From NCBI GenBank assembly GCA_049513715.1, contig JBEKVV010000002.1, positions 224,001 through 288,000 on the forward strand: 64,000 bases of DNA, read 5' to 3'. The notes beneath the pieces were generated by a model. It did not search any database, was not told where the DNA came from, and saw nothing but the letters and a program-made list of their open reading frames with translations. The stretch comes from Candidatus Bathyarchaeia archaeon (GTDB lineage Archaea; Thermoproteota; Bathyarchaeia; 40CM-2-53-6). The position numbers and the translations under genes were made by a program. Below, piece after piece: positions 1 to 64,000 of the stretch (positions are counted from its first letter, which is position 1; each line of letters begins with the position of its first letter).

Positions 1-186
1 CAAAGTCAGCAATTGTTGGAGTTGCGAACCTGAGATATTCATTGCGGGGAGAAAATAGTCTGCGACCTCGTTCGCCGTGAAGGGGAAGTCGAGATATGAG
101 GAGACCTGGTAGACTTTCCTAAGGTCTGAGTGCAGTTTCTCCATATCGACGCGTTCAGGCATCGATAATGTTCTCTGCAACTCCAC
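1..186 (-). CDS. Hypothetical protein, 5' part only (runs off window start)
   Basis: Open frame from GTG 186 (or ATG 162): MPERVDMEKLHSDLRKVYQVSSYLDFPFTANEVADYFLP..., no stop before position 1. Confidence 0.55.
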   Translation of the reverse strand, partial: MELQRTLSMPERVDMEKLHSDLRKVYQVSSYLDFPFTANEVADYFLPAMNISGSQLQQLLTL

Positions 187-350
187 TAATCCCTCTCATT
201 GGCCAAGTCGGTTGCGGCTACCCTGTTGCTACATAAAAAAGTTACTACAAACGTAGTAGCTACCAATGTTACTGCGGAAATACAAAAGCCGCCCACAGCA
301 GGCATGGACGACTGTGTTAACGGGCAAGAGTATACTCATCTGGTTTGGTG

Positions 351-1325
351 TTACGGGCTTTCGTAGTAAACTCCGCAATGTTCGCAGTGCCAGTCAGCTC
401 CTTTGGGTTCATAGATCATGGGCCGGAAACAGATCGGGCATATTGCGCCGTTTAGAACCCGTAAGGGGCGTAGGTGTGGCGGTGCTCGGCGTTTCAAAAT
501 CTGGCCTAATGGAAGTTGGATTGGCGTTGCAGCATACTTGTAGACGAAGAACGCAGCAGCGAGAGACAAGGGGATCGTTATTACTCCGACAATGATCGAT
601 CGATTCCAACCGACATCGACGGCAGAATTTGTCGTGACGATTGAGCTGGCGCTCCGTGAATCAATGTGGTTTCCGTCACCTTGCCAAGAAGCCGCCACAG
701 TCCAAGTGCCCGTTTGGGATGGGAGTAGAAGGAACCTGAAGCTTCCATTCGAGTAGGCCTGTAAGGTGCTGATGGATCTTGTGAGGTTAGGTGAGGTTAT
801 CGTGATGGTCACGATCGCCTCAGGCACGGCTGGTGAAATCGTCCCAATAAACGTGACAGCAGTGCCCACTGTGGAATTGACGCGTAGCGGGAAGAGTGAG
901 ATTGTTGTACCTTCCTTTGCTACGACGATCTCAAGCGAGGAGGCTGCGGGGGCGTGGGTACCGTCGCCGTTCCAAACGACGGATACGTTGTAGGAGTCTG
1001 CCGCGGCAGGGATCCAAAGGTACGAGAACGTGCCGTTCTCTGCGGACACTGTTTGGTTGATGGTGGGGAATTGTGATTGGATCAAAATGAAGATGCTCAC
1101 CCGCGCTGTGATGTTGATGGTTCCGAAGAGTGTGACCGAATCGCCGAAGGCGGGGGTGGGTGCTGTGGCTTGTAATATGAGTCGTGTTCCTAGCTTCTTG
1201 GAAGGTTCTGAGTGAACAGTGACTTTGGCTGTGGTTGTAGGAACCGCGAAGCCCAGAACCACGAACGCGGAAATTAGTAGTAGAGCGAGTGACACCGCTC
1301 GTGCAGAGGGCACGGCGAACAACAT
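351..1325 (-). CDS. Single-pass membrane protein: signal peptide, two Ig-like repeats, TM helix, C-terminal Zn ribbon
   Basis: Hydrophobic N-terminus; two beta-rich repeats ending YNVSVVWNGDGTH / WTVAASWQGDGNH; TM IIVGVITIPLSLAAAFFVY; CPIC...CEHC. Confidence 0.8.
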   Translation of the reverse strand: MLFAVPSARAVSLALLLISAFVVLGFAVPTTTAKVTVHSEPSKKLGTRLILQATAPTPAFGDSVTLFGTINITARVSIFILIQSQFPTINQTVSAENGTFSYLWIPAAADSYNVSVVWNGDGTHAPAASSLEIVVAKEGTTISLFPLRVNSTVGTAVTFIGTISPAVPEAIVTITITSPNLTRSISTLQAYSNGSFRFLLLPSQTGTWTVAASWQGDGNHIDSRSASSIVTTNSAVDVGWNRSIIVGVITIPLSLAAAFFVYKYAATPIQLPLGQILKRRAPPHLRPLRVLNGAICPICFRPMIYEPKGADWHCEHCGVYYESP

Positions 1326-1389
1326 CCAATTTGCTCATGAAAGCGGGACGAGTTTCTTAATGCTTTCCGAGGCTTTTCCAGTGGCGTTT

Positions 1390-2259
1390 CTACGTAGGCT
1401 TGAGGCAGGTGGGACACAACGCCAGAATTTGATACGCTGCGTACATGAAGGCCAACCCCAAAACAACTGCGAACGGGAGTCCTGGGAACATGTCACGGCC
1501 CTCGAGCATCTTGAATCCTAAGTAAGCTCCAAGAATGAGGCCGATTCCCGCGGCAACGAACGGGATCAAGCCGAAGCTGATCATTGCGTTGCTCGCCAAC
1601 ATAGAGTAGAAGACCATGTCCCCCATGCCAACGGTCAAGTCGCCGTATGTGAAGACGGCCCCTGTGAATTCCTCTAGGTCGGTTGATTGGGCCATTTTTC
1701 CGATGGGGCCTTTGTACACTGCGAATAGGTCGTACGCTGCCAGCGCCAGCAAGAGCGCGATCGCTGTAAGTGTTGGTATGGATACGCCGAGGAATGTTCC
1801 GGTCATGCCCCCGATGAGAACTATCGCGACTAGGTGCAATGGTCCTTTGGTTTTGTAGATTGCAAGACCTAGGGCGATGGCTCCGAGCAGGCTTATGAGG
1901 AGCCAGAGCCACCCCGTCGGATCCAAGACGGCAGGCAAGTAATCGGCGTATAGGCTTCCATACCAAGTGAAGAGGAAGAACAACAGCGCGAACATGGCGA
2001 TGTTGATGAGATACCGAACCACGCGTTTCAGTCCGAATCTTATGAGGAGGTACATCAGAGTCCCAGCGGCCGCCATCAATACGACAAAGATCCCTGCGTT
2101 CAACGTAATTCCACCAGGCGTTTCTGGGAACACCGTGATCGGTGTAATGGAGGCGTTAGAAGCACGAAGACTGAAAGTCAGCGCGCCAGCCAAAATGACC
2201 GCACATATTTCCGGGAGCAATTGCCCCGGCTTTGCTTTGAACTCTTTATCCTTACTCAT
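1390..2259 (-). CDS. Presenilin-family GxGD intramembrane aspartyl protease
   Basis: About 9 TM helices; YDLFAV..GP, GMGDMVFYS and PGLP (PAL-motif variant). Confidence 0.9.
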   Translation of the reverse strand: MSKDKEFKAKPGQLLPEICAVILAGALTFSLRASNASITPITVFPETPGGITLNAGIFVVLMAAAGTLMYLLIRFGLKRVVRYLINIAMFALLFFLFTWYGSLYADYLPAVLDPTGWLWLLISLLGAIALGLAIYKTKGPLHLVAIVLIGGMTGTFLGVSIPTLTAIALLLALAAYDLFAVYKGPIGKMAQSTDLEEFTGAVFTYGDLTVGMGDMVFYSMLASNAMISFGLIPFVAAGIGLILGAYLGFKMLEGRDMFPGLPFAVVLGLAFMYAAYQILALCPTCLKPT

Positions 2260-2800
2260 TCCTTAACTCCACCAATGCTTGCTGACATTTTCCGCATAGA
2301 CTAGAACCTTTCATGTCCGTGTCTTCCAAAGATTCAGACAAATGCATTACGCACAACTCATCTTGGCAGTGGTTTAGCCCTAGCGTGTGCCCTACCTCAT
2401 GGACAGCTTCCTTCACCATGCGTTCTGCATACAGACTATGCGTCTCCGAGCCTGTTGCCTTCAGTCTGTGAGTTGAAATCACACCCACGCGTCCGGCCAG
2501 TCTAGCTTCACCGAAAACGAAGTTCATCCCTGGGGCATAGATGTCATAATCAGTAATTGCCAATAAGCGACATACTTGGGTCGATTGGATATGTTTCTCA
2601 AGCAGTGCTAGAATTCTTGTGGAGTGATATTGAATTCTCCTTGAGTCGAAGGCTTCAGCGATATCCAAGAATGGCGGAAGTGTCTCCACTTCAAACCAGG
2701 GATACTTGGACTGTAGGGGATCCATGAGGGCATCTAGAGAATGGTCGGAGCTGTCACCTACTTGCAGTAGGCCCAGTGACTCAGACGTCGTAAGTTTCAC
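2252..2800 (-). CDS. amzA: Archaemetzincin Zn metalloprotease
   Basis: HEVGHTLGLNHC...CVM motif, C-terminal LCGKC, NFVFGEA. Confidence 0.9.
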   Translation of the reverse strand: MKLTTSESLGLLQVGDSSDHSLDALMDPLQSKYPWFEVETLPPFLDIAEAFDSRRIQYHSTRILALLEKHIQSTQVCRLLAITDYDIYAPGMNFVFGEARLAGRVGVISTHRLKATGSETHSLYAERMVKEAVHEVGHTLGLNHCQDELCVMHLSESLEDTDMKGSSLCGKCQQALVELRNE

Positions 2801-4040
2801 CAGGCCGAGGAGTCGTTGTCTTCAACCCAAGCTCATTCGTCGCCCAGTCGGCCAGGAGCTTGCAGTTTGCTTCCTCGCCGTGGATTACGAACACGTGTGT
2901 TGTTTTGTCTAGCTCCTTCAGGGTCTCGTGGAGTTGGGTTTTTCCGCCGTGTGAGGAGAAATCGTATTTTTCGACTCTGGCTTTGACTTTCTGTGCTTTG
3001 CCGTGCAGTATGAAATGCCCTTCGTCCAGAAGGATTCTGCCTGGCGATCCTGGGACTTGGTAGCTGACCAAGAATATGCCATTGCCTTCATTGAGTGCTA
3101 TGTTTTCCATGTAGAAGACGGATGCTCCCCCCTTGAGCATTCCCGCTGGCGATACTATCACTCCTGCGGTGCGAGCTGCTCGCCTTCGGCCATGCCAGTT
3201 AGTTATTTGCTCGGCCTCCCGCATGGCCCTCTCGAACTGTTCGCCATTCCTCAGCGAGTTCGGATACTCCTCAAGCATTCTGATCGCATCCAACGCCATA
3301 CCGTCGACGAAGACAGGGTGAGCGAAGTTGTTGTCGGCGAGCATGCAAATGATTTCTTGTGAACGCCCTACACCGAAGGCTGGGACAAGCACAGTGCCTC
3401 CACGCTCGACCACCTCATTGCAGGCAAGAACGAAATTGTGCTCCGATGTCGCTCTATCAGGGTGGTCTTCTGCCGCATATGTGCTCTCGATGACTATTGC
3501 ATCCAGATTCTTGTAGGCCCTATCGGCGCCCGTAACTAGGTGTGTGGGAACGAGGTTGAAGTCGCCCGTATAGAGAGCACGTTTTCCATCAGACTCGACG
3601 ATTACCTGGGCGCTGCCCGGTATGTGGCCGGCGTTCACCAATGTGACTTTCATGTCGCCGACCTTGAACTCCGAATGGTAATCGGTCGGGACGACGTGGC
3701 TGAGCATGCTTTCGAGGTCGATGTATTCGAATGGCAGGTAGTAACCACTCAGTTTGATCATGTCGCGGATGAGGACTTTGGTAAGTGCGAAGGTGGGTTC
3801 AACACCGTAGAGGGGCAGCTTTGATGTGTGAACATAGAAGAGTGGAATCAGGCCGCTGTGGTCGAGGTGTGCATGTGTTAGCACAACCGCGTTCAAGTCT
3901 CTTGGTGAGATGTGAACGGGAAAACCTACGTCGTGATTTATCATCACGCCATAATCCATGAGGATTTGGGTGCGCTGAGTCTTTGCAGCGATGCCGGACC
4001 TACCGACCTCTTGACATGCTCCAAGGAACCGTAATTGCAT
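2781..4040 (-). CDS. MBL-fold beta-CASP ribonuclease (aCPSF2-like)
   Basis: LGACQEVGRS, THAHLDHSG, AGHIPGS, YTGD, ESTY, FSSH, HGE; no KH domains. Confidence 0.9.
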   Translation of the reverse strand: MQLRFLGACQEVGRSGIAAKTQRTQILMDYGVMINHDVGFPVHISPRDLNAVVLTHAHLDHSGLIPLFYVHTSKLPLYGVEPTFALTKVLIRDMIKLSGYYLPFEYIDLESMLSHVVPTDYHSEFKVGDMKVTLVNAGHIPGSAQVIVESDGKRALYTGDFNLVPTHLVTGADRAYKNLDAIVIESTYAAEDHPDRATSEHNFVLACNEVVERGGTVLVPAFGVGRSQEIICMLADNNFAHPVFVDGMALDAIRMLEEYPNSLRNGEQFERAMREAEQITNWHGRRRAARTAGVIVSPAGMLKGGASVFYMENIALNEGNGIFLVSYQVPGSPGRILLDEGHFILHGKAQKVKARVEKYDFSSHGGKTQLHETLKELDKTTHVFVIHGEEANCKLLADWATNELGLKTTTPRPGETYDV

Positions 4041-4118
4041 CAGTAATCAGCTAATCTCTAATCTCTTTGTGTTTTGTTGCTGGGACCTTCCAGCTTCGAA
4101 AGAGGGACTGATCTAGGG

Positions 4119-4826
4119 TCAACCGTACATGCCGCGCAGTGAACGCGCAGTCTGCTGAAGCCGTTTGTCAATTTCCCCCTCAATATCCTTAGCGTCATAT
4201 TCCAAGTCTCTCACGTCAACCTTAAGCCCATAAGCTTTAGACACGGTTCTGATTGCAGTTGCAGCCGCTTTCGGATCAGCGTGATTCGCCGAGGCGTAGG
4301 GCAAAATAGCGACCGCTGGAAAGTTGCGCTTCTCGAATTCGCCAAGCATAACTGCGAGCGGTCCGTATACGAATAGGCCTGCCTCAAGCGTCGAATGTTT
4401 GATTTTCTTCTTTTTCACAGAGTAGACGCTGGTTGAGACAACTCTAACCCCATCCCGTCCTGATTGCAGGCTTGCGTCCAGGCCACCGATTAGAACGGCG
4501 TCTTTGAACTTGTTATCCATTACCCAATGGGCCACAGTCTTCGCAAATTCAGATTCCTCCGCTCTGTGTGGCGAGAATTCGAGTTTGAGCAAGACGAAAT
4601 TCTTTGCTTGGTAGACTTCGAATGGTGTTACCAATCCTTCTTCGGAGGTTGCAATGAAAGGGGGTGGGTGAGCTACATCAACGAATCCTATTCTTTTGGC
4701 ATTTAGGGAGTGTACGAGATATGAGACGGCGATATACCCTGTTTCACCAACGCCGTGAAAGCCTGTGATCAGCGTTGAGTTGCGCAGGTTGGTTGCGCGA
4801 ACTAGGAAGTTGACGGGCAAATGCAA
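4119..4826 (-). CDS. PAC2-family proteasome assembly chaperone
   Basis: LITGFHGVGETGYIAVSYL, LIGG, DPKAA motifs. Confidence 0.85.
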   Translation of the reverse strand: MHLPVNFLVRATNLRNSTLITGFHGVGETGYIAVSYLVHSLNAKRIGFVDVAHPPPFIATSEEGLVTPFEVYQAKNFVLLKLEFSPHRAEESEFAKTVAHWVMDNKFKDAVLIGGLDASLQSGRDGVRVVSTSVYSVKKKKIKHSTLEAGLFVYGPLAVMLGEFEKRNFPAVAILPYASANHADPKAAATAIRTVSKAYGLKVDVRDLEYDAKDIEGEIDKRLQQTARSLRGMYG

Positions 4827-5035
4827 TTTTCCTCAAGCTACTTTGGAGAAGTTCACAGAACTTGTGTCGCGGACGAATGGTTGGCGCAGTATAATAACTT
4901 CGCTAGGCCCATTCCAAACGAAACGTAATCTCTTGAACGCCGAAGGTGGATTATTTTAGACCGTGACATTCGTTTTTCCGCGATATAGAGGTCTTGTTCG
5001 CCGCAGGTGTCCTTTCCGGGCGCGCTTAGAATAAT

Positions 5036-5046
5036 GCTTATTTAAG
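5036..5046 (+). promoter_or_regulatory. Putative TATA box for thermosome gene
   Basis: AT-rich TTATTTTAAG element about 45 nt upstream of ATG 5089; GAGGT Shine-Dalgarno-like motif at about 5075. Confidence 0.45.
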
Positions 5047-5088
5047 CGGCGGTTAGATGCAAAGGGAATTACTTGAGGTAACAAAAAA

Positions 5089-6717
5089 ATGTCCTATCTC
5101 ACTGGTCAACCTATTCTCATTTTGAAGGAAGGAGCGTCTCGAAACAGAGGCCGAGACGCGCAACATAGTAACATCACCGCTGCAATCATCGTATCTGAAG
5201 TCGTCAAAAGTACTTTGGGCCCACGAGGGATGGATAAGATGCTCGTGGACACTTTAGGCGACGTGACAGTTACTAACGATGGTGCCACAGTTCTCGACGA
5301 AATTGACGTTCAAAACCCCGCTGCCAAGATGATGGTTGAAGTCGCTAAGACTCAGGATGATGAGGTCGGCGATGGAACCACGACCGCGGTAATACTCGCT
5401 GGAGGTTTGCTCAAACGAGCACAGGACCTGTTGGACGACGATGTCCATCCAACAACTATCGTGGCGGGCTACAAGAAAGCAGCAGACAAAGCGGTTCAAG
5501 TTCTCGACTCGCTGTCCGAACCGATCAAAGTTGATGATAAGGTCGGCCTCAAAAAGGTCGCCATGACTGCGATGCACAGCAAAGGGCTCGGGGGAGCTCG
5601 CGAACACTTCGCCGATATTGCCCTCGAAGCGGTTCAACTGGTTAAGGAGAAGCGCGGAGATTCATGGTATGCGGATATCGACAACATTCAACTGGTCAAG
5701 AAAGAGGGCAAGAGCCTTCTCGACACGGAACTGGTGAAGGGCATCATCGTCGACAAAGAAGTCGTACATTCAGGAATGCCGAAGCAAATCAAGAACGCCA
5801 AGATCGCACTGCTTGACGCTGCCCTTGAAATCGAGAAGACTGAGATTTCGGCTGAGATTCGAATTAACGACCCAACACAGATGAAGGCCTTCTTGGATGA
5901 GGAAACTCATATGATGAAGGATATGGTGGACAAGATCAAAGCCTCTGGAGCCAACGTTGTGCTCTGCCAGAAGGGTATTGACGACACCACACAACACTAC
6001 CTATCCAAAGAGGGCATTCTAGGCGTTCGGAGAATCAAGAAATCAGACATGGAAAAGTTGGGGAGGGCGACTGGCGGCCGAATAATCACAAACCTCGACG
6101 ACCTCAAAGCCCCTGACCTTGGAAAGGCCGCGCTAGTTGAGGAACGAAAAATCGGTGACGACAAAATGGTTTTCATTGAAGGCTGCAAAGACCCGAGGGC
6201 CGTTAGCATATTGATCAGGGCTGGGCTCGAACGTTTGGTGGATGAAGCTGAAAGGGCGTTGAAGGATGCGATTTCAGTCTTGATCGATGTTGTGCAGAAA
6301 CCCAAAGTGGTCACTGGTGCTGGCGCAATTGAGGCAGAGCTTTCGAAGAAGCTCAGGGACTACGCTGCTAAGGTTGGCGGCCGCGAACAGCTGGCCATAG
6401 AGGCTTTTGCCGATACGCTTGAGATGATTCCCAAAACGCTCGCTGAGAACGCAGGCCTCGACCCAATCGACATAATGGTGGCCCTCCGCTCAGCACACGA
6501 CACGAAAACCGGTGTCACATTTGGCGTGGACGTGCTGAAGGGTGGGGTCAAGGACATGAAGAAGCAAGGCGTCGTCGAACCAGTTCGAGTCAAGGAGCAG
6601 GCAATCAAATCTGCAGCCGAAGCGGCATCGATGATTCTGAGGATTGACGACGTGATCGCTGCAGCGAAATCGGCACCCACACCGCCTCCTAGAGGCGGCG
6701 AAATGCCAGAATACTAA
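5089..6717 (+). CDS. ths: Thermosome (group II chaperonin) subunit
   Basis: [30 protein letters not shown]. Confidence 0.97.
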
Positions 6718-6719
6718 AC

Positions 6720-6753
6720 CCCCTTTCCACTCTTCCTTCTTCTATTCCTTTCC
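6720..6753 (+). terminator. Pyrimidine-rich tract, possible archaeal terminator
   Basis: C/T-rich run immediately after the thermosome stop. Confidence 0.35.
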
Positions 6754-6767
6754 GCGTTTGCACACGG

Positions 6768-6775
6768 TTAAAATA
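6768..6775 (+). promoter_or_regulatory. Putative TATA box for tRNA-Glu
   Basis: TTAAAATA, implying a transcription start near 6795-6800. Confidence 0.5.
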
Positions 6776-6816
6776 GCGTGTGCTCTCGATAGTCGGATTG
6801 CTCCGGGCAACTGTGG

Positions 6817-6967
6817 GCTCCGGTAGAAGCGTTCTGCTACCGAATATAGCCCGGTCAAGGCGATTAGTCGCCGAGAGTATGCTGGCCTCTCGAGCATGAC
6901 GGGGAGAGTCAGCGACGCGGGTTCAAAAGCGAGTGCTCAACCGCTGAAAATCCCGCCCGGAGCACCA
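6817..6967 (+). tRNA. tRNA-Glu: tRNA-Glu(CTC) with four BHB-type introns (6827-6844, 6858-6875, 6893-6906, 6928-6950); CCA encoded
   Basis: Removing the four inserts gives GCTCCGG TA GTAT AGCCCGGTCAA GTAT G CTGGC CT CTC GA GTCAG CGAC GCGGG TTCAAAT CCCGC CCGGAGC A CCA, a complete cloverleaf; each insert has a 4-bp central helix with 3-nt bulges. Confidence 0.9.
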
Positions 6968-7057
6968 AACCTCAAACGAATTTTGGGGCCGTGCGCCGAT
7001 TTCTTGGACCCCATAGGGTGGGGAGGGTTAGTTTTTTGCCCACCAAGCAATAATGGC

Positions 7058-8770
7058 TCATCCCATGCCTAAGCGTCGATTGATGTAGGCTTCGATGATT
7101 TGTCGAAGGGTCCCCAGTGCTATCGCGCCGTTACCCAGCAGCACGTCGTGGAATTCTCGAATGTCAAAGTGGTTGCCTAGCCGTTGTTTTGCTTCTTCGC
7201 GTAGGCGGAGGATTTCAAGTTGCCCTGTCTTGTATGCGACCGCTTGACCGGGCCATGTGATGTACCGGTCTACTTCGTTCACGATATTGTTCTCCGCGAG
7301 GGCTGTGTTCTGAATCATGAAGTCGATTGCCTGTCGCCGGGTCCATTTGTTCGCATGCATGCCCGTGTCGACTACGAGTCGGCATGCTCGCCATGCGTCA
7401 TAGGATAAAACACCGATTCGGTCCAGTTCGCTGGAGTAGAGACCCATCTCATCCGCTAGCCTCTCAGTGTACAATCCCCAACCCTCAATGAAAGCGGTGA
7501 CGCCACTGTACTTTCGGAACGCTGGGAGGTTTTCCAGTTCCTGTGCGATGGCGAGTTGTAAGTGATGGCCGGGAATTGATTCATGGTATGCAAGCACTTC
7601 CGCCTCATAGAGAGGTCTGGTTTCGGGCGCAGACGTGTTAATGTAGTACCGCCCTGGCCGAGAACCGTCGGCAGCCGGTTGACGATAATAGGCTATTGTG
7701 GAATGCTTCTCCTCATGTTCCTCCATCCTTACGACTTCGCAGTCTGCCTTCGGAAGCCGTCCAAACCAATTCGGGATTGCAGCCTTCGCCCGCGCCAGCG
7801 CAGCCTCTGCCTTCGCGGCAACTTCAGCCCGCGTCTTGAAGTACAGTGATTGGTCCGTTCGGAGGCGCTGCAAGATCTGTTTCCGGTCTCGGATTCCGAA
7901 TACTTTCTCTCCGAGCGCTTCCATCTCATGGTTGATTCGGGCAACTTCGCGGAGGCCTGTGTCGTGGACCTCATCCGGGGAGAGGTTGAGTGATGTGTGG
8001 ACGCGGATAAGTTGACGGTAACTTTCAACGCCACCCGGAACGTAGACAATCCCTGGAAGTTGTTGCGGGCGGGATCGTGGTAGGATCTCAGATTCGAGGA
8101 ATGCGAGGTACCGCAGGAACGCCGGACGTACAAATTCGCGGGCAGCACTCGTGAGGGCATCCCTAAACTCAAGTCGTTCCGTTTCCGTCCAATCATCGTG
8201 AGGGACGGTGAGTGGACGCAAGAGGGCCCACTCCTGCTCCGATTTATCTTTCAACTCCCGAATTTCGTCAATGACTTTCTCGACACATACCTGGATGGCT
8301 ACCTTGTTGGCGGCTTGGCCGCGGCGGAGATTTGCGATGTGGTGATCAAGATATTGGCCCATCCTCTGCCAGCGTTTCACCATCGCGCGACTTTCAACGG
8401 GGATGCGCACGGGTTGGTATGACTCCAAGTTCAAGAACTCAACCTGCGGACCGCTAAGCGGGTCCACGGTCCATTCCTCAAGGTGGCACCGCATATCATC
8501 AAGCAGTGCTTCAACGTCAACGAGAAGCGCAGCCAGCGTCAGCTGGTCTTTGGCGGAAAGACTCTTTTCAGGAATCTCATGGGCCCGCTGGAAGATGGAT
8601 GCGTATTGTCCCTCCTTCTGTGTGAGCGCTTGCGGAGTGATCTGTGGTAGCTGGTCGTCATATCGTCTATCCCCCAGTGCCGTTGCGTAAAGCGGTTCAT
8701 TGATCATACGAATTTGCCAGTACTCGGCGGCAAGAGTTGCCAATTGCTTCGAAGCTGCGGTCTCAGGCAA
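7058..8770 (-). CDS. DUF885-family protein (putative metallopeptidase)
   Basis: YHESIPGHHLQ, FIEGWGLY, RLVVDTGMH, EVDRYITWPGQA. Confidence 0.9.
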   Translation of the reverse strand: MPETAASKQLATLAAEYWQIRMINEPLYATALGDRRYDDQLPQITPQALTQKEGQYASIFQRAHEIPEKSLSAKDQLTLAALLVDVEALLDDMRCHLEEWTVDPLSGPQVEFLNLESYQPVRIPVESRAMVKRWQRMGQYLDHHIANLRRGQAANKVAIQVCVEKVIDEIRELKDKSEQEWALLRPLTVPHDDWTETERLEFRDALTSAAREFVRPAFLRYLAFLESEILPRSRPQQLPGIVYVPGGVESYRQLIRVHTSLNLSPDEVHDTGLREVARINHEMEALGEKVFGIRDRKQILQRLRTDQSLYFKTRAEVAAKAEAALARAKAAIPNWFGRLPKADCEVVRMEEHEEKHSTIAYYRQPAADGSRPGRYYINTSAPETRPLYEAEVLAYHESIPGHHLQLAIAQELENLPAFRKYSGVTAFIEGWGLYTERLADEMGLYSSELDRIGVLSYDAWRACRLVVDTGMHANKWTRRQAIDFMIQNTALAENNIVNEVDRYITWPGQAVAYKTGQLEILRLREEAKQRLGNHFDIREFHDVLLGNGAIALGTLRQIIEAYINRRLGMG

Positions 8771-9227
8771 CGCGTTTCAGTTCCCCCACGGCTCGAACAA
8801 CTTGTCACAGGCTGAGGGTTCAAAGATATCATATATCCGAATAAAACCTGTGAGTTTCTCTGGTGTTACCGAACGACTTCAAGCCAAAGAAAGACGATTT
8901 CCGCGGCTGGATCGTCGCGAAAACCGCTTGGAGCACTCAGCTATCCAACCTCGAAGTCACAGTCAGGGTTGGGGGTTCTTCGTGATTTTGTGGCTGGAGC
9001 CAGCAAGGCTTTCAGGAAGGCTTGGGGCGCATGTCTAACAGGGTAGTCTCAACTGAGCAAGTGCGGTTAATGTGATGCAATTGTGAACGGTTTCAATCAG
9101 AATCCCAAACGCAATTGCCGAGCTCTGTAAATAGATTTCATTTGGTGGAATTTTCATCCAACGCCTTAATAATCCATTCAACTCACGAACAAGCCACATC
9201 AAAGTGAATGTTGAACGGTGAACTGGT

Positions 9228-9602
9228 TTGGATGTTCCTAGGTTTACCGATCTCGAATTGTTCCTTATGTCAGGTTGGATATCCTACATACTAGTCCGAA
9301 CTCTTGCCGACTCCGTCAAACTCCGGTTATACTTAGACTTCAAGGACTGGAAGATCAAGGTCGGAAGGCCGTTGCAGTCTCAGCCCAAGTCCGTGTTTGG
9401 CAAGGCCTCCCAGGCGATTGGCGGACAGAAGGATGTCCCGAACACGCATATTCATCACTTTGTGTTTGGGATGGGCCTCATGCCGTTCACTTTTATTGCC
9501 CTTTACTGGCGCTTCTGGTTTGGCCCAATACTGGCTGGCGTGGTCATGGCGCTAGTATTTTCCGAAATCAAAGAACTCGTTCTGATGAACTGGGGCCAAT
9601 AG
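9228..9602 (+). CDS. Hypothetical membrane protein
   Basis: 124 aa, three hydrophobic segments, HIHHF motif. Confidence 0.65.
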   Translation: MDVPRFTDLELFLMSGWISYILVRTLADSVKLRLYLDFKDWKIKVGRPLQSQPKSVFGKASQAIGGQKDVPNTHIHHFVFGMGLMPFTFIALYWRFWFGPILAGVVMALVFSEIKELVLMNWGQ

Positions 9603-9765
9603 ATCGTCCACACAATCCCAAGTCCTGGATATTTCAGGAGCAAATAATCCGGCGAATGCATCACGGCGGAGGCGGGCTGAACTCATCGACTAATGTGGTG
9701 AAACAGGGCGATGAGTAGAACACTGAGAAGCTTTTTGAGTTAAGAATAGGACCTGATAGCGCTTG

Positions 9766-9873
9766 GGGCCCGTAGCTCAGCTAGGTTAGAGCGACAGAAA
9801 ACCAAAGGTCGAAGCTCATAAGAAGAACGGAGAAACCTGCTGGTCGAGGGTTCGAATCCCTCCGGGCCCACCA
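9766..9873 (+). tRNA. tRNA-Ile2: tRNA(CAT), most likely tRNA-Ile2, with two introns (30/31: 9798-9813; 37/38: 9821-9834)
   Basis: Acceptor GGGCCCG/CGGGCCC-A-CCA (Ile-type), GCTC/GAGC D-stem, CT CAT AA loop after splicing, GAGGG-TTCGAAT-CCCTC T-arm; CGAC/GTCG BHB helix for intron 1. Confidence 0.85.
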
Positions 9874-9953
9874 TCAAAACCAATGCCTCTTCTCGTTCCT
9901 GCATGATGTGTTAGCGGGACAAGTGATATCGTGCGTATGGGTTCAGCTTGGCT

Positions 9954-11555
9954 TTAGATCCCAAGGGCTAATCCGTCTCTCCTAGGATCCGCGCCTCCTT
10001 CTAGTGTGTTATCAGGATTGATAATGGCTGCGTGGACACCGCCAAAGTACATGCCTCTGTCCTGCGAAATTGTCGGCCGCTTCACTTTGACATCATACCC
10101 CATCCCGCAAAGGCTCGCAGCAGAGTCCTTTCCTACACCGTTTTCCAACTGGACCTGGTTTTGCTGGATGTGCATTCTCGGTGCCGAAACGGCTTTTTTG
10201 ATGGACATTCCAAATTCGAGAACGTTGAGGATGGCCTGGAGTGTCGATGAAACGATTCTCGTCCCGCCCGCTGACCCGGCTGTCAAGAATGGTGTTCCGT
10301 TTTTCAGGATGATTGAGGGGCTCATGCTGCTCATGGGTATCTTCCATGGCGCGACGGAATTCGGCTGATTCGGGTTGGGGTCGAAGTCATGCATTGTATC
10401 ATTCAGAATGATTCCAGTATCCGGGACGACAATGCCGGAGCCGAAGTAGCATTCTATACTCTCTGTCACGGATGCAATGTTGTGTTCCGAGTCGACTGCC
10501 ACGAGGTGACTCGTACTAGAGGTGGGCATTGAGGAGAGGTCTGCAGGTCTGAGTGGCAGCGACGCCGCTCCTGGTTTGATTGTGGAAGAGAGTGCCTTCG
10601 CGACCTCTTTCGAAATCAATCGGTCTAGAGATGTTCGAGAGAAATCAGGATCGCATATGTGTGCTCGGCAGTTGAGGTAGCCTCGGCTCAGTGTCTCGGC
10701 TATGGTGTGCAGGGCTTGTCCTGAATTGTGGCCACAGCTTTGCAGTGGGTAATTCTCCAGCATGTTCAAGGTCTCTAGAATTATGGAACCCCCAGAGCTA
10801 GGAGGTGGTGCCGATATTATTTCGAAGTCTTTGTAGGTTCCGTGAACGGGGTCCCGTACGGTTGGATTGAAGCTCTCTAAATCCTCGCTAGACAATAGAC
10901 CCCCATTGGACTCCATGTCCTCAATGATTCGTTTGGCGATTCGGCCACTGTAGAACTCGCTAGGGCCCTCTTGGGCTATGGCTGAGTAGCTCTTGGCCAA
11001 TTCCTTGAGTGTGATCTTGTCTCCTTCACGGTACGGTTTGCCCTTCTTCAGGTAGATTGCATTGGACATCTTGAACCGTTTCAGTTTGGGCGCGCTCTGT
11101 TTCCACGCAAAGGCCAAGGCCTTGGTTACTTGCACTCCCTTGCGAGCGTAGGATACGGCTGGGGTGATTACCTCTCTTAGGCTCATTCTGCCATACTTCT
11201 CTAGCATCAACGAGTGTCCTGCAATGGCCCCTGGAACCGCGACGGCCTTGTATCCGGCAGAATTCTCATCGCGGACAACTTTACCTGTGCGAGTTACTCG
11301 GAACATGGCTTCCCTTGCAGAGTGAGGTGCTCGCTCCCGATAGTCCACGAACAACGCCTTGTCTTCTCTGGCTAACCAGATTAGCGCGAACCCACCGCCA
11401 CCAATGCCGGAGAAGGCCGGTGCTGCTACGCCGAGTCCCAACGCAGTAGCAACGGCCGCATCTACAGCGTTACCGCCTTTCTTGAGAATGCTCACTCCAA
11501 GTTTCGTTGCCAACGGGTGGGCCGAGACTACTATGCCCGATTTGAATTGGGGCAA
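9954..11555 (-). CDS. ggt: Gamma-glutamyltransferase
   Basis: GGNAVDAAVA, SGIGGGGF, DYRERAP, PPPSSGG, TSH nucleophile, SSMSP, ADPRRDG. Confidence 0.95.
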   Translation of the reverse strand: MPQFKSGIVVSAHPLATKLGVSILKKGGNAVDAAVATALGLGVAAPAFSGIGGGGFALIWLAREDKALFVDYRERAPHSAREAMFRVTRTGKVVRDENSAGYKAVAVPGAIAGHSLMLEKYGRMSLREVITPAVSYARKGVQVTKALAFAWKQSAPKLKRFKMSNAIYLKKGKPYREGDKITLKELAKSYSAIAQEGPSEFYSGRIAKRIIEDMESNGGLLSSEDLESFNPTVRDPVHGTYKDFEIISAPPPSSGGSIILETLNMLENYPLQSCGHNSGQALHTIAETLSRGYLNCRAHICDPDFSRTSLDRLISKEVAKALSSTIKPGAASLPLRPADLSSMPTSSTSHLVAVDSEHNIASVTESIECYFGSGIVVPDTGIILNDTMHDFDPNPNQPNSVAPWKIPMSSMSPSIILKNGTPFLTAGSAGGTRIVSSTLQAILNVLEFGMSIKKAVSAPRMHIQQNQVQLENGVGKDSAASLCGMGYDVKVKRPTISQDRGMYFGGVHAAIINPDNTLEGGADPRRDGLALGI

Positions 11556-11629
11556 ATCGCACCTTTTGGGACTGTTCCGTTGGTATTATTAGAAGTTGAC
11601 GCGCTCACGTGCTTCGCTGATGCTGTGCC

Positions 11630-12823
11630 GTGATCGTTCTCTCCGACCTCCCAGTGATTGATGCCCACTGCCACTCTTACCTTGAATCGCCGAGAGTACT
11701 GAGCGCAAATGATTTTGCTCGGTACGCGAGCATTTTGTCTGTTCAACCTGATTTCCTTGCTGGGGAATTTGCCCCAAGCAAAGACCAGCTTGACCTGTCT
11801 CGCGCTAGGCTTGCGAGGATGTATCGAGAACAGCCCTTCTTCAATCACATGATCCGACTGCTCTCACGTTTCTTCCAATGCGAACCTGAACTTGAAGCGG
11901 TCGCGGCCGCGAGAAGCACGAGAGCCGCGAATTTCGAGGAGTATGTCAAGGGACTGTTCCTCGATGCGCGAATTCGTGGGTTGGTATTGGACGGTGGCTA
12001 CCCACCTTTGAAGGAGGAAGACCTAAGACGATTTCCGGCCAAAGTGGTCAGGGTTTTTCGACTTGAAACCTTCATCAAAGACCTCCTCGCCCGACACGAT
12101 TCCTTCAACGAATTCCATTCCGAATATGAACGGGGCATAAGGGACGCAATCAAGAAGCAGGGTTACGTTGGCCTGAAGTCCATCATCGCGTACCGAACAG
12201 GGCTCAAGATTCGACGGGTCGAACTGAAGGATGCGAAAAAAGACTTCCTTGCCGCAAAGAAGGGCCGCGCAGAGCTAGCATGGTACGGCCCAAAGGTGAA
12301 GAAGCTCCGCGATTTCCTAGTCGTCAGAGCACTGGAGCTGTCGATCGATCTGAATGTCCCAATGCAAATCCACACAGGGGTGGGCGATTATGAGATTGTG
12401 CTCGATGAATGCGACCCGAGCCTGATGTACGAGCTTCTGAAGGATGAGAAGCTTCGCCATGCTACGGTTGTGCTTGTTCATTCAGGTTTCCCGAATAATC
12501 AAAACGCATCATTCATGGCCTCAGCCCTACCAAACGTCTTCCTAGACTTCTCTCTGACAATTCCATTTCTGAACCCTGCGAGCCACGAGCGTTTACTGGA
12601 AATCCTCCAGATCGCACCGTCCTCTAAGATCATGTATGGTTCAGACGGGTTCAACATACCCGAACTGTTCTGGTTGAGCGTGAAGATTGGGAAACGGATT
12701 CTGGAACAATGCTTCACGAGGTTGATTCAGGAAGGAATCTTCGATGAGAATGAGAGTAACCAAAAAGCCAAGCAGATTCTTTTCACGAATGCAAACGAAC
12801 TGTACCACGTTGGACTTATGTGA
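11630..12823 (+). CDS. Amidohydrolase (FluG N-terminal type)
   Basis: IDAHCH, LKSIIAYRTGL, QIHTGVGD, VLVH, KIMYGSDG..PE. Confidence 0.9.
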   Translation: MIVLSDLPVIDAHCHSYLESPRVLSANDFARYASILSVQPDFLAGEFAPSKDQLDLSRARLARMYREQPFFNHMIRLLSRFFQCEPELEAVAAARSTRAANFEEYVKGLFLDARIRGLVLDGGYPPLKEEDLRRFPAKVVRVFRLETFIKDLLARHDSFNEFHSEYERGIRDAIKKQGYVGLKSIIAYRTGLKIRRVELKDAKKDFLAAKKGRAELAWYGPKVKKLRDFLVVRALELSIDLNVPMQIHTGVGDYEIVLDECDPSLMYELLKDEKLRHATVVLVHSGFPNNQNASFMASALPNVFLDFSLTIPFLNPASHERLLEILQIAPSSKIMYGSDGFNIPELFWLSVKIGKRILEQCFTRLIQEGIFDENESNQKAKQILFTNANELYHVGLM

Positions 12824-12899
12824 AGCCCCAGATTTGTTCAGTAATTTAGTCTCAGTTCTTTTATACGCGAGCGAAACTCACTAAACATCCGGGATTTTC

Positions 12900-14264
12900 T
12901 TGTCACGCGACTCGGTCATCAAAGCCATACACGACAAACAGATTCGCTTACTAAGCGTTGAGTACGTGGATTTCGGAGGTATCTCCAGATCCAAAGCGAG
13001 AACCGTCGGAGACCTAGACGCGTTCCTTGAAAGTGGGGTCGGTTTCGCGAAAGGCAATTTTGGAATAACCGCGTTCGATACCATAGCGGCCGAACCAGGG
13101 TACACGGTTGCGTCCGGGGAAGCGAACCTTGTTCCAGACTTGGAAACGTTCGCCGTCCCACCATATGCAAACAAAGTTGCCCGATTCATGGGGGAACTGA
13201 AGAACTTCGATGGTTCGAGCTGGGAACTATGCCCACGCCACACCTACCGCAACTACTTGGAGCGAGTGGAAGGCTTAGGCTACAAGTACTTCGGCGGACC
13301 CGAAATGGAATTCAATGTAGTCAAACGAGATGGAACTTCTGTCCAACCATGGATTACGGCGGGAATGCAGTCGCAGCATGGGCTTGAGGTTGGAGCCGAG
13401 TTTCTGTCTGAGGTGGTTGAGAACGTTGAAGCAATGAATGTCAAGATCACAAAAGCACACGCCGAGGGTGGAGGAACCTATGGAGGCCACTTCGAAATTG
13501 ACATCCACCACCAACCAGGAGTCAAATGCGCAGACGACGTTGTCACCTTCAGAGATGCGGCGAAGGCCATTGCCCAACAAAAAGGCCTGGTCGCGACATT
13601 CCTCGCCAAAATCGGAGAACCATTCACAGGTAGTGGAATGCACCTCAACAGCAGCCTCAGCGACCCGAAGACTGGCCGGAACCTGTTTGCCGACCAAAAC
13701 GACAAACGAGGCCTGGGCCTCAGCCAAACATGTTACTACTTCATCGGAGGAGTTCTGGAACACACCCGCGGGCTCTGCGCAGCTGTCGCAGCGAATGTGA
13801 ACTCATACAAACGCCTAATTCACCCCGGCCACTGGGCCGCGGACGGCGTATTCTACGCAGTGGGACACAGAGGGGCTGCAGTCAGGGTTCCTCGCATCGC
13901 TGGCAAATCTGAGACAGCACATGTCGAATTCCGTGTTCCCGACCCAGCCTGCAACCCATACATCGCATTCACCTGCCTACTCGCCGCAGGCATGGATGGC
14001 ATCAAACGCAAGCTTGATCCAGGCGACCCAATAACCGACGATGTTAGCCGCTTGAGCAAGGCTGAACGTCAAAAGCGCGGAATTAAACCAATTCCGAAGA
14101 GCCTCTACGAGGCAGTCGAAGAATTCCGAAGGGACGAAGTATTCAAAGACGCTCTTGGCAAGGCGTTCTTTGACGAGTACGCTGAGATGAAACTCGCAGA
14201 GTGGGATGAGTACAGCGCTCGAGTCACTCCGTGGGAGACCGAACGGATGATCGACTTCCACTAG
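12900..14264 (+). CDS. Glutamine synthetase-like gamma-glutamyl-amine ligase (GlnA3/PauA/FluG-C type)
   Basis: GPEMEF, GSGMH, NSYKRL, EFRVPDPACNPY; flap PGHWAA replaces PGYEAP. Confidence 0.85.
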   Translation: MSRDSVIKAIHDKQIRLLSVEYVDFGGISRSKARTVGDLDAFLESGVGFAKGNFGITAFDTIAAEPGYTVASGEANLVPDLETFAVPPYANKVARFMGELKNFDGSSWELCPRHTYRNYLERVEGLGYKYFGGPEMEFNVVKRDGTSVQPWITAGMQSQHGLEVGAEFLSEVVENVEAMNVKITKAHAEGGGTYGGHFEIDIHHQPGVKCADDVVTFRDAAKAIAQQKGLVATFLAKIGEPFTGSGMHLNSSLSDPKTGRNLFADQNDKRGLGLSQTCYYFIGGVLEHTRGLCAAVAANVNSYKRLIHPGHWAADGVFYAVGHRGAAVRVPRIAGKSETAHVEFRVPDPACNPYIAFTCLLAAGMDGIKRKLDPGDPITDDVSRLSKAERQKRGIKPIPKSLYEAVEEFRRDEVFKDALGKAFFDEYAEMKLAEWDEYSARVTPWETERMIDFH

Positions 14265-14325
14265 GCCTGGTCAAATGCAGGCAGGCCTCTGAAGAAAATG
14301 CGGTTGCGTTTGAGTTTCTCGTCTT

Positions 14326-15282
14326 TCAGCCCACTGTCAGGAGGTAACTTCTAACTTTCTTGTCGTCCAGTTCGACCACGACCCCTCGTAGCATGCCTTC
14401 CGTATATTCACTCCCAGGGTTCAGGCAGAGGGTTTGGCCGATCTTTATGAAACCTCTCGATTCGTGTATGTGGCCATGAAGCCCAAGGAGGGGTTGATAT
14501 TTTTCGATCGCGTTACGCACCGCTGTGCTTCCCGCCGATATCATCATGATTTCTGAGCCCGCGTAAACTGGCTTCAGGTTCTCGTCCAGCTTCGGACAGG
14601 TATCCAGCCCTGTGTCATAGGGTGGGACGTGAAGGTTGAAGATGCAATTGCTCATGTCCTGAACCTTACTTGTCATTGCATCGAGCTTTGCAGCCAGATC
14701 CTCCTCTGAGCATTCTCGCGGTGTCTTCCAGGGGGTCGGGTTGCTCCAACCGCTGCTCACCATCTCGTACCCCCCCTCAAGGGTTAGGAGTTCGCCTTCG
14801 GGGTCGACGACATAGTTTGAGCTTTTTAGGACATCTTCAATTTCTGGTCGGTCGTCGTTTCCACCAGTCATAAAGACTTTGATGCCCTTCCCTTTCAACC
14901 GCTCTTCCGCCATACCCATCCAGCGTCGCAGGGTTTCAATCATGACATCGGTGAAGACGGCGTCGACCTTCGTCGGGTCAGCCCTCATCTCTGACATTTC
15001 GTCCTCTGTTGTTCGGTATGGGTAGTATCCTGTGAATCGAATCTTCTTTTCGAGGTCTTCGACCTCTTTGTCGGATTTGAGAGTGTATTTACTGCTGAGA
15101 AACTCGGAAGTGTATGTTCCCTCAGCGGTTTTGACGATTGGAACAATCATCTTCCCTGTAACATCGCCGCCGAGGATCAGGGTATTGACTTTGTACGGTT
15201 GCGGTGTGTTCAGAAACTTCAGGAAGCATTTCTCTGAACCATGAACGTCCGTTGCGAAGAAGAGACGTATCTTCGTGGCCAC
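14326..15282 (-). CDS. Metallophosphoesterase (Icc-related)
   Basis: TDVHGS, GGD, GGNDD, HVPP, HGHIHES, NPGSEY. Confidence 0.9.
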   Translation of the reverse strand: MATKIRLFFATDVHGSEKCFLKFLNTPQPYKVNTLILGGDVTGKMIVPIVKTAEGTYTSEFLSSKYTLKSDKEVEDLEKKIRFTGYYPYRTTEDEMSEMRADPTKVDAVFTDVMIETLRRWMGMAEERLKGKGIKVFMTGGNDDRPEIEDVLKSSNYVVDPEGELLTLEGGYEMVSSGWSNPTPWKTPRECSEEDLAAKLDAMTSKVQDMSNCIFNLHVPPYDTGLDTCPKLDENLKPVYAGSEIMMISAGSTAVRNAIEKYQPLLGLHGHIHESRGFIKIGQTLCLNPGSEYTEGMLRGVVVELDDKKVRSYLLTVG

Positions 15283-15428
15283 TCTGCACGCGCCCTGGTA
15301 GGTGTCTTAGTGATTGAATATTAGTATTAAGAGTGGCCTCAGTACAAGTATTTACCCTACGTTCTATTGCGGAGCTCGTATCGTCAGTTTCTTATACGCT
15401 CAACCTTACCTATTACGGATGAAAAACC

Positions 15429-17033
15429 TTGGAATCAAAGTACTTCGTTAGAAAAGCTAGTGGCCTAGTCAGAGAATTCGGCGCAACGGATTTGATTCTC
15501 ATTGCTTCAGCGATGGTTTTCGGACTTGTGTTCACAACAACTCAATTTCCCTGGTTCTACGGTTTCAACCCGGGAGCCAACCTTGCACTCTCACTAACCA
15601 TTGCAGGGATCCCATTCGTCTTCCTAATGCTCGTCTACTGGGTGATCGGAGTCATCATGCCTAGATCTGGATCTGATTACGTCTGGGTCAGCCGTGTCTT
15701 TCACCCCTCTATCGGTTTCGCTTGGTCCTTCCTGTACATGTTCGCTGTCTTCATCACAGCGTACGTCGGAGGCTTGAGTGCTTTCTCGTACGCGTTGTCG
15801 ATAGCAGTCACCATGTGGGGCCTCCTGTTCCAGAACCCAGGATTGGTTACTATGGGGAACTTCCTCAGTTCACCCATAGGAGCATTCTACATCGCCGTAG
15901 GATTCACGTTGCTCTTCGCTGTATTCGCCATCTTCGGCGTTCGACTGATCAAAGGCCTACTCTACATATCTTGGGGAGCTGCCATTTTGGGCATCGTGCT
16001 GATGTGGTGGCTTCTAGGAACAACGAACCCAGCAATGTTCGCCGCCAAATGGAACGCAGTAATGACCAATTATCCGACCTACCAAGCCCTGCAACAGGCT
16101 GCGACACAAAACGGTTGGACACCCCCTGTGGGTGGCTTGGTCGCGGTAATGGGTGCACTCCCTCTAGCGTCCCTGTTCCTCTTTGGAGGAAACTTCGGAG
16201 GAAACGTGATTGCAGGCGAGATCAAAGACGTACGAAAAACAGTGCCCTTAGCTCTCTTCCTGTCACTAATTCTGGGAATTGTCTACTGGAGCGTTTCCGG
16301 GTTCTTGACACTGAACGCCGTTGGGGAGAATTGGTTCTACTCAATTGCGTACTTGTGGGACAATAACCCCGCCGCCTATGGCGCCTTGCTTCCTTTCCCA
16401 CCATCACAACCACTACTGCTTTCAGTAATTGCATACCCAAGCGCAGCATTGCTTGCGCTGATCTTCCTTACCTACTTCTTCGGGTCAGTGCAAATACTGT
16501 TCGTGTACTTCTGGGTCCCCAGCAGATACTTCTTCGCATGGTCGTTTGACAGGATCATCCCTACGAGATTCGCTGATGTAAGCAAGCGTTTCCACACACC
16601 GCATATAGCAGTGGGGGCTATGACAGTACTCTCAGTGATTTTACTTGGGCTCTACGCGTTCACGAGCTGGCCCACAGCTTTCACTATCGGAACATTTCTG
16701 TGGGGAGTAGCCTACATAGTGCCAGCGCTAGCGACCATCGTCTTTCCATTTACAAAGAAGGACCTGTTTGAACAAGCACCTGAATTCATGCGCAAGAAGA
16801 TCGGAAGCGTTCCCATCATAAGCATACTCGGCGTACTCGCCTCGGCTTCGTTCGCGTACATGGGCTACATTGCCTACACGAACCCACTGATCACTTCGCC
16901 AACACTATCCGGCATAGGCATAGCAGTAGGTATCCTCATCGCCTGCTTCATAGTCTACTTTGCGTCATTAGCTTACCATAAGAAGCGCGGCCTCGACATC
17001 GAAATGGCCTTCAAAGAACTACCGCCAGTCTAG
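15429..17033 (+). CDS. APC-family amino acid/polyamine permease
   Basis: About 12 TM; FVRKASGLVRE, MPRSGSDYVWVSR, SRYFFAWSFDR, FKELPP. Confidence 0.9.
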   Translation: MESKYFVRKASGLVREFGATDLILIASAMVFGLVFTTTQFPWFYGFNPGANLALSLTIAGIPFVFLMLVYWVIGVIMPRSGSDYVWVSRVFHPSIGFAWSFLYMFAVFITAYVGGLSAFSYALSIAVTMWGLLFQNPGLVTMGNFLSSPIGAFYIAVGFTLLFAVFAIFGVRLIKGLLYISWGAAILGIVLMWWLLGTTNPAMFAAKWNAVMTNYPTYQALQQAATQNGWTPPVGGLVAVMGALPLASLFLFGGNFGGNVIAGEIKDVRKTVPLALFLSLILGIVYWSVSGFLTLNAVGENWFYSIAYLWDNNPAAYGALLPFPPSQPLLLSVIAYPSAALLALIFLTYFFGSVQILFVYFWVPSRYFFAWSFDRIIPTRFADVSKRFHTPHIAVGAMTVLSVILLGLYAFTSWPTAFTIGTFLWGVAYIVPALATIVFPFTKKDLFEQAPEFMRKKIGSVPIISILGVLASASFAYMGYIAYTNPLITSPTLSGIGIAVGILIACFIVYFASLAYHKKRGLDIEMAFKELPPV

Positions 17034-17203
17034 AGCACAGACCACGAAACCAGTTTCCTTCCCACCTTCTCTCTTTTTCTCTTCTTCTCATATCCACTTA
17101 GAATCCAACCTGCAAACGACGAACCACATTCTGTCTGGCAAGGTTAAGACGTTTCGCAAAATCAATTCCTCAGTGTATCCGGAGGCGACCGTGAAAAGGC
17201 TAA

Positions 17204-18130
17204 ATGCCCTCCAACCACATTTTCCGCGACATGGCACCCATAAGCCGAGATTTCATTGGGTACGGAATGAACGTTCCCAAAATTAAATGGCCGAACAACG
17301 CGCGCCTCGCGCTCACCTTTGCAATAAACTACGAAGCTGGGTCCGAGCGAGCAGTCGGCTTCGGGGACCAAGGGGCCGAGACATTCGGAGAGTTCCCAGC
17401 TTATGGGGCTCCTCCGAAAAGGGACCTTGCCATTGAATCCATCTTCGAATACGAGACCCGTGTAGCCATCTGGAGAATACTCAGAACATTCGAAAAATAC
17501 AAAATCAAAACGACCTTCTTCGCCGCCGCGAAGACATTGGAGACTAATCCTGAGGCGGCCAAAGAAATTGTACGTAGGGGGCATGAGATTTGCAGTCATG
17601 GCTACCGGTGGATAGAGCACTTCACCTTGACGCGGGACGAGGAACGAGAAGTGATACGCAAAGCCGTAGCGTCCATTGAGAAAACAACAGGCCAACGACC
17701 CGTGGGATGGTACTGTAGAGAGCCCAGCGAAAACACCATTGAGCTCCTAGTTGAGGAAGGGGGGTTTCTCTACGATTCTGATGTTTACAATGACGATCTC
17801 CCACACTACGTGAAGGTAGGCGGAAAGAACTTCCTGCTAATCCCGTACACGCCGGACATCAATGACTTCCACTATTTCTCGAACAGGTTCAGCAATTCGG
17901 AGGAGTTCTACCAGTACCTCAAAGATTCGTTCGACTTGATGTACGAAGAAGGCCGCACGCAACCGAAAATGATGAACGTCGGCCTTCATGTCAGAATCTC
18001 CGGTCGTCCAGGGAGAACGGTTGCGGTGGAAAGATTCCTCAAGTATGTCAAAGCCAAACCAAAGGTATGGGTGGCCCGCAGAATCGACATTGCGAAATGG
18101 TGGCAGGACCATTACGAGCCCAAACAATGA
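17204..18130 (+). CDS. Polysaccharide deacetylase-fold hydrolase, PuuE allantoinase-like
   Basis: WPNNARLA, INYEAGSE, ESIFEYE, HEICSHGYRW, GLHVRISGRPGR. Confidence 0.85.
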   Translation: MPSNHIFRDMAPISRDFIGYGMNVPKIKWPNNARLALTFAINYEAGSERAVGFGDQGAETFGEFPAYGAPPKRDLAIESIFEYETRVAIWRILRTFEKYKIKTTFFAAAKTLETNPEAAKEIVRRGHEICSHGYRWIEHFTLTRDEEREVIRKAVASIEKTTGQRPVGWYCREPSENTIELLVEEGGFLYDSDVYNDDLPHYVKVGGKNFLLIPYTPDINDFHYFSNRFSNSEEFYQYLKDSFDLMYEEGRTQPKMMNVGLHVRISGRPGRTVAVERFLKYVKAKPKVWVARRIDIAKWWQDHYEPKQ

Positions 18131-18438
18131 TGCTGTGAATCAGACGTGCAATTCCTGCTTGTGGGTCTGATGGTGCGCACACACACGAAAAACCGCCCGA
18201 ATTGACGGTTCAAATTCGGATGCTGGCACCACACACAGAACCCAAACCCAGGCTTCTTGAGAGTTGAGAAGTACGGCTTAGCCGGCATGGAGAAAGGCAT
18301 ATTAATGTTTCGTGACTGAAACAGTGATGTACCGCCAATGTTCATGATCCATTTGCCTCAACGGCATGGAGGCAATGTCGTTCGTCCATCCGAACGTGTT
18401 CGGGATTCAACTTTCCCATTGATAGCTGGCACGGTTAG

Positions 18439-19014
18439 GTGGGAAGCTTGATGTCCGCGATTGTCAGTCTGAAGGAGGATCACCGAGCCATCCGCCATGT
18501 GCTTGACATATTGCATGTGATTACGGAAAGAATGGAGCTGGGCGATCCAGTGTCACCATCAGTCCTGCAAAGCATCTTGGACTTCATGGTCAACTTCAAA
18601 GAGATTACACATCGAGGAAGAGAAGACATAGTCTTCCTACCTCTTCTGAGCAGGCGTGAGGTCCAGAGGCCCAGCGCCGTTGACCTCGTGATGGCTGAGC
18701 ACGAGAAAGAGCGGAGGCTCATCCAGGAATTTCAGCAAGCCGTGAACAGATACGATGTCGACGATGCGTCCAGTAGGTTAAAGGTTGTTCAGGTTGCACG
18801 CAAGCTGAGAACTCTGCTTGATGCTCACGTGAGCAAAGAGGAAGACATCCTCCTTCCATGGGCTGAACGATTACTCACCCCACAAGTTGACATGGAGTTG
18901 ATACAGAAAATCGAAAAGATTGGCCCCAGCTTTGTTAGGGAAACATCCGCTTACGTTGATGATATCGCACGTAGAGCTTGGAACTCCTACCGACTTCTAC
19001 ACGTCCAAGCTTAA
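18439..19014 (+). CDS. Hemerythrin-domain protein
   Basis: EDH, H..RED, EHE, HVSKEEDIL helical metal-ligand pattern. Confidence 0.8.
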   Translation: MGSLMSAIVSLKEDHRAIRHVLDILHVITERMELGDPVSPSVLQSILDFMVNFKEITHRGREDIVFLPLLSRREVQRPSAVDLVMAEHEKERRLIQEFQQAVNRYDVDDASSRLKVVQVARKLRTLLDAHVSKEEDILLPWAERLLTPQVDMELIQKIEKIGPSFVRETSAYVDDIARRAWNSYRLLHVQA

Positions 19015-19197
19015 CTTCGACCGAGCGCATCTCTAATCCGACGGCTATGATGAGTGGCAAGCGGTCTTCTAGCTTAAGGTAAACCGCCGAGCCTAGAGAC
19101 TGTTTCTTGACTTTCGCGGATTGATTTCGGTGAGGTCCTTCGCGGGATTGGGCCGGGACGTTCGGATCGAACCAGCGGGTTCTCCGCGGCAAAGGCC

Positions 19198-20364
19198 TCA
19201 CGTTTTCAAAACGCGTCGGCGTAACATAATTATCGCAACAATCAACACAATCAGGGTTGTCAGCAGGATTTCCGGGGCGTATCTTTCTAGGGCGTTGGGG
19301 TTTGTCTGGGTGGTCGTTGCTGTTGGCGGTGATGATTCGTATGAGATTCGGTAGACTGTTCCGGTGCCATAGTCGGCGACGAGTAGGCCTCCCATGTGGT
19401 CTTCGATCACATCAATGGGATGGTTGAACCCGGTCGCGAACACTACTTCCTGCCCTTCGAATCCATCAGCTCCCTTGTCCAATGGGACTCTGACTATTCG
19501 CTGCCCAATGCTTGGGTCCCCGCCATTTGCCCCCCACTGGGCGATGAACGCATTCCCAACATACTCCGCAGGAAACTGCGTTCCATAATAGAAGGCGAAA
19601 CCATCGGAGGATGAATGGGTCTGAAGAAGGGCGACAGGACCCATGGTTCCACTTCCAGCAGGAGGGGTACCGAAATAGTTCGGAAACCCGTAATCCCCAC
19701 CCTTCACAATGTAATCTAGTTCGTCGGGTGCAGAAGGGTCGTCCGGCCCGTTATCTGTGGCGAATAGGTTTCCTTCGCTATCGAAGGCTAATCCGTAGGG
19801 GTTTCGAAGGCCCTTTGCGAACACTTCAAACTCGCTTCCATCCGGTTTGAATCTCACTATTGTCGCGCTTCTTGGATCACTGCCGTTCGTTCTGTCGCCC
19901 GTCGAGCCAATGCCCATGTAAAGGTATCCGTCTTTTCCGTAGATTATTTCGTCGTTTTGATGTCTCCCCGTTGGTAATCCGCTTAGGATGACCTGAGTTG
20001 AGTTAGAGGCTCCATTCTGGATTGACAGTCGCGCTACGTTCCCAGTATAGGAAATGAACAAAGAGTCGCCAACAATCACGAGGCCCAAGAGGTCTCCAGG
20101 CACCTTTCCGACAAGTAGCGATCCGCTAGGAAAGCCGTCAGACCCGATTGCGAGTTGGATGATTTCCCCGCCTTGTTGAGAAATGTAGAGGTTACCGTCA
20201 GGCCCCCACGTCATAGAGGTCGGGTTTGTGAGTCCGGGGTAGAAAACGTCAATCCTGAAGCCCGGAGGAACAACCAATCCTATTTGAGCGTGAATGGTTG
20301 GCGTCGAGGAGAAGGCTATGCTTAGCAATAGAAACGCCACGGCGCCATACTTGAGTATCCTCAT
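19198..20364 (-). CDS. Membrane-anchored PQQ-dependent sugar (glucose/sorbosone) dehydrogenase-like beta-propeller
   Basis: Signal peptide from ATG 20364; GLRNPYGLAFD, TDNG, DELD, GGDYGFP; C-terminal TM followed by RRRR. Confidence 0.85.
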   Translation of the reverse strand: MRILKYGAVAFLLLSIAFSSTPTIHAQIGLVVPPGFRIDVFYPGLTNPTSMTWGPDGNLYISQQGGEIIQLAIGSDGFPSGSLLVGKVPGDLLGLVIVGDSLFISYTGNVARLSIQNGASNSTQVILSGLPTGRHQNDEIIYGKDGYLYMGIGSTGDRTNGSDPRSATIVRFKPDGSEFEVFAKGLRNPYGLAFDSEGNLFATDNGPDDPSAPDELDYIVKGGDYGFPNYFGTPPAGSGTMGPVALLQTHSSSDGFAFYYGTQFPAEYVGNAFIAQWGANGGDPSIGQRIVRVPLDKGADGFEGQEVVFATGFNHPIDVIEDHMGGLLVADYGTGTVYRISYESSPPTATTTQTNPNALERYAPEILLTTLIVLIVAIIMLRRRVLKT

Positions 20365-20467
20365 GCAATCCTCCCCGTCCAACTCTCCTATGGCTTTGCC
20401 TTTAGATTTGCGGAGGCAAAGAGCGGGCAAGTTGAGTTGATCACGCTGGGCTGCGGGCGATTATGTC

Positions 20468-20821
20468 TTAAACCCGGTTGCTTGTTCTGCGGGGTTTGCG
20501 AAGGAGCTGGAACGTGAAAGAGGCCGCTGCAATTGCCATGAGCAAGACAGCAACTAGGACCAAGAAAGGCACGAGTTGTGCGCAGGCAGCAGGAGGTTCT
20601 GTGGGCGCGTATGTGCTGCAACCACCGTAGGGAGAGTTGAGCTTGACCGATGAAAACGAGGTGGCTACGCTTACACCAACTGCAATTGAGAGGGTGATCA
20701 CTGCCAAGGTCCAAAACAGTAGGCGCAAGTGCGGCACAGAATCAGAATGGACAAAACGTGCAGATACGCATTGCGATTCCTCTTCAATGTGTCGTATCCA
20801 ACTCTCCACTTGTAAGCACAA
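20468..20821 (-). CDS. Small two-TM hypothetical protein (start uncertain)
   Basis: Two hydrophobic helices with a Cys-containing loop and a basic tail. Confidence 0.5.
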   Translation of the reverse strand: MCLQVESWIRHIEEESQCVSARFVHSDSVPHLRLLFWTLAVITLSIAVGVSVATSFSSVKLNSPYGGCSTYAPTEPPAACAQLVPFLVLVAVLLMAIAAASFTFQLLRKPRRTSNRV

Positions 20822-20940
20822 GTGCGGTGTCTGGCCGTCTGAGTTTTCTAAGATTGGATGGGGAAACTATTTGTTTAATATCCCTTCAGCGGTCAGTTGG
20901 ATAAGTCTAATTTGCAGGAAGTCTATCGGCGAGGAGAGAA

Positions 20941-22077
20941 TTGGTAATGTCGAGCAAGAAAGCAGACTTAGCTGGACCGGGCATCGGAAGCTACGAAGAA
21001 CTGGAAAAGATACTGCCGCAAGACTACATGTCCCTTCTGAATCCGAAGGAAACACAGAAGGCTCTTTTCGCTGCGAAGAACTACATCGAGGAGAATCTGT
21101 GCAAAGAACTCAATCTCATGATGGTTCAGGTCCCGCTGATTGTGGATGTCGAGAGCGGCGTCAACGACCTCCTAGATAGAGACGGGTCGAGAACTCCGGT
21201 TCAATTTCACATCTCGAACGATCACAACAAGCACCCGATTGAGGCACAAGTTGTTCAGGCTGCAACGAAATGGAAACGGGTGGCACTGAAGCAGTTCGGC
21301 ATGAAGGTTGGCGAGGGCCTCTGCACGGATATGCGTGCCGTTCGGAAGGACTACTTCCTTGACCACGACCACAGCGCATACGTCGACCAGTGGGACTGGG
21401 AGAAGGTGGTCAGCGCAGACCAACGCAACTTAGACAACTTGAAGGGCACTGTTAGGAGAATCTGGAAGGTCCTTACGGGGGCAGAGAAACATGTTCAGAA
21501 GCTGTACCCACAACTGAAGACCTCCAAGTTCCCGAGTCTGCCTGAGGAGCTCAGGTTCCTACACGCCGAAGACATCCTCGACATGTACCCAGACCTCCCG
21601 AGAAAGCAACGCGAAACAGCCGTTCTGCAGAAGTATCCAGCAATTTTCATCATCGGCGTGGGTTGGACTTTGAAAGATGGATATCCGCATGAACTTCGGG
21701 CGGCTGATTACGATGACTGGGTCACCGAAACCAAATCTGAGGACGGGCGACCCATGCATGGCCTCAACGGTGACATCTTAGTCTGGAATCCTGTCACAAA
21801 ACGTCGGCACGAACTGACCTCGATGGGTATACGAGTGAATGCGGACACACTCAAGAAGCAACTGGAAATCACGGGCCAACTTGATTTCCTGAAACTCCCA
21901 TACCACCAAGGCATTGTCAACAACACGCTTCCACTCAGCATTGGGGGCGGAATCGGTCAATCACGAACCTTTATGGCGCTTCTGAAGAAGGCACACTTGG
22001 GCGAAGTCAGCGTAACCGTTTGGCCAAAGATTCTCAAAGACCTGTGTAACAAGAAGAACATTCACGTCCTCGAATAG
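20941..22077 (+). CDS. asnA: Aspartate--ammonia ligase (AsnA type)
   Basis: SGVND, KWKR, GEGLCTDMRAVRKD, HSAYVDQWDWEK, RAADYDDW, SMGIRV, IGGGIGQSR. Confidence 0.93.
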   Translation: MVMSSKKADLAGPGIGSYEELEKILPQDYMSLLNPKETQKALFAAKNYIEENLCKELNLMMVQVPLIVDVESGVNDLLDRDGSRTPVQFHISNDHNKHPIEAQVVQAATKWKRVALKQFGMKVGEGLCTDMRAVRKDYFLDHDHSAYVDQWDWEKVVSADQRNLDNLKGTVRRIWKVLTGAEKHVQKLYPQLKTSKFPSLPEELRFLHAEDILDMYPDLPRKQRETAVLQKYPAIFIIGVGWTLKDGYPHELRAADYDDWVTETKSEDGRPMHGLNGDILVWNPVTKRRHELTSMGIRVNADTLKKQLEITGQLDFLKLPYHQGIVNNTLPLSIGGGIGQSRTFMALLKKAHLGEVSVTVWPKILKDLCNKKNIHVLE

Positions 22078-22092
22078 GCTGAGCTGTTCTGC

Positions 22093-22347
22093 ATGAGAAC
22101 AAGGGACGTAATCCTCGCCGCTATCATTGGAGTCGCAATTACAGTTATCACTGGACTGATTGACCACACCCCACCCAACTTGGTCGGCGCAAGCCACTAC
22201 GGATATCCCTTTCACTGGCTGTCGAGATTGATCATTGCGCCACAGTACTTCCCGTGGGCCGTCAACACAGGAAACCTTGTCATAGACATAGTCCTCTGGT
22301 CCATCCTTGCGGGAATCGTGCTCATCCTTCTGAAAAGAAAGCGCTGA
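22093..22347 (+). CDS. Small membrane protein
   Basis: Two TM helices with YGYPF..L loop, ends KRKR. Confidence 0.7.
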   Translation: MRTRDVILAAIIGVAITVITGLIDHTPPNLVGASHYGYPFHWLSRLIIAPQYFPWAVNTGNLVIDIVLWSILAGIVLILLKRKR

Positions 22348-22367
22348 GCCCTCTACAAGGCTAGAAG

Positions 22368-24761
22368 CTACATCCCGAAAGCGTGGAATCGTTTACTCGT
22401 CTCCGCCATCTCGGTAAGTCGCTTATCAACGAGGTCGAACACTGAGTCCTTTTCAAACGTTCCGTCTGGCAGTCTTTTCCCTGCGGGTTTTCCTGTCAGG
22501 ACCTCTATTCCTTCGTCGATGGTTTTTACGGGGTAGATGTGAAATTTCCCTGCATTTACAGCCTCGACAACCTCTTTCTTGAGCATGAGATTCCGGACGT
22601 TGCTCTCCGGAATCATCGCGCCATGCTTCCCGTTTAGGCCTCTGGATTTGCAAACTTCGAAATATCCTTCCAGTTTTTCGTTGACCCCACCGATCGGTTG
22701 GACCTCACCCTTCTGGTTGACCGAGCCGGTGATAGCGAAGGTTTGCTTGATTGGAACCCCTGAAAGCTCGGAAAGTATTGCATACAGTTCGGTGCTGGAG
22801 GCGCTGTCTCCTTCTACGCCCTCGTAATTTTGCTCGAAAACGATTCGAGCGGACAAAGTAAGGGGCTTATCGCGGGCGAACTTCGAGGCCAGATATCCTG
22901 CAATTATCATCACGCCCTTCCCATGGATGGGCCCACTCATGTTCACTTCCCGTTGAACATCAATCAGCCCTTCCTTTCCCAGCCCAACAGCTACGGTAAT
23001 TCTAGAAGGAGCACCAAAGGAAAAGTCACCTAAACTCAGGACCGAGAGACCGTTGATTTGGCCTACTGCTTCGCCGTCTGTTGAGATGAAGATTATTCCG
23101 CGGTCAATGTACTCGCGCAATTTCTCCTGAATCAAGTTCGAACGGTAGATCTTGGCTTCAATTGCTTTCTCAACATGAGCTCCAGTAATGTACTTTGAGT
23201 TATCTTGAAGGGCATAGAAGTTGGCTTCACGTGCAACATCGGCGACTATCCCAAATTGGGTTGACAACTTGTCCTGGTCGTCGGCTAATCTGCAACTGTG
23301 TTCAAGCAGCCTAGAGATTGCGGTGGCGTCGGAGTGTTTGAGGTTCTCGTTCAAAGCCAACGTCGTGAAGAAGCCGGCGTAGTTTCGCAGGTTCGCATCA
23401 GTCCTATCCATTGTAGAGTCCCAATCGGCCTTTACCTTGAAAAGTTCCCTGAACTCAGGGTCGTACGCGAACAGCACCTGGTACGTGCGCGAATCTCCTA
23501 TTAGGACAACTTTCATATCCAAAGGAATTGGCTTGGGCGTGAGGCTCCTAATGCTCGCATATCCGACCCTCTGCGGCAAATCCTCAACAAGAATCTCCTG
23601 AGATTTCAGGGCACGCTTCAGGCCTTCGTAGACGTTCAAGTCCCGCAGTAGCTGCTCTGCACGTATGATGAGAAATCCTCCGTTAGCTCTATGTATGGAG
23701 CCACCGCGAATCAACGTGAAATCAGTGCTCAAAGTACCGAGCTGGCTCTCTTTCTCAATCCGGCCGAGAAGGTTATCGAAAGTGGGGTTCTGTTCTACAA
23801 CAACCGGGGCGCCTTTCAAGTTCGAATTGTCAGCGACCACGTTAACGTCGTAAACACGAAACGCCATTTCCTCAAGCCACGCGGACTGGGGCAATTCTTC
23901 CTTCTTCTCTCCGGTGCGGCCCCGAAACTTGTCGAAGTCGGCAACTATTTGGCTCTGGATTTCCTTCAAGAAATTCGTGATCTCCTCATGACCCTTGTAC
24001 TTCTCCAAAAGGCTTGACATCAGATGCTCGATGACATACAGGGCCACTTCCTTGTCGAATTTGGCGACTTCATCGTGGGCCTTCGTCTCCAAGTCCCGCA
24101 GCTCTCTGACAAACGGCGTGAGCTTGTCCTTCAAATCCTCTCGTTTCTGTGTGAGTTTCTGTTGCGTATCTTTGGGAAGTGCGAGGAACTCGTCTTCAGT
24201 CAGTGGATGGTCCTTGATGACTGGGACCAATGATATGCCGAAGGCCGTGAGTTGCATTGTGAAGCCCTCACTTTGGGCTGTGTGGGCCATTTGCGCAATG
24301 CTGTCCTGGCGTTTCTGGTTCACTTTCTTTAGGATTCCATCGCGCTTGGTTGTGTAATCGTCCCCCTCGAACAGCTGCGGAATGGCGATTCGGGCCGCCT
24401 GCACTACCTCGCGTAGGTCTTGTTTGAGTTGTCTTCCCAAACCGGCTGGGCAGCGAAGTGTCTTGGGCTCGTATTCATTCGCGAAATTGTGCACGTAGCA
24501 CCAGTCAGATGGTGTAGGCATCTTTCGAGCTATGTCCTCGAGGAAGTCCGTTGTGGTTGTTGTTTTACCCGTTCCTTGAGGGCCTGCCGCGAATATGTTG
24601 AATCCTTGCTCTTTCGTTTGGAAACCAAACATTAGGGCCTGGTAGGCTCGGGGTTGGCCGACCATTACCTCAAGAGGTTTCAGTTCCTCCGTGGTTTTCG
24701 CAGCAATAATCTTAGGATCGCACGTCCACCGCAGTTTCTCGGTTGAGAGTTCAGAGACCAA
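22368..24761 (-). CDS. Lon-like ATP-dependent protease (soluble LonC/AAA_32 type)
   Basis: GPQGTGKT, DWCYVHNF, coiled-coil insert, HRANGGFL, EGDSAS (Ser) and GGVNEK (Lys) dyad. Confidence 0.9.
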   Translation of the reverse strand: MVSELSTEKLRWTCDPKIIAAKTTEELKPLEVMVGQPRAYQALMFGFQTKEQGFNIFAAGPQGTGKTTTTTDFLEDIARKMPTPSDWCYVHNFANEYEPKTLRCPAGLGRQLKQDLREVVQAARIAIPQLFEGDDYTTKRDGILKKVNQKRQDSIAQMAHTAQSEGFTMQLTAFGISLVPVIKDHPLTEDEFLALPKDTQQKLTQKREDLKDKLTPFVRELRDLETKAHDEVAKFDKEVALYVIEHLMSSLLEKYKGHEEITNFLKEIQSQIVADFDKFRGRTGEKKEELPQSAWLEEMAFRVYDVNVVADNSNLKGAPVVVEQNPTFDNLLGRIEKESQLGTLSTDFTLIRGGSIHRANGGFLIIRAEQLLRDLNVYEGLKRALKSQEILVEDLPQRVGYASIRSLTPKPIPLDMKVVLIGDSRTYQVLFAYDPEFRELFKVKADWDSTMDRTDANLRNYAGFFTTLALNENLKHSDATAISRLLEHSCRLADDQDKLSTQFGIVADVAREANFYALQDNSKYITGAHVEKAIEAKIYRSNLIQEKLREYIDRGIIFISTDGEAVGQINGLSVLSLGDFSFGAPSRITVAVGLGKEGLIDVQREVNMSGPIHGKGVMIIAGYLASKFARDKPLTLSARIVFEQNYEGVEGDSASSTELYAILSELSGVPIKQTFAITGSVNQKGEVQPIGGVNEKLEGYFEVCKSRGLNGKHGAMIPESNVRNLMLKKEVVEAVNAGKFHIYPVKTIDEGIEVLTGKPAGKRLPDGTFEKDSVFDLVDKRLTEMAETSKRFHAFGM

Positions 24762-24846
24762 TTGGGGTCGTCAAGCTTCCGACCAAGGAAGCTAATTACC
24801 TTTTCCCGTGGGAAAACCGGTTCGCCAGAAGCCTGAATTGTTCAGC

Positions 24847-25188
24847 TCAGGCCAGCGTCATTTGCTGGATGTCGTCGACCTTCACAGGTCTATGAGTCTT
24901 GGGGTTTATCCAGATGAATGGATCCTCCCAGCGGTCTGTAAGTTCTATTCTCACCGAGTGGTTGCATTGGGGGCATCGGGGCCCTCTTGCTTCGAAGATC
25001 GTGTGTGGGCATTGGCAATCGCAGTCTACTCGTTCGAGTACTAATCTTCGGCCTTCATACCTGCCGATTCGTGGTGGCGCGCAAGCCTCACACAAGAGTC
25101 CAACTTCCAGGTCGAAGCTGGGTCTCTTCGGCTTATACGCAGGAGAGATGAGTGAATGTGATTCGGTTGCAGTCTTAATGAGCTCCAC
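24847..25188 (-). CDS. Cys-rich hypothetical protein (possible Zn finger)
   Basis: CEAC, CDCQCPH, CPQC; overlaps the helicase 3' end by 14 nt. Confidence 0.65.
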   Translation of the reverse strand: MELIKTATESHSLISPAYKPKRPSFDLEVGLLCEACAPPRIGRYEGRRLVLERVDCDCQCPHTIFEARGPRCPQCNHSVRIELTDRWEDPFIWINPKTHRPVKVDDIQQMTLA

Positions 25189-27298
25189 TTTGGCTGGCGG
25201 TTGGGCCTTCCATGCGCAATCCGTAACGCTCCCGAATCTTGTCCGCCAACTTTCTCATGTCAAACCCGAAAACGTCTTTCAACTCATCTAAGTTGAGTTC
25301 TTCGCTCTCAGCAATGTCGCTTACCGTGATATCCTTGAAGAGTTTCCGTTTTCGTTCCAGTACATCGCGCACATGCTCTTCCACGGTACCCTTGACGATG
25401 AAATTTACTGCAAGGACTTTGTTGGGTTGTCCAATCCGGTGCAAACGAGCGATGCGCTGTTGAAGTCGGGCAGGATTCCAAGGTAAGTCGTAATTCACGA
25501 CGACATCGGCGGCCTGAAGGTTCAACCCGAACTGCCCTGCATCAGTGCTGGCTAGGACGCATGAGTCTGGCTGCTCAATGAACTGCTTCAAGTGCTTAGT
25601 ACGGTCGTCGCCGGAGAGTTGGCCGTGGTAGACCAACGTTTCAATGCCCTCGTTCATCAATTCGTCGTGGATCAGCTTCACTACTGGAACAAATTGGGAG
25701 AAGACCACTAACTTGTGGCCTTGCTCCGTGAAATCCTTCACCAACTCCTTCAATTCCACGAGCTTAGCGTTCTCGGGTTCTAGCTTGTCAATTACGCGCA
25801 TTAGGCGTTTGAAGATTCGAGATTCTCGTAGGGCAATCGCGTCTTCACTGTCCTCGCGTTGTTTGCGGTGGAGGTAACCTGCTATCATGCTGATGTCGGC
25901 GCATGCCTCGCGCAAAAGCGTGTAGAGCCTTATTCGGTTTCGAGTAAATGGGTTGGCTCCTCCTTTGTCGCTGGCGCTGAACGCATATTCCTCGACGATT
26001 GTTTCGCCGAGGCTTGCTTGGAGAATATCGTAGATCTTCTTCTGGTTTCGCGCTGGCTCCGTGTAAACGTACTGCATTGTCAACGACGGCAACTGCTTCA
26101 ATACCTGCGCTTTTGTCCGTCGTATGGATATGAGGCGAAGTTGCTTCCTAAGCTCGGGAAGAGTTTCCAAGTTTACGAAGGGACGGGACGCCTCCCAACC
26201 CTGCCCATGAAGTCTCAATGTGTACCGGGCAAGGAAATCCTCACTGTACCTGCCGAAGAAACCTGGCTTCACAATGTTGACGATGTTGTAGAGCTCGCCG
26301 AGATGGTTCTCCAACGGAGTTCCTGTGAGCGCAATGACATTCCTCACGATGAGTTTCTTTACTGCCTCGCTGGTTTGTGTGTCCCAATTCTTGACCCGGG
26401 TAACCTCGTCAAGGATCACGCTGTCGAAGTCTTTTTGAAGAATGAGCTCGAGGTCGGTACGCAGGAGTTCGTAGTTCATTACGACTAGCGGGTTGCTGTA
26501 GAGTCCCATCCGCTCTTTCAAGTGGGCTCTTGAGGTAACGAGGGTTGATTCCAGGTTGAACTTCTCCACCAACTCCTCACGCCACTGCTCAGTAACAGCG
26601 TTGGGGGCAACAATGAGCGCCCTGGAGGCTTTCTTTCTCCTGACCAGCTCCAGTAGGGCTGTTGTAGCTGTGATCGTCTTCCCCAGCCCCATTTCGTCGA
26701 ACAGGCAAGCCCGGCCGTCATTCTGTAGAATAAAATCAACTGCCTTCTGTTGAAACGGGTACAACGTGACATTGATTCTCCGCGGGGCGCGGATTTTGCT
26801 CAACGGCATGCGTCCATGTGGAAAGTTCCTGAGGTTGACTCGAAGTCCTTCTCGCTCGAACGCATCCTTGGCGAACCTGAACGACCCTGCTTGCCGAAGG
26901 CGGTAAGCGTCGTAGTAAGGGCTCCAAACAACATACGTTTTCAAAGTTCGCTCGTCAAGCATATCGCTCAACGAATCATTCCGAACCGTCCTAACCCAAA
27001 CGAAACCAGCCGGATCATACTCGAACTCGACAGCCCTATGCTCGCGAATCAGTTTCAGGGCTTGGGGTGAAAACTCCAGCCTAAGGCCTGCTTCCCGGTA
27101 GGTTTCCTCAGCCAACTTCGGATTGAGGGTTACCGGGTAGCGAAAGAAACCGTCTTTGAGAGGTGTAATGCTCGTGAGCGAACCAAAGCCCGGTTGGGGT
27201 ACATGTAGGTCAGGCGTTACCCTAAATGACGGGTCCACTGTGACGCGTCGCAGCCTCGCACGCCGCACCATGCCTTCCGGCTTTGTCCCTCTTTCCAA
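25175..27298 (-). CDS. SNF2-family SF2 helicase/ATPase
   Basis: DEMGLGKT, ILDEVTRVKN, LTGTPLEN, VVFSQF, GLNLQ, DLPWNP, QRIARLHRIGQ. Confidence 0.92.
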   Translation of the reverse strand: MERGTKPEGMVRRARLRRVTVDPSFRVTPDLHVPQPGFGSLTSITPLKDGFFRYPVTLNPKLAEETYREAGLRLEFSPQALKLIREHRAVEFEYDPAGFVWVRTVRNDSLSDMLDERTLKTYVVWSPYYDAYRLRQAGSFRFAKDAFEREGLRVNLRNFPHGRMPLSKIRAPRRINVTLYPFQQKAVDFILQNDGRACLFDEMGLGKTITATTALLELVRRKKASRALIVAPNAVTEQWREELVEKFNLESTLVTSRAHLKERMGLYSNPLVVMNYELLRTDLELILQKDFDSVILDEVTRVKNWDTQTSEAVKKLIVRNVIALTGTPLENHLGELYNIVNIVKPGFFGRYSEDFLARYTLRLHGQGWEASRPFVNLETLPELRKQLRLISIRRTKAQVLKQLPSLTMQYVYTEPARNQKKIYDILQASLGETIVEEYAFSASDKGGANPFTRNRIRLYTLLREACADISMIAGYLHRKQREDSEDAIALRESRIFKRLMRVIDKLEPENAKLVELKELVKDFTEQGHKLVVFSQFVPVVKLIHDELMNEGIETLVYHGQLSGDDRTKHLKQFIEQPDSCVLASTDAGQFGLNLQAADVVVNYDLPWNPARLQQRIARLHRIGQPNKVLAVNFIVKGTVEEHVRDVLERKRKLFKDITVSDIAESEELNLDELKDVFGFDMRKLADKIRERYGLRMEGPTASQSGAH

Positions 27299-27583
27299 CC
27301 CGTACCCTCAACTTGACCTTTCGGAAAACCCGGTGGTATTCAGGAACCAGAATATGAGCATCGCGAAAGCTACGTAACACCTTTTTTTTCACGGACAAAC
27401 CCAAAACCAACCCCAAACCTGAATTCAGCCAAGAAATCAAACGGTCCAGCGACCCAGCGTCCCGTCAACGTATGGGCAAATGGCCGACAACAACTCCGCG
27501 ACTTACCCGTCCCCACAAAAGTCAGCCCCCCGGCCCCCATCAAGCGTGCGGGCAAACGAAAACTGAGGGGGAAAAGTGGCAGG

Positions 27584-28804
27584 TCAAGAACTCTTCGTCT
27601 GTTCCTCAGGCGGCTTAACTTTCCGAAATACACCATAGACGAGGAAATCGTAAGCCAGCTTAAAAGTGCCCGCGAAAACAAACGGGCTTCCAACCCAAAT
27701 GCTCGCTATGGCGTATCCAGCAAATGATGGGCTTACGGAGGATGCGACGCTTCTGGAAACGTTTGTGAAACCCGCAGCCGCCGTTCTATCCGACTCATCA
27801 ACAATCGCCATCACGTACGACTGCCTCGCTGGAACATCCATCTGCGACAGCGAATGCCTGCACAGCAGAAGAGCAACTGCCCCGGCCGCGGACGGGGCGA
27901 ACGGGAGGGCGGTTAGGAAAATGTTTGATGGAATGTGGGTGAAGACCATGGTCTTCAGCAAACCAATGCGTCTCGCAATTCTCGGAGAGAGCAGGAAGGA
28001 CGCAGCCGTTACCAGCTGAGTTGAGGCTATAATCAGCCCGATTGACTCAAGCTGCAAGCCAAACCTCAAGAAAAAGAAGTAACCAATGATACTCGTGCCA
28101 ATGAATCCACCACCGAACGAGTCGATTGAAAAGATAGCAGACAACTTCGCAACAATTGACCTAGATTTTTCCGACAATACTTGACGTTTTGGCACGCGCG
28201 CCGCAACCGCGACCTCAACGCTCTTGGACAATTTGGAATAGACGACGCCGCCCACCAGACCTGAAGCCAAGTAGGCGAGGAAGAGTGGACGATAGGCTTC
28301 CAACCCGGATCCGAAGTATTGTGGTATCCCAACCAGCAATGCTCCTGCGGCAGAAGAGGCGTAACCAACTAGGTTGTATACGCTGAAGGCCAACGTTCTG
28401 TGTTTAGAATCGCAAGTCTGAGGGAGAATAGCCTGCTCTAGTGACAGGAAGGGCCCAACCTCGCCTGCGCCCACAGTCATGTTTCCCACGATTCCAGCGA
28501 TTATTGGTGACCACCAGGCACTGGATAGGAACAGCACACTTCCCGCAACGAAGTCCATCATCGCGAAGAAGATGAGGGTTTGCTTCCGCCCTATCCGGTC
28601 CGCAATGAAACTGATTATGAAGGTGTAGAATGAGCTAGTGAACACAGTTACCGTCAGAACAACTCCGATCGCGAAGACGCTGAGCCCTAACTTGTCCATG
28701 TAGACTGCGTACAAGGCTCCGAGAAAACCGTAGGGAACCGTTCGGACGCATTTCTCAGCAAACACAAGCTTGCCGTCACCGTTGATCCATTTGCCGTAAT
28801 CCAA
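27584..28804 (-). CDS. MFS transporter
   Basis: 12 TM; ADRIGRK, GPFLSLEQ, SQMDVPARQSY. Confidence 0.9.
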   Translation of the reverse strand: MDYGKWINGDGKLVFAEKCVRTVPYGFLGALYAVYMDKLGLSVFAIGVVLTVTVFTSSFYTFIISFIADRIGRKQTLIFFAMMDFVAGSVLFLSSAWWSPIIAGIVGNMTVGAGEVGPFLSLEQAILPQTCDSKHRTLAFSVYNLVGYASSAAGALLVGIPQYFGSGLEAYRPLFLAYLASGLVGGVVYSKLSKSVEVAVAARVPKRQVLSEKSRSIVAKLSAIFSIDSFGGGFIGTSIIGYFFFLRFGLQLESIGLIIASTQLVTAASFLLSPRIARRIGLLKTMVFTHIPSNIFLTALPFAPSAAGAVALLLCRHSLSQMDVPARQSYVMAIVDESDRTAAAGFTNVSRSVASSVSPSFAGYAIASIWVGSPFVFAGTFKLAYDFLVYGVFRKVKPPEEQTKSS

Positions 28805-28891
28805 ACTGGAGCTCCTCCCTCTAATCTAGGAAACCTGCGCCGAGCATTAATGCTACGAGGCCTGCCCTGCATGATTCCTAATCTGTTTTTC

Positions 28892-29362
28892 CTATTTTCT
28901 GACAGAGTGCTCTAGCGAACCTGCGTGCTCAAGTTTCCAGAGGCAGTAACTGTAAAGGGCATCGTAAAAGGGGAACTGGAGTCGCATATTCTCAAAGTCA
29001 TCCCTGGCCATTTGCCTGAAACCTAGGGCCGCAGCCTCAAGCCCGACTGATTTTGGTGGCGCATCCGCAATGTCAGCATCCGCTCCCCTAACAATCTCGG
29101 CCAACTCATCCAGTGCCTTGTCTCTGATTTTGTATTTCTTGATGATCGCGTCGAAGCTCACGCATTTCCTTCCATTCTCTTCGTAATGTGTCAGCTCAAC
29201 TCCAGGAGTATCGAAAGGCGTTGCGTTCTCTTTCTTCGCCATCTCCAGAACCTGTTCTTTCGGAACGAACAGGAATTCTGCGTCTTTGTCAACGAATTTC
29301 TTGATTAGCCATGGACAGGCGATTCGGTCAACTTGGGCTTTTTCGCGTGTAATCCATTTCAC
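28892..29362 (-). CDS. Chromate resistance ChrB C-terminal domain protein
   Basis: MKWITRE..VDRIACPWLIKKFVD, SFDA, IVRGAD, YDALY. Confidence 0.85.
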   Translation of the reverse strand: MKWITREKAQVDRIACPWLIKKFVDKDAEFLFVPKEQVLEMAKKENATPFDTPGVELTHYEENGRKCVSFDAIIKKYKIRDKALDELAEIVRGADADIADAPPKSVGLEAAALGFRQMARDDFENMRLQFPFYDALYSYCLWKLEHAGSLEHSVRK

Positions 29363-29418
29363 TGAGATTCCCTGAATGGAGATAATCAGGGATCATTGTA
29401 CTGATTTAAGTACGAGGC

Positions 29419-30093
29419 TTGAGGTTGGCTAATCAAAACCCCAGACTAGCGGAGCAAGATTATTCGGGAAGGTCAAATTTGAGCTCATTGCTGAAATCAA
29501 TCTCCTACATTCTCGCCGGCATAGAGCGCGGACAAATCTCCGACGTAGTGAAAGCCGTGAAGGAACTCAACCAAGTTGAGGAAGGCGCTCTGCTAATCGG
29601 AAGGTTCGACCTGCTCGTGCGAGTAGGGTTTTATGAACGTTCTGACCTGTATAGATCAGTTTCTGAAATCAGAGCGATGCCCGGCATCAGGGCAACGAGC
29701 ACACACATTCCCTTCGAAGGATTCACGAAGGACTACACCGTCGATGAAAACGACGCTCTTGCCATTTCCCTCCTCAGAGCGCAGGGGCCACTCCCGTACG
29801 TTTTGACCGGCCTGAGGAGCCTCGACCATGTCGTGGAAGGGTACATAATTCCGGGTGAATGGGACTTGCTCACCATCCTGCACAGCAAACACGTGGAACA
29901 GATTCTGGAAACTGCTGTGAACCAGTTTGAGGGGGTGCCAGGAATCGCCAAGACTGAAACGCTCATAGCGCACCAATACTTCCGAAAAACCCCTGAGGCC
30001 ATAGTCTCTGTTGGAACGTACGTTCCTCAATATGCGTCTGAGAGGTTGAAAGACCGAACAACCCTCGGCCCGCCGCAAAACGCTTCCTCATAG
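29419..30093 (+). CDS. Tandem Lrp/AsnC ligand-binding domain protein
   Basis: Two repeats, GRFDLLVRV...GIRATST and GEWDLL...GIAKTET; no HTH; true start likely later. Confidence 0.75.
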   Translation: MRLANQNPRLAEQDYSGRSNLSSLLKSISYILAGIERGQISDVVKAVKELNQVEEGALLIGRFDLLVRVGFYERSDLYRSVSEIRAMPGIRATSTHIPFEGFTKDYTVDENDALAISLLRAQGPLPYVLTGLRSLDHVVEGYIIPGEWDLLTILHSKHVEQILETAVNQFEGVPGIAKTETLIAHQYFRKTPEAIVSVGTYVPQYASERLKDRTTLGPPQNASS

Positions 30094-30207
30094 AGGCCTA
30101 TGGAAGTCATTCTGAACCCGTAGAACTTAACTTGACCAGGGATGTGCTGGGTGGATAGGCTAAGAAAGCATCCTTAAAACCAATTTCCGATTCTTGATCA
30201 ACAACTC

Positions 30208-30807
30208 GTGGTCGGCCTCAGAATGCCCCTAGAAGATGATGCCAAAGTGGAACCCTCGGAAAGCCAAGAGGATTCTCTTGAGGAATTACGTGCAAGAGTG
30301 GTAGAACTCGAGAAGGCCAAGAAAGCCAGTGAGCGAAAAGCAGCCGAGTACAAAGACAAATTGACAAGGCTACAGGCAGACATGGAGAATCTTCAAAAGA
30401 TCACCAAACGTCAAGTCGAGGCAGTGACCAAACAAGCCTCTGAAAGCCTGATAGTGAAACTTTTACCAATCCTCGACTCGCTCCACAAAGCCGAAGAAAT
30501 CGCCCATTCCGGCAAAGAGTTGCCGGCCGAAGAAATGGCGGTGGGTTTAGCTATGCTCCGCAAACAGTTGGCTGAAGTGCTAGAAGCCGAGGGATTGACA
30601 GAGATTCCAGCGGTCGGCCAAACCCTGGATCCGGAACTCCACGAAGCAGTCAGCTACGTCGAAACGGACGATGCCTCCGAAAACACTGTGGCCGAAGAAA
30701 TCAGGAAAGGGTACATTCTGAACGGCAAGGTGATTCGCGCAAGCTTGGTTGTTGTAAACAGGCGAAAGAATTCACAAGATGAACCGAAAAAACCTGAGAA
30801 CACCTAG
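30208..30807 (+). CDS. grpE: Nucleotide exchange factor GrpE
   Basis: RLQADMENL, LLPILD, DPELHEAV, KGYILNGKVIRAS.V. Confidence 0.93.
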   Translation: MVGLRMPLEDDAKVEPSESQEDSLEELRARVVELEKAKKASERKAAEYKDKLTRLQADMENLQKITKRQVEAVTKQASESLIVKLLPILDSLHKAEEIAHSGKELPAEEMAVGLAMLRKQLAEVLEAEGLTEIPAVGQTLDPELHEAVSYVETDDASENTVAEEIRKGYILNGKVIRASLVVVNRRKNSQDEPKKPENT

Positions 30808-30975
30808 TTTCGGTTACTGAAAACTCCGAATCGAGCACCATGGTAATCGCAGGAAAGCGGTAACCAAAATCGTAATTGAGAGTCACAAAAACTGAAGTAG
30901 CAATAATAGCATTGATTGTAAGTGCATTAATGATAAGAGCTGCCGACTCACTGACTGTCACGCCGTGAGTTCTGT

Positions 30976-31323
30976 TTGCATGTCTCCATCACGGTGGAAA
31001 CAAGCGACCCAACTTTAGTCGAACGTTTGTTCAACCATCCTCGGGGATCGACTGACGCGGAAAGAAGGTTGGCCGCGGACTTGGTGGTCAGGTACGCAGG
31101 CGGTGCCGATCAATGGGATGCAAGGGTGCCTCACATTGTTACGCTGTCTGCAGAGGTTCGGAAATTATCTCAAGTCCCTCTCCTTTCAAATTGGCTTTGC
31201 GAGGCGTTGGGCAACGAAGTGGTTTCGCTCGTGATTGGTAGAGCTGTCGTGCTTAACATTGAAGAAGACGTAAGGCTCGCTTTGCTCGCGGAACTTGCAA
31301 GCACAGTCGAAATTAGCACTTAG
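30976..31323 (+). CDS. Hypothetical protein
   Basis: 115-aa ORF with protein-like composition, no recognised motif. Confidence 0.5.
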   Translation: MHVSITVETSDPTLVERLFNHPRGSTDAERRLAADLVVRYAGGADQWDARVPHIVTLSAEVRKLSQVPLLSNWLCEALGNEVVSLVIGRAVVLNIEEDVRLALLAELASTVEIST

Positions 31324-31961
31324 CGGGCGCGCTCAATCCCAGGGTTTCCCGTTCCTGAGCAGTAGTGACATTGATCAGAGTAGCTAACGTCTGGCTTCTG
31401 CTCTCTTACGATCTGCCAGTGAGCTCCTAAACCGTTGCAGTACGGGCAGCTCTGTTCAGCCCAACATCTCACCTGACTTTGAATAAACCCCCTCTGCGTA
31501 CCTTATACCATGTCAAACAGTGCCTACACCTGAACAGTTGGGATACCGGGTCTAACTGCAAATCTAGGAAACATATTGGCATCTAGCCATTCAGACCAAG
31601 TGCGATGCCTTTGGATATGGGGGGATATTCCATGATAGACCTTGACTTCTATGTGAGAGAGGCCAAAACTATCAAAGAATCAGTAGCGGTGGGCACATTC
31701 ATCAAGACCGGGAAGGGGAATGACCCTGCCACTCTGCAGGGGCATGTGGGTTGGGTGAGAGACGCAGGTTTGTGACCGCCTACGTCCGTCATCACGCCAA
31801 TAGGGCTCTCATTGTGGTCAGACCTATCTGACGCGTGGGCAGGCCCTAGAGGTTGCTGGCAATCAGGGAGAAGGGTCAGTATGTTGAGATGCTAAGGAGG
31901 GGGTATAGACGGGTCCGCAGCATATTTTATTTACCAGAAGTAACATGGAGGGGCGATTTAG

Positions 31962-33839
31962 TTGCCCAAGATAATCGGAATTGACCTAGGAACCAGTAAC
32001 TCGGCTGCCGCTGCAGTGATTGGGGGGCGTCCAACGATTATTCCAAGCGCTGAGGGTACATCAGTTGGCGGTAAAGCGTTCCCCTCATTCGTGGCCTTCA
32101 CAAAGGACGGCCAGTTGCTCGTTGGTGAACCAGCTAGACGACAAGCAGTCTCTAACCCCGAGGGGACTGTGTACGCAATCAAACGAAAGATGGGAACCGA
32201 CTACAAGGTCAACGTATTTGGCAAGGAATACACACCGCAACAGATCTCCGCATTCATTCTTCAGAAAATCAAGCGAGACGCCGAAGCTTTTCTCGGGGAC
32301 AAGGTAGAGCAGGCCGTCATTACTGTTCCTGCCTACTTCAACGACAACCAACGCCAAGCAACCAAAGACGCAGGCGCAATCGCGGGCCTCAAAGTTGAAA
32401 GAATCATAAACGAACCCACCGCCGCCTCACTCGCCTACGGCCTAGACCGAGCGGAGAAAGAGCTGAAGATATTGGTCTTCGACCTGGGCGGAGGGACCCT
32501 CGATGTGACCATAATGGACGTAAGCCGCCCAGACCCGAAAGACCCACCAGTATTCGAGGTCAGGTCGACTAATGGGGACACGCAGCTCGGGGGAACCGAC
32601 ATGGACACCGCCTTGATCAACTACATTGCCGAAGAGTTCAAGGCAAGCAACGGAATAGACATCCGAAACGACAAAGTTGCCATTCAGAGGGTCCGTGAGG
32701 CCGCTGAAAAGGGGAAAATCGAGCTTTCGACGGTTGTAATTACGGACATCAACCTCCCTTTCATATCCGCTGACGCCGCCGGCCCTAAGCATCTCACCAT
32801 GACCTTAACACGCGCCAAGTTAGAAGATCTCGTTCGACCAACAATTGACCGTTGTCGCGGGCCGATGGAGAAAGCCATTGAAGATGCGAAGCTGACACCG
32901 AAGGACATTGACAAGATAATCTTCGTGGGCGGACCCACCCGCATGCCCATAGTTCGAAAGTTCGTTGAAGAATACATGGGCAAAGGAGCCGAGAGTGGAG
33001 TTGACCCGATGGAGTGCGTAGCAATGGGCGCCGCAATCCAGGCAGGCGTGATTGCGGGGGAAGTGCGTGACCTTCTCCTCCTGGACGTAACGCCACTTTC
33101 ACTCGGAGTCGAAACGCTGGGAGGCGTGCTCACCAAACTGATTGAGAGAAACGCAACCATCCCGACAAAGCGGAGCCAAACATTCTCAACCGCAGCCGAC
33201 TTCCAAACCACAGTCACAGTCCACGTTCTTCAAGGAGAGCGCCCGATGGCCGCTGACAATGTTTCGCTGGGCATGTTCAACTTGACAGGCATTCCACCGG
33301 CGCCTCGTGGAGTGCCCCAGATTGAAGTCACTTTCGACATCGACACCAACGGAATCATGAATGTTGCAGCGAAGGACTTGGCCACAAACAAAGAACAGAA
33401 AATCACCATAACCGCCTCGACGAAACTTCCTAAGGACGAGATCGAGAAGATGGTTAAGCAGGCAGGCCAATTCGCAGCGGAGGATCAGAAGCGCAAGGAG
33501 GAGGCGGATCTTCGCAACGCGGCTGACAACATGATCTACAGTGGGGAACGATTGACGAAGGAACTTGCAGCAAAGCTCTCTAAAGAGCAGTCTGAGCAAG
33601 TAACGAAGAGTGTGGCGGAGCTTCGGGAAGCCCTAGCAGGGAAGGATGCGGGCGCAATCAAGCAGAAGATGGACGCTCTGCAGAAAGTCTTGCAGGAGAT
33701 AGGCACTGCGGCTTACCAGCAAGTTGCCCAACAACAGCAGGCAGCTACTGGCGGGCCAAGCTCAGCGGGTGCAGTTCCGCAGGGTGAGACGAAAGAAGCG
33801 GTCGATGTGGATTACAAGGTCGTGGACGATAAGAAGTAG
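31962..33839 (+). CDS. dnaK: Chaperone DnaK (Hsp70)
   Basis: [44 protein letters not shown]. Confidence 0.98.
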
Positions 33840-33863
33840 ATGTGACAATGCGGCAGATCCTAC

Positions 33864-34952
33864 TTGGCCAAACGTGACTACTACGACATACTCAATGTGC
33901 AGAGAAATGCTACGAAAGACGAGTTAAAGACCCAGTACAGGAAACTTGCCCTTCAATATCACCCAGACCGCAACAAGTCACCCGACGCTGAGGGGCGGTT
34001 CAAAGAAATCTCCGAGGCGTATGCCATTCTTTCGGACGATGAGAAGCGAGCCCAATATGACCGGTTCGGGCATGCCGGCATTGACTCGCAATATTCAACC
34101 GAGGACATATTCCGGGGTGTAGATTTCGATGATATTCTCAGAGACATCGGGTTTGGGGTCGGCGGCGGCTTCGGGTCAATCTTCGACGCCTTCTTAGGAG
34201 GTGGCCGACGAACCCGTGGTCCTGTCAGAGGGCAGGATCTGCGTTATGATTTGGAGATCTCGTTGGAGCAAGCCTATTCAGGGCTCACGACCGAGATTGA
34301 AGTTCCAAGGACTGAGCGCTGCTCTGAGTGTGGTGGCTCAGGAGCGAAACCCGGTACCTCCCCGAAGAAGTGTCCCCAGTGTGGTGGCACTGGGCAGATT
34401 CAGCATGTCCAGACTTCTGGTTTCATGCATTTTGCCAGAATAGAGCCGTGCAACAAATGCCGTGGACGAGGGGTCGTCATCGAGAAACCATGTGCCACGT
34501 GTCGCGGGACAGGAATCATCGAGCGAAGAAGGCGAATCAGCGTAAGGATACCTGCCGGTGTTGATAGTGGGTCTCAACTTGTCATGCGCGGTGAGGGTGA
34601 CGCTCCCAACGGCGATGGGCGAAGAGGTGACTTGTACGTTGTTGTGGACATCAGGCCCCATGAAGTTTTTCGCAGAGAAGGCAACGACCTGATTTGCCGT
34701 GTGGATCTCAATTTCTCAAAGGCCACCCTTGGTGGGGAGGTCGAAGTTTCGACTATTGACGGTGCGGCCAAGATCATGGTGCCGCCTGGAACACAAACCG
34801 GCGCATTGTTTCGGCTCAGGAAGAAGGGTATGCCTGCGTTGCGGGACTCAGGACGAGGCGACGAGATAGTGGTCGTGCAAGTGAAAACCCCGACGAAGCT
34901 GACATCGCGACAACGCGAACTTATCCAAGAACTTTCACGCGACGGCCTTTAG
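33864..34952 (+). CDS. dnaJ: Chaperone DnaJ
   Basis: HPD J-domain, G/F region, four CxxCxGxG repeats. Confidence 0.98.
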   Translation: MAKRDYYDILNVQRNATKDELKTQYRKLALQYHPDRNKSPDAEGRFKEISEAYAILSDDEKRAQYDRFGHAGIDSQYSTEDIFRGVDFDDILRDIGFGVGGGFGSIFDAFLGGGRRTRGPVRGQDLRYDLEISLEQAYSGLTTEIEVPRTERCSECGGSGAKPGTSPKKCPQCGGTGQIQHVQTSGFMHFARIEPCNKCRGRGVVIEKPCATCRGTGIIERRRRISVRIPAGVDSGSQLVMRGEGDAPNGDGRRGDLYVVVDIRPHEVFRREGNDLICRVDLNFSKATLGGEVEVSTIDGAAKIMVPPGTQTGALFRLRKKGMPALRDSGRGDEIVVVQVKTPTKLTSRQRELIQELSRDGL

Positions 34953-34961
34953 GCTTGAACA

Positions 34962-35798
34962 TCAGTTTGCCTGAACTAATGACAGAAGGCGTCGGTGAAT
35001 TCCTGCACCCCCTGCCAAGATTGACCGTGAGAAGTTCTCCCAAGTTCCGCCATCGGAATCTGTCACTTTCCCACTCGCTTCTTGTACTATGAGGCACCCT
35101 GCTGCTGTCTCGTAGATCGGCGACCGTCGGAAAACCGTCACTATTCCATCAAACTTTCCCGCGGCCACGGAGCAGAGGTTGAGGGCCACACTACCGGGGG
35201 ATCGAATGCTATGAGTGAAATGGTAAAGTTTCTTCTCGAAGCCCAACGGGTCAGGTATTGAAGGCTCTGGGGTCCACCATTCATAAATCAATGATGCGTT
35301 TCGAAGCGCTGTCGTGTTGGAAACATGGATTCGTTTTCCGTTCTTGTAAGCACCTTGCATGCGGGCTGCGGTAAACATTTCATCTAATAGAGGATTGTAG
35401 ATTGCCCCTGCGACGGTCCTGCCGCCAACTAGGACGCCGATAGATACGGAGAAGTATGGGATTCTCTTCGCAAAGTTCAATGTTCCATCCAAGGGGTCCA
35501 CGGCCCATGTTATGTTGTGTGAACCAAAATCATGTGTCCCAGACTCCTCAGACTTCACCATGCCCCTGAACCGGCTTCGCTTGATTCGGGCGAGTATGAG
35601 CCTTTCAGACTCCTTGTCTGCGTTGGTTACGATGCTACCTGGGTAGTCGTATTTGCGCCGGACAGAAAGTTTTCCCTTGCCAAACAGTGCAAGGAGTCGC
35701 CGGCCCGCTTCCTCGGCCGCATGTGAGGCAACTTCCATTAGCTCTATTTCAATTTCCAACAGATCAGCTCCAAGATTACCCAGCTTGTAAGCCATCAA
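34962..35798 (-). CDS. Inositol monophosphatase family protein (start uncertain)
   Basis: VTNADKESE, SEES, WAVDPLDGTLNF, GSVALNL. Confidence 0.9.
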   Translation of the reverse strand: MMAYKLGNLGADLLEIEIELMEVASHAAEEAGRRLLALFGKGKLSVRRKYDYPGSIVTNADKESERLILARIKRSRFRGMVKSEESGTHDFGSHNITWAVDPLDGTLNFAKRIPYFSVSIGVLVGGRTVAGAIYNPLLDEMFTAARMQGAYKNGKRIHVSNTTALRNASLIYEWWTPEPSIPDPLGFEKKLYHFTHSIRSPGSVALNLCSVAAGKFDGIVTVFRRSPIYETAAGCLIVQEASGKVTDSDGGTWENFSRSILAGGAGIHRRLLSLVQAN

Positions 35799-36024
35799 CT
35801 AGAGCTGTCTGGCCGCGGGACAACCAAACCTCCATAAGTTCTGTGATCAAAATCAAGGCACCGATCACCAGCAGCACCGCGCCCGTACCTCCTGTAATGG
35901 TCCAATTCAAGGAATAATGCGCGATGAATGAGCCAATGGCCAAAATGACAAGTGCCGTCCCCGTGCAAATCATCGCGATTGCTATGATCATACGCGGCCG
36001 CAATTGAGGTCTGCTCAAACTCAC
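35776..36024 (-). CDS. Small two-TM hypothetical protein
   Basis: Two hydrophobic helices. Confidence 0.55.
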   Translation of the reverse strand: MSLSRPQLRPRMIIAIAMICTGTALVILAIGSFIAHYSLNWTITGGTGAVLLVIGALILITELMEVWLSRGQTALVDGLQAG

Positions 36025-36071
36025 AAGTGTAATGTTTTAAACTTCCCTCACCTGCGAGAACGCCAACTCGG

Positions 36072-36563
36072 GTGGCATTCATGGAGTGGTTTCCAGAATT
36101 CGTCCAAAAGCACCTAAGCTTCGCGGGCAAATGCTACAAACATTGCGACGGGCCAACCTCGTTGAAGTTTCTCTCACAGGGCTCATCTCACGTTATTGGG
36201 GCTTATGTCTGCGCCGACGGCTTTGTTTCCCAAGTGGTCAACTTCAGCGTCAAACCAGACTTGAAAGCATTCCAAGATCTACTCGCCAACCAAGTAGGAA
36301 AGGAGAATGTCAGTTCCCGGGATATTCGAATCGCTACACGCCACGGTTGGGAACTGGGCTCCGACGCAACACAGGTCATTGAATCGAGACTGGGACATGG
36401 CGCCACCGTCACAGAAGCCTATTGGAGAAGGTATCCAAAGACCGAAGAAGAGAAACAGCAGGCAGTCTCTCTTTGCAGGTCCTGCAACGGTCTCTTTATT
36501 CACAGCAGCGATGACGACCAGCGATTGTGTCCTACATGTCAGAGGAAGCGGAGCAGGGCTTAG
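36072..36563 (+). CDS. Hypothetical protein with Cys pairs / C-terminal Zn ribbon
   Basis: CYKHC, CRSC, CPTC. Confidence 0.7.
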   Translation: MAFMEWFPEFVQKHLSFAGKCYKHCDGPTSLKFLSQGSSHVIGAYVCADGFVSQVVNFSVKPDLKAFQDLLANQVGKENVSSRDIRIATRHGWELGSDATQVIESRLGHGATVTEAYWRRYPKTEEEKQQAVSLCRSCNGLFIHSSDDDQRLCPTCQRKRSRA

Positions 36564-36914
36564 TCAGTTTGGAGTCAGCTTTCGGTTGTAGAACTCGCTG
36601 GCGAAGAAGTCGTCCCACCTAGCCTTCGTCACGTCTACGGCCTCCGAGAACCCAGTGAAGACATGCTTCACAGTGCCGTCATCGTACTCAGCAAATACCT
36701 GCGGAATTAAATAGTCCTCAACGAAATCGCCGTACCTCCGCACAAGCTCATCCGCCAATTTCTCCTCCTCAGGATCATCGATATCCAACACACGCAACGG
36801 GACGCTGAGCGCCGTTTCCATTTGGTGGCCCCGTTCCAGTGACAGCGGAACACAATGTGGGCACCATTCCGCAAGCACCATTGTGACCCTCCTCAACAAA
36901 GTGATTCGCCTCAA
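36564..36914 (-). CDS. Thioredoxin/glutaredoxin-fold protein
   Basis: AEWCPHC, IPQVF. Confidence 0.75.
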   Translation of the reverse strand: MRRITLLRRVTMVLAEWCPHCVPLSLERGHQMETALSVPLRVLDIDDPEEEKLADELVRRYGDFVEDYLIPQVFAEYDDGTVKHVFTGFSEAVDVTKARWDDFFASEFYNRKLTPN

Positions 36915-37094
36915 TCCTCGCCATCTGTCCTAGACTTAAACCATTCATTGAATTGTTGGACGCACGCTTCCACAGGGGCAATGATAATGGGCCTTGCTTT
37001 GGTCCACATGCATCAAGCTTGGCGTTTGAGGAAGTTGAAGCTCTCTCAAACAGGTTTTATTTGACTATGAAATACGGGTCCTAGGTTGTGCTAG

Positions 37095-37997
37095 TTGATT
37101 ATTGTTGGCGGTTCAACGTCAGAAGCCCTCGCCACTAAAGTGGCAATGGCGCTTGGACAGAAATCTGGAAAACTGGAGATCCGCAGATTTCCGGATGGTG
37201 AAAAGTATCTTCGTGTTTTGGAAGATGTCAAGAATCAGGAAATCGTCGTAGTCCAGTCGATCCACCACGCGCCCGATGAGCTTCTGTTCGAATATTTGCT
37301 CCTCGTGGATGCATTGAAAGACCTCGGTGCGAAGAGGATTGTTAGTTTCATTCCATACTTCGCGTACGCACGGCAGGATGAAAGGTTCCACCCCGGCGAG
37401 GCGTTGAGCTTCAGGACTGTGAGTAAGCTTATGGAGAGTGTTGGGACGGACGAGATCTTCACCATCGACATGCACCAGCACAGAGTACTGAAGTCATCTG
37501 AAGTTTTCAAAATTCCATCCCACAATTTGTCTGCTATGCCACTACTGGCGGAGTATATCGGAAGAACAGTGAAACTGGAGAAACCTCTGGTTATCGGGCC
37601 TGACGCCGAAGCAGAACAATGGGCGAAGTTGGCGGCCGAAAAGCTGGGGGCTGACTTTGACGTGTTCGAGAAAAAGCGGTTCGGGGATAAAGACGTGCAG
37701 GTGCGTCCGCGTAGGGAGAACGCGAATGGCAGGGATGTCCTGATTGTGGACGACATTATCAGCACCGGCGGAACGATCGTTGAAGCGTTGAAGATACTTT
37801 ACTCGCAGGGCGCAAAGAGGGTGAACGTTGCCTGCACTCATCCCATTCTGGCGGGTGGTGCGCTGGCCAGAATCTACGAGGCAGGAGCCCAAAACGTTAT
37901 CGGAACTGACACGGTTCCGAGCCCAATCAGCTATGTCAGCGTGGCTCCGCTAATTTCGGAGCATATTAGGAAGGCGGGGTTAAGTGGCTCTTCCTGA
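37095..37997 (+). CDS. prs: Ribose-phosphate diphosphokinase
   Basis: FPDGE, PYFAYARQD, GPD, VDDIISTGGT, CTH. Confidence 0.95.
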   Translation: MIIVGGSTSEALATKVAMALGQKSGKLEIRRFPDGEKYLRVLEDVKNQEIVVVQSIHHAPDELLFEYLLLVDALKDLGAKRIVSFIPYFAYARQDERFHPGEALSFRTVSKLMESVGTDEIFTIDMHQHRVLKSSEVFKIPSHNLSAMPLLAEYIGRTVKLEKPLVIGPDAEAEQWAKLAAEKLGADFDVFEKKRFGDKDVQVRPRRENANGRDVLIVDDIISTGGTIVEALKILYSQGAKRVNVACTHPILAGGALARIYEAGAQNVIGTDTVPSPISYVSVAPLISEHIRKAGLSGSS

Positions 37998-38973
37998 GCA
38001 AGCTGAGAAAATCGCCGAAGACATTAGGAACATGCGCATTCGCGGCGCGGGGCACATTGCCAGTTCCGCGGTTGAAGCTCTATGCATAGTCGCGAAAAAT
38101 TCCAAGGCTAAGAGCGTCGATGACTTCCTGAAGGAGCTTGATAACAGCGCCCACATTCTGCTCCAAACCAGGCCGACCGCAGTTTCACTACCAAATGCGA
38201 TAAGGTATGTGATGCACCGGGTTAACGAAAAGAAATCTGGCGCTTCCTCTGTGAAGGAAGTTCAGGCAATTGCGATGCATGCTGCTTCAGAATTCATTGA
38301 TAGTACAAGGACTGCGTTGCAACGCATTGGTGAGATCGGAGCTCGAAGAATTCGGGATGGTGATGTCTTGTTAACACACTGCAATAGTAGCGCAGTGCTC
38401 TCGATTATGAAGACTGCATGGAGTCAGGGCAAGCGTTTCGAGGTGATGGTGACCGAAACACGGCCGAGGTTTCAAGGCCGAATTACAGCGCATGAGCTAG
38501 CCAAAGAAGGTATCCCAGTTACGCTGATTCTGGATGATGCGGTTAGGTATTTCATGCAAGATGTCGACAAAGTCATTGTCGGCGCAGACGCGATCACGGC
38601 CAACGGCGCTTTGGTCAACAAGGTCGGAACCTCAGTTGTGGCGTTGGCGGCTCATGAAGCAAAAGTCCGGGTGTTCGTTGCTGCTGAAACCTACAAATTC
38701 AGTCCGGAAACGATGATTGGAGAGCTTGTCAAAATAGAAGAGCGCGACACAACGGAAGTAATCTCACGAGACGAGCTGAAAAAACTCGGAGCTGTTAAGG
38801 TTCGCAACCCATCATTCGATGTCACGCCGTCTGAGTTCATTGACCTGATAATCACTGAACGCGGGATCATTCCTCCGCTTGGCGCATTGTTGATCTTAGA
38901 AGACGTCTTGGGGGTTGTCACACCAGAGGAACTCCGCGGTTACCAAACATACACACTTGAGGAGGAGGCTTAG
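37984..38973 (+). CDS. Ribose-1,5-bisphosphate isomerase
   Basis: IRGAG, TRPTAVSL, LTHCNS, ETRPRFQG, VGADA, NKVGT, FDVTP; lies beside RuBisCO. Confidence 0.93.
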   Translation: MALPEQAEKIAEDIRNMRIRGAGHIASSAVEALCIVAKNSKAKSVDDFLKELDNSAHILLQTRPTAVSLPNAIRYVMHRVNEKKSGASSVKEVQAIAMHAASEFIDSTRTALQRIGEIGARRIRDGDVLLTHCNSSAVLSIMKTAWSQGKRFEVMVTETRPRFQGRITAHELAKEGIPVTLILDDAVRYFMQDVDKVIVGADAITANGALVNKVGTSVVALAAHEAKVRVFVAAETYKFSPETMIGELVKIEERDTTEVISRDELKKLGAVKVRNPSFDVTPSEFIDLIITERGIIPPLGALLILEDVLGVVTPEELRGYQTYTLEEEA

Positions 38974-39041
38974 GACACGGAGAATTCACGTTGCGCGCGA
39001 TTCTTTATTGAAACCATGCACTTGCTCACACAAGGTGAAGA

Positions 39042-40334
39042 ATGGCAATGACGGAATGGTACCGAGACTTCGTAGACACCAGCCACAAGCCCGGACCAGA
39101 TGAGCTGCTGTGCTTGTTTCGTGTTGAACCTGCAGCGGGCTTTTCGATCGAAGACGCTGCGGGCCGGGTCGCATCTGAGTCGTCGGTCGGGACTTGGACC
39201 GAACTCACCACAATGAGAGACAGAATCCGTCGGTTAATGGCTAAGGCGTACGAAATCCAAGGGAACTTTGTGAAGGTTGCCTATCCACCAGACCTATTTG
39301 AGCCCGGAAACATGCCCCAGATCCTGAGTTCAGTTGCGGGCAATGTTTTCGGAATGAAAGCCGTTCAGAACCTAAGGTTGGAAACTGTTCATTGGCCTAG
39401 GACAGTTCTGAACGGTTTTTCTGGCCCGAGGCTTGGCTTGAGTGGAATACGCAAGCTCTTCGGGGTAAAGAACCGGCCTCTCACTGCCACAGTACCGAAA
39501 CCCAAGCTTGGGCTTACAGCAAAGGGGCATGCGAAAGCGGGGTACGAAGCGTGGGTAGGTGGGGTAGACCTCCTGAAAGATGACGAGAACTTAACCTCAC
39601 AGCCATTCAACAAATTCAAGAAAAGAGTGACCGAGTGTTTCAGACTGCGGGACAAAGCTGAGCATGAAACTGGGGAAAGGAAGAGCTACCTGATCAACAT
39701 AACCGCAGAAACGAACGAGATGCTCCGCCGGGCGAAAACCGTGGCCAAGGCGGGGGGCGAATACGTGATGGTCGACATAATCACCTGCGGATGGGCCAGC
39801 CTTCAAACGCTCCGCGCGACATGTCAGGACCTTAAGCTCGCGATTCACGCCCACCGCGCCTTTCACGCAGCCTTCACCCGAAACCCACTTCATGGCATGT
39901 CCATGCTTGCGGTCTCTGATGTCGCGCGCTTGATTGGCGTAGACCAACTTCACATTGGGACTGTCATTGGGAAGCTCGAATCTCCAAAGGAGGAAGTTCT
40001 AGCGCTCAGGGACAACCTACAGCAAAGGAATGTTAGTCCAGGGAATGCGAGCCTGGGCCAAGATTGGGGCACAAAGAGAGCTGTCTTCCCTGTGTGCTCG
40101 GGTGGCCTCCACCCCGGCCTGGTTCCCGAGCTCGTTAAACTCGTTGGAACTGATGTAGTGATCCAAGCGGGTGGAGGTATCTGGGGGCATCCAGACGGCG
40201 GAAGGGCTGGAGCTATGGCTCTTAGGCAAGCGGTCGAAGTCGCCGTCAGCGGATTAAATCTAGATGACTATGCCCGTGAACATAAGGAACTTCAGAGAGC
40301 AATTGACACCTGGGGCGTTGCCACTTACAAGTAA
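39042..40334 (+). CDS. rbcL: RuBisCO large subunit, form III
   Basis: ESSVGTWT, GNVFGMK, KPKLGL, DLLKDDE, HAHRAFH, GKLE, SGGLHPG, QAGGG..GHP. Confidence 0.95.
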   Translation: MAMTEWYRDFVDTSHKPGPDELLCLFRVEPAAGFSIEDAAGRVASESSVGTWTELTTMRDRIRRLMAKAYEIQGNFVKVAYPPDLFEPGNMPQILSSVAGNVFGMKAVQNLRLETVHWPRTVLNGFSGPRLGLSGIRKLFGVKNRPLTATVPKPKLGLTAKGHAKAGYEAWVGGVDLLKDDENLTSQPFNKFKKRVTECFRLRDKAEHETGERKSYLINITAETNEMLRRAKTVAKAGGEYVMVDIITCGWASLQTLRATCQDLKLAIHAHRAFHAAFTRNPLHGMSMLAVSDVARLIGVDQLHIGTVIGKLESPKEEVLALRDNLQQRNVSPGNASLGQDWGTKRAVFPVCSGGLHPGLVPELVKLVGTDVVIQAGGGIWGHPDGGRAGAMALRQAVEVAVSGLNLDDYAREHKELQRAIDTWGVATYK

Positions 40335-40375
40335 GCTGAGTGAACATTCAAGAACCTCCAAAGCTGGTTTAGCGA

Positions 40376-41185
40376 ATGAACCCCAAACGAGACGTCTGTG
40401 TCACATTTGACCTGTGGGAAACGCTCATCGCGGACGAATCGGAACTCGATGTAGCTAGAGGTCGAATGCGAACCGAGGGTATTCACAAAGTACTAGACGG
40501 AATGGGAATCAAGGTTCCATTGGGGGATCTCCAGAAAGCCTACGATGTAACTGACACGCAGCTCGATGCCGCATGGAGCCGTAACGAGAATCCAACGCCG
40601 ATTGAACAGATTGAGCTCCTTCTCAAGACTGCTACCAAAGGCAAGGTCTCGTTGCCGCAGGATTCACAAGCACTTCGAATGTTGGAAAGCGCCTATGTTG
40701 ATCCGATTCTCGTCTCACCTCCCAAATTAAAGGAAGATGCCCTATTCGCTTTGGAGGGCGCGCGCAGCCGAGTAGGCCGAGTGGGCTTGATCAGCAATAC
40801 CGGCCGTAGTCCAGCCGCTTCTTTACGCCAAGTGCTAGAAAAATATGGGCTCTTGAGATTCTTTGACGCGACCATTTTCTCCGACGAGGTTGGAACCCGC
40901 AAGCCAAACAGGCGGATCTTTGAAACAGCCGCAAATGAATTGCAAACCGACCTCACAAAGATGATTCATGTTGGAGATAATCCCGAAGCGGATGTCTGGG
41001 GAGCAAAGCAAGCTGGGATGAGGGCTGTGCTTCTTGAGTACGATGTTCCAGATGATTTCAAGAAACGTCCGACTTCGCTGTTCGCCCTTTCCAGAACGAA
41101 GCATATCTCAGATTCGGAGATTCATCCAGACGCCAGGATCAAATCATTGCGAGAGGTTCTTGATTTCCTGGGCTCTCTGGACTAG
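40376..41185 (+). CDS. HAD-superfamily hydrolase
   Basis: FDLWETL, ISNT, KPN, HVGDNPEADVWGA. Confidence 0.9.
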   Translation: MNPKRDVCVTFDLWETLIADESELDVARGRMRTEGIHKVLDGMGIKVPLGDLQKAYDVTDTQLDAAWSRNENPTPIEQIELLLKTATKGKVSLPQDSQALRMLESAYVDPILVSPPKLKEDALFALEGARSRVGRVGLISNTGRSPAASLRQVLEKYGLLRFFDATIFSDEVGTRKPNRRIFETAANELQTDLTKMIHVGDNPEADVWGAKQAGMRAVLLEYDVPDDFKKRPTSLFALSRTKHISDSEIHPDARIKSLREVLDFLGSLD

Positions 41186-41209
41186 ACTCATGTCTGGATA
41201 CACGTTGGG

Positions 41210-42151
41210 CTAGGAAACGCTGTCAAGGTGTTTGAGCAGATCAGTTCGATTCGGGCTTCCACGTGTTTCGGGCCTTGTTGCTTTGATTCCGCCAGCGCAA
41301 TTGGCCCATCCGAGAGATTCTTGGTCCGTATGTCCTTCGGAGAGGGCGGCAACGAATGCGCCGAGGAAAGCATCGCCGCAGCCAACTGTGTTCACGGCCC
41401 TCATTCCATGTGAGTTCAAGTCTAACGCTCCAACAACTGTCTTCTTGTTTTCGTGATACATCTGCACACCCTTCGCCCCCAGTTTGGTGACCACTTTCAA
41501 ACGCGCGTTAAGTCTCATGAGCTTTGCAGCGCCTTGTTCAGGGTCCTTTGTTCCAGTCAAGTTTTCGATTTCTGATTGGTTGGCGACAACGTAGTCCGTA
41601 TTCTCGATTAGGTTTCTCACTGATTCAATTCCGAGGGTGGATTTGATGCCCGGGTCCCAGGCCACGGTTTTCCCTAAGCGTTTTGCTTCTTTGGCAAGTT
41701 TCAGTCCCGTCTCGAACGGTGGGTCCATTATCGTGATCACCGCGGCCTCAGAAACCAATCTCCGACGTTCCGCAGTATCCAAGTCCTCGGCGGTAATCGT
41801 TGCGTTAGCACCGAAGTGTGTGTGGATTATGTTCTCTCCCTCTTCATCGATGACGATGTACGCCTGACCGGATTCGACATTTTCGTTGAATTTGAGGCCT
41901 GAAACAACGACACCTTCTTCTTCGAAGATTTTGACCTGCTCGGAAGCAATCGAATCCTTACCTAGCCCGCCGATAATTGCAGCCTGATTAGGGCCAAGTA
42001 GGCGTGCGGCGGCCACAGCGACATTTCCCGCCTTACCGCCAGGTACGCGGGTGATTCTCGTGACCACGACTTCCTCGCCTGGTTGGGGGAATCTCTTCAC
42101 GAACAGGTTAATGTCCCAATTTACAGCGCCAATCACGAGGGTCTTGAGCAA
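41210..42151 (-). CDS. PfkB/ribokinase-family kinase
   Basis: GGKAGNVAVAAARL, ANQSE, NTVGCGDAF. Confidence 0.9.
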   Translation of the reverse strand: MLKTLVIGAVNWDINLFVKRFPQPGEEVVVTRITRVPGGKAGNVAVAAARLLGPNQAAIIGGLGKDSIASEQVKIFEEEGVVVSGLKFNENVESGQAYIVIDEEGENIIHTHFGANATITAEDLDTAERRRLVSEAAVITIMDPPFETGLKLAKEAKRLGKTVAWDPGIKSTLGIESVRNLIENTDYVVANQSEIENLTGTKDPEQGAAKLMRLNARLKVVTKLGAKGVQMYHENKKTVVGALDLNSHGMRAVNTVGCGDAFLGAFVAALSEGHTDQESLGWANCAGGIKATRPETRGSPNRTDLLKHLDSVS

Positions 42152-42264
42152 GGTAATCGCTCAACTCCTAGCGTCCGCGTTGCAAATTTGCTTTTGCTTC
42201 CCAGCTTTCAATCAACGGTGCCACAGGTTGGTGATGTAGCTAAGATTGCGGTTGCGGCTGCTTC

Positions 42265-43803
42265 TCACTCTGGCGGAATTTCTTTGAAGACTAAGCTTAG
42301 GTTTAGTCCTTCTTTCATAAGTCTACTTTTCGCAGTGATGTAGATTATTGCGCCCAGTATGAAGGTGGCTGTAATGTATCCGTATGCAAGTGTGTTGCCG
42401 CCCCAGATTCTTGGATAGGCTAAGAACTCGGAGGTTAAGTACACGAAGACAAGAGTTTGCAGTACCCCCGCAACGGCCAGAAGAATCCTGGAGCTACCTT
42501 TCTCCCTCTTTACAGCATAGACTGCTGCGCCGAGTCCTACGAAGGCGAAGTAGACCATAGATGCCATCACAGCACCGTAGAGGGAAGAAACGGTTCCATA
42601 GAGGAACGCTGCGAGACCTATCAGAATCACCGACACTACGAGATCAAGTAAGTGCGCTACAACGGGGGAACCGTACTTCGGGCTAACATATGCCAGTTGA
42701 GACGGGAGGAAACTGTCGAAAGCCTGCGCGAGCATGTATCTGGAGATCGTGATTATGCCGAACGCCAAGATCGCTATAGTAAGTACAATCCAACCTAGCC
42801 CAATTATGAATGACTGAACAAAGTTGGATGACACACCCATCGCCAATGTCCAGAAGTTGAAGGAGTAATTGTTCACAAGCGTGGGGTTTGTGAAGGCTGC
42901 AGTTATGAATTGATATCCTCCCACGTAGTACATTGCTGCATAGGGAATTGTCACAACCAAGAAAGCGAATAGGAGCGAGATTGGCACGTTCCATCTGGGA
43001 GCCTTGCCCTTCAACTCGGAGCCAACTGATGGCGCCGCGTTAAACCATGGATAGGTAAAGAGAGCAAAGTAAGGCATCATAAGCAAAGTTGCGTTCAGGT
43101 CGAAGGTTGGTCCGGAGTAGGAATTGGCGAGAGATGCATAGGTGACGTTCGGAATATTCAGATTGTTGATGTAATTCTCCACGCCTTTCGTTCCTGCAGA
43201 AAGCAATGTAACTGTGGCAAGAGCTACGGCGATCACGCCGATCGTCCAGAAGGTTGAGATTATTTTGAACCCAAGCCTCGGTTTCAGGATGTTGATTGCG
43301 ATCAACACAACGAGTATTACTGAAGCCAACAGGAATTGTGAGAATGGGCTCGCGCCAGGTATGTTACCCGGCAGCGCGAGACCGAGCATAGCCGAGTTAC
43401 CGAGTGAAAGCCCTACTGAACCAACTGCGAACACGGCGGATAGGGCGATAAGTGCAAGATAGGGCATGGTCTCAACCGTGATGCCCATGAATGTGACCGT
43501 GCTGCCCACAAAGCCGCCAAGTGAACGCGAGAGCCAAACGTAGTCTCCTCCTGTTCTAGATATTCGTCTCGATAACATTGTGTAAGTTACCATTTGAGGA
43601 ACTGCAAGCAAGGCTGCAATCGCTGAGCCGTATACCAGGTTAACGCCGGATACCGTCGGGAGGGCAAGCATCGTAAACCCGATCAGCGCGAGTGCAGCAC
43701 CAACCGACATGTAGCTCACGTTAATGGCAATCGCGTCAAGCAACGAAACTCTCTTCGTTAACCCGGTGGCGTCTCTTAGGAAGACCTTAGAACGCGATGT
43801 CAT
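42265..43803 (-). CDS. APC-family permease
   Basis: FLRDATGLTK, RTGGDYVWLSR, SRYMLAQAFD, FKEIPPE; ATG 43803 preferred as start. Confidence 0.9.
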   Translation of the reverse strand: MTSRSKVFLRDATGLTKRVSLLDAIAINVSYMSVGAALALIGFTMLALPTVSGVNLVYGSAIAALLAVPQMVTYTMLSRRISRTGGDYVWLSRSLGGFVGSTVTFMGITVETMPYLALIALSAVFAVGSVGLSLGNSAMLGLALPGNIPGASPFSQFLLASVILVVLIAINILKPRLGFKIISTFWTIGVIAVALATVTLLSAGTKGVENYINNLNIPNVTYASLANSYSGPTFDLNATLLMMPYFALFTYPWFNAAPSVGSELKGKAPRWNVPISLLFAFLVVTIPYAAMYYVGGYQFITAAFTNPTLVNNYSFNFWTLAMGVSSNFVQSFIIGLGWIVLTIAILAFGIITISRYMLAQAFDSFLPSQLAYVSPKYGSPVVAHLLDLVVSVILIGLAAFLYGTVSSLYGAVMASMVYFAFVGLGAAVYAVKREKGSSRILLAVAGVLQTLVFVYLTSEFLAYPRIWGGNTLAYGYITATFILGAIIYITAKSRLMKEGLNLSLVFKEIPPE

Positions 43804-43908
43804 AGTTACTCGGCGACATAATCCCATCCAGTCTTGCTTAAGCGTTTTTTTCGACGCAGGTCAAGTTGTAAAAGCGCTCTGATAAGATTACAGGGAGTGT
43901 CGAAGAGG

Positions 43909-44032
43909 ATGCCTAAGCAAATCATTTTGGACGTCGATACAGGTGTCGACGACACCGAACGCTAAAGTGTGCACAAGCGTCAACGGCGAACGTTTCCTGA
44001 AGGTGTTCATGGATCGCATTGCGCCCTCATGA
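43909..44032 (+). pseudogene. Internally deleted IU-type nucleoside hydrolase
   Basis: MPKQIILDVDTGVDD (N-terminal DxDxGxDD motif) joined out of frame to PNAKVCTSVNGERFLKVFMDRI* (family-like C-terminus). Confidence 0.8.
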
Positions 44033-44127
44033 TGGCCGAGGCGCACGCAATCGTAGTCCAATGGATGGGCCTCTGTGATAGGAGGTGGAGTGCGTGTCTG
44101 TATTTGTAACTGACCTGAGGCCTCTAG

Positions 44128-44868
44128 CTAAAGCGGTCTCGTTTTGTTTGAATACGGACAGATGGTTCTTACTGGGCATATTGGACAGAGTGGTCTTCTG
44201 GCCTTGCACGTTTTTCTTCCGTGGGCCATGAAGAGTAGTGGCACAATCGGATATTCTCTTGGAGAGAAAAGTCGCATTAGAGCAGCCCTGATATCTTCAT
44301 ACTTGGCTTTAGGTGGGGCAAGGCCGAGTCTTTTCGAAACTCGGTTGACGTGTGTGTCAACGGATATTGTTGGCTTTCCCAAGATGTTGAGGAGTACATC
44401 TGCTGTTTTTGGCCCGACCTTAGGCAACACTTGCAGATTTGTGCGAACGACCTCATCCGGGCCGTGCAAGATCAGTGTCAAGTGCCCTGCATATTCTTGC
44501 GCCACTTGCCTCGCGAGGTCTCTGAGCGCTCTGGCTTTTTGCTTGTGCAAACCCGCGACCTTGATCGCTCTCTGAATCATTCTTGCGGGGGCGCCAGCGA
44601 GTCTGGAGACGGTCACCCCGACCAGTCTGTCTAAGTTTCTGTACGCTCTCATTGCGGCTATGTCGGTGCAATTCTGTGAAAGGATCGTGACGACCAGAAC
44701 ACGGAATGGGTCACTCGATTCCTTGGCTACGACCACTGAAGCGAAGTCTTCATCACGGATTGGTAGTGTCTCGCGGAGGATTTTGAGTATCTCCCTGGCA
44801 CGGGCTCTCTCGGATTTTGAGACGTTTGCCGCCTGTTGAGCGGGGGTTTCAGGCGATTGCGTTCGCAA
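44128..44868 (-). CDS. nth: Endonuclease III (HhH-GPD, 4Fe-4S)
   Basis: LVVTILSQN, LPKVGPKTA, VDTHV, CKARRPLCPICPVRTIC. Confidence 0.93.
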   Translation of the reverse strand: MRTQSPETPAQQAANVSKSERARAREILKILRETLPIRDEDFASVVVAKESSDPFRVLVVTILSQNCTDIAAMRAYRNLDRLVGVTVSRLAGAPARMIQRAIKVAGLHKQKARALRDLARQVAQEYAGHLTLILHGPDEVVRTNLQVLPKVGPKTADVLLNILGKPTISVDTHVNRVSKRLGLAPPKAKYEDIRAALMRLFSPREYPIVPLLFMAHGRKTCKARRPLCPICPVRTICPYSNKTRPL

Positions 44869-45205
44869 TTAGGATGGTCCTAGTGCCGTACACTAGTAGC
44901 AAGATTCCGGTCACTGCAAGTACCCATGAAACTCCGCGTTCCCACTTGCTGCCTTGGTGGAACTCGAGGAGGATCACTCTGATTCCATTCATTGAATGGT
45001 AGTCGACGAAGATCAATAGCAGTTCCAGTGTGGCCGCCAAAATCAGATTTCTGTAAACCGCGATGACGGAGTATGACCCGCCAATGAACGCAAGATTCTG
45101 CAAGTACGGCCCCGTTAGGAAAACAGTGAAAAGGTGAACTCCACCGACGATTACAATTCCAAGGCCGGTAATGTAATGAAGTAGCATTCTTGTCGATTCT
45201 TTCAT
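44849..45205 (-). CDS. sdhD: Succinate dehydrogenase membrane anchor subunit D-like
   Basis: Three TM; LLHYITG, HL, HSMNGIRVILLE. Confidence 0.75.
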   Translation of the reverse strand: MKESTRMLLHYITGLGIVIVGGVHLFTVFLTGPYLQNLAFIGGSYSVIAVYRNLILAATLELLLIFVDYHSMNGIRVILLEFHQGSKWERGVSWVLAVTGILLLVYGTRTILIANAIA

Positions 45206-45208
45206 CTG

Positions 45209-45685
45209 TTAAACCCCGAAGAACACGTTTATTGCGTATACTGCCGTCGCGGCGGCAAAGAGAATGCTGAACCAGAATATCGCCCTTTGAGCTAAGCTGA
45301 AGGCTTGAGGCTCGTACGGGAAGTCAGGACGCTTCGGTTTACCCAATAGAAACCCAAACTCGGTCAGCGTCAGCCTGATTCCGTTGACGGTGTGGTAAGC
45401 GAGCATGAATCCAATTACTACGAGCCCGACATCAAAGAGTGGGTTCTCCAGGAAATGGAAAGTTGCGGTCCAAATGTCGCTAGCAAAGTCAGCAGACGGA
45501 ACGCTCCACACCGCTAACCCACCGACCACGTTTCCGGTCTCTACGATGTGCGCTAGGAAATATCCAGTCACAATAATGCCGGTTATACGTTGAAGGGTGT
45601 ACGCCCACCGTTCCACGTTATATTTGTAAGGAATGAGCCAGCCGCTCAATGCCTTCTTCAATTCGGAAAGTAATGGCTCAGCCAA
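45209..45685 (-). CDS. sdhC: Succinate dehydrogenase cytochrome b subunit C-like
   Basis: WAYTLQRITG, FLAHI, YHTVNGIRL. Confidence 0.8.
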   Translation of the reverse strand: MAEPLLSELKKALSGWLIPYKYNVERWAYTLQRITGIIVTGYFLAHIVETGNVVGGLAVWSVPSADFASDIWTATFHFLENPLFDVGLVVIGFMLAYHTVNGIRLTLTEFGFLLGKPKRPDFPYEPQAFSLAQRAIFWFSILFAAATAVYAINVFFGV

Positions 45686-45832
45686 GGTTCCCGCTCCGTT
45701 CTATTGCCGCAACCAGCGGCCGATGTTGAAGAAAAGTCATTCCCCTTACGAGCTTGTAGGTTTTTTATAGTTAGGGTTGTGTGGTCGTGCCGGTGTGGTT
45801 TCTGTTTGAAGTCTAGGGTTTTGGGGGATTTG

Positions 45833-46050
45833 ATGGGGGCGGGGGAGGGGCTTGGTCATGCGGTGCCTGGGTCGGTTTCGGAGGATGTTCTTAGGGATTT
45901 GGCGTTGAGTCCGTTGGTTCGGGATTGGTTGATTGGGGTCACAGAGTTGGAGGAGACCCGCATGACCTACCTGGGTTGGCTGGGTCGGTTCTTGGTCTGG
46001 AGCGGGTTGACGCCGGAGCGCATCTTCGCGTTGAAGGCTGAGGCAGAATC
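45833..46050 (+). pseudogene. Probable N-terminal remnant of a tyrosine recombinase/integrase
   Basis: SPLVRDWL...TRMTYLGWLGRFLVWSGLTPE resembles the SAM-like N-domain of archaeal integrases; no catalytic domain follows. Confidence 0.5.
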
Positions 46051-46076
46051 AACTTACAGAGCTCCGCCGAAATTTC

Positions 46077-46970
46077 TCAATTCTGCTCCGCTCCGCACTC
46101 GCCGCAGAAACTTGCGGTTGTGGGAAGGCTGGCTCCGCAAGCTATACAGAACTTGTTTCCTTCGACCGCGGGCACTCGCGTGGGAGAGGGTCTGCTCACT
46201 GTTCCCAGTTCTGCGTATACCCCTTTGCTCGCGCGTTTTCTTCGTCGAACGACAAAGACGATCAGTCCGATAATTGCGACTATGGGTAGTACGAGTATTG
46301 AGAGGCCTAATAGGAGGTCTGCCATAGATGCGGTCGTGGTGGTTGTGGCCTCAGACGTTTCCGAAGTTGGTTGCCCGGTTGAAGCGGTCTGAGCGACCAG
46401 GGAGATAGTGAATCCCTGGAGGCTTAACGAACTTCGGATGATGCTGATGTTGTGGACGGGGTCTGACACGAAGGCTGCCGCGACGAGAGAGTACTGCTGA
46501 GGCGGGGCGGTTAATGTGATCGCAAACGAGGCGGACTCAGTTCCAGAAGTTGAGGGTGGAACAAGGCCGCAGATCGCAATGCCAGCCAGAGTCGAACTGG
46601 TCATTAATACGCATTGGTCAGGTGCAGAGGTGCCAGATCCCATAAGGTTGGAGTAATTGCCTGCAGAGTTCAGGTATACCCCAAATATGAGCCCGTCGCC
46701 TGACGTAAGGCCGCTGTAATTCACTGTAAACGTGACCGTGGCCTGAGCCACTTCGTTCTGCAATACGGTCTGCGCGGGGTAGTTGAGAGAGGCGATGGTT
46801 GTGGTGGGTGCCTGTGCACCAGCTGAGGTTGGCATGACTGATAACATTAGAACTCCGAGCAGAACTATGAGCGAGATTGGTTTTGCCGCAATTATCTTTG
46901 ATCCAGTCCAACGCTCTCGTCCGATCACCCAGTTTGAATATTTCATTTTGTCATCCTCGCTTCTAAACAA
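46077..46970 (-). CDS. Single-pass membrane protein with C-terminal Zn ribbon
   Basis: Signal peptide, S/T-rich ectodomain, TM followed by RRRKR, FCIACG..FCGECG; true start likely later. Confidence 0.8.
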   Translation of the reverse strand: MFRSEDDKMKYSNWVIGRERWTGSKIIAAKPISLIVLLGVLMLSVMPTSAGAQAPTTTIASLNYPAQTVLQNEVAQATVTFTVNYSGLTSGDGLIFGVYLNSAGNYSNLMGSGTSAPDQCVLMTSSTLAGIAICGLVPPSTSGTESASFAITLTAPPQQYSLVAAAFVSDPVHNISIIRSSLSLQGFTISLVAQTASTGQPTSETSEATTTTTASMADLLLGLSILVLPIVAIIGLIVFVVRRRKRASKGVYAELGTVSRPSPTRVPAVEGNKFCIACGASLPTTASFCGECGAEQN

Positions 46971-47322
46971 TCAGCTGTTTTTTTGCGTCCCATGCGCTGG
47001 CTCCCCGAATCGCAAAGGCTACGAATAGTAACAGTTCTGTAGGCCCGGTGGGCTCAAACGATAACGCGTAAAACGTGAACGCGGGAAGAATAAAAAGCAG
47101 TATGGAGCCGAGGAACCATGCTGCTCCACGCTTCCACTTCCTCAGGTACCATTGGCCAAGCCCTGGAATGAAGAAACTGAGTATCGCTGCCAGCCAGGGA
47201 TTCTTATGACGTACAACGGCACCTACTGCCTTTTTGTTGATATGGGTTCCGCATTCTTCGCACAGCGTAGCATCGCTCGGAAGCCTGGCGCGGCACACTG
47301 GACAAAACGATGGGTTGCTCAA
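46963..47322 (-). CDS. Zn-ribbon plus TM2-like membrane protein
   Basis: FCPVC..CEECG; KNPWLAAILSFFIPGLGQWY. Confidence 0.8.
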   Translation of the reverse strand: MSNPSFCPVCRARLPSDATLCEECGTHINKKAVGAVVRHKNPWLAAILSFFIPGLGQWYLRKWKRGAAWFLGSILLFILPAFTFYALSFEPTGPTELLLFVAFAIRGASAWDAKKQLIV

Positions 47323-47379
47323 GTCGTCGCCTCCAAGAGGTGTTCGAACCGAATGTGAGCCTTCAAGAGCCCAATTCTC

Positions 47380-49428
47380 TTATTTCGGGCGTTGCTGTTG
47401 CCCCCCGCAGTAGGTACAGAATTTTACGGTATCTGGAATTTCCCTACCGCAGTTAGTGCAGAAGGTCGTCTTTTCGCCGGCTGTTGTTCCAGAGGATGTT
47501 TGGAGAGGTGTTGTAAGGGCGGCGTTGGTTTCGTCTGAAATAGGCGGCAGGGTCCACCATTTGTGGAGGATATTGAATGGATCTTGTATTTGCTGTCTCA
47601 AACCTTTTGCCAAATCAACATTTATTTTAGTTGGGCGCCGACCTGCTTTTAGAATTACGCGTTCGCCTGCGTGAATTTCAATAACCTTCAGGTCGTCGCT
47701 TCGCCACAGTTCCGCGCTGCTCTCTTTGGATCCCTCTCCTTCGAGAACTGTTATCGCTGCGGCCGTCCCGTCTTGAACAGCTTCAACAAGCACCATGGTT
47801 CCTTTGATACGGGCAAGCCACCTACTCGTCGTCGCCGCCGCGGCTGCCCCGATCAGGCTGGCAGGGAGAATAATCACAGCCTCTTGCGCTGCCCCCAGCT
47901 CCATCCAGTTGAGTAGCAGTTTCCCAAAATCCAGTCGCAGAAGCAAGCTCCCTAGATTGTAGATCTGCGATAGTCCGGGGAATCTCAACCAGGGAATCGG
48001 CGTCTTGGGATTAGGGTCAAGCCAGCCCACTCTTGAGTCTTGTCCAATTACGGACTGTGAATTGGACGGTATCGGGGTTTGAACGCGGACAAAAGACTGG
48101 GGCCCGGTGTCCACGGTTGTTCCGGGACCAACCTGGTTCAGGTTCTCAGTGGTCAGTTGGGTCTGGGTTCCGTTCGTTCCGGTCAATGTGGCGTTGCCGG
48201 TAACGTTCGGTGGTAAGACCGGTGGCGGTTGTGGCGGCGGTGGGCCTCCTCCTGGTACCCCTCCGAAGGGTCCGAAGACGCGTCTCAAAATCCTACAGAT
48301 TATCCATCGGCCTCGGAAGACCCTGCAGATAACGACGATGATTACTCCGCCCATTATGATGACTATGACTCCGATGAGGATAGCCGGCGTAGCGTAGTCG
48401 TATCTGCATCTTGCGAAGTAGTTTTGGGGCCCGTTCATGACAACACTCGCTGTAGGAGTCTGAAATGCAATGTTCCCAGCAGGTCTTGCCTCCCATCCGT
48501 CAAAAATCAATCTTGCACCTAGCGTTCCCTGCCAGCCGGGTATTGGCACCTGGGGGTCGACTGAGATGGTCGCAGTTTCACCATCGTTGAACCAGCCGCC
48601 CCCTTGTGGATTAAGCTCGTTGCATGCAGCGCCGACTTCCAGAAGATATTGTGTGAGATAGGTGGATGTGGCTTTGTGAGGCGCACACATCGTAACCTGA
48701 TTCGCTACAGATCCTGAATCATCTATCGCCCAACCGTTGAAGGCATGCCGTACGCCAGCGGCGCCTGCAACCGCGTCTGGATGACCTAGAGCGCTATACC
48801 CGCTGGGAGGCAGAAGCGTAACCGATGCACAGGAATCATACCACTCATAAAGCCACACGGAGCTGTACTGATCTTCCCACACCAATCGATACTGGGCTGT
48901 ATACTCGAAGGTGAACTGACATGGTTTGCATGGAGGCGTAAACGTTGTCCGTGTATACGTCTGGGTGGATGTATATGGGTAATACGAGTAGTAGAGGCAA
49001 CTTCCGTGGGAGTCGTAAGACACACAATAAGCGACGTAATCTGTGTACGTCTGTGTATAGGTGTATGTCTGCAGGCTGCCTGCTGGGACCGTCCAAACGT
49101 ATTCCTTGGCGACGAATCTTTTGCCATTTTTCCAGTCAGTAACTTTGCTCCCACACTCCCATCCGCTTTGACAAATCACTTGCAGAACTTGGAATGTGTG
49201 CGACTTTGACCCGTCTAAAGTGACGGTCCTTGTCTTGGAGAAGTCGACCGCTGCTCCACCGTCAACTGAAAGTGTTGTCTTGTCCGCTCCTCTGAGGGAG
49301 ATGGTGTAAGTCACCTGCGTGTTTGCGTATTGGCTAGGGGAGAAGGCGCCTCCTTTCGATGTAGCTAGCGATTGAACTGAGGCTAAAGCCACAACTAGAA
49401 TGAGAACAGTAACGAGACCAGCTCGCAA
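47380..49428 (-). CDS. Large single-pass protein: Tyr/Cys-rich ectodomain with B-repeat-like units, TM, Pro-rich linker, FecR-like domain, Zn ribbon
   Basis: QYLLEV..GGGWFNDGET repeat; TM; PPPPQPPP; VDTGPQS..LDFG..IKGT..VLEG..IHAGE; FCTNCG..FCTYCG. Confidence 0.75.
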   Translation of the reverse strand: MRAGLVTVLILVVALASVQSLATSKGGAFSPSQYANTQVTYTISLRGADKTTLSVDGGAAVDFSKTRTVTLDGSKSHTFQVLQVICQSGWECGSKVTDWKNGKRFVAKEYVWTVPAGSLQTYTYTQTYTDYVAYCVSYDSHGSCLYYSYYPYTSTQTYTRTTFTPPCKPCQFTFEYTAQYRLVWEDQYSSVWLYEWYDSCASVTLLPPSGYSALGHPDAVAGAAGVRHAFNGWAIDDSGSVANQVTMCAPHKATSTYLTQYLLEVGAACNELNPQGGGWFNDGETATISVDPQVPIPGWQGTLGARLIFDGWEARPAGNIAFQTPTASVVMNGPQNYFARCRYDYATPAILIGVIVIIMGGVIIVVICRVFRGRWIICRILRRVFGPFGGVPGGGPPPPQPPPVLPPNVTGNATLTGTNGTQTQLTTENLNQVGPGTTVDTGPQSFVRVQTPIPSNSQSVIGQDSRVGWLDPNPKTPIPWLRFPGLSQIYNLGSLLLRLDFGKLLLNWMELGAAQEAVIILPASLIGAAAAATTSRWLARIKGTMVLVEAVQDGTAAAITVLEGEGSKESSAELWRSDDLKVIEIHAGERVILKAGRRPTKINVDLAKGLRQQIQDPFNILHKWWTLPPISDETNAALTTPLQTSSGTTAGEKTTFCTNCGREIPDTVKFCTYCGGQQQRPK

Positions 49429-50051
49429 AGCTCAAGCAGTGATTGTATTTGGAGTAGAGAGCACAGATATCTGGGTTATCTTTATTCCCTATGTAATGTT
49501 TGCCTGTGAGCCAGAAATATGGGAATTGAACATTTTTTTCGACTTCCATCCCCGGCTCCCTAATACTAACTCGGTTCCTATCTTTTCTTGGTGCGGGAAC
49601 ATTCAATATGAGCGCCATACGATTCTTACGGCTACGACGGTTCAAATTCAGGTGCCCGCACCAGGAAATATCGCGAACGACCTAGTCCGGGTAAGGAGTA
49701 TGCGCGGCGTGGGCTTTAGCCGGGAATGGCATCAGCTCAGACTCCTAGAAAATTTCGAAGTAACTCTGGACAAGTAAAGTCCAACAGGAGGGTTCTGTGT
49801 GTATCAAACCAACCAGTACCCTCTCGCTCTGGGACCGGAAAGTAATCCACCAACAGTGGAGACAAAATGTTGAAGAAATCAAGCTCTCCTACAAAAACCA
49901 CAACAACCAACAAAACCGACAACTGAAAAGTCATTCTCCTTACGGACCTGATGACTTCTTGCCGTGGATTCGAGGTTCGGATCGGGTACGAGACACCAAT
50001 AAGGAATTGATGGCACCCGTTTCCGAGTTTCACCTCTTCGTCTACGGTTCT

Positions 50052-50663
50052 TCAGATGGGTAGGGTTCCAAGGCCGCGGTGGCGCACGTGTTTCCCGCCT
50101 TGCCCTTTGAAGCGCTCCTCGTCCCAAATGTTTCCACGTTCATGGTATCCAACGTTTTCCCAATACCCGTCTTCGTACTCCGCGAGAAACTCGATTCCGG
50201 TGAGCCATTTCGCGCTCTTCCAACCGTAAAGATGAGGAATGAACGGTCTAACAGGGAAACCCTGCTGAACAGGAATCTGCTTGCCATTCATCTTCAAAGC
50301 TATGAGTGAATCCTCGACCAGGGCATCCTCAAGCGGTACGGGGGTTGTGTAATCGTCAGCGCAACGGAACATTACCCATTTCGCTTCAAGCTTGACGCCG
50401 CTCATTTTGGCAAGCTCGCGAAATGCTACACCCTCCCACACAACATCCTTGATGCTCCAGGTTGTAACACAATGAAAGTCCCTTGTGAGTTTGAGTTGTG
50501 GAAGGTTCTCTAGTTCGGTGAAGCTCAGGTTTAGCTCTCTTTCAACCAATCCACTTGTGGTTAATCGCCAAGCTTCTATGTCAATGCGAGGGACACCAAA
50601 TGCTGCATATATTGCCCACCGCCTCGCTAAGGATTGGCCTGGTGGCACGGGTGTCTGCATCAA
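50052..50663 (-). CDS. Sulfite oxidase-like molybdopterin oxidoreductase
   Basis: [30 protein letters not shown]. Confidence 0.92.
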
Positions 50664-50812
50664 TTGATTCTCCTGGATGTTTTTCAGGCATCTAAATCAT
50701 CACCTTGTGTGGGGTTGCTAAAAACTTCTCTTGGCCCTTATTCTGGGGGTCACACACAGCTATGATTGCATCGGGACTTGATCATGGGTACGTGAAGGCG
50801 CTTCAACCACTA

Positions 50813-50860
50813 TTAGGTGTGGTACACTCAAAAGGGGGTGTGGTACACCCTCACACCTAA
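50813..50860. repeat. Nested direct/inverted repeat in a divergent intergenic region
   Basis: GGTGTGGTACAC at 50816-50827 and 50837-50848; TTAGGTGTG (50813-50821) / CACACCTAA (50852-50860). Confidence 0.8.
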
Positions 50861-50877
50861 GCAGCGAGGGCATTCGA

Positions 50878-51441
50878 TTGAAGGTAATCGACCTAACGCA
50901 AGCGTTCTCTTTGGACCTTCTGGTTCATACTCCGCATAGCGGTACTCACGTCGACGCACCCGCGTACCTCTTCAGAAACGGGAAGACAATAGACCAGTTT
51001 GGCCCGGATGCGTTGTTCAAAGACGCTGTACTGCTCGACTTGACGCACACGAAGCCTGGAGAGCAAATTGATGATGAGGACTTGGAGGCGGCTGAAGAAG
51101 AGGCTGGCGTGGGTGTGAGAGAAGGCGAGGCAGTCATACTCTACACGGGCTGGGGCGATGCCGAGCAGAATGATCAGCAGTATCCGTTTCTGAGCGCGAA
51201 CGGCGCGGAGTATTTGGAATTCAAACGCGTCGGCGCTGTGGGTGTGGACACACCCAACCTAGACGACCCATTGGACAAGGGTTCCCCAGCTCACACCGTT
51301 CTACTTCGAAGTGGGATCCTGGTCCTGGAGGAACTGTGTAACTTGGATCTAATTGAAACCGAGAGATTTCGGTTGATCGCCCTACCTCTGAGGATAGGGC
51401 TAGCTTGCTCCCCAGTCCGAGCGGTTGCCGTCGTCGACTAG
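50878..51441 (+). CDS. Cyclase family (kynurenine formamidase-like) protein
   Basis: HSGTHVDAP, GVDTP, H..LL, EEL.NL, SPVRAVA. Confidence 0.88.
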   Translation: MKVIDLTQAFSLDLLVHTPHSGTHVDAPAYLFRNGKTIDQFGPDALFKDAVLLDLTHTKPGEQIDDEDLEAAEEEAGVGVREGEAVILYTGWGDAEQNDQQYPFLSANGAEYLEFKRVGAVGVDTPNLDDPLDKGSPAHTVLLRSGILVLEELCNLDLIETERFRLIALPLRIGLACSPVRAVAVVD

Positions 51442-51488
51442 AATGAAAGAAAGAAAAAGGCGGGAGAGCAGTAGGCGCGTTTGTTCGC

Positions 51489-52397
51489 TTATTGCTCGGT
51501 TTTTTCGGTTTTTTCCGTGTTTTGTTCAGTGGTCTTGCTTGTTGTTGTCTTGCTTGGGGCTTTCTCTCTTCCTTTGAATACCAGCGCAATTCCAAGTATG
51601 ATCGCTATGATTACCAAAACACCTGATGTGATTCCGAAGGTCAGGACGTTGTTGTGCGTTGAGGCGAGCTGGTTGTTCAAGTCAGAGATTGTGGCGTTTT
51701 TCTGTGAAACCTGGTTCTGTGCGTTTTGCAGGTTCTGTTGGAGTTGTTGGTTTTGAGACTGAGCTTGGCTCAGTTGTTGCTGAAGTGCTTGGTACTGCGA
51801 TTGGAGGCTGATGTATTCGGGAGTCGTGGCGTTGATGTACGAGAGTGAACCTAGACCAGAATCAGTTGAGGATGTATAGGAGGTAGAGTATGATGGGTAT
51901 GAGTAGTAGGGGTACGAATAATAGCTGTCGTAGTATGGGTAATAGTAATTGTAGTCATACGGGTAACTCGAATAGTAGTTGTTGGCATAGCTTGGCATGA
52001 CACTCTCTGACACAAAAGCGATCAGAGAGGTTCTTGGTGCGTCCGCTGGGGCAGTTGCCTGAATGTCCTTGTTGATCTTGTCGCCATTGTTCATGTTCAT
52101 GTTGCTAGCAACAGTGGCTGTGGTCACTGAGTGAAGACTAGTTCCGTCTCCGTAGTAGACTTGGAGCGTTAGGCTTTGAAGGGTGAAAGTGTTCTTCGCG
52201 CTTGCCTGAACATTGACCGTAATTGTTTGACCCGGATTGATTTGTGACGGATATCCCAATTGCACGTTAAGATAGGTCAAGCTAACGTTGTTAGTCACTT
52301 GAGTGGGTTGGGCTTGTGCTGATTGACTCAAAGCGAGTGCGGAAATCGATGACAACGCGATAAGGAGAACGAGAAGTATTGCAGTTTGTGTTTTCAT
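51489..52397 (-). CDS. Secreted, membrane-anchored protein with Tyr-rich tract and Gln-rich coiled coil
   Basis: Signal peptide; YYSSYPYDYNYYYPYYDSYYSYPYYSY; QQQLSQAQSQNQQLQQ; C-terminal TM. Confidence 0.8.
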   Translation of the reverse strand: MKTQTAILLVLLIALSSISALALSQSAQAQPTQVTNNVSLTYLNVQLGYPSQINPGQTITVNVQASAKNTFTLQSLTLQVYYGDGTSLHSVTTATVASNMNMNNGDKINKDIQATAPADAPRTSLIAFVSESVMPSYANNYYSSYPYDYNYYYPYYDSYYSYPYYSYPSYSTSYTSSTDSGLGSLSYINATTPEYISLQSQYQALQQQLSQAQSQNQQLQQNLQNAQNQVSQKNATISDLNNQLASTHNNVLTFGITSGVLVIIAIILGIALVFKGREKAPSKTTTSKTTEQNTEKTEKTEQ

Positions 52398-52623
52398 GGT
52401 TCTTCACGAGTCGGGCTACTCGCGACCGATATGAAGTTTCCTCTACAAATTCCAAATTGGCACTTTCCACTACAGAGAGCCGGTAGTGTAGATTCAGTGA
52501 AATCCCTGCGACCGCACTGGGAGGGGCGCGGTAAATTCAAAGTTACAGTGCGTCCTACACGAGGTAGTGCCCTTTCACAAAGCCCGAACACTAGGCTGCG
52601 CGTGCTCATTGCTTGTAGACTAG

Positions 52624-53496
52624 TCAGTAGCCCATTGATTGGGCAATGCGGTCAAGGCGGGCAATGCGCTTAGCCGTTGAAGGGTGCGTTGAGAAGATTC
52701 CCGTTAGGAGGGAGCCCTTGAACGGATTGATTATGTACAGTGAGGAGAGTGCAGGGTTAGCCTTACTTTGAACTGGCCTATGTTTGGCATACATCTCTAT
52801 CTTTTCAAGTGCACTCGCGAGAGCTCGGGGCTGTCCTGAGAGTTTGGCGCCACCTTCATCCGCCGAATATTCCCGAGTCCGAGAGACGGCAAGTTGCACG
52901 AGCATAGCGGCAACGGGCGCGAGCACCATCATCAACAACAGGCCGATCACGTTTCCTTGTCTGTCGCGGCTGCTGTAACCTCCACCCCCATAGCCGAAGG
53001 CGCCTCCCATGAACCAGCCCCACTGCGCAAGGTAACTGATTGCACCAGCTACCGTTGCTGCAATGGTTGTGGTCAATGTGTCCCAGTTTCTAACGTGTGT
53101 CAGCTCGTGCGCCAAAACGGCCTCCAGTTCTTGGTCGTTTAGGATGCTCAATAGACTGGTGTGGACTGCGACGGTGGCGTTGTTGGGGCTTCGGCCGGTG
53201 GCGAAAGCGTTCGGAATCGCACTGTTGACCATTGCAACCTTGGGCATCTTCGTTCCCGATGCAGCTGTGAGGCTTCGGAGGGCGGAGTAGACTCGTGGTG
53301 CCTCTTCCTCGGTTACTAAGTGTGCACCACCCATCTTCAAAACGAACTTGTCGCTAAACCAGTAGATGATCAAATTCATGAAAGCTGCAAAACCCAGGGC
53401 TAACAGTGGCGACAACCCTAGCAAGTATGCAACCGCAAACAGTATGCCCGTGAGGATTCCGATTAGTAGAGTGGTTTTGATGAATGTCCAGACCAT
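52624..53496 (-). CDS. htpX: Membrane Zn protease HtpX
   Basis: PNAFATGR, AVLAHELTH, SRTREYSAD, FSTHP; ATG 53496 preferred as start. Confidence 0.93.
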   Translation of the reverse strand: MVWTFIKTTLLIGILTGILFAVAYLLGLSPLLALGFAAFMNLIIYWFSDKFVLKMGGAHLVTEEEAPRVYSALRSLTAASGTKMPKVAMVNSAIPNAFATGRSPNNATVAVHTSLLSILNDQELEAVLAHELTHVRNWDTLTTTIAATVAGAISYLAQWGWFMGGAFGYGGGGYSSRDRQGNVIGLLLMMVLAPVAAMLVQLAVSRTREYSADEGGAKLSGQPRALASALEKIEMYAKHRPVQSKANPALSSLYIINPFKGSLLTGIFSTHPSTAKRIARLDRIAQSMGY

Positions 53497-53757
53497 GATG
53501 GTTTTCCCTCTGTTTTTCGTTACCAAAGGTAACAAGATATAAACTTGCCGCCAACTAAGAGCGCGGAACCACGCGTAGTTCTGAAGTTACGGGGCAGTTT
53601 TTGTCGCCCACATTTTGAAAGTGGGGACCGGAAATTGCGATGATGAAAACGCTGTGACTCGCGATTATTCCCCAGAGGTTGTGCTGGGAATCACCAGGAT
53701 TGCGGGAGTATGCGCGTTGGACAGGCATTAGTGAAGGTGGTACGTAGTTTTGCCGTT

Positions 53758-54681
53758 TTACCTTCGGGCTACGATTTTCTCGGCTTCTTGGTAAACTGGT
53801 AAGCCGTCTTTGGGATCGGATCGAATCTTGACGAATGCGTCCATGATTCTCCTTGTCGTCGGGCCTACCTTCCCGTCTCCGATCAATATTCCCTTAACTT
53901 TCACGAGTGGAACTATTTCGGATAGTGTTCCTGTCAGGAATGCTTCGTCTGCGTTTGTCACATCGTAGGGCGTGAGCCCCTTCTCCAACATGTTGAATCC
54001 GAGTTCTCGCGTAAGTTTGATGATGCGTCTTCTCGTGACGCCTGGAAGGATGCCTGCGGTTGAGGGTGGGGTGAAGATTTCGCCGTACTTGATGATGAAG
54101 AGGTTTGTGGTCGTTGCTTCAGACACGAACCCGTTGCGGTCTAGCATGAGCGCATCGTCAGCGCCCGCGTCTAGTGCCTCTTGTTTCGCCAACACGCTGT
54201 TGAGGTAGTTCAGGGACTTAATCTCGTGCGTGGTGGCATCTACGGCGTCGCGGCGCACAGACGATATAATGACCGAGATGCCTTTCTCTTTCGCCATTGC
54301 ACCGAAAGAAGGATCCGCATATTGCGTAATGATTACGACAGAGGGTTTGCGGCATTTTCTAGGGTCGACACCCAAGTCGCCTACACCCCTCGTTACAACC
54401 AATCGAATGTAGGCGTCCTTCAATCCATTCCTTTTGACCGTTTCAACAATTGCCTTCGTCATTTCCTCCGGCGAGAGTGGGAGTTGTAGCCTGATAGATT
54501 TGGCGGAGCTGTATAGGCGTTCGAGGTGTTCCTTGAACCGGAATATTACACCATTGTATACTCTGATTCCTTCGAAGACTCCGTCACCGTAGAGTAATCC
54601 ATGGTCGAAGACGGAAACTGACGCTCGTGATTTGGGCACCCATTCACCATCGACGTATACGATCGGCTCTTTTACGAGCAA
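53758..54681 (-). CDS. ilvE: Branched-chain amino acid aminotransferase
   Basis: DHGLLYGDGVFEGIR, KSLNYLN, ILPGVTR, ADEAFLTGT. Confidence 0.95.
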   Translation of the reverse strand: MLVKEPIVYVDGEWVPKSRASVSVFDHGLLYGDGVFEGIRVYNGVIFRFKEHLERLYSSAKSIRLQLPLSPEEMTKAIVETVKRNGLKDAYIRLVVTRGVGDLGVDPRKCRKPSVVIITQYADPSFGAMAKEKGISVIISSVRRDAVDATTHEIKSLNYLNSVLAKQEALDAGADDALMLDRNGFVSEATTTNLFIIKYGEIFTPPSTAGILPGVTRRRIIKLTRELGFNMLEKGLTPYDVTNADEAFLTGTLSEIVPLVKVKGILIGDGKVGPTTRRIMDAFVKIRSDPKDGLPVYQEAEKIVARR

Positions 54682-54841
54682 GGGCGGTCCCGTCGGTCTA
54701 AGCGAGAATCGTATAAAATGGTTCCTTCAGTGCGTCGGGGGCACAGCAAAGTTGCGAACGTCTACTTCAGATTCAACCCATGGTTCGCAATGAGGCTCAA
54801 TAAGACAGATTAAACGGGGTGTTGAAAGGCTGCGCTTGCTT

Positions 54842-54986
54842 GGGCCGGTAGTTCAGCTTGGTTAGAAGGCGCTTGCCTGGCCTGAACGTTGCCCTTACAC
54901 GGCAAAGGTCGCCGGTTCGAATCCGGTCGAGTCGCAAAATGGACGAGTCGGCGACAAAACCGGCGAAAGTCCGGTCCGGCCCACCA
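54842..54986 (+). tRNA. tRNA-Val: tRNA-Val(TAC) with two BHB introns (22/23: 54866-54884; 59/60: 54922-54969)
   Basis: Spliced product GGGCCGG TA GTTC AGCTTGGTTA GAAC G TTGCC CT TAC AC GGCAA AGGTC GCCGG TTCGAAT CCGGT CCGGCCC A CCA; central helices GGTT/GGCC and TTCG/CGAA. Confidence 0.9.
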
Positions 54987-56913
54987 ATTTTCTTTATGAC
55001 AATGAATCGCCGAATCTTTCTAGAACAGTTTGTCTTTGTCCATGAGCATTTCGCTCTCTGAGTATCTTTGGCCATACATTTTCTTTATGATAAGGAAACG
55101 CCTTGCTCTCTCCATGAGTGGTTTCTCGAAGATTTCGATTACTCCGTCGAAGAAGTCGATGATGGTTTGAGTTTCCTCTTTGGTCGTGGTCAATGGGTTG
55201 AGGGTCGCTATGATCGTGAACTCCTCAGCCTTTCGTTTTCCAACAAAATCTGCTAACCACCTCCGGGTTATAATGGACTTATAGCGGAGCAACAGATCTG
55301 ACAAAATGTCTATGATCATGACCCGCTTGGTTGCCTTTTCCTTTGCCAAAATATCCTTGAGGGCTAGACCCAACGATATGGTGGCGTCGCTAAGATTCTC
55401 AATGCTTGGTATCTTCAGCAGGTTCGGGCCATGGGATGAGATCTTGTCGGCCTGCGGGCAGAGAGCGTAGAACCCTTTCGGGTACCTAGACGCCATGTCT
55501 TCTGTCCTGCGAAGATCGTTTGAAACGAGAATCGCTAATCTTCCAGATGATAGGGCTGAGTTCATTACTTTCCTTAGGAGCAGGTCCCTCTCGTCAAAGG
55601 ACGGAGAAACAATGACAATACTGAATTTCTCAGGGATTCCTCCCTCCAGCGCTTTGTCTAAATCCAAGTAGCCTGTCGAGATGATTGGTTGAGCTTGAAT
55701 AGCCTGTGCCTCGGTGGCTGGTTGAGATGCAAAGGCCTTTCTCGGTGACTCTTGGACTGTAGTTGGGTGTTCTTGTTTCGACGTGGCTGCTGGTTTCCTT
55801 CTTCTTGCGAAGACTAAGACGAATGCGACTACCACGACCGCGGCAATCGCTAATAGCAAACCCAAGTTTCCAAATGGAAGACCAATTTGGGAGATCGTGG
55901 TTGTCAGCGTAAGGTTGGTGAGCTTTGTGGTGGGTGCGGTAGCGTAGCTGACGGACGAAACCGTCGTTGGGAAAGGTCTCTGTATTGACCAAGTGCCCGC
56001 AACTGAGTCAAGGTTGAAATTCCAGAGCCATGCAATGAATTTGCCGGCGTTAGGGGCCACCCAGTCAACCGAGCCCATGGGGCCGTTCTTAGAGAGGAGC
56101 ACGGCTGAGGATGAGAAGGAAGGGCCAGTCCCCGCGCTATTACAGCCATAGTCACCTGTGGCAAATTGAGGAAATGCGGTTGTGATGTAGAAATTGACCG
56201 GAAGATTGCTCTTAGTTGTCCACTGCATGTGATAACTCAGCCCCGCTATTGCATTAAATGCCTGATGGGCATTGGCCCCTTGTCCGCAGACATTGAGCGC
56301 GAAGTCAACAGGTGCGGAGACGCCAACATAGCTAGACGTTGTCTTTGTCTCATAAAGGGTCGTGGTCGGGTAGGTGTAGAGTCCTGTGGTCGTGACTTGG
56401 GTTGTGAAGGTTACGTAGCTTTGGCCCGACACGTTCATCGGTGCAACAGTGACTGCTGGAGCTAAAGCGAGAATCAGCATAAAGGCGAACGCAATGCGGG
56501 ACTGCATGAATAGGCCTCCTAGGGATCGCATTAACCATGCTGCATCAAGTTGGATTTCTGATTTGTGTTATGATCGAGGTTGCTAACACTGCAAATGATC
56601 TATTTCTGATATGAAAACCGAGATAAGGTTCGGACTCTTCGTGCGCGCGCCATAAGACCTGCACTGGCCTTGTCAAGTTGAAAGCAGCTAGGAGATTGTC
56701 TGCTCCGTTACCCAGGTTCCCAAATAAATCTGATATTCACCGTTAGCCCTCGATCTGGGAAATGCTTCGCTAATGCCCACCGCAACCAGCGTTCATTGGT
56801 TACGCCAACAAACCGATATGCCAGTTGGAATATTAGTTAGAAAAGTTGTTTGAAATGTCAACCGCTGGGTTGGATGTGACCCAGCGCAAGGGTGAGTCCG
56901 GTCCGGCCCACCA
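54968..56913. mobile_element. Integrase-less islet bounded by 19-bp direct repeats of the tRNA-Val 3' end
   Basis: AGTCCGGTCCGGCCCACCA at 54968-54986 and 56895-56913. Confidence 0.7.
55020..56531 (-). CDS. Single-pass protein with cytoplasmic degenerate KaiC/RAD55-like ATPase domain
   Basis: Signal peptide, ectodomain, TM followed by RRRK; ISTGYLDLDKALEGGIP, Walker A eroded to SPSFDERD, IIDILSD, FDGVIE, RFLIIKKM. Confidence 0.8.
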   Translation of the reverse strand: MRSLGGLFMQSRIAFAFMLILALAPAVTVAPMNVSGQSYVTFTTQVTTTGLYTYPTTTLYETKTTSSYVGVSAPVDFALNVCGQGANAHQAFNAIAGLSYHMQWTTKSNLPVNFYITTAFPQFATGDYGCNSAGTGPSFSSSAVLLSKNGPMGSVDWVAPNAGKFIAWLWNFNLDSVAGTWSIQRPFPTTVSSVSYATAPTTKLTNLTLTTTISQIGLPFGNLGLLLAIAAVVVVAFVLVFARRRKPAATSKQEHPTTVQESPRKAFASQPATEAQAIQAQPIISTGYLDLDKALEGGIPEKFSIVIVSPSFDERDLLLRKVMNSALSSGRLAILVSNDLRRTEDMASRYPKGFYALCPQADKISSHGPNLLKIPSIENLSDATISLGLALKDILAKEKATKRVMIIDILSDLLLRYKSIITRRWLADFVGKRKAEEFTIIATLNPLTTTKEETQTIIDFFDGVIEIFEKPLMERARRFLIIKKMYGQRYSESEMLMDKDKLF

Positions 56914-56963
56914 TCTGGTTCTGATAGTACGCACACTACTTTTCAGCGGTCGCAGATATGTTA

Positions 56964-58376
56964 CTACTCTTCATCTCGTCGTTTTCTGCAGAAAAAGAGG
57001 ACGGCGGCAATTATCGCTATGAATCCGGCGAGTGCCACCACGATCCCTGCAATGGGTTGCAGGATAGTGCTGATGGTGGCTTTCTCGGGAGCGAGACTCA
57101 TGTCGCCGGAGGTTAGAAAGAGATGTTCGGTTTGGCCCACGCCTAGCGTTCCGTCATGGTGTCGCGCTACCAGGGCATTGCCGATATTCGTTGCCTTGCT
57201 CACGAATAGGTGAAACGCAGTGTTGCCTCCGGCCGTTATCACGAGTTCGTAAGTGCCGTTAGGGTTCACGATTAGGAGGTCTTCTGAAGAGTTGTGAGTG
57301 ATCGAAGCATTGGGGATTCCTTCGACACGGTTCCCTGTTTGGGGGTCGATTCCAAGAGCTCTTTGTTTTGCGTCATATATTGTGAGGTAGGCATACAGCG
57401 ACCTGAATTCGGCGTAAAGATAAGTTTCAGCGATGGGATCAGGCAGATGTGGTCTATCCACCACACCGGCTGAGATTGCGGATATGTAGGCACCCTGATC
57501 TGATCCATGTTCAGACCAATGAAATTCCCTGCTCGTATCATTCCATATCAGGTTCATTGAGGATTCGCCTGTAGCTAACAGAGCTGAACAATCACTCAGT
57601 AGGAGGCAGTGAATCGCGCTCACGGAACCATCGTGCCAGAATCCGTCGGCAGATTCAACCAGGATCGGCCCGAAAGTCCCAAAGGTGTCATTCCTGAAAA
57701 CTGCAATTGCCGAATTGACCATCCCGACTATTACTAGCTCGAATGGTGAATGACCCCATGGGGGCGCTTTTTCGAGAACCGTACTAATGTAACATGGGCA
57801 GTTTACTGAACTTGGAATGTCCCAGGTTATCGCTCCGAGATTATTTGACATCTGAAGAACGTACTTTGAGCCTTCGTTCGAAACATGAGAGTAGAAGATG
57901 AGTGATTGAGGGAAGGGAACCGGAGTTGTGTAGAACAGAGCGCGACACTGATCAGTGATGCTCGATTCAGGTTCACATAACACAGGTTGACGTACTGTAG
58001 AGCTGTTCCAAACTTGGAAGGTGAAGGTCCCGTAATAAATCGTACTCGCAAGCTTAGCGAACTCAACCGTGTTCTGGGCCCATAACACAGAGTTCCCTAT
58101 CGAATCAGATATCCAAAAATTCTGCTGGACGGAGAAGCAATCTACACGTTGGGGCCTCAAGCAATCTTCGATCGGACGCTGACCAAATGTAGAATAAGCG
58201 TCCGCTATCCCGATAGTTATCTTACTCCAGACGGAGACCGCTTCATGGCTTGGGGTTGTGAATGGGATTCTTTCGAAGGAAATTGCCGGCTGAAACGAAA
58301 AGAGGACGGCTAACAATAAGAGAGCTCTCTTTCTTCCGGTTGTTCTCGTAAGACTGCTCGAACCCCATCCTTTCAT
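56964..58376 (-). CDS. Membrane-anchored thermopsin-like protein
   Basis: FSVQQN, LWAQN, QVWN, FELVIVG and TGES..NL resemble thermopsin motifs; signal peptide and C-terminal TM. Confidence 0.6.
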   Translation of the reverse strand: MKGWGSSSLTRTTGRKRALLLLAVLFSFQPAISFERIPFTTPSHEAVSVWSKITIGIADAYSTFGQRPIEDCLRPQRVDCFSVQQNFWISDSIGNSVLWAQNTVEFAKLASTIYYGTFTFQVWNSSTVRQPVLCEPESSITDQCRALFYTTPVPFPQSLIFYSHVSNEGSKYVLQMSNNLGAITWDIPSSVNCPCYISTVLEKAPPWGHSPFELVIVGMVNSAIAVFRNDTFGTFGPILVESADGFWHDGSVSAIHCLLLSDCSALLATGESSMNLIWNDTSREFHWSEHGSDQGAYISAISAGVVDRPHLPDPIAETYLYAEFRSLYAYLTIYDAKQRALGIDPQTGNRVEGIPNASITHNSSEDLLIVNPNGTYELVITAGGNTAFHLFVSKATNIGNALVARHHDGTLGVGQTEHLFLTSGDMSLAPEKATISTILQPIAGIVVALAGFIAIIAAVLFFCRKRRDEE

Positions 58377-58459
58377 CCGATGTCACCAAGTGATCTTCAA
58401 GAAGTCTTATACAATGTTGACGTTCAGGCTTTTTCATCAGGGAGTATGGAGGGCCTCAT

Positions 58460-58580
58460 TTGATCGACGAGGATATGCGGGCGATTGTCGGAGGGCAACA
58501 CCATGTTTCGCTGCTACGGTCTCCCATGATGGCCGCCCTAACTTATCGCTAAAGGGAACTATCAGGGTTTGGGATCGGCT
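58460..58580 (+). pseudogene. Fragment of a pyridoxamine 5'-phosphate oxidase-like FMN-binding protein
   Basis: MIDEDMRAIV, then a frameshift to CFAATVSHDGRPNLSLKGTIRVWD, then truncation. Confidence 0.6.
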
Positions 58581-58593
58581 TATTGTAGTGGTG

Positions 58594-60225
58594 CTATACC
58601 CGAATGTATTCCAAGAGAATTCCGGCTTGGCGTTCTGCGAGCTTCAAAGCCAGCACGAAAACCACGACACCAATCACGAGAGAAACAATCGTCATTTCGA
58701 TAATCAAATCATGGAAGATGAGTAAATTCAGGAATATCGGGACCGCGGTGATCAGCGCGACGGCCACACACGTCACCATGCCGAACATTGAACCCCAGAC
58801 GCTAACAAATCTAGCTCGGACGCTTTCACGAAAGTCAGGGAACTTGAACCCAAAATACAGCCCTAGAGCAGCCTCCTCGAACGCTACAATGGCTCCAAGC
58901 ACCACGAGGACCACGAACATTGGCAGTGGAACCTTCAAGATGAAGTTCAGAATTCCAATCAGAACGGTGCTGAAAACCACACCCAAGCTAATGGGCATGA
59001 TTAGCTTGGCCTTCATAAGCTGACGGGGCAAAATGGGGATTGCATAAAGGTTCCATACAGCCGAGCCTTCTTGGCCGATGCTGGTCATTGCCATCAAACC
59101 GCAGAAGATAGCTATCGGCATCAAGTAAAGCGGCATAAACGCAACGAAATCTGGTCCTCCTGCCATTGATGTGCCACCGATGCTGAAGAGGGGAAGGCTC
59201 ATCGAAATCGCCAAAACGAACGGTATGGCCAGAAACCTAGCCATCTCACGCCTGCGAACGAGGGAGCGCAGGTCTTTTCGGAAAATCGCTGACTCAACCG
59301 CACCGAAACCTGGAAGTCTGGATTCTACTTTGCCGGGAACGTAGGGTCGGCTTGTCAGTTTAATCGAAACTGGAACAGGAACCCAAAAGCGAGTTCGAAA
59401 TTCTACGGCCAAGCCGAACAATGCGAAAAAGAATCCTAGGGATAGCGAGGCAAAGGATAAGGAGGAAAACGCGTTGCCCTGTGAAGTGCTGACAACCGCT
59501 ACGGAAGGCCAAATCACCGGCACAAACCAAGCCACAGTCACCGTGCGGACTATGCTTTGAAGGACGTAGGCCGCAATCTGGCCGCTGAACATGAGTTGAA
59601 CAAAGGCCAAAACAAAAATCGTCATGGCAAGACGAAACGCGATTCCTGACCGGCCGCTTTTCTTGTAGAAACTGGAGGATATCCGGTTCGTCAGCGTGTC
59701 CAAGAACTCGACTACACAAGACCCGATGAAGAGCGAAGTGACCGCCATTAGCGCTGTCGCGACCCAAACGCCGCTCATTCCAAAATACAAGGCGGGTCCT
59801 AGTAGTACGCCCAGAAACAAGCTAAGCATTAATGAGTAGATGTAGGATTCAGAAACGATTGAACCTGCCACATATTCTGAGGGCGAAATCGGCAACCAAT
59901 TCACCAAATCAGTGCTCAGTGATTGGACTGGCTGGCTTATCTCGTACAAGACGCCGAAGACGATTACGGCAAACGCAATTGCTGTCGGCACTCCTACCAA
60001 CGCATTCAATATCGTTGAGTTTATCATCGCACGAAAGTCAGCAAGGTACCCCAAAGAGAGAAAACGATTTCCAAGCAGGCCAAATCCCAGAACAATGGCA
60101 ACGTCTGCAATCAGTATGATGCGTGGGTCGTCGAACAGACGTCGCATGAACTTGGGTCTCTGGGAACCACGCATTTGCGATTTCGTGAGAACAATCGCAA
60201 GCCTGTAAACGGACCTGAGCTTCAT
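58594..60225 (-). CDS. ABC exporter permease
   Basis: About 14 TM in two halves; LPISP, KDLRSL.R, IGQEG; coupled to the ABC ATPase. Confidence 0.8.
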   Translation of the reverse strand: MKLRSVYRLAIVLTKSQMRGSQRPKFMRRLFDDPRIILIADVAIVLGFGLLGNRFLSLGYLADFRAMINSTILNALVGVPTAIAFAVIVFGVLYEISQPVQSLSTDLVNWLPISPSEYVAGSIVSESYIYSLMLSLFLGVLLGPALYFGMSGVWVATALMAVTSLFIGSCVVEFLDTLTNRISSSFYKKSGRSGIAFRLAMTIFVLAFVQLMFSGQIAAYVLQSIVRTVTVAWFVPVIWPSVAVVSTSQGNAFSSLSFASLSLGFFFALFGLAVEFRTRFWVPVPVSIKLTSRPYVPGKVESRLPGFGAVESAIFRKDLRSLVRRREMARFLAIPFVLAISMSLPLFSIGGTSMAGGPDFVAFMPLYLMPIAIFCGLMAMTSIGQEGSAVWNLYAIPILPRQLMKAKLIMPISLGVVFSTVLIGILNFILKVPLPMFVVLVVLGAIVAFEEAALGLYFGFKFPDFRESVRARFVSVWGSMFGMVTCVAVALITAVPIFLNLLIFHDLIIEMTIVSLVIGVVVFVLALKLAERQAGILLEYIRV

Positions 60226-60998
60226 CGGCTCAGGGCCTCGACGATTTCATGTGTGTCGGCCGTTCCAGTCAACTTTAGGAACACCTCTTCCAATGTCGAC
60301 CCACGGGTGCCCGCTTTGGATCTCAAGTCTTGCGTCGTCCCTTCTGCGAGCACGTTTCCCTCGTACATGATCACGATTCTGTCACAGATCGCGTCCGCTA
60401 TTTCCAGAACGTGTGTGCTGAAAATCGTGGGGACGCCGTCGTCCCTCAGCTTGTGAATTAGGTCTTTGACTATCCGCGCTGACCTTGGGTCTAGTGCGTT
60501 TAGGGGCTCATCGAGTACGAGGATACGCGGGCGGTGCAACAACCCAGCAATTATGGCCAACTTCTGTTTCATCCCTTGAGAGTAACCATTGATCAGCTCG
60601 TTCTCACGTCCCTCAAGGTCCAATGCTTTCAAAAATTCGGGAATGCGTTCGCGCTTGGTACTGGAGTCTAGAGCGTGAACGTCGGCAATGAAATCCAAGT
60701 ATTCAATCCCAGTCAGAAACTCGTAGAGCCTAGGGCTTTCTGGGACAAAGCCCACCATCCTCTTGACCGAAACGGGGTCTGTTCCTACGTCGACCCCTAG
60801 GACCTGAATGTTACCCATGTCAGGTTTCAACACTCCCACAATCATTTTCATAAGTGTGGATTTTCCTGAGCCGTTAGGGCCAAGCAACCCAAGGACCTCG
60901 CCGCTACTAAGAGAGAAACTCACCCCATTGACAGCTCTCCTGTTTCCGAAATTCTTCACAACGCCGTTTACCTGGAGAGTCTGCAATGGGGGGTGCAC
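60222..60998 (-). CDS. ABC transporter ATP-binding protein
   Basis: GPNGSGKS, YSQGMKQK, VLDEP, STH. Confidence 0.95.
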   Translation of the reverse strand: MHPPLQTLQVNGVVKNFGNRRAVNGVSFSLSSGEVLGLLGPNGSGKSTLMKMIVGVLKPDMGNIQVLGVDVGTDPVSVKRMVGFVPESPRLYEFLTGIEYLDFIADVHALDSSTKRERIPEFLKALDLEGRENELINGYSQGMKQKLAIIAGLLHRPRILVLDEPLNALDPRSARIVKDLIHKLRDDGVPTIFSTHVLEIADAICDRIVIMYEGNVLAEGTTQDLRSKAGTRGSTLEEVFLKLTGTADTHEIVEALSR

Positions 60999-61073
60999 CT
61001 TGTTTGCTAGTTAGTTGCTAGGGAAACCGAAAGAGATTAGAAAAACCTCGCGGTCCACCCTCCTGAAGGAACA

Positions 61074-61244
61074 TTGAACACAACGGAGACTGAAAATGCC
61101 AAAGCCAAGCCGGTATGCAACATAGCGCTATGTGGTAAAGAAGCGGAGTGGGAGGTTGAGCTCTTCGGCAAAGTCGAGCATTACTGCCAAAGGCATCGAC
61201 CGGCAGTTCCCGAGAAGTTCTTCACCAAGCTTAACCACGCATAG
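61074..61244 (+). CDS. Small putative Zn-finger protein (56 aa, absent from ORF track)
   Basis: TTG start after GAAGGA; MNTTETENAKAKPVCNIALCGKEAEWEVELFGKVEHYCQRHRPAVPEKFFTKLNHA*. Confidence 0.6.
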   Translation: MNTTETENAKAKPVCNIALCGKEAEWEVELFGKVEHYCQRHRPAVPEKFFTKLNHA

Positions 61245-61268
61245 CCCGGATGACAGAGACTCGGTGAA

Positions 61269-62423
61269 TTACAGTTTCTCGAGTAGTGTGTCAATCTCCC
61301 GTTTTGTGTTATAGAAATGCGGTGAAATTCTGAGGGTATTAACCCTCGGGGCGACGACTACGTTCTGTTCCTGTAACTTCTTAGCCACTCGCCCTGCATT
61401 TTCCACTTCAACAGTTACAATGCCACTTCGCCGTTCCTTTTGCGTTGGCGACGTAACCCGTTTACCCAGTCTCTTCAACCCATCAATCAAATGCTCTGTT
61501 AATTGTTCGATGATGGGTTCTCGTTCTTCAGGCGGATACTTGAGGGTGAACTCTAATGCCGCCTTCGCTCCTGCGACTGCTATCACGGCCCAGGTTCCCC
61601 ATTCGAATCGGGTCGCGTCATTCGCAACTTTGACGTCGGTCAGGTCAAATGGACGGCCAAAGGTATCCTGGTTTGATAGGGCTCTGGAAATAACTGAATC
61701 AGAAATCCCGTGCCAACCAACAATCGCGGGTTGAAGCTCATTCAAGACTTCATGCTTCACGTAGAGGAAAGCTGTTCCATGCGGCCCCATTAGCCATTTG
61801 TATGTCCCGCAAGTCAGGACATCAACGTCGAGTTTGTGAACGTCAACCGGAATGACTCCCAGTGCGTGGAAGGCGTCAACCAACATTAGTGCCCCATGCG
61901 CATGCGCGATCTTGGTGATGTTCCGTATGTCTTCACGACAGCCATTGATCCACGAAACGTAGTCCAGAGAAACGGCTACCGTGTTGTCGTCAATCGCCTT
62001 CTCGAAGTCGGAAAGCGGAACTTCACCATCACTCGCCTTCAATACTCTTACATCTGAGATTTGACCTCTGCGTTTCAACGAATGCCACATGTATACATTC
62101 GTGGGAAAATTCAGCTCACTCACAACAACATTGTTCCTAGGCTTGAGGTCCAGTGCGGTCGCGATTGCAGCCAATCCTGACGTAACGTTTGGAACGTTTG
62201 CAACCTCTTCAACCTTGGCGCCTATCAATTGGGCAAACCGCTCTCTCGCCTTTACGATTTCAAGCAGCCACGCATCCCACTTCTCACCGTAATCCCTCCA
62301 TTCGTCTAGGAAAGATTGCATGGCCTTGTGGACGACGATCGGTGGGGGCCCTGCCCCCGCGTTGTCCAAGTAGACGTTCTTCGAGAGTAGGGGGATTTGG
62401 TCTCTAACCTCGTCGAGGTTCAA
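61269..62423 (-). CDS. Class V PLP-dependent aminotransferase (cysteine desulfurase/kynureninase-like)
   Basis: YLDNAG, NFPTN, VDAFH, YKWLMGP.G, RISPHFYN. Confidence 0.9.
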   Translation of the reverse strand: MNLDEVRDQIPLLSKNVYLDNAGAGPPPIVVHKAMQSFLDEWRDYGEKWDAWLLEIVKARERFAQLIGAKVEEVANVPNVTSGLAAIATALDLKPRNNVVVSELNFPTNVYMWHSLKRRGQISDVRVLKASDGEVPLSDFEKAIDDNTVAVSLDYVSWINGCREDIRNITKIAHAHGALMLVDAFHALGVIPVDVHKLDVDVLTCGTYKWLMGPHGTAFLYVKHEVLNELQPAIVGWHGISDSVISRALSNQDTFGRPFDLTDVKVANDATRFEWGTWAVIAVAGAKAALEFTLKYPPEEREPIIEQLTEHLIDGLKRLGKRVTSPTQKERRSGIVTVEVENAGRVAKKLQEQNVVVAPRVNTLRISPHFYNTKREIDTLLEKL

Positions 62424-62521
62424 GTCTTACCCCGCCCTTGCTTGCGGGATAAGGTCCGTTATAGAGCTTACACCGGGCAGATTGCAAGGTGAGATTGGAA
62501 GAGAAAAAGTGGGGTTTGGGT

Positions 62522-63784
62522 CTACTGTGATGGAGGCGCGTTTGTGTCTTCGGTTGGTGGATTAGGCTTCTTTTTCGTTGGAATCACTCTTTTCTTCGTC
62601 GGTGCTGGTTGGTTTTGGGTTGCTGCTGGTGCGGGCGTGCTTTGTGGGATGGGCTTGAGGGTTGCTTGATTGTTGCGGTTCCTGCTGTTAAGTGCCACGT
62701 ATGCTATGATGCCGGCAGCAATCAGTACCGCTGCGATTATTCCTAAGGCAATCGTCCAGTCCCGAACGGTTGTGTCTGACCGCCACGAAGCGATGACGGT
62801 TTTCGGTTTGTCCATGGGTACGCTTGCAGATTGGCTGTTGGATTGAAGGTCGCCTTGCCATCCATTGAAGAGTATGCTGACTCCGTAGGTTGTGCTAACC
62901 GGGCTTGAAACGTAAATCTGGGCTGTTGTGCCCGCATCGTACCAACCTTCCCCGAACGGCGAGCCCTGATCTGTCATGACCTTCAAGTAGTATTGCTGCT
63001 TGTACTCCGCGGTTACCGCGTGCGGTGTGTCCATTTTGAGCATAAGGGAAGCGTCGGGCTGAGTTGTCTGGCCGTCCACGCTCCATCCTTGTAAGACGAG
63101 TCGGCTCCTATCGTTACCGCTCCCTATCATCTGACCTCCGGATGTTACCGTAACCGTGTCGCCCGCGTTATACCAGCCTGTACCCTGCGGGAGCGGAGCA
63201 CTTTGGGGTTGCACACCCACATCTAGTTTGAACTGTTGTTGGTATGCGGCGGTGATCTTCTTCGCGCCGTTCATCGTTATGGTGCCGCTGTCTCCTACGC
63301 CGGAAAAGTCGCCGGTCCAGTGTGAGAACACGTAGCGAACGTTCGAGGAGACTTGGATTGTGTCTCGCGTAACCGAGAATGGGGCTGACGTGCCCTGAGT
63401 GTATGTTCCTCCTCCACTGACTGTTCCAAGGCTTGCTGGGTCAGTGGTGACTGTCAGTTGATAGTTGGAGGGTGTTGAGTAGTAATTGGTATTGTAGTTG
63501 TAATTGTACGGGTATCCGTAGTAATTTGAGTTGTAGTAGGGATAGTAGTACCCGGAGGAGTAGCCGTAATATCCATAATTGCAGTAGTAAGGCCCGTAGT
63601 AGTCGTAATAGTAGTAAGGGTAGCCGTACCAGTAGTATGAGGAGTCGTAGTAGGCCATTGAGCATCCATACTGGGGAGAGGACGTTGTCGCGGCTGCCTG
63701 AGCAGGTTGCATTGAGAAGAAAACGAAACCGGCGCTTAGAGCAAGTACTATTATCGCTAACTTAGGAAGGTAATTTGTATTCAA
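62522..63784 (-). CDS. Secreted, membrane-anchored protein with very Tyr-rich N-terminal tract and three B-repeat-like units
   Basis: Signal peptide after TTG 63784; YYDSSYYWYGYPYYYYDYYGPYY...; repeats YQLTV/QFKLDV/QYYLKV..G.GWY.AG; C-terminal TM. Confidence 0.8.
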   Translation of the reverse strand: MNTNYLPKLAIIVLALSAGFVFFSMQPAQAAATTSSPQYGCSMAYYDSSYYWYGYPYYYYDYYGPYYCNYGYYGYSSGYYYPYYNSNYYGYPYNYNYNTNYYSTPSNYQLTVTTDPASLGTVSGGGTYTQGTSAPFSVTRDTIQVSSNVRYVFSHWTGDFSGVGDSGTITMNGAKKITAAYQQQFKLDVGVQPQSAPLPQGTGWYNAGDTVTVTSGGQMIGSGNDRSRLVLQGWSVDGQTTQPDASLMLKMDTPHAVTAEYKQQYYLKVMTDQGSPFGEGWYDAGTTAQIYVSSPVSTTYGVSILFNGWQGDLQSNSQSASVPMDKPKTVIASWRSDTTVRDWTIALGIIAAVLIAAGIIAYVALNSRNRNNQATLKPIPQSTPAPAATQNQPAPTKKRVIPTKKKPNPPTEDTNAPPSQ

Positions 63785-63920
63785 GCGTATCTGGTATCTA
63801 TGGGAATTTCTCCATATTTTTGGCTTTCTGCCAGCCAACGCGCAAATTGTTTGTGTTCGACGCGTGTCTCGATTCCCTTTAAGTAGGCCTTGGTCCCACA
63901 CCTAGAAGCCGTGGGTTTGT

Positions 63921-64000
63921 ATGGTAGTGAAAGCCTACGTTCTCGTTCAAGCGCAGCTGGGCAAGTCCCGGTCAGTTGCCAAAACAATAGCGAAAGCTCG
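63921..64000 (+). CDS. Lrp/AsnC ligand-binding domain protein, 5' part
   Basis: MVVKAYVLVQAQLGKSRSVAKTIAK..., runs off window. Confidence 0.65.
   Translation, partial: MVVKAYVLVQAQLGKSRSVAKTIAKA

Follow-up and report, generated by a model that had tools for sequence, protein, structure and literature searches.

The tRNA-Glu(CTC) gene of the 64,000-nt archaeal DNA stretch analysed here (the window) is almost certainly spliced from five exons, and a seven-nucleotide copy of its acceptor 5′ strand stands in the leader just upstream. We favor a combined explanation, at a probability of roughly 70%, in which EndA and RtcB would splice the five exons and the leader copy would serve as a placeholder strand for the splicing of intron 1. 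The leader copy lies outside the coordinates of the original prediction, which had described the four introns. It is the more unusual feature and matters more than the intron count.

Structure of the tRNA-Glu(CTC) gene

The original prediction placed inserts of 18, 18, 14, and 23 nt at 10/11, in the D-loop, at 37/38, and at 59/60. This layout is confirmed, and relatives exist that lack each insert precisely. Taking out the four inserts leaves exons of 10, 13, 17, 21, and 17 nt. Running ARAGORN on the spliced sequence, we obtained a 78-nt tRNA-Glu(ctc) with a clean cloverleaf, the acceptor stem of which is identical to that of the Glu(TTC) gene in the same genome. ARAGORN still called a tRNA gene when any single one of introns 1-3 was retained, and it called none of the 11 combinations retaining two or more inserts. 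An unguided beam search combining a tRNA profile with BHB-scored jumps recovered the four inserts, with intron 3 in the 38/39 register, at a score of 85.6. In comparison, the intronless Arg(CCG) gene of the same genome scored 86.2 in this search and non-tRNA candidates at most 56. Removal of the inserts gives a complete tRNA-Glu, as foreseen.

Each of the four introns has four of four central pairs and one or two flanking helices. The central helices read exactly as originally proposed (CGGT/ACCG for intron 1; the others in Table 1), and that of intron 1 is built from acceptor positions 5-7 and U8. Intron 3 has an alternative 38/39 register (6894-6907; TCTC/GGGA) that leaves the spliced product unchanged; the 37/38 register retains the anticodon stem as the outer helix. 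We handled intron 3 in the 38/39 register throughout, except in the anchored ortholog parse, which uses 37/38. By their predicted junctions, the four inserts are typical archaeal BHB introns, and they are most likely removed by EndA and the exons rejoined by RtcB. A split or permuted tRNA gene is ruled out, the five exons being colinear within 151 nt.

Table 1. Features of the tRNA-Glu(CTC) locus, in window coordinates
Feature	Position	Strand	Details
TATA-like box TTAAAATA, likely promoter element	6768..6775	+	sequence motif
Leader copy GCTCCGG of the acceptor 5′ strand	6800..6806	+	exact repeat of 6817-6823
Variable spacer	6807..6816	+	copy-to-G1 distance 10-18 nt in 32 Glu genes
tRNA-Glu(CTC) gene	6817-6967	+	151 nt, CCA encoded
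Exon 1, positions 1-10	6817..6826	+	beam parse, ARAGORN product
Intron 1 at 10/11, 18 nt, HBh′ type	6827..6844	+	4 Watson-Crick pairs, inner helix 4
Exon 2, positions 11-20b	6845..6857	+	beam parse, ARAGORN product
Intron 2 at 20b/21 (D-loop), 18 nt, HBh′ type	6858..6875	+	CGGT/GCCG, 3 Watson-Crick + 1 GU
Exon 3, positions 21-37	6876..6892	+	anticodon CTC at 6889-6891
Intron 3 at 37/38, 14 nt, hBH type	6893..6906	+	CTCT/GGGG, 2 Watson-Crick + 2 GU
Exon 4, positions 38-59	6907..6927	+	sequence, ARAGORN product
Intron 4 at 59/60 (T-loop), 23 nt, full hBHBh′ type	6928..6950	+	TTCA/TGAA, 4 Watson-Crick, inner 3, outer 5
Exon 5, positions 60-76, discriminator A, encoded CCA	6951..6967	+	sequence, ARAGORN product

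The expectation that standard annotation would overlook the gene was borne out, as both ARAGORN and Rfam gave no match to its unspliced form. ARAGORN with a relaxed threshold returned 1,739 calls, mostly false, which we set aside. Glu(CTC) is represented by a single gene among the 44 tRNA genes located in the genome. By the original prediction, an intronless Glu(CTC) gene elsewhere, together with a lack of mature product, would have told against it; the located genes include none, and a genome search for an unspliced Glu(CTC) anticodon arm found none.

Reading the locus as a pseudogene or as the product of misassembly is barely credible. Among 24 sequencing runs no RNA run was listed as holding the sequence, and the genome carries 8.8% contamination by a CheckM-type estimate, but the exons are invariant and the intron loops variable in the genus and in another family. 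This is also the only Glu(CTC) gene among those located, and region 6700-7100 is unbroken and without difference in four DNA assemblies (possibly the source of the window's DNA). All 20 of the sequencing runs holding the sequence are peat or wetland metagenomes. The four DNA contig sets show no joints, which, like the lack of RNA runs among the listed holders, has no bearing on expression.

An ORF at 5089-6717 (+) precedes the gene, and its end is also found upstream in several orthologs; from its translation we take it to be thermosome-like. Another nearby ORF, at 2781-4040 (-), is presumably a beta-CASP-like nuclease, again judging from the translation.

Conservation of the four introns

We searched 22 same-genus genomes, 19 of which yielded the locus among the best 30 matches. 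The 20 same-genus loci, including the window's own, comprise 13 with four introns, five with three, one with two, and one cut by Ns. A tRNA-Glu gene from another family likewise carries four introns. Every insert is cleanly missing in some relative: intron 1 in L020, L021, and L023-L026; intron 2 in L022, L030, and L031; intron 3 in L022; and intron 4 in L016-L019. These clean absences fix the intron boundaries independently of the BHB motif.

Checking the central helices in the parsed orthologs, we find four of four pairs for intron 1 in 11/11 genes (0/44 in slid registers), for intron 2 in 18/18 (0/72), and for intron 3, in the 37/38 register, in 19/20 (8/80). Intron 4 pairs fully in 20/20 genes (0/80 in slid registers), with three orthologs outside the anchored parse pairing 3/4; in all, 7 of 28 distinct genes fell outside the anchoring pattern. 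Across nine aligned orthologs, 98% of cells pair, compared with 35-48% when the partners are slid. Two-sided changes in this alignment are confined to the inner intron helices, that of intron 4 included.

Intron number in the genome and in other lineages

Four introns in one tRNA gene is no record. The original prediction had described multi-intron tRNA genes, mainly from Thermoproteales, as having up to three introns and suggested that four may exceed the described range. The first part agrees with the reviews PMC8450103 and PMC4033280, which, in the portions available, give three introns per tRNA gene as the maximum. The second part fails against the Asgard families, in which, by the available part of a preprint (bioRxiv 10.64898/2026.10.13.758758), there are 2.20 intervening sequences for each tRNA gene and a single gene can have as many as five.

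The novelty of the count is also lost within the genome itself. Among the 44 tRNA genes located (one of them, C4:128581, without an anticodon call), 43 have introns, with about 105 introns altogether, or about 2.4 per gene; about eight genes have four introns and tRNA-Trp(CCA) has five. We tallied the introns manually from the parses, and in several genes the tally may err by one. His(GTG) and Leu(CAA) had no match among the pattern matches listed for the genome. The original prediction itself allowed that four-intron tRNAs already catalogued in numbers would remove its novelty, and the five-intron Asgard genes together with the four- and five-intron genes found here do so.

The multi-intron tRNA genes of Thermoproteales are a close parallel. 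As far as the available parts of the two reviews go, they share short, non-canonical introns with BHB, HBh′, or hBH junctions and a two-subunit EndA with a Crenarchaea-specific loop, and Pyrobaculum calidifontis has 71 introns in 46 tRNA genes (PMC8450103, PMC4033280). They differ in having at most three introns per gene, compared with up to five here, and a leader copy is absent from the available review text on them. The Asgard tRNA genes are similar in load: the preprint, as far as available, describes more than 90% of them as interrupted and many as missed by annotators. However, they belong to another lineage, and the main text of the preprint has no match to 'Bathy' or 'leader'.

A leader copy of the acceptor 5′ strand

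The leader copy is invariant in all nine aligned orthologs, and the spacer between it and the gene varies. The base preceding G1 is G in 31 of the 32 Glu genes that carry intron 1. The TATA-like motif match starts 50 nt before G1 and 33 nt before the leader copy. In the copy-less tRNA genes of the genome, the motif lies 31-38 nt before G1 in the 25 of 38 with a match. Since the box stands as far before the copy as it usually does before G1 elsewhere, the leader copy is likely transcribed. Among the six copy-bearing genes of the genome, the TATA spacing suits the copy, not G1, in three, and the motif was unmatched in the other three. In the window, a 7-bp inverted repeat (6760-6783) encloses the box in its loop; most of the orthologs do not have this inverted repeat intact.

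Association of the leader copy with early introns

Within the genome, all six genes interrupted at 10/11 or earlier have a leader copy in front of them, compared with 0/38 of the others. The six genes (Glu-CTC, Trp, Asn, Leu-CAG, Cys, and Gly-CCC) have six different acceptor sequences, and each is copied. We then compared orthologs, and as these genomes are related, Fisher values calculated across them are overstated. The copy is present in 32/32 Glu genes with the 10/11 intron, compared with 3/60 without it (110 loci examined, nine unparsed dropped, 92 distinct). Two same-genus Glu genes, L020 and L021, lack intron 1 yet have the copy; L021 was dropped from the count owing to Ns and is a further exception. 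All 18 intron-bearing Trp genes have a copy that could pair at least six of seven bases, and 3 of 11 intron-less Trp genes match at 6/7 (29 of 30 loci parsed). All 27 Asn genes parsed, from 30 loci, have both copy and intron, in a set that contains no intron-less control.

The substitutions in the copy fit a pairing strand. At copy positions 1-6, 16 of 16 are C-to-T changes that face a G in the 3′ strand, which is wobble-compatible, and none is G-to-A; the genomes being related, these stand for a minimum of four kinds of event rather than 16 separate ones. All ten pair-breaking changes fall at the terminal position 7. In Trp genes, T5 occurs in the copy in 10/18 genes, compared with 0/18 in the inner strand, where the search pattern permitted T5.

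A neutral origin of the repeat, as a scar left by the duplication behind intron 1, is very improbable. The copy does accompany the intron and persists in some intron-less genes (L020, L021, and Trp L180 and L186). However, it lies 10-27 nt upstream behind a freely varying spacer and does not flank the intron, it is retained across families and six tRNA types, and a neutral scar does not fit the asymmetry of C-to-T without G-to-A.

The repeat may also be read the other way round, with the upstream repeat serving as the genuine 5′ exon and a fifth intron, in the acceptor stem, made up of the 17 nt that separate the two repeats and best placed in register 5/6. The length (10-18 nt) and variable middle of this stretch resemble those of the other introns, the TATA spacing places the first repeat at the usual G1 site, and register 5/6 yields three of four central pairs in 32/32 Glu genes. 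The same register, however, gives three pairs in no Trp gene and in three Asn genes. A fifth BHB intron was rejected as none of eight registers reaches four pairs here or, in general, across the 77 orthologous genes (4/4 in at most 1 of 32 Glu, 4 of 18 Trp, and 1 of 27 Asn genes). Such an intron would also not call for a full 7-nt duplication, and the substitutions hit the outer copy and spare the inner one. The Gly(CCC) gene of the genome bears on both sides: it shows a real 3/4 intron, yet it has a separate upstream copy in addition. On balance, the reading is quite unlikely. A single large intron running from the first repeat through intron 1 was likewise rejected, the first repeat not being followed by T8-A9-G10.

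Several of the loci deserve a description of their own. The five-intron tRNA-Trp(CCA) gene (G000 C1:372218-372443 (-), L154) has introns at 10/11, 28/29, 37/38 (59 nt), 45/46, and 59/60 in a hand-corrected parse, a leader copy 25 nt upstream, and similar orthologs across the order. The 3/4 intron of tRNA-Gly(CCC) (G000 C1:573334-573481 (-), L159) has 4/4 Watson-Crick pairs and uses leader bases; its leader copy, with wobble, is 27 nt upstream. The tRNA-Asp(GTC) gene (G000 C4:144551-144656 (+), L158) has an intron at 68/69. In 22/22 same-genus tRNA-Asp loci listed, out of 28 examined and with no intron-less control among them, CCA is directly succeeded by a repeat of the T-stem 3′ strand, once with a wobble change. 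This trailer copy is the mirror image of the leader copy.

Predicted folding of the precursor

The central helix of an intron at or before 10/11 draws on bases of the acceptor strand and therefore competes with the 7-bp acceptor stem. Using ViennaRNA, we find the intron-1 helix at 0.97 in the presence of the leader and at 0.001-0.008 in its absence. In the predicted precursor fold, the partners of leader bases 6800-6808 are positions 64-72, of which 65 and 64 can be reached by 6807-6808, and intron 1 is paired with positions 5-8. The last G of the spacer can pair with D-loop C17 in this fold.

The effect recurs in the orthologs. Of the 32 Glu genes, 26 have an intron-1 helix above 0.5 when the leader is included, five when A7 stands in for the copy, and none when the leader is left out; the corresponding numbers for the 18 Trp genes are 13, nine, and none. 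When the seven bases of the copy were shuffled, the median over 59 shuffles was still 0.55 and one reached the native value, so the GC-rich composition supplies part of the effect. The A7 replacement and the leader-less controls were used instead of this weak shuffled-leader control.

Other predictions do not follow the proposed course. In Asn, the BHB helix is predicted in 0 of 27 genes, with or without the leader. Release of the copy after removal of intron 1 is predicted in 0 of 77 genes, the leader-paired form being preferred in all 77, and for the fully spliced tRNA-Glu(CTC) the model favors that form by 7.3 kcal/mol. As the model misfolds even the mature tRNA alone, by 6.2 kcal/mol, copy release counts as unexplained, not refuted. 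For introns 2 and 4 of tRNA-Glu(CTC), no intermediate shows a predicted helix above 0.05, and the folds therefore give no guide to the order of splicing.

These data bear on a different pairing role, in which the copy would bind the 3′ strand to tether the 10-nt exon 1 or to delay RNase P or CCA processing until the precursor is spliced. The outer stem exceeds 0.5 in 72/77 genes, including 27/27 Asn genes without a predicted BHB helix. In the genus the copy reaches T-stem positions 65-64, which would distort the RNase P substrate, and the wobble bias suits any pairing role. We consider the tether or delay unlikely, as the large effect of the leader on folding in Glu and Trp genes favors the freeing of positions 5-8. 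The leader is covalently linked to exon 1 in either reading, however, so tether and placeholder roles are compatible. We think that the leader copy probably acts as a placeholder strand for the splicing of intron 1.

Processing machinery and proposed order of events

The genome encodes RtcB, RNase P RNA, and two EndA paralogs. The catalytic EndA subunit aligns best with the solved chain 3p1z_B, which we take to be the Aeropyrum enzyme, in agreement with the H133A chain 3ajv_B. Its K39, Y123, H131, R155, K162, and W183 correspond to the crenarchaeal K44, Y125, H133, R157, K164, and W183. The subunit thereby retains all the residues named in the available part of PMC3241643 as the catalytic triad, the recognition residues, and the loop lysine of EndA. 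The second paralog is without the YxxGPGxDH motif. Two-subunit EndA cleaves relaxed, non-canonical junctions, according to the portions available of PMC4033280 and PMC4090602.

In the proposed order of events, transcription would start at or just before the leader copy, and the copy would pair with the tRNA 3′ strand as a placeholder, freeing the real 5′ strand. The freed acceptor strand could form the splice helix of intron 1 (10/11). EndA would cleave this intron in the leader-paired state and RtcB would ligate the exons. The real 5′ strand would then displace the copy, perhaps aided by tertiary folding, and RNase P would remove the leader irreversibly at G1.

Other tRNA loci

The window holds two further interrupted tRNA genes. 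A tRNA-Val(TAC) gene at 54842-54986 (+) has a D-arm intron and a 48-nt 59/60 intron, possibly with a nested BHB; ARAGORN called it at 54860-54935, with wrong bounds. A tRNA with a CAT anticodon at 9766-9873 (+), likely Ile2, has introns at 30/31 and 37/38, and the intron mode of ARAGORN labels it Ser. Elsewhere in the genome, a long GC-rich, hairpin-like leader lies between a TATA-like box and tRNA-Leu(TAG) (G000 C1:124547-124614 (+), L162). Three near-identical tRNA 3′-end fragments with long shared flanks (G000 C5:206495-206617, C1:892281-892337, and C4:150335-150401) are possibly attachment-site scars of mobile elements.

Discussion

With its four introns, the gene adds a likely Bathyarchaeia lineage to those with extremely fragmented tRNA genes, and the count shows why annotators undercount the tRNAs of this lineage. 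The nearest likeness to the leader copy is found in split and permuted tRNA genes, in which, by the available part of PMC4033280, sequence outside the mature tRNA also pairs in the precursor for EndA processing. There, however, the flanks pair mutually and form the BHB that is cut, unlike the leader copy, which repeats one strand of an exon and binds in cis to the 3′ strand of the mature tRNA, with no BHB in the leader. If its predicted role holds, the leader copy would be a cis-acting folding aid; no description of a leader copy of the acceptor strand was found in the accessible literature, where subscription journals are largely outside coverage.

We lean towards a wider reading, a strand-swap chaperone, in which archaeal pre-tRNAs would carry a spare copy wherever a splice helix borrows a strand of a tRNA stem. 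It would cover both the leader, for the acceptor 5′ strand, and the tRNA-Asp trailer, for the T-stem 3′ strand. If it is true, introns can colonize otherwise forbidden sites, and the order of splicing, strand swap, and RNase P cleavage would be enforced. The placeholder, if true, would explain how an intron survives beside the acceptor stem, which bears on why tRNA introns persist.
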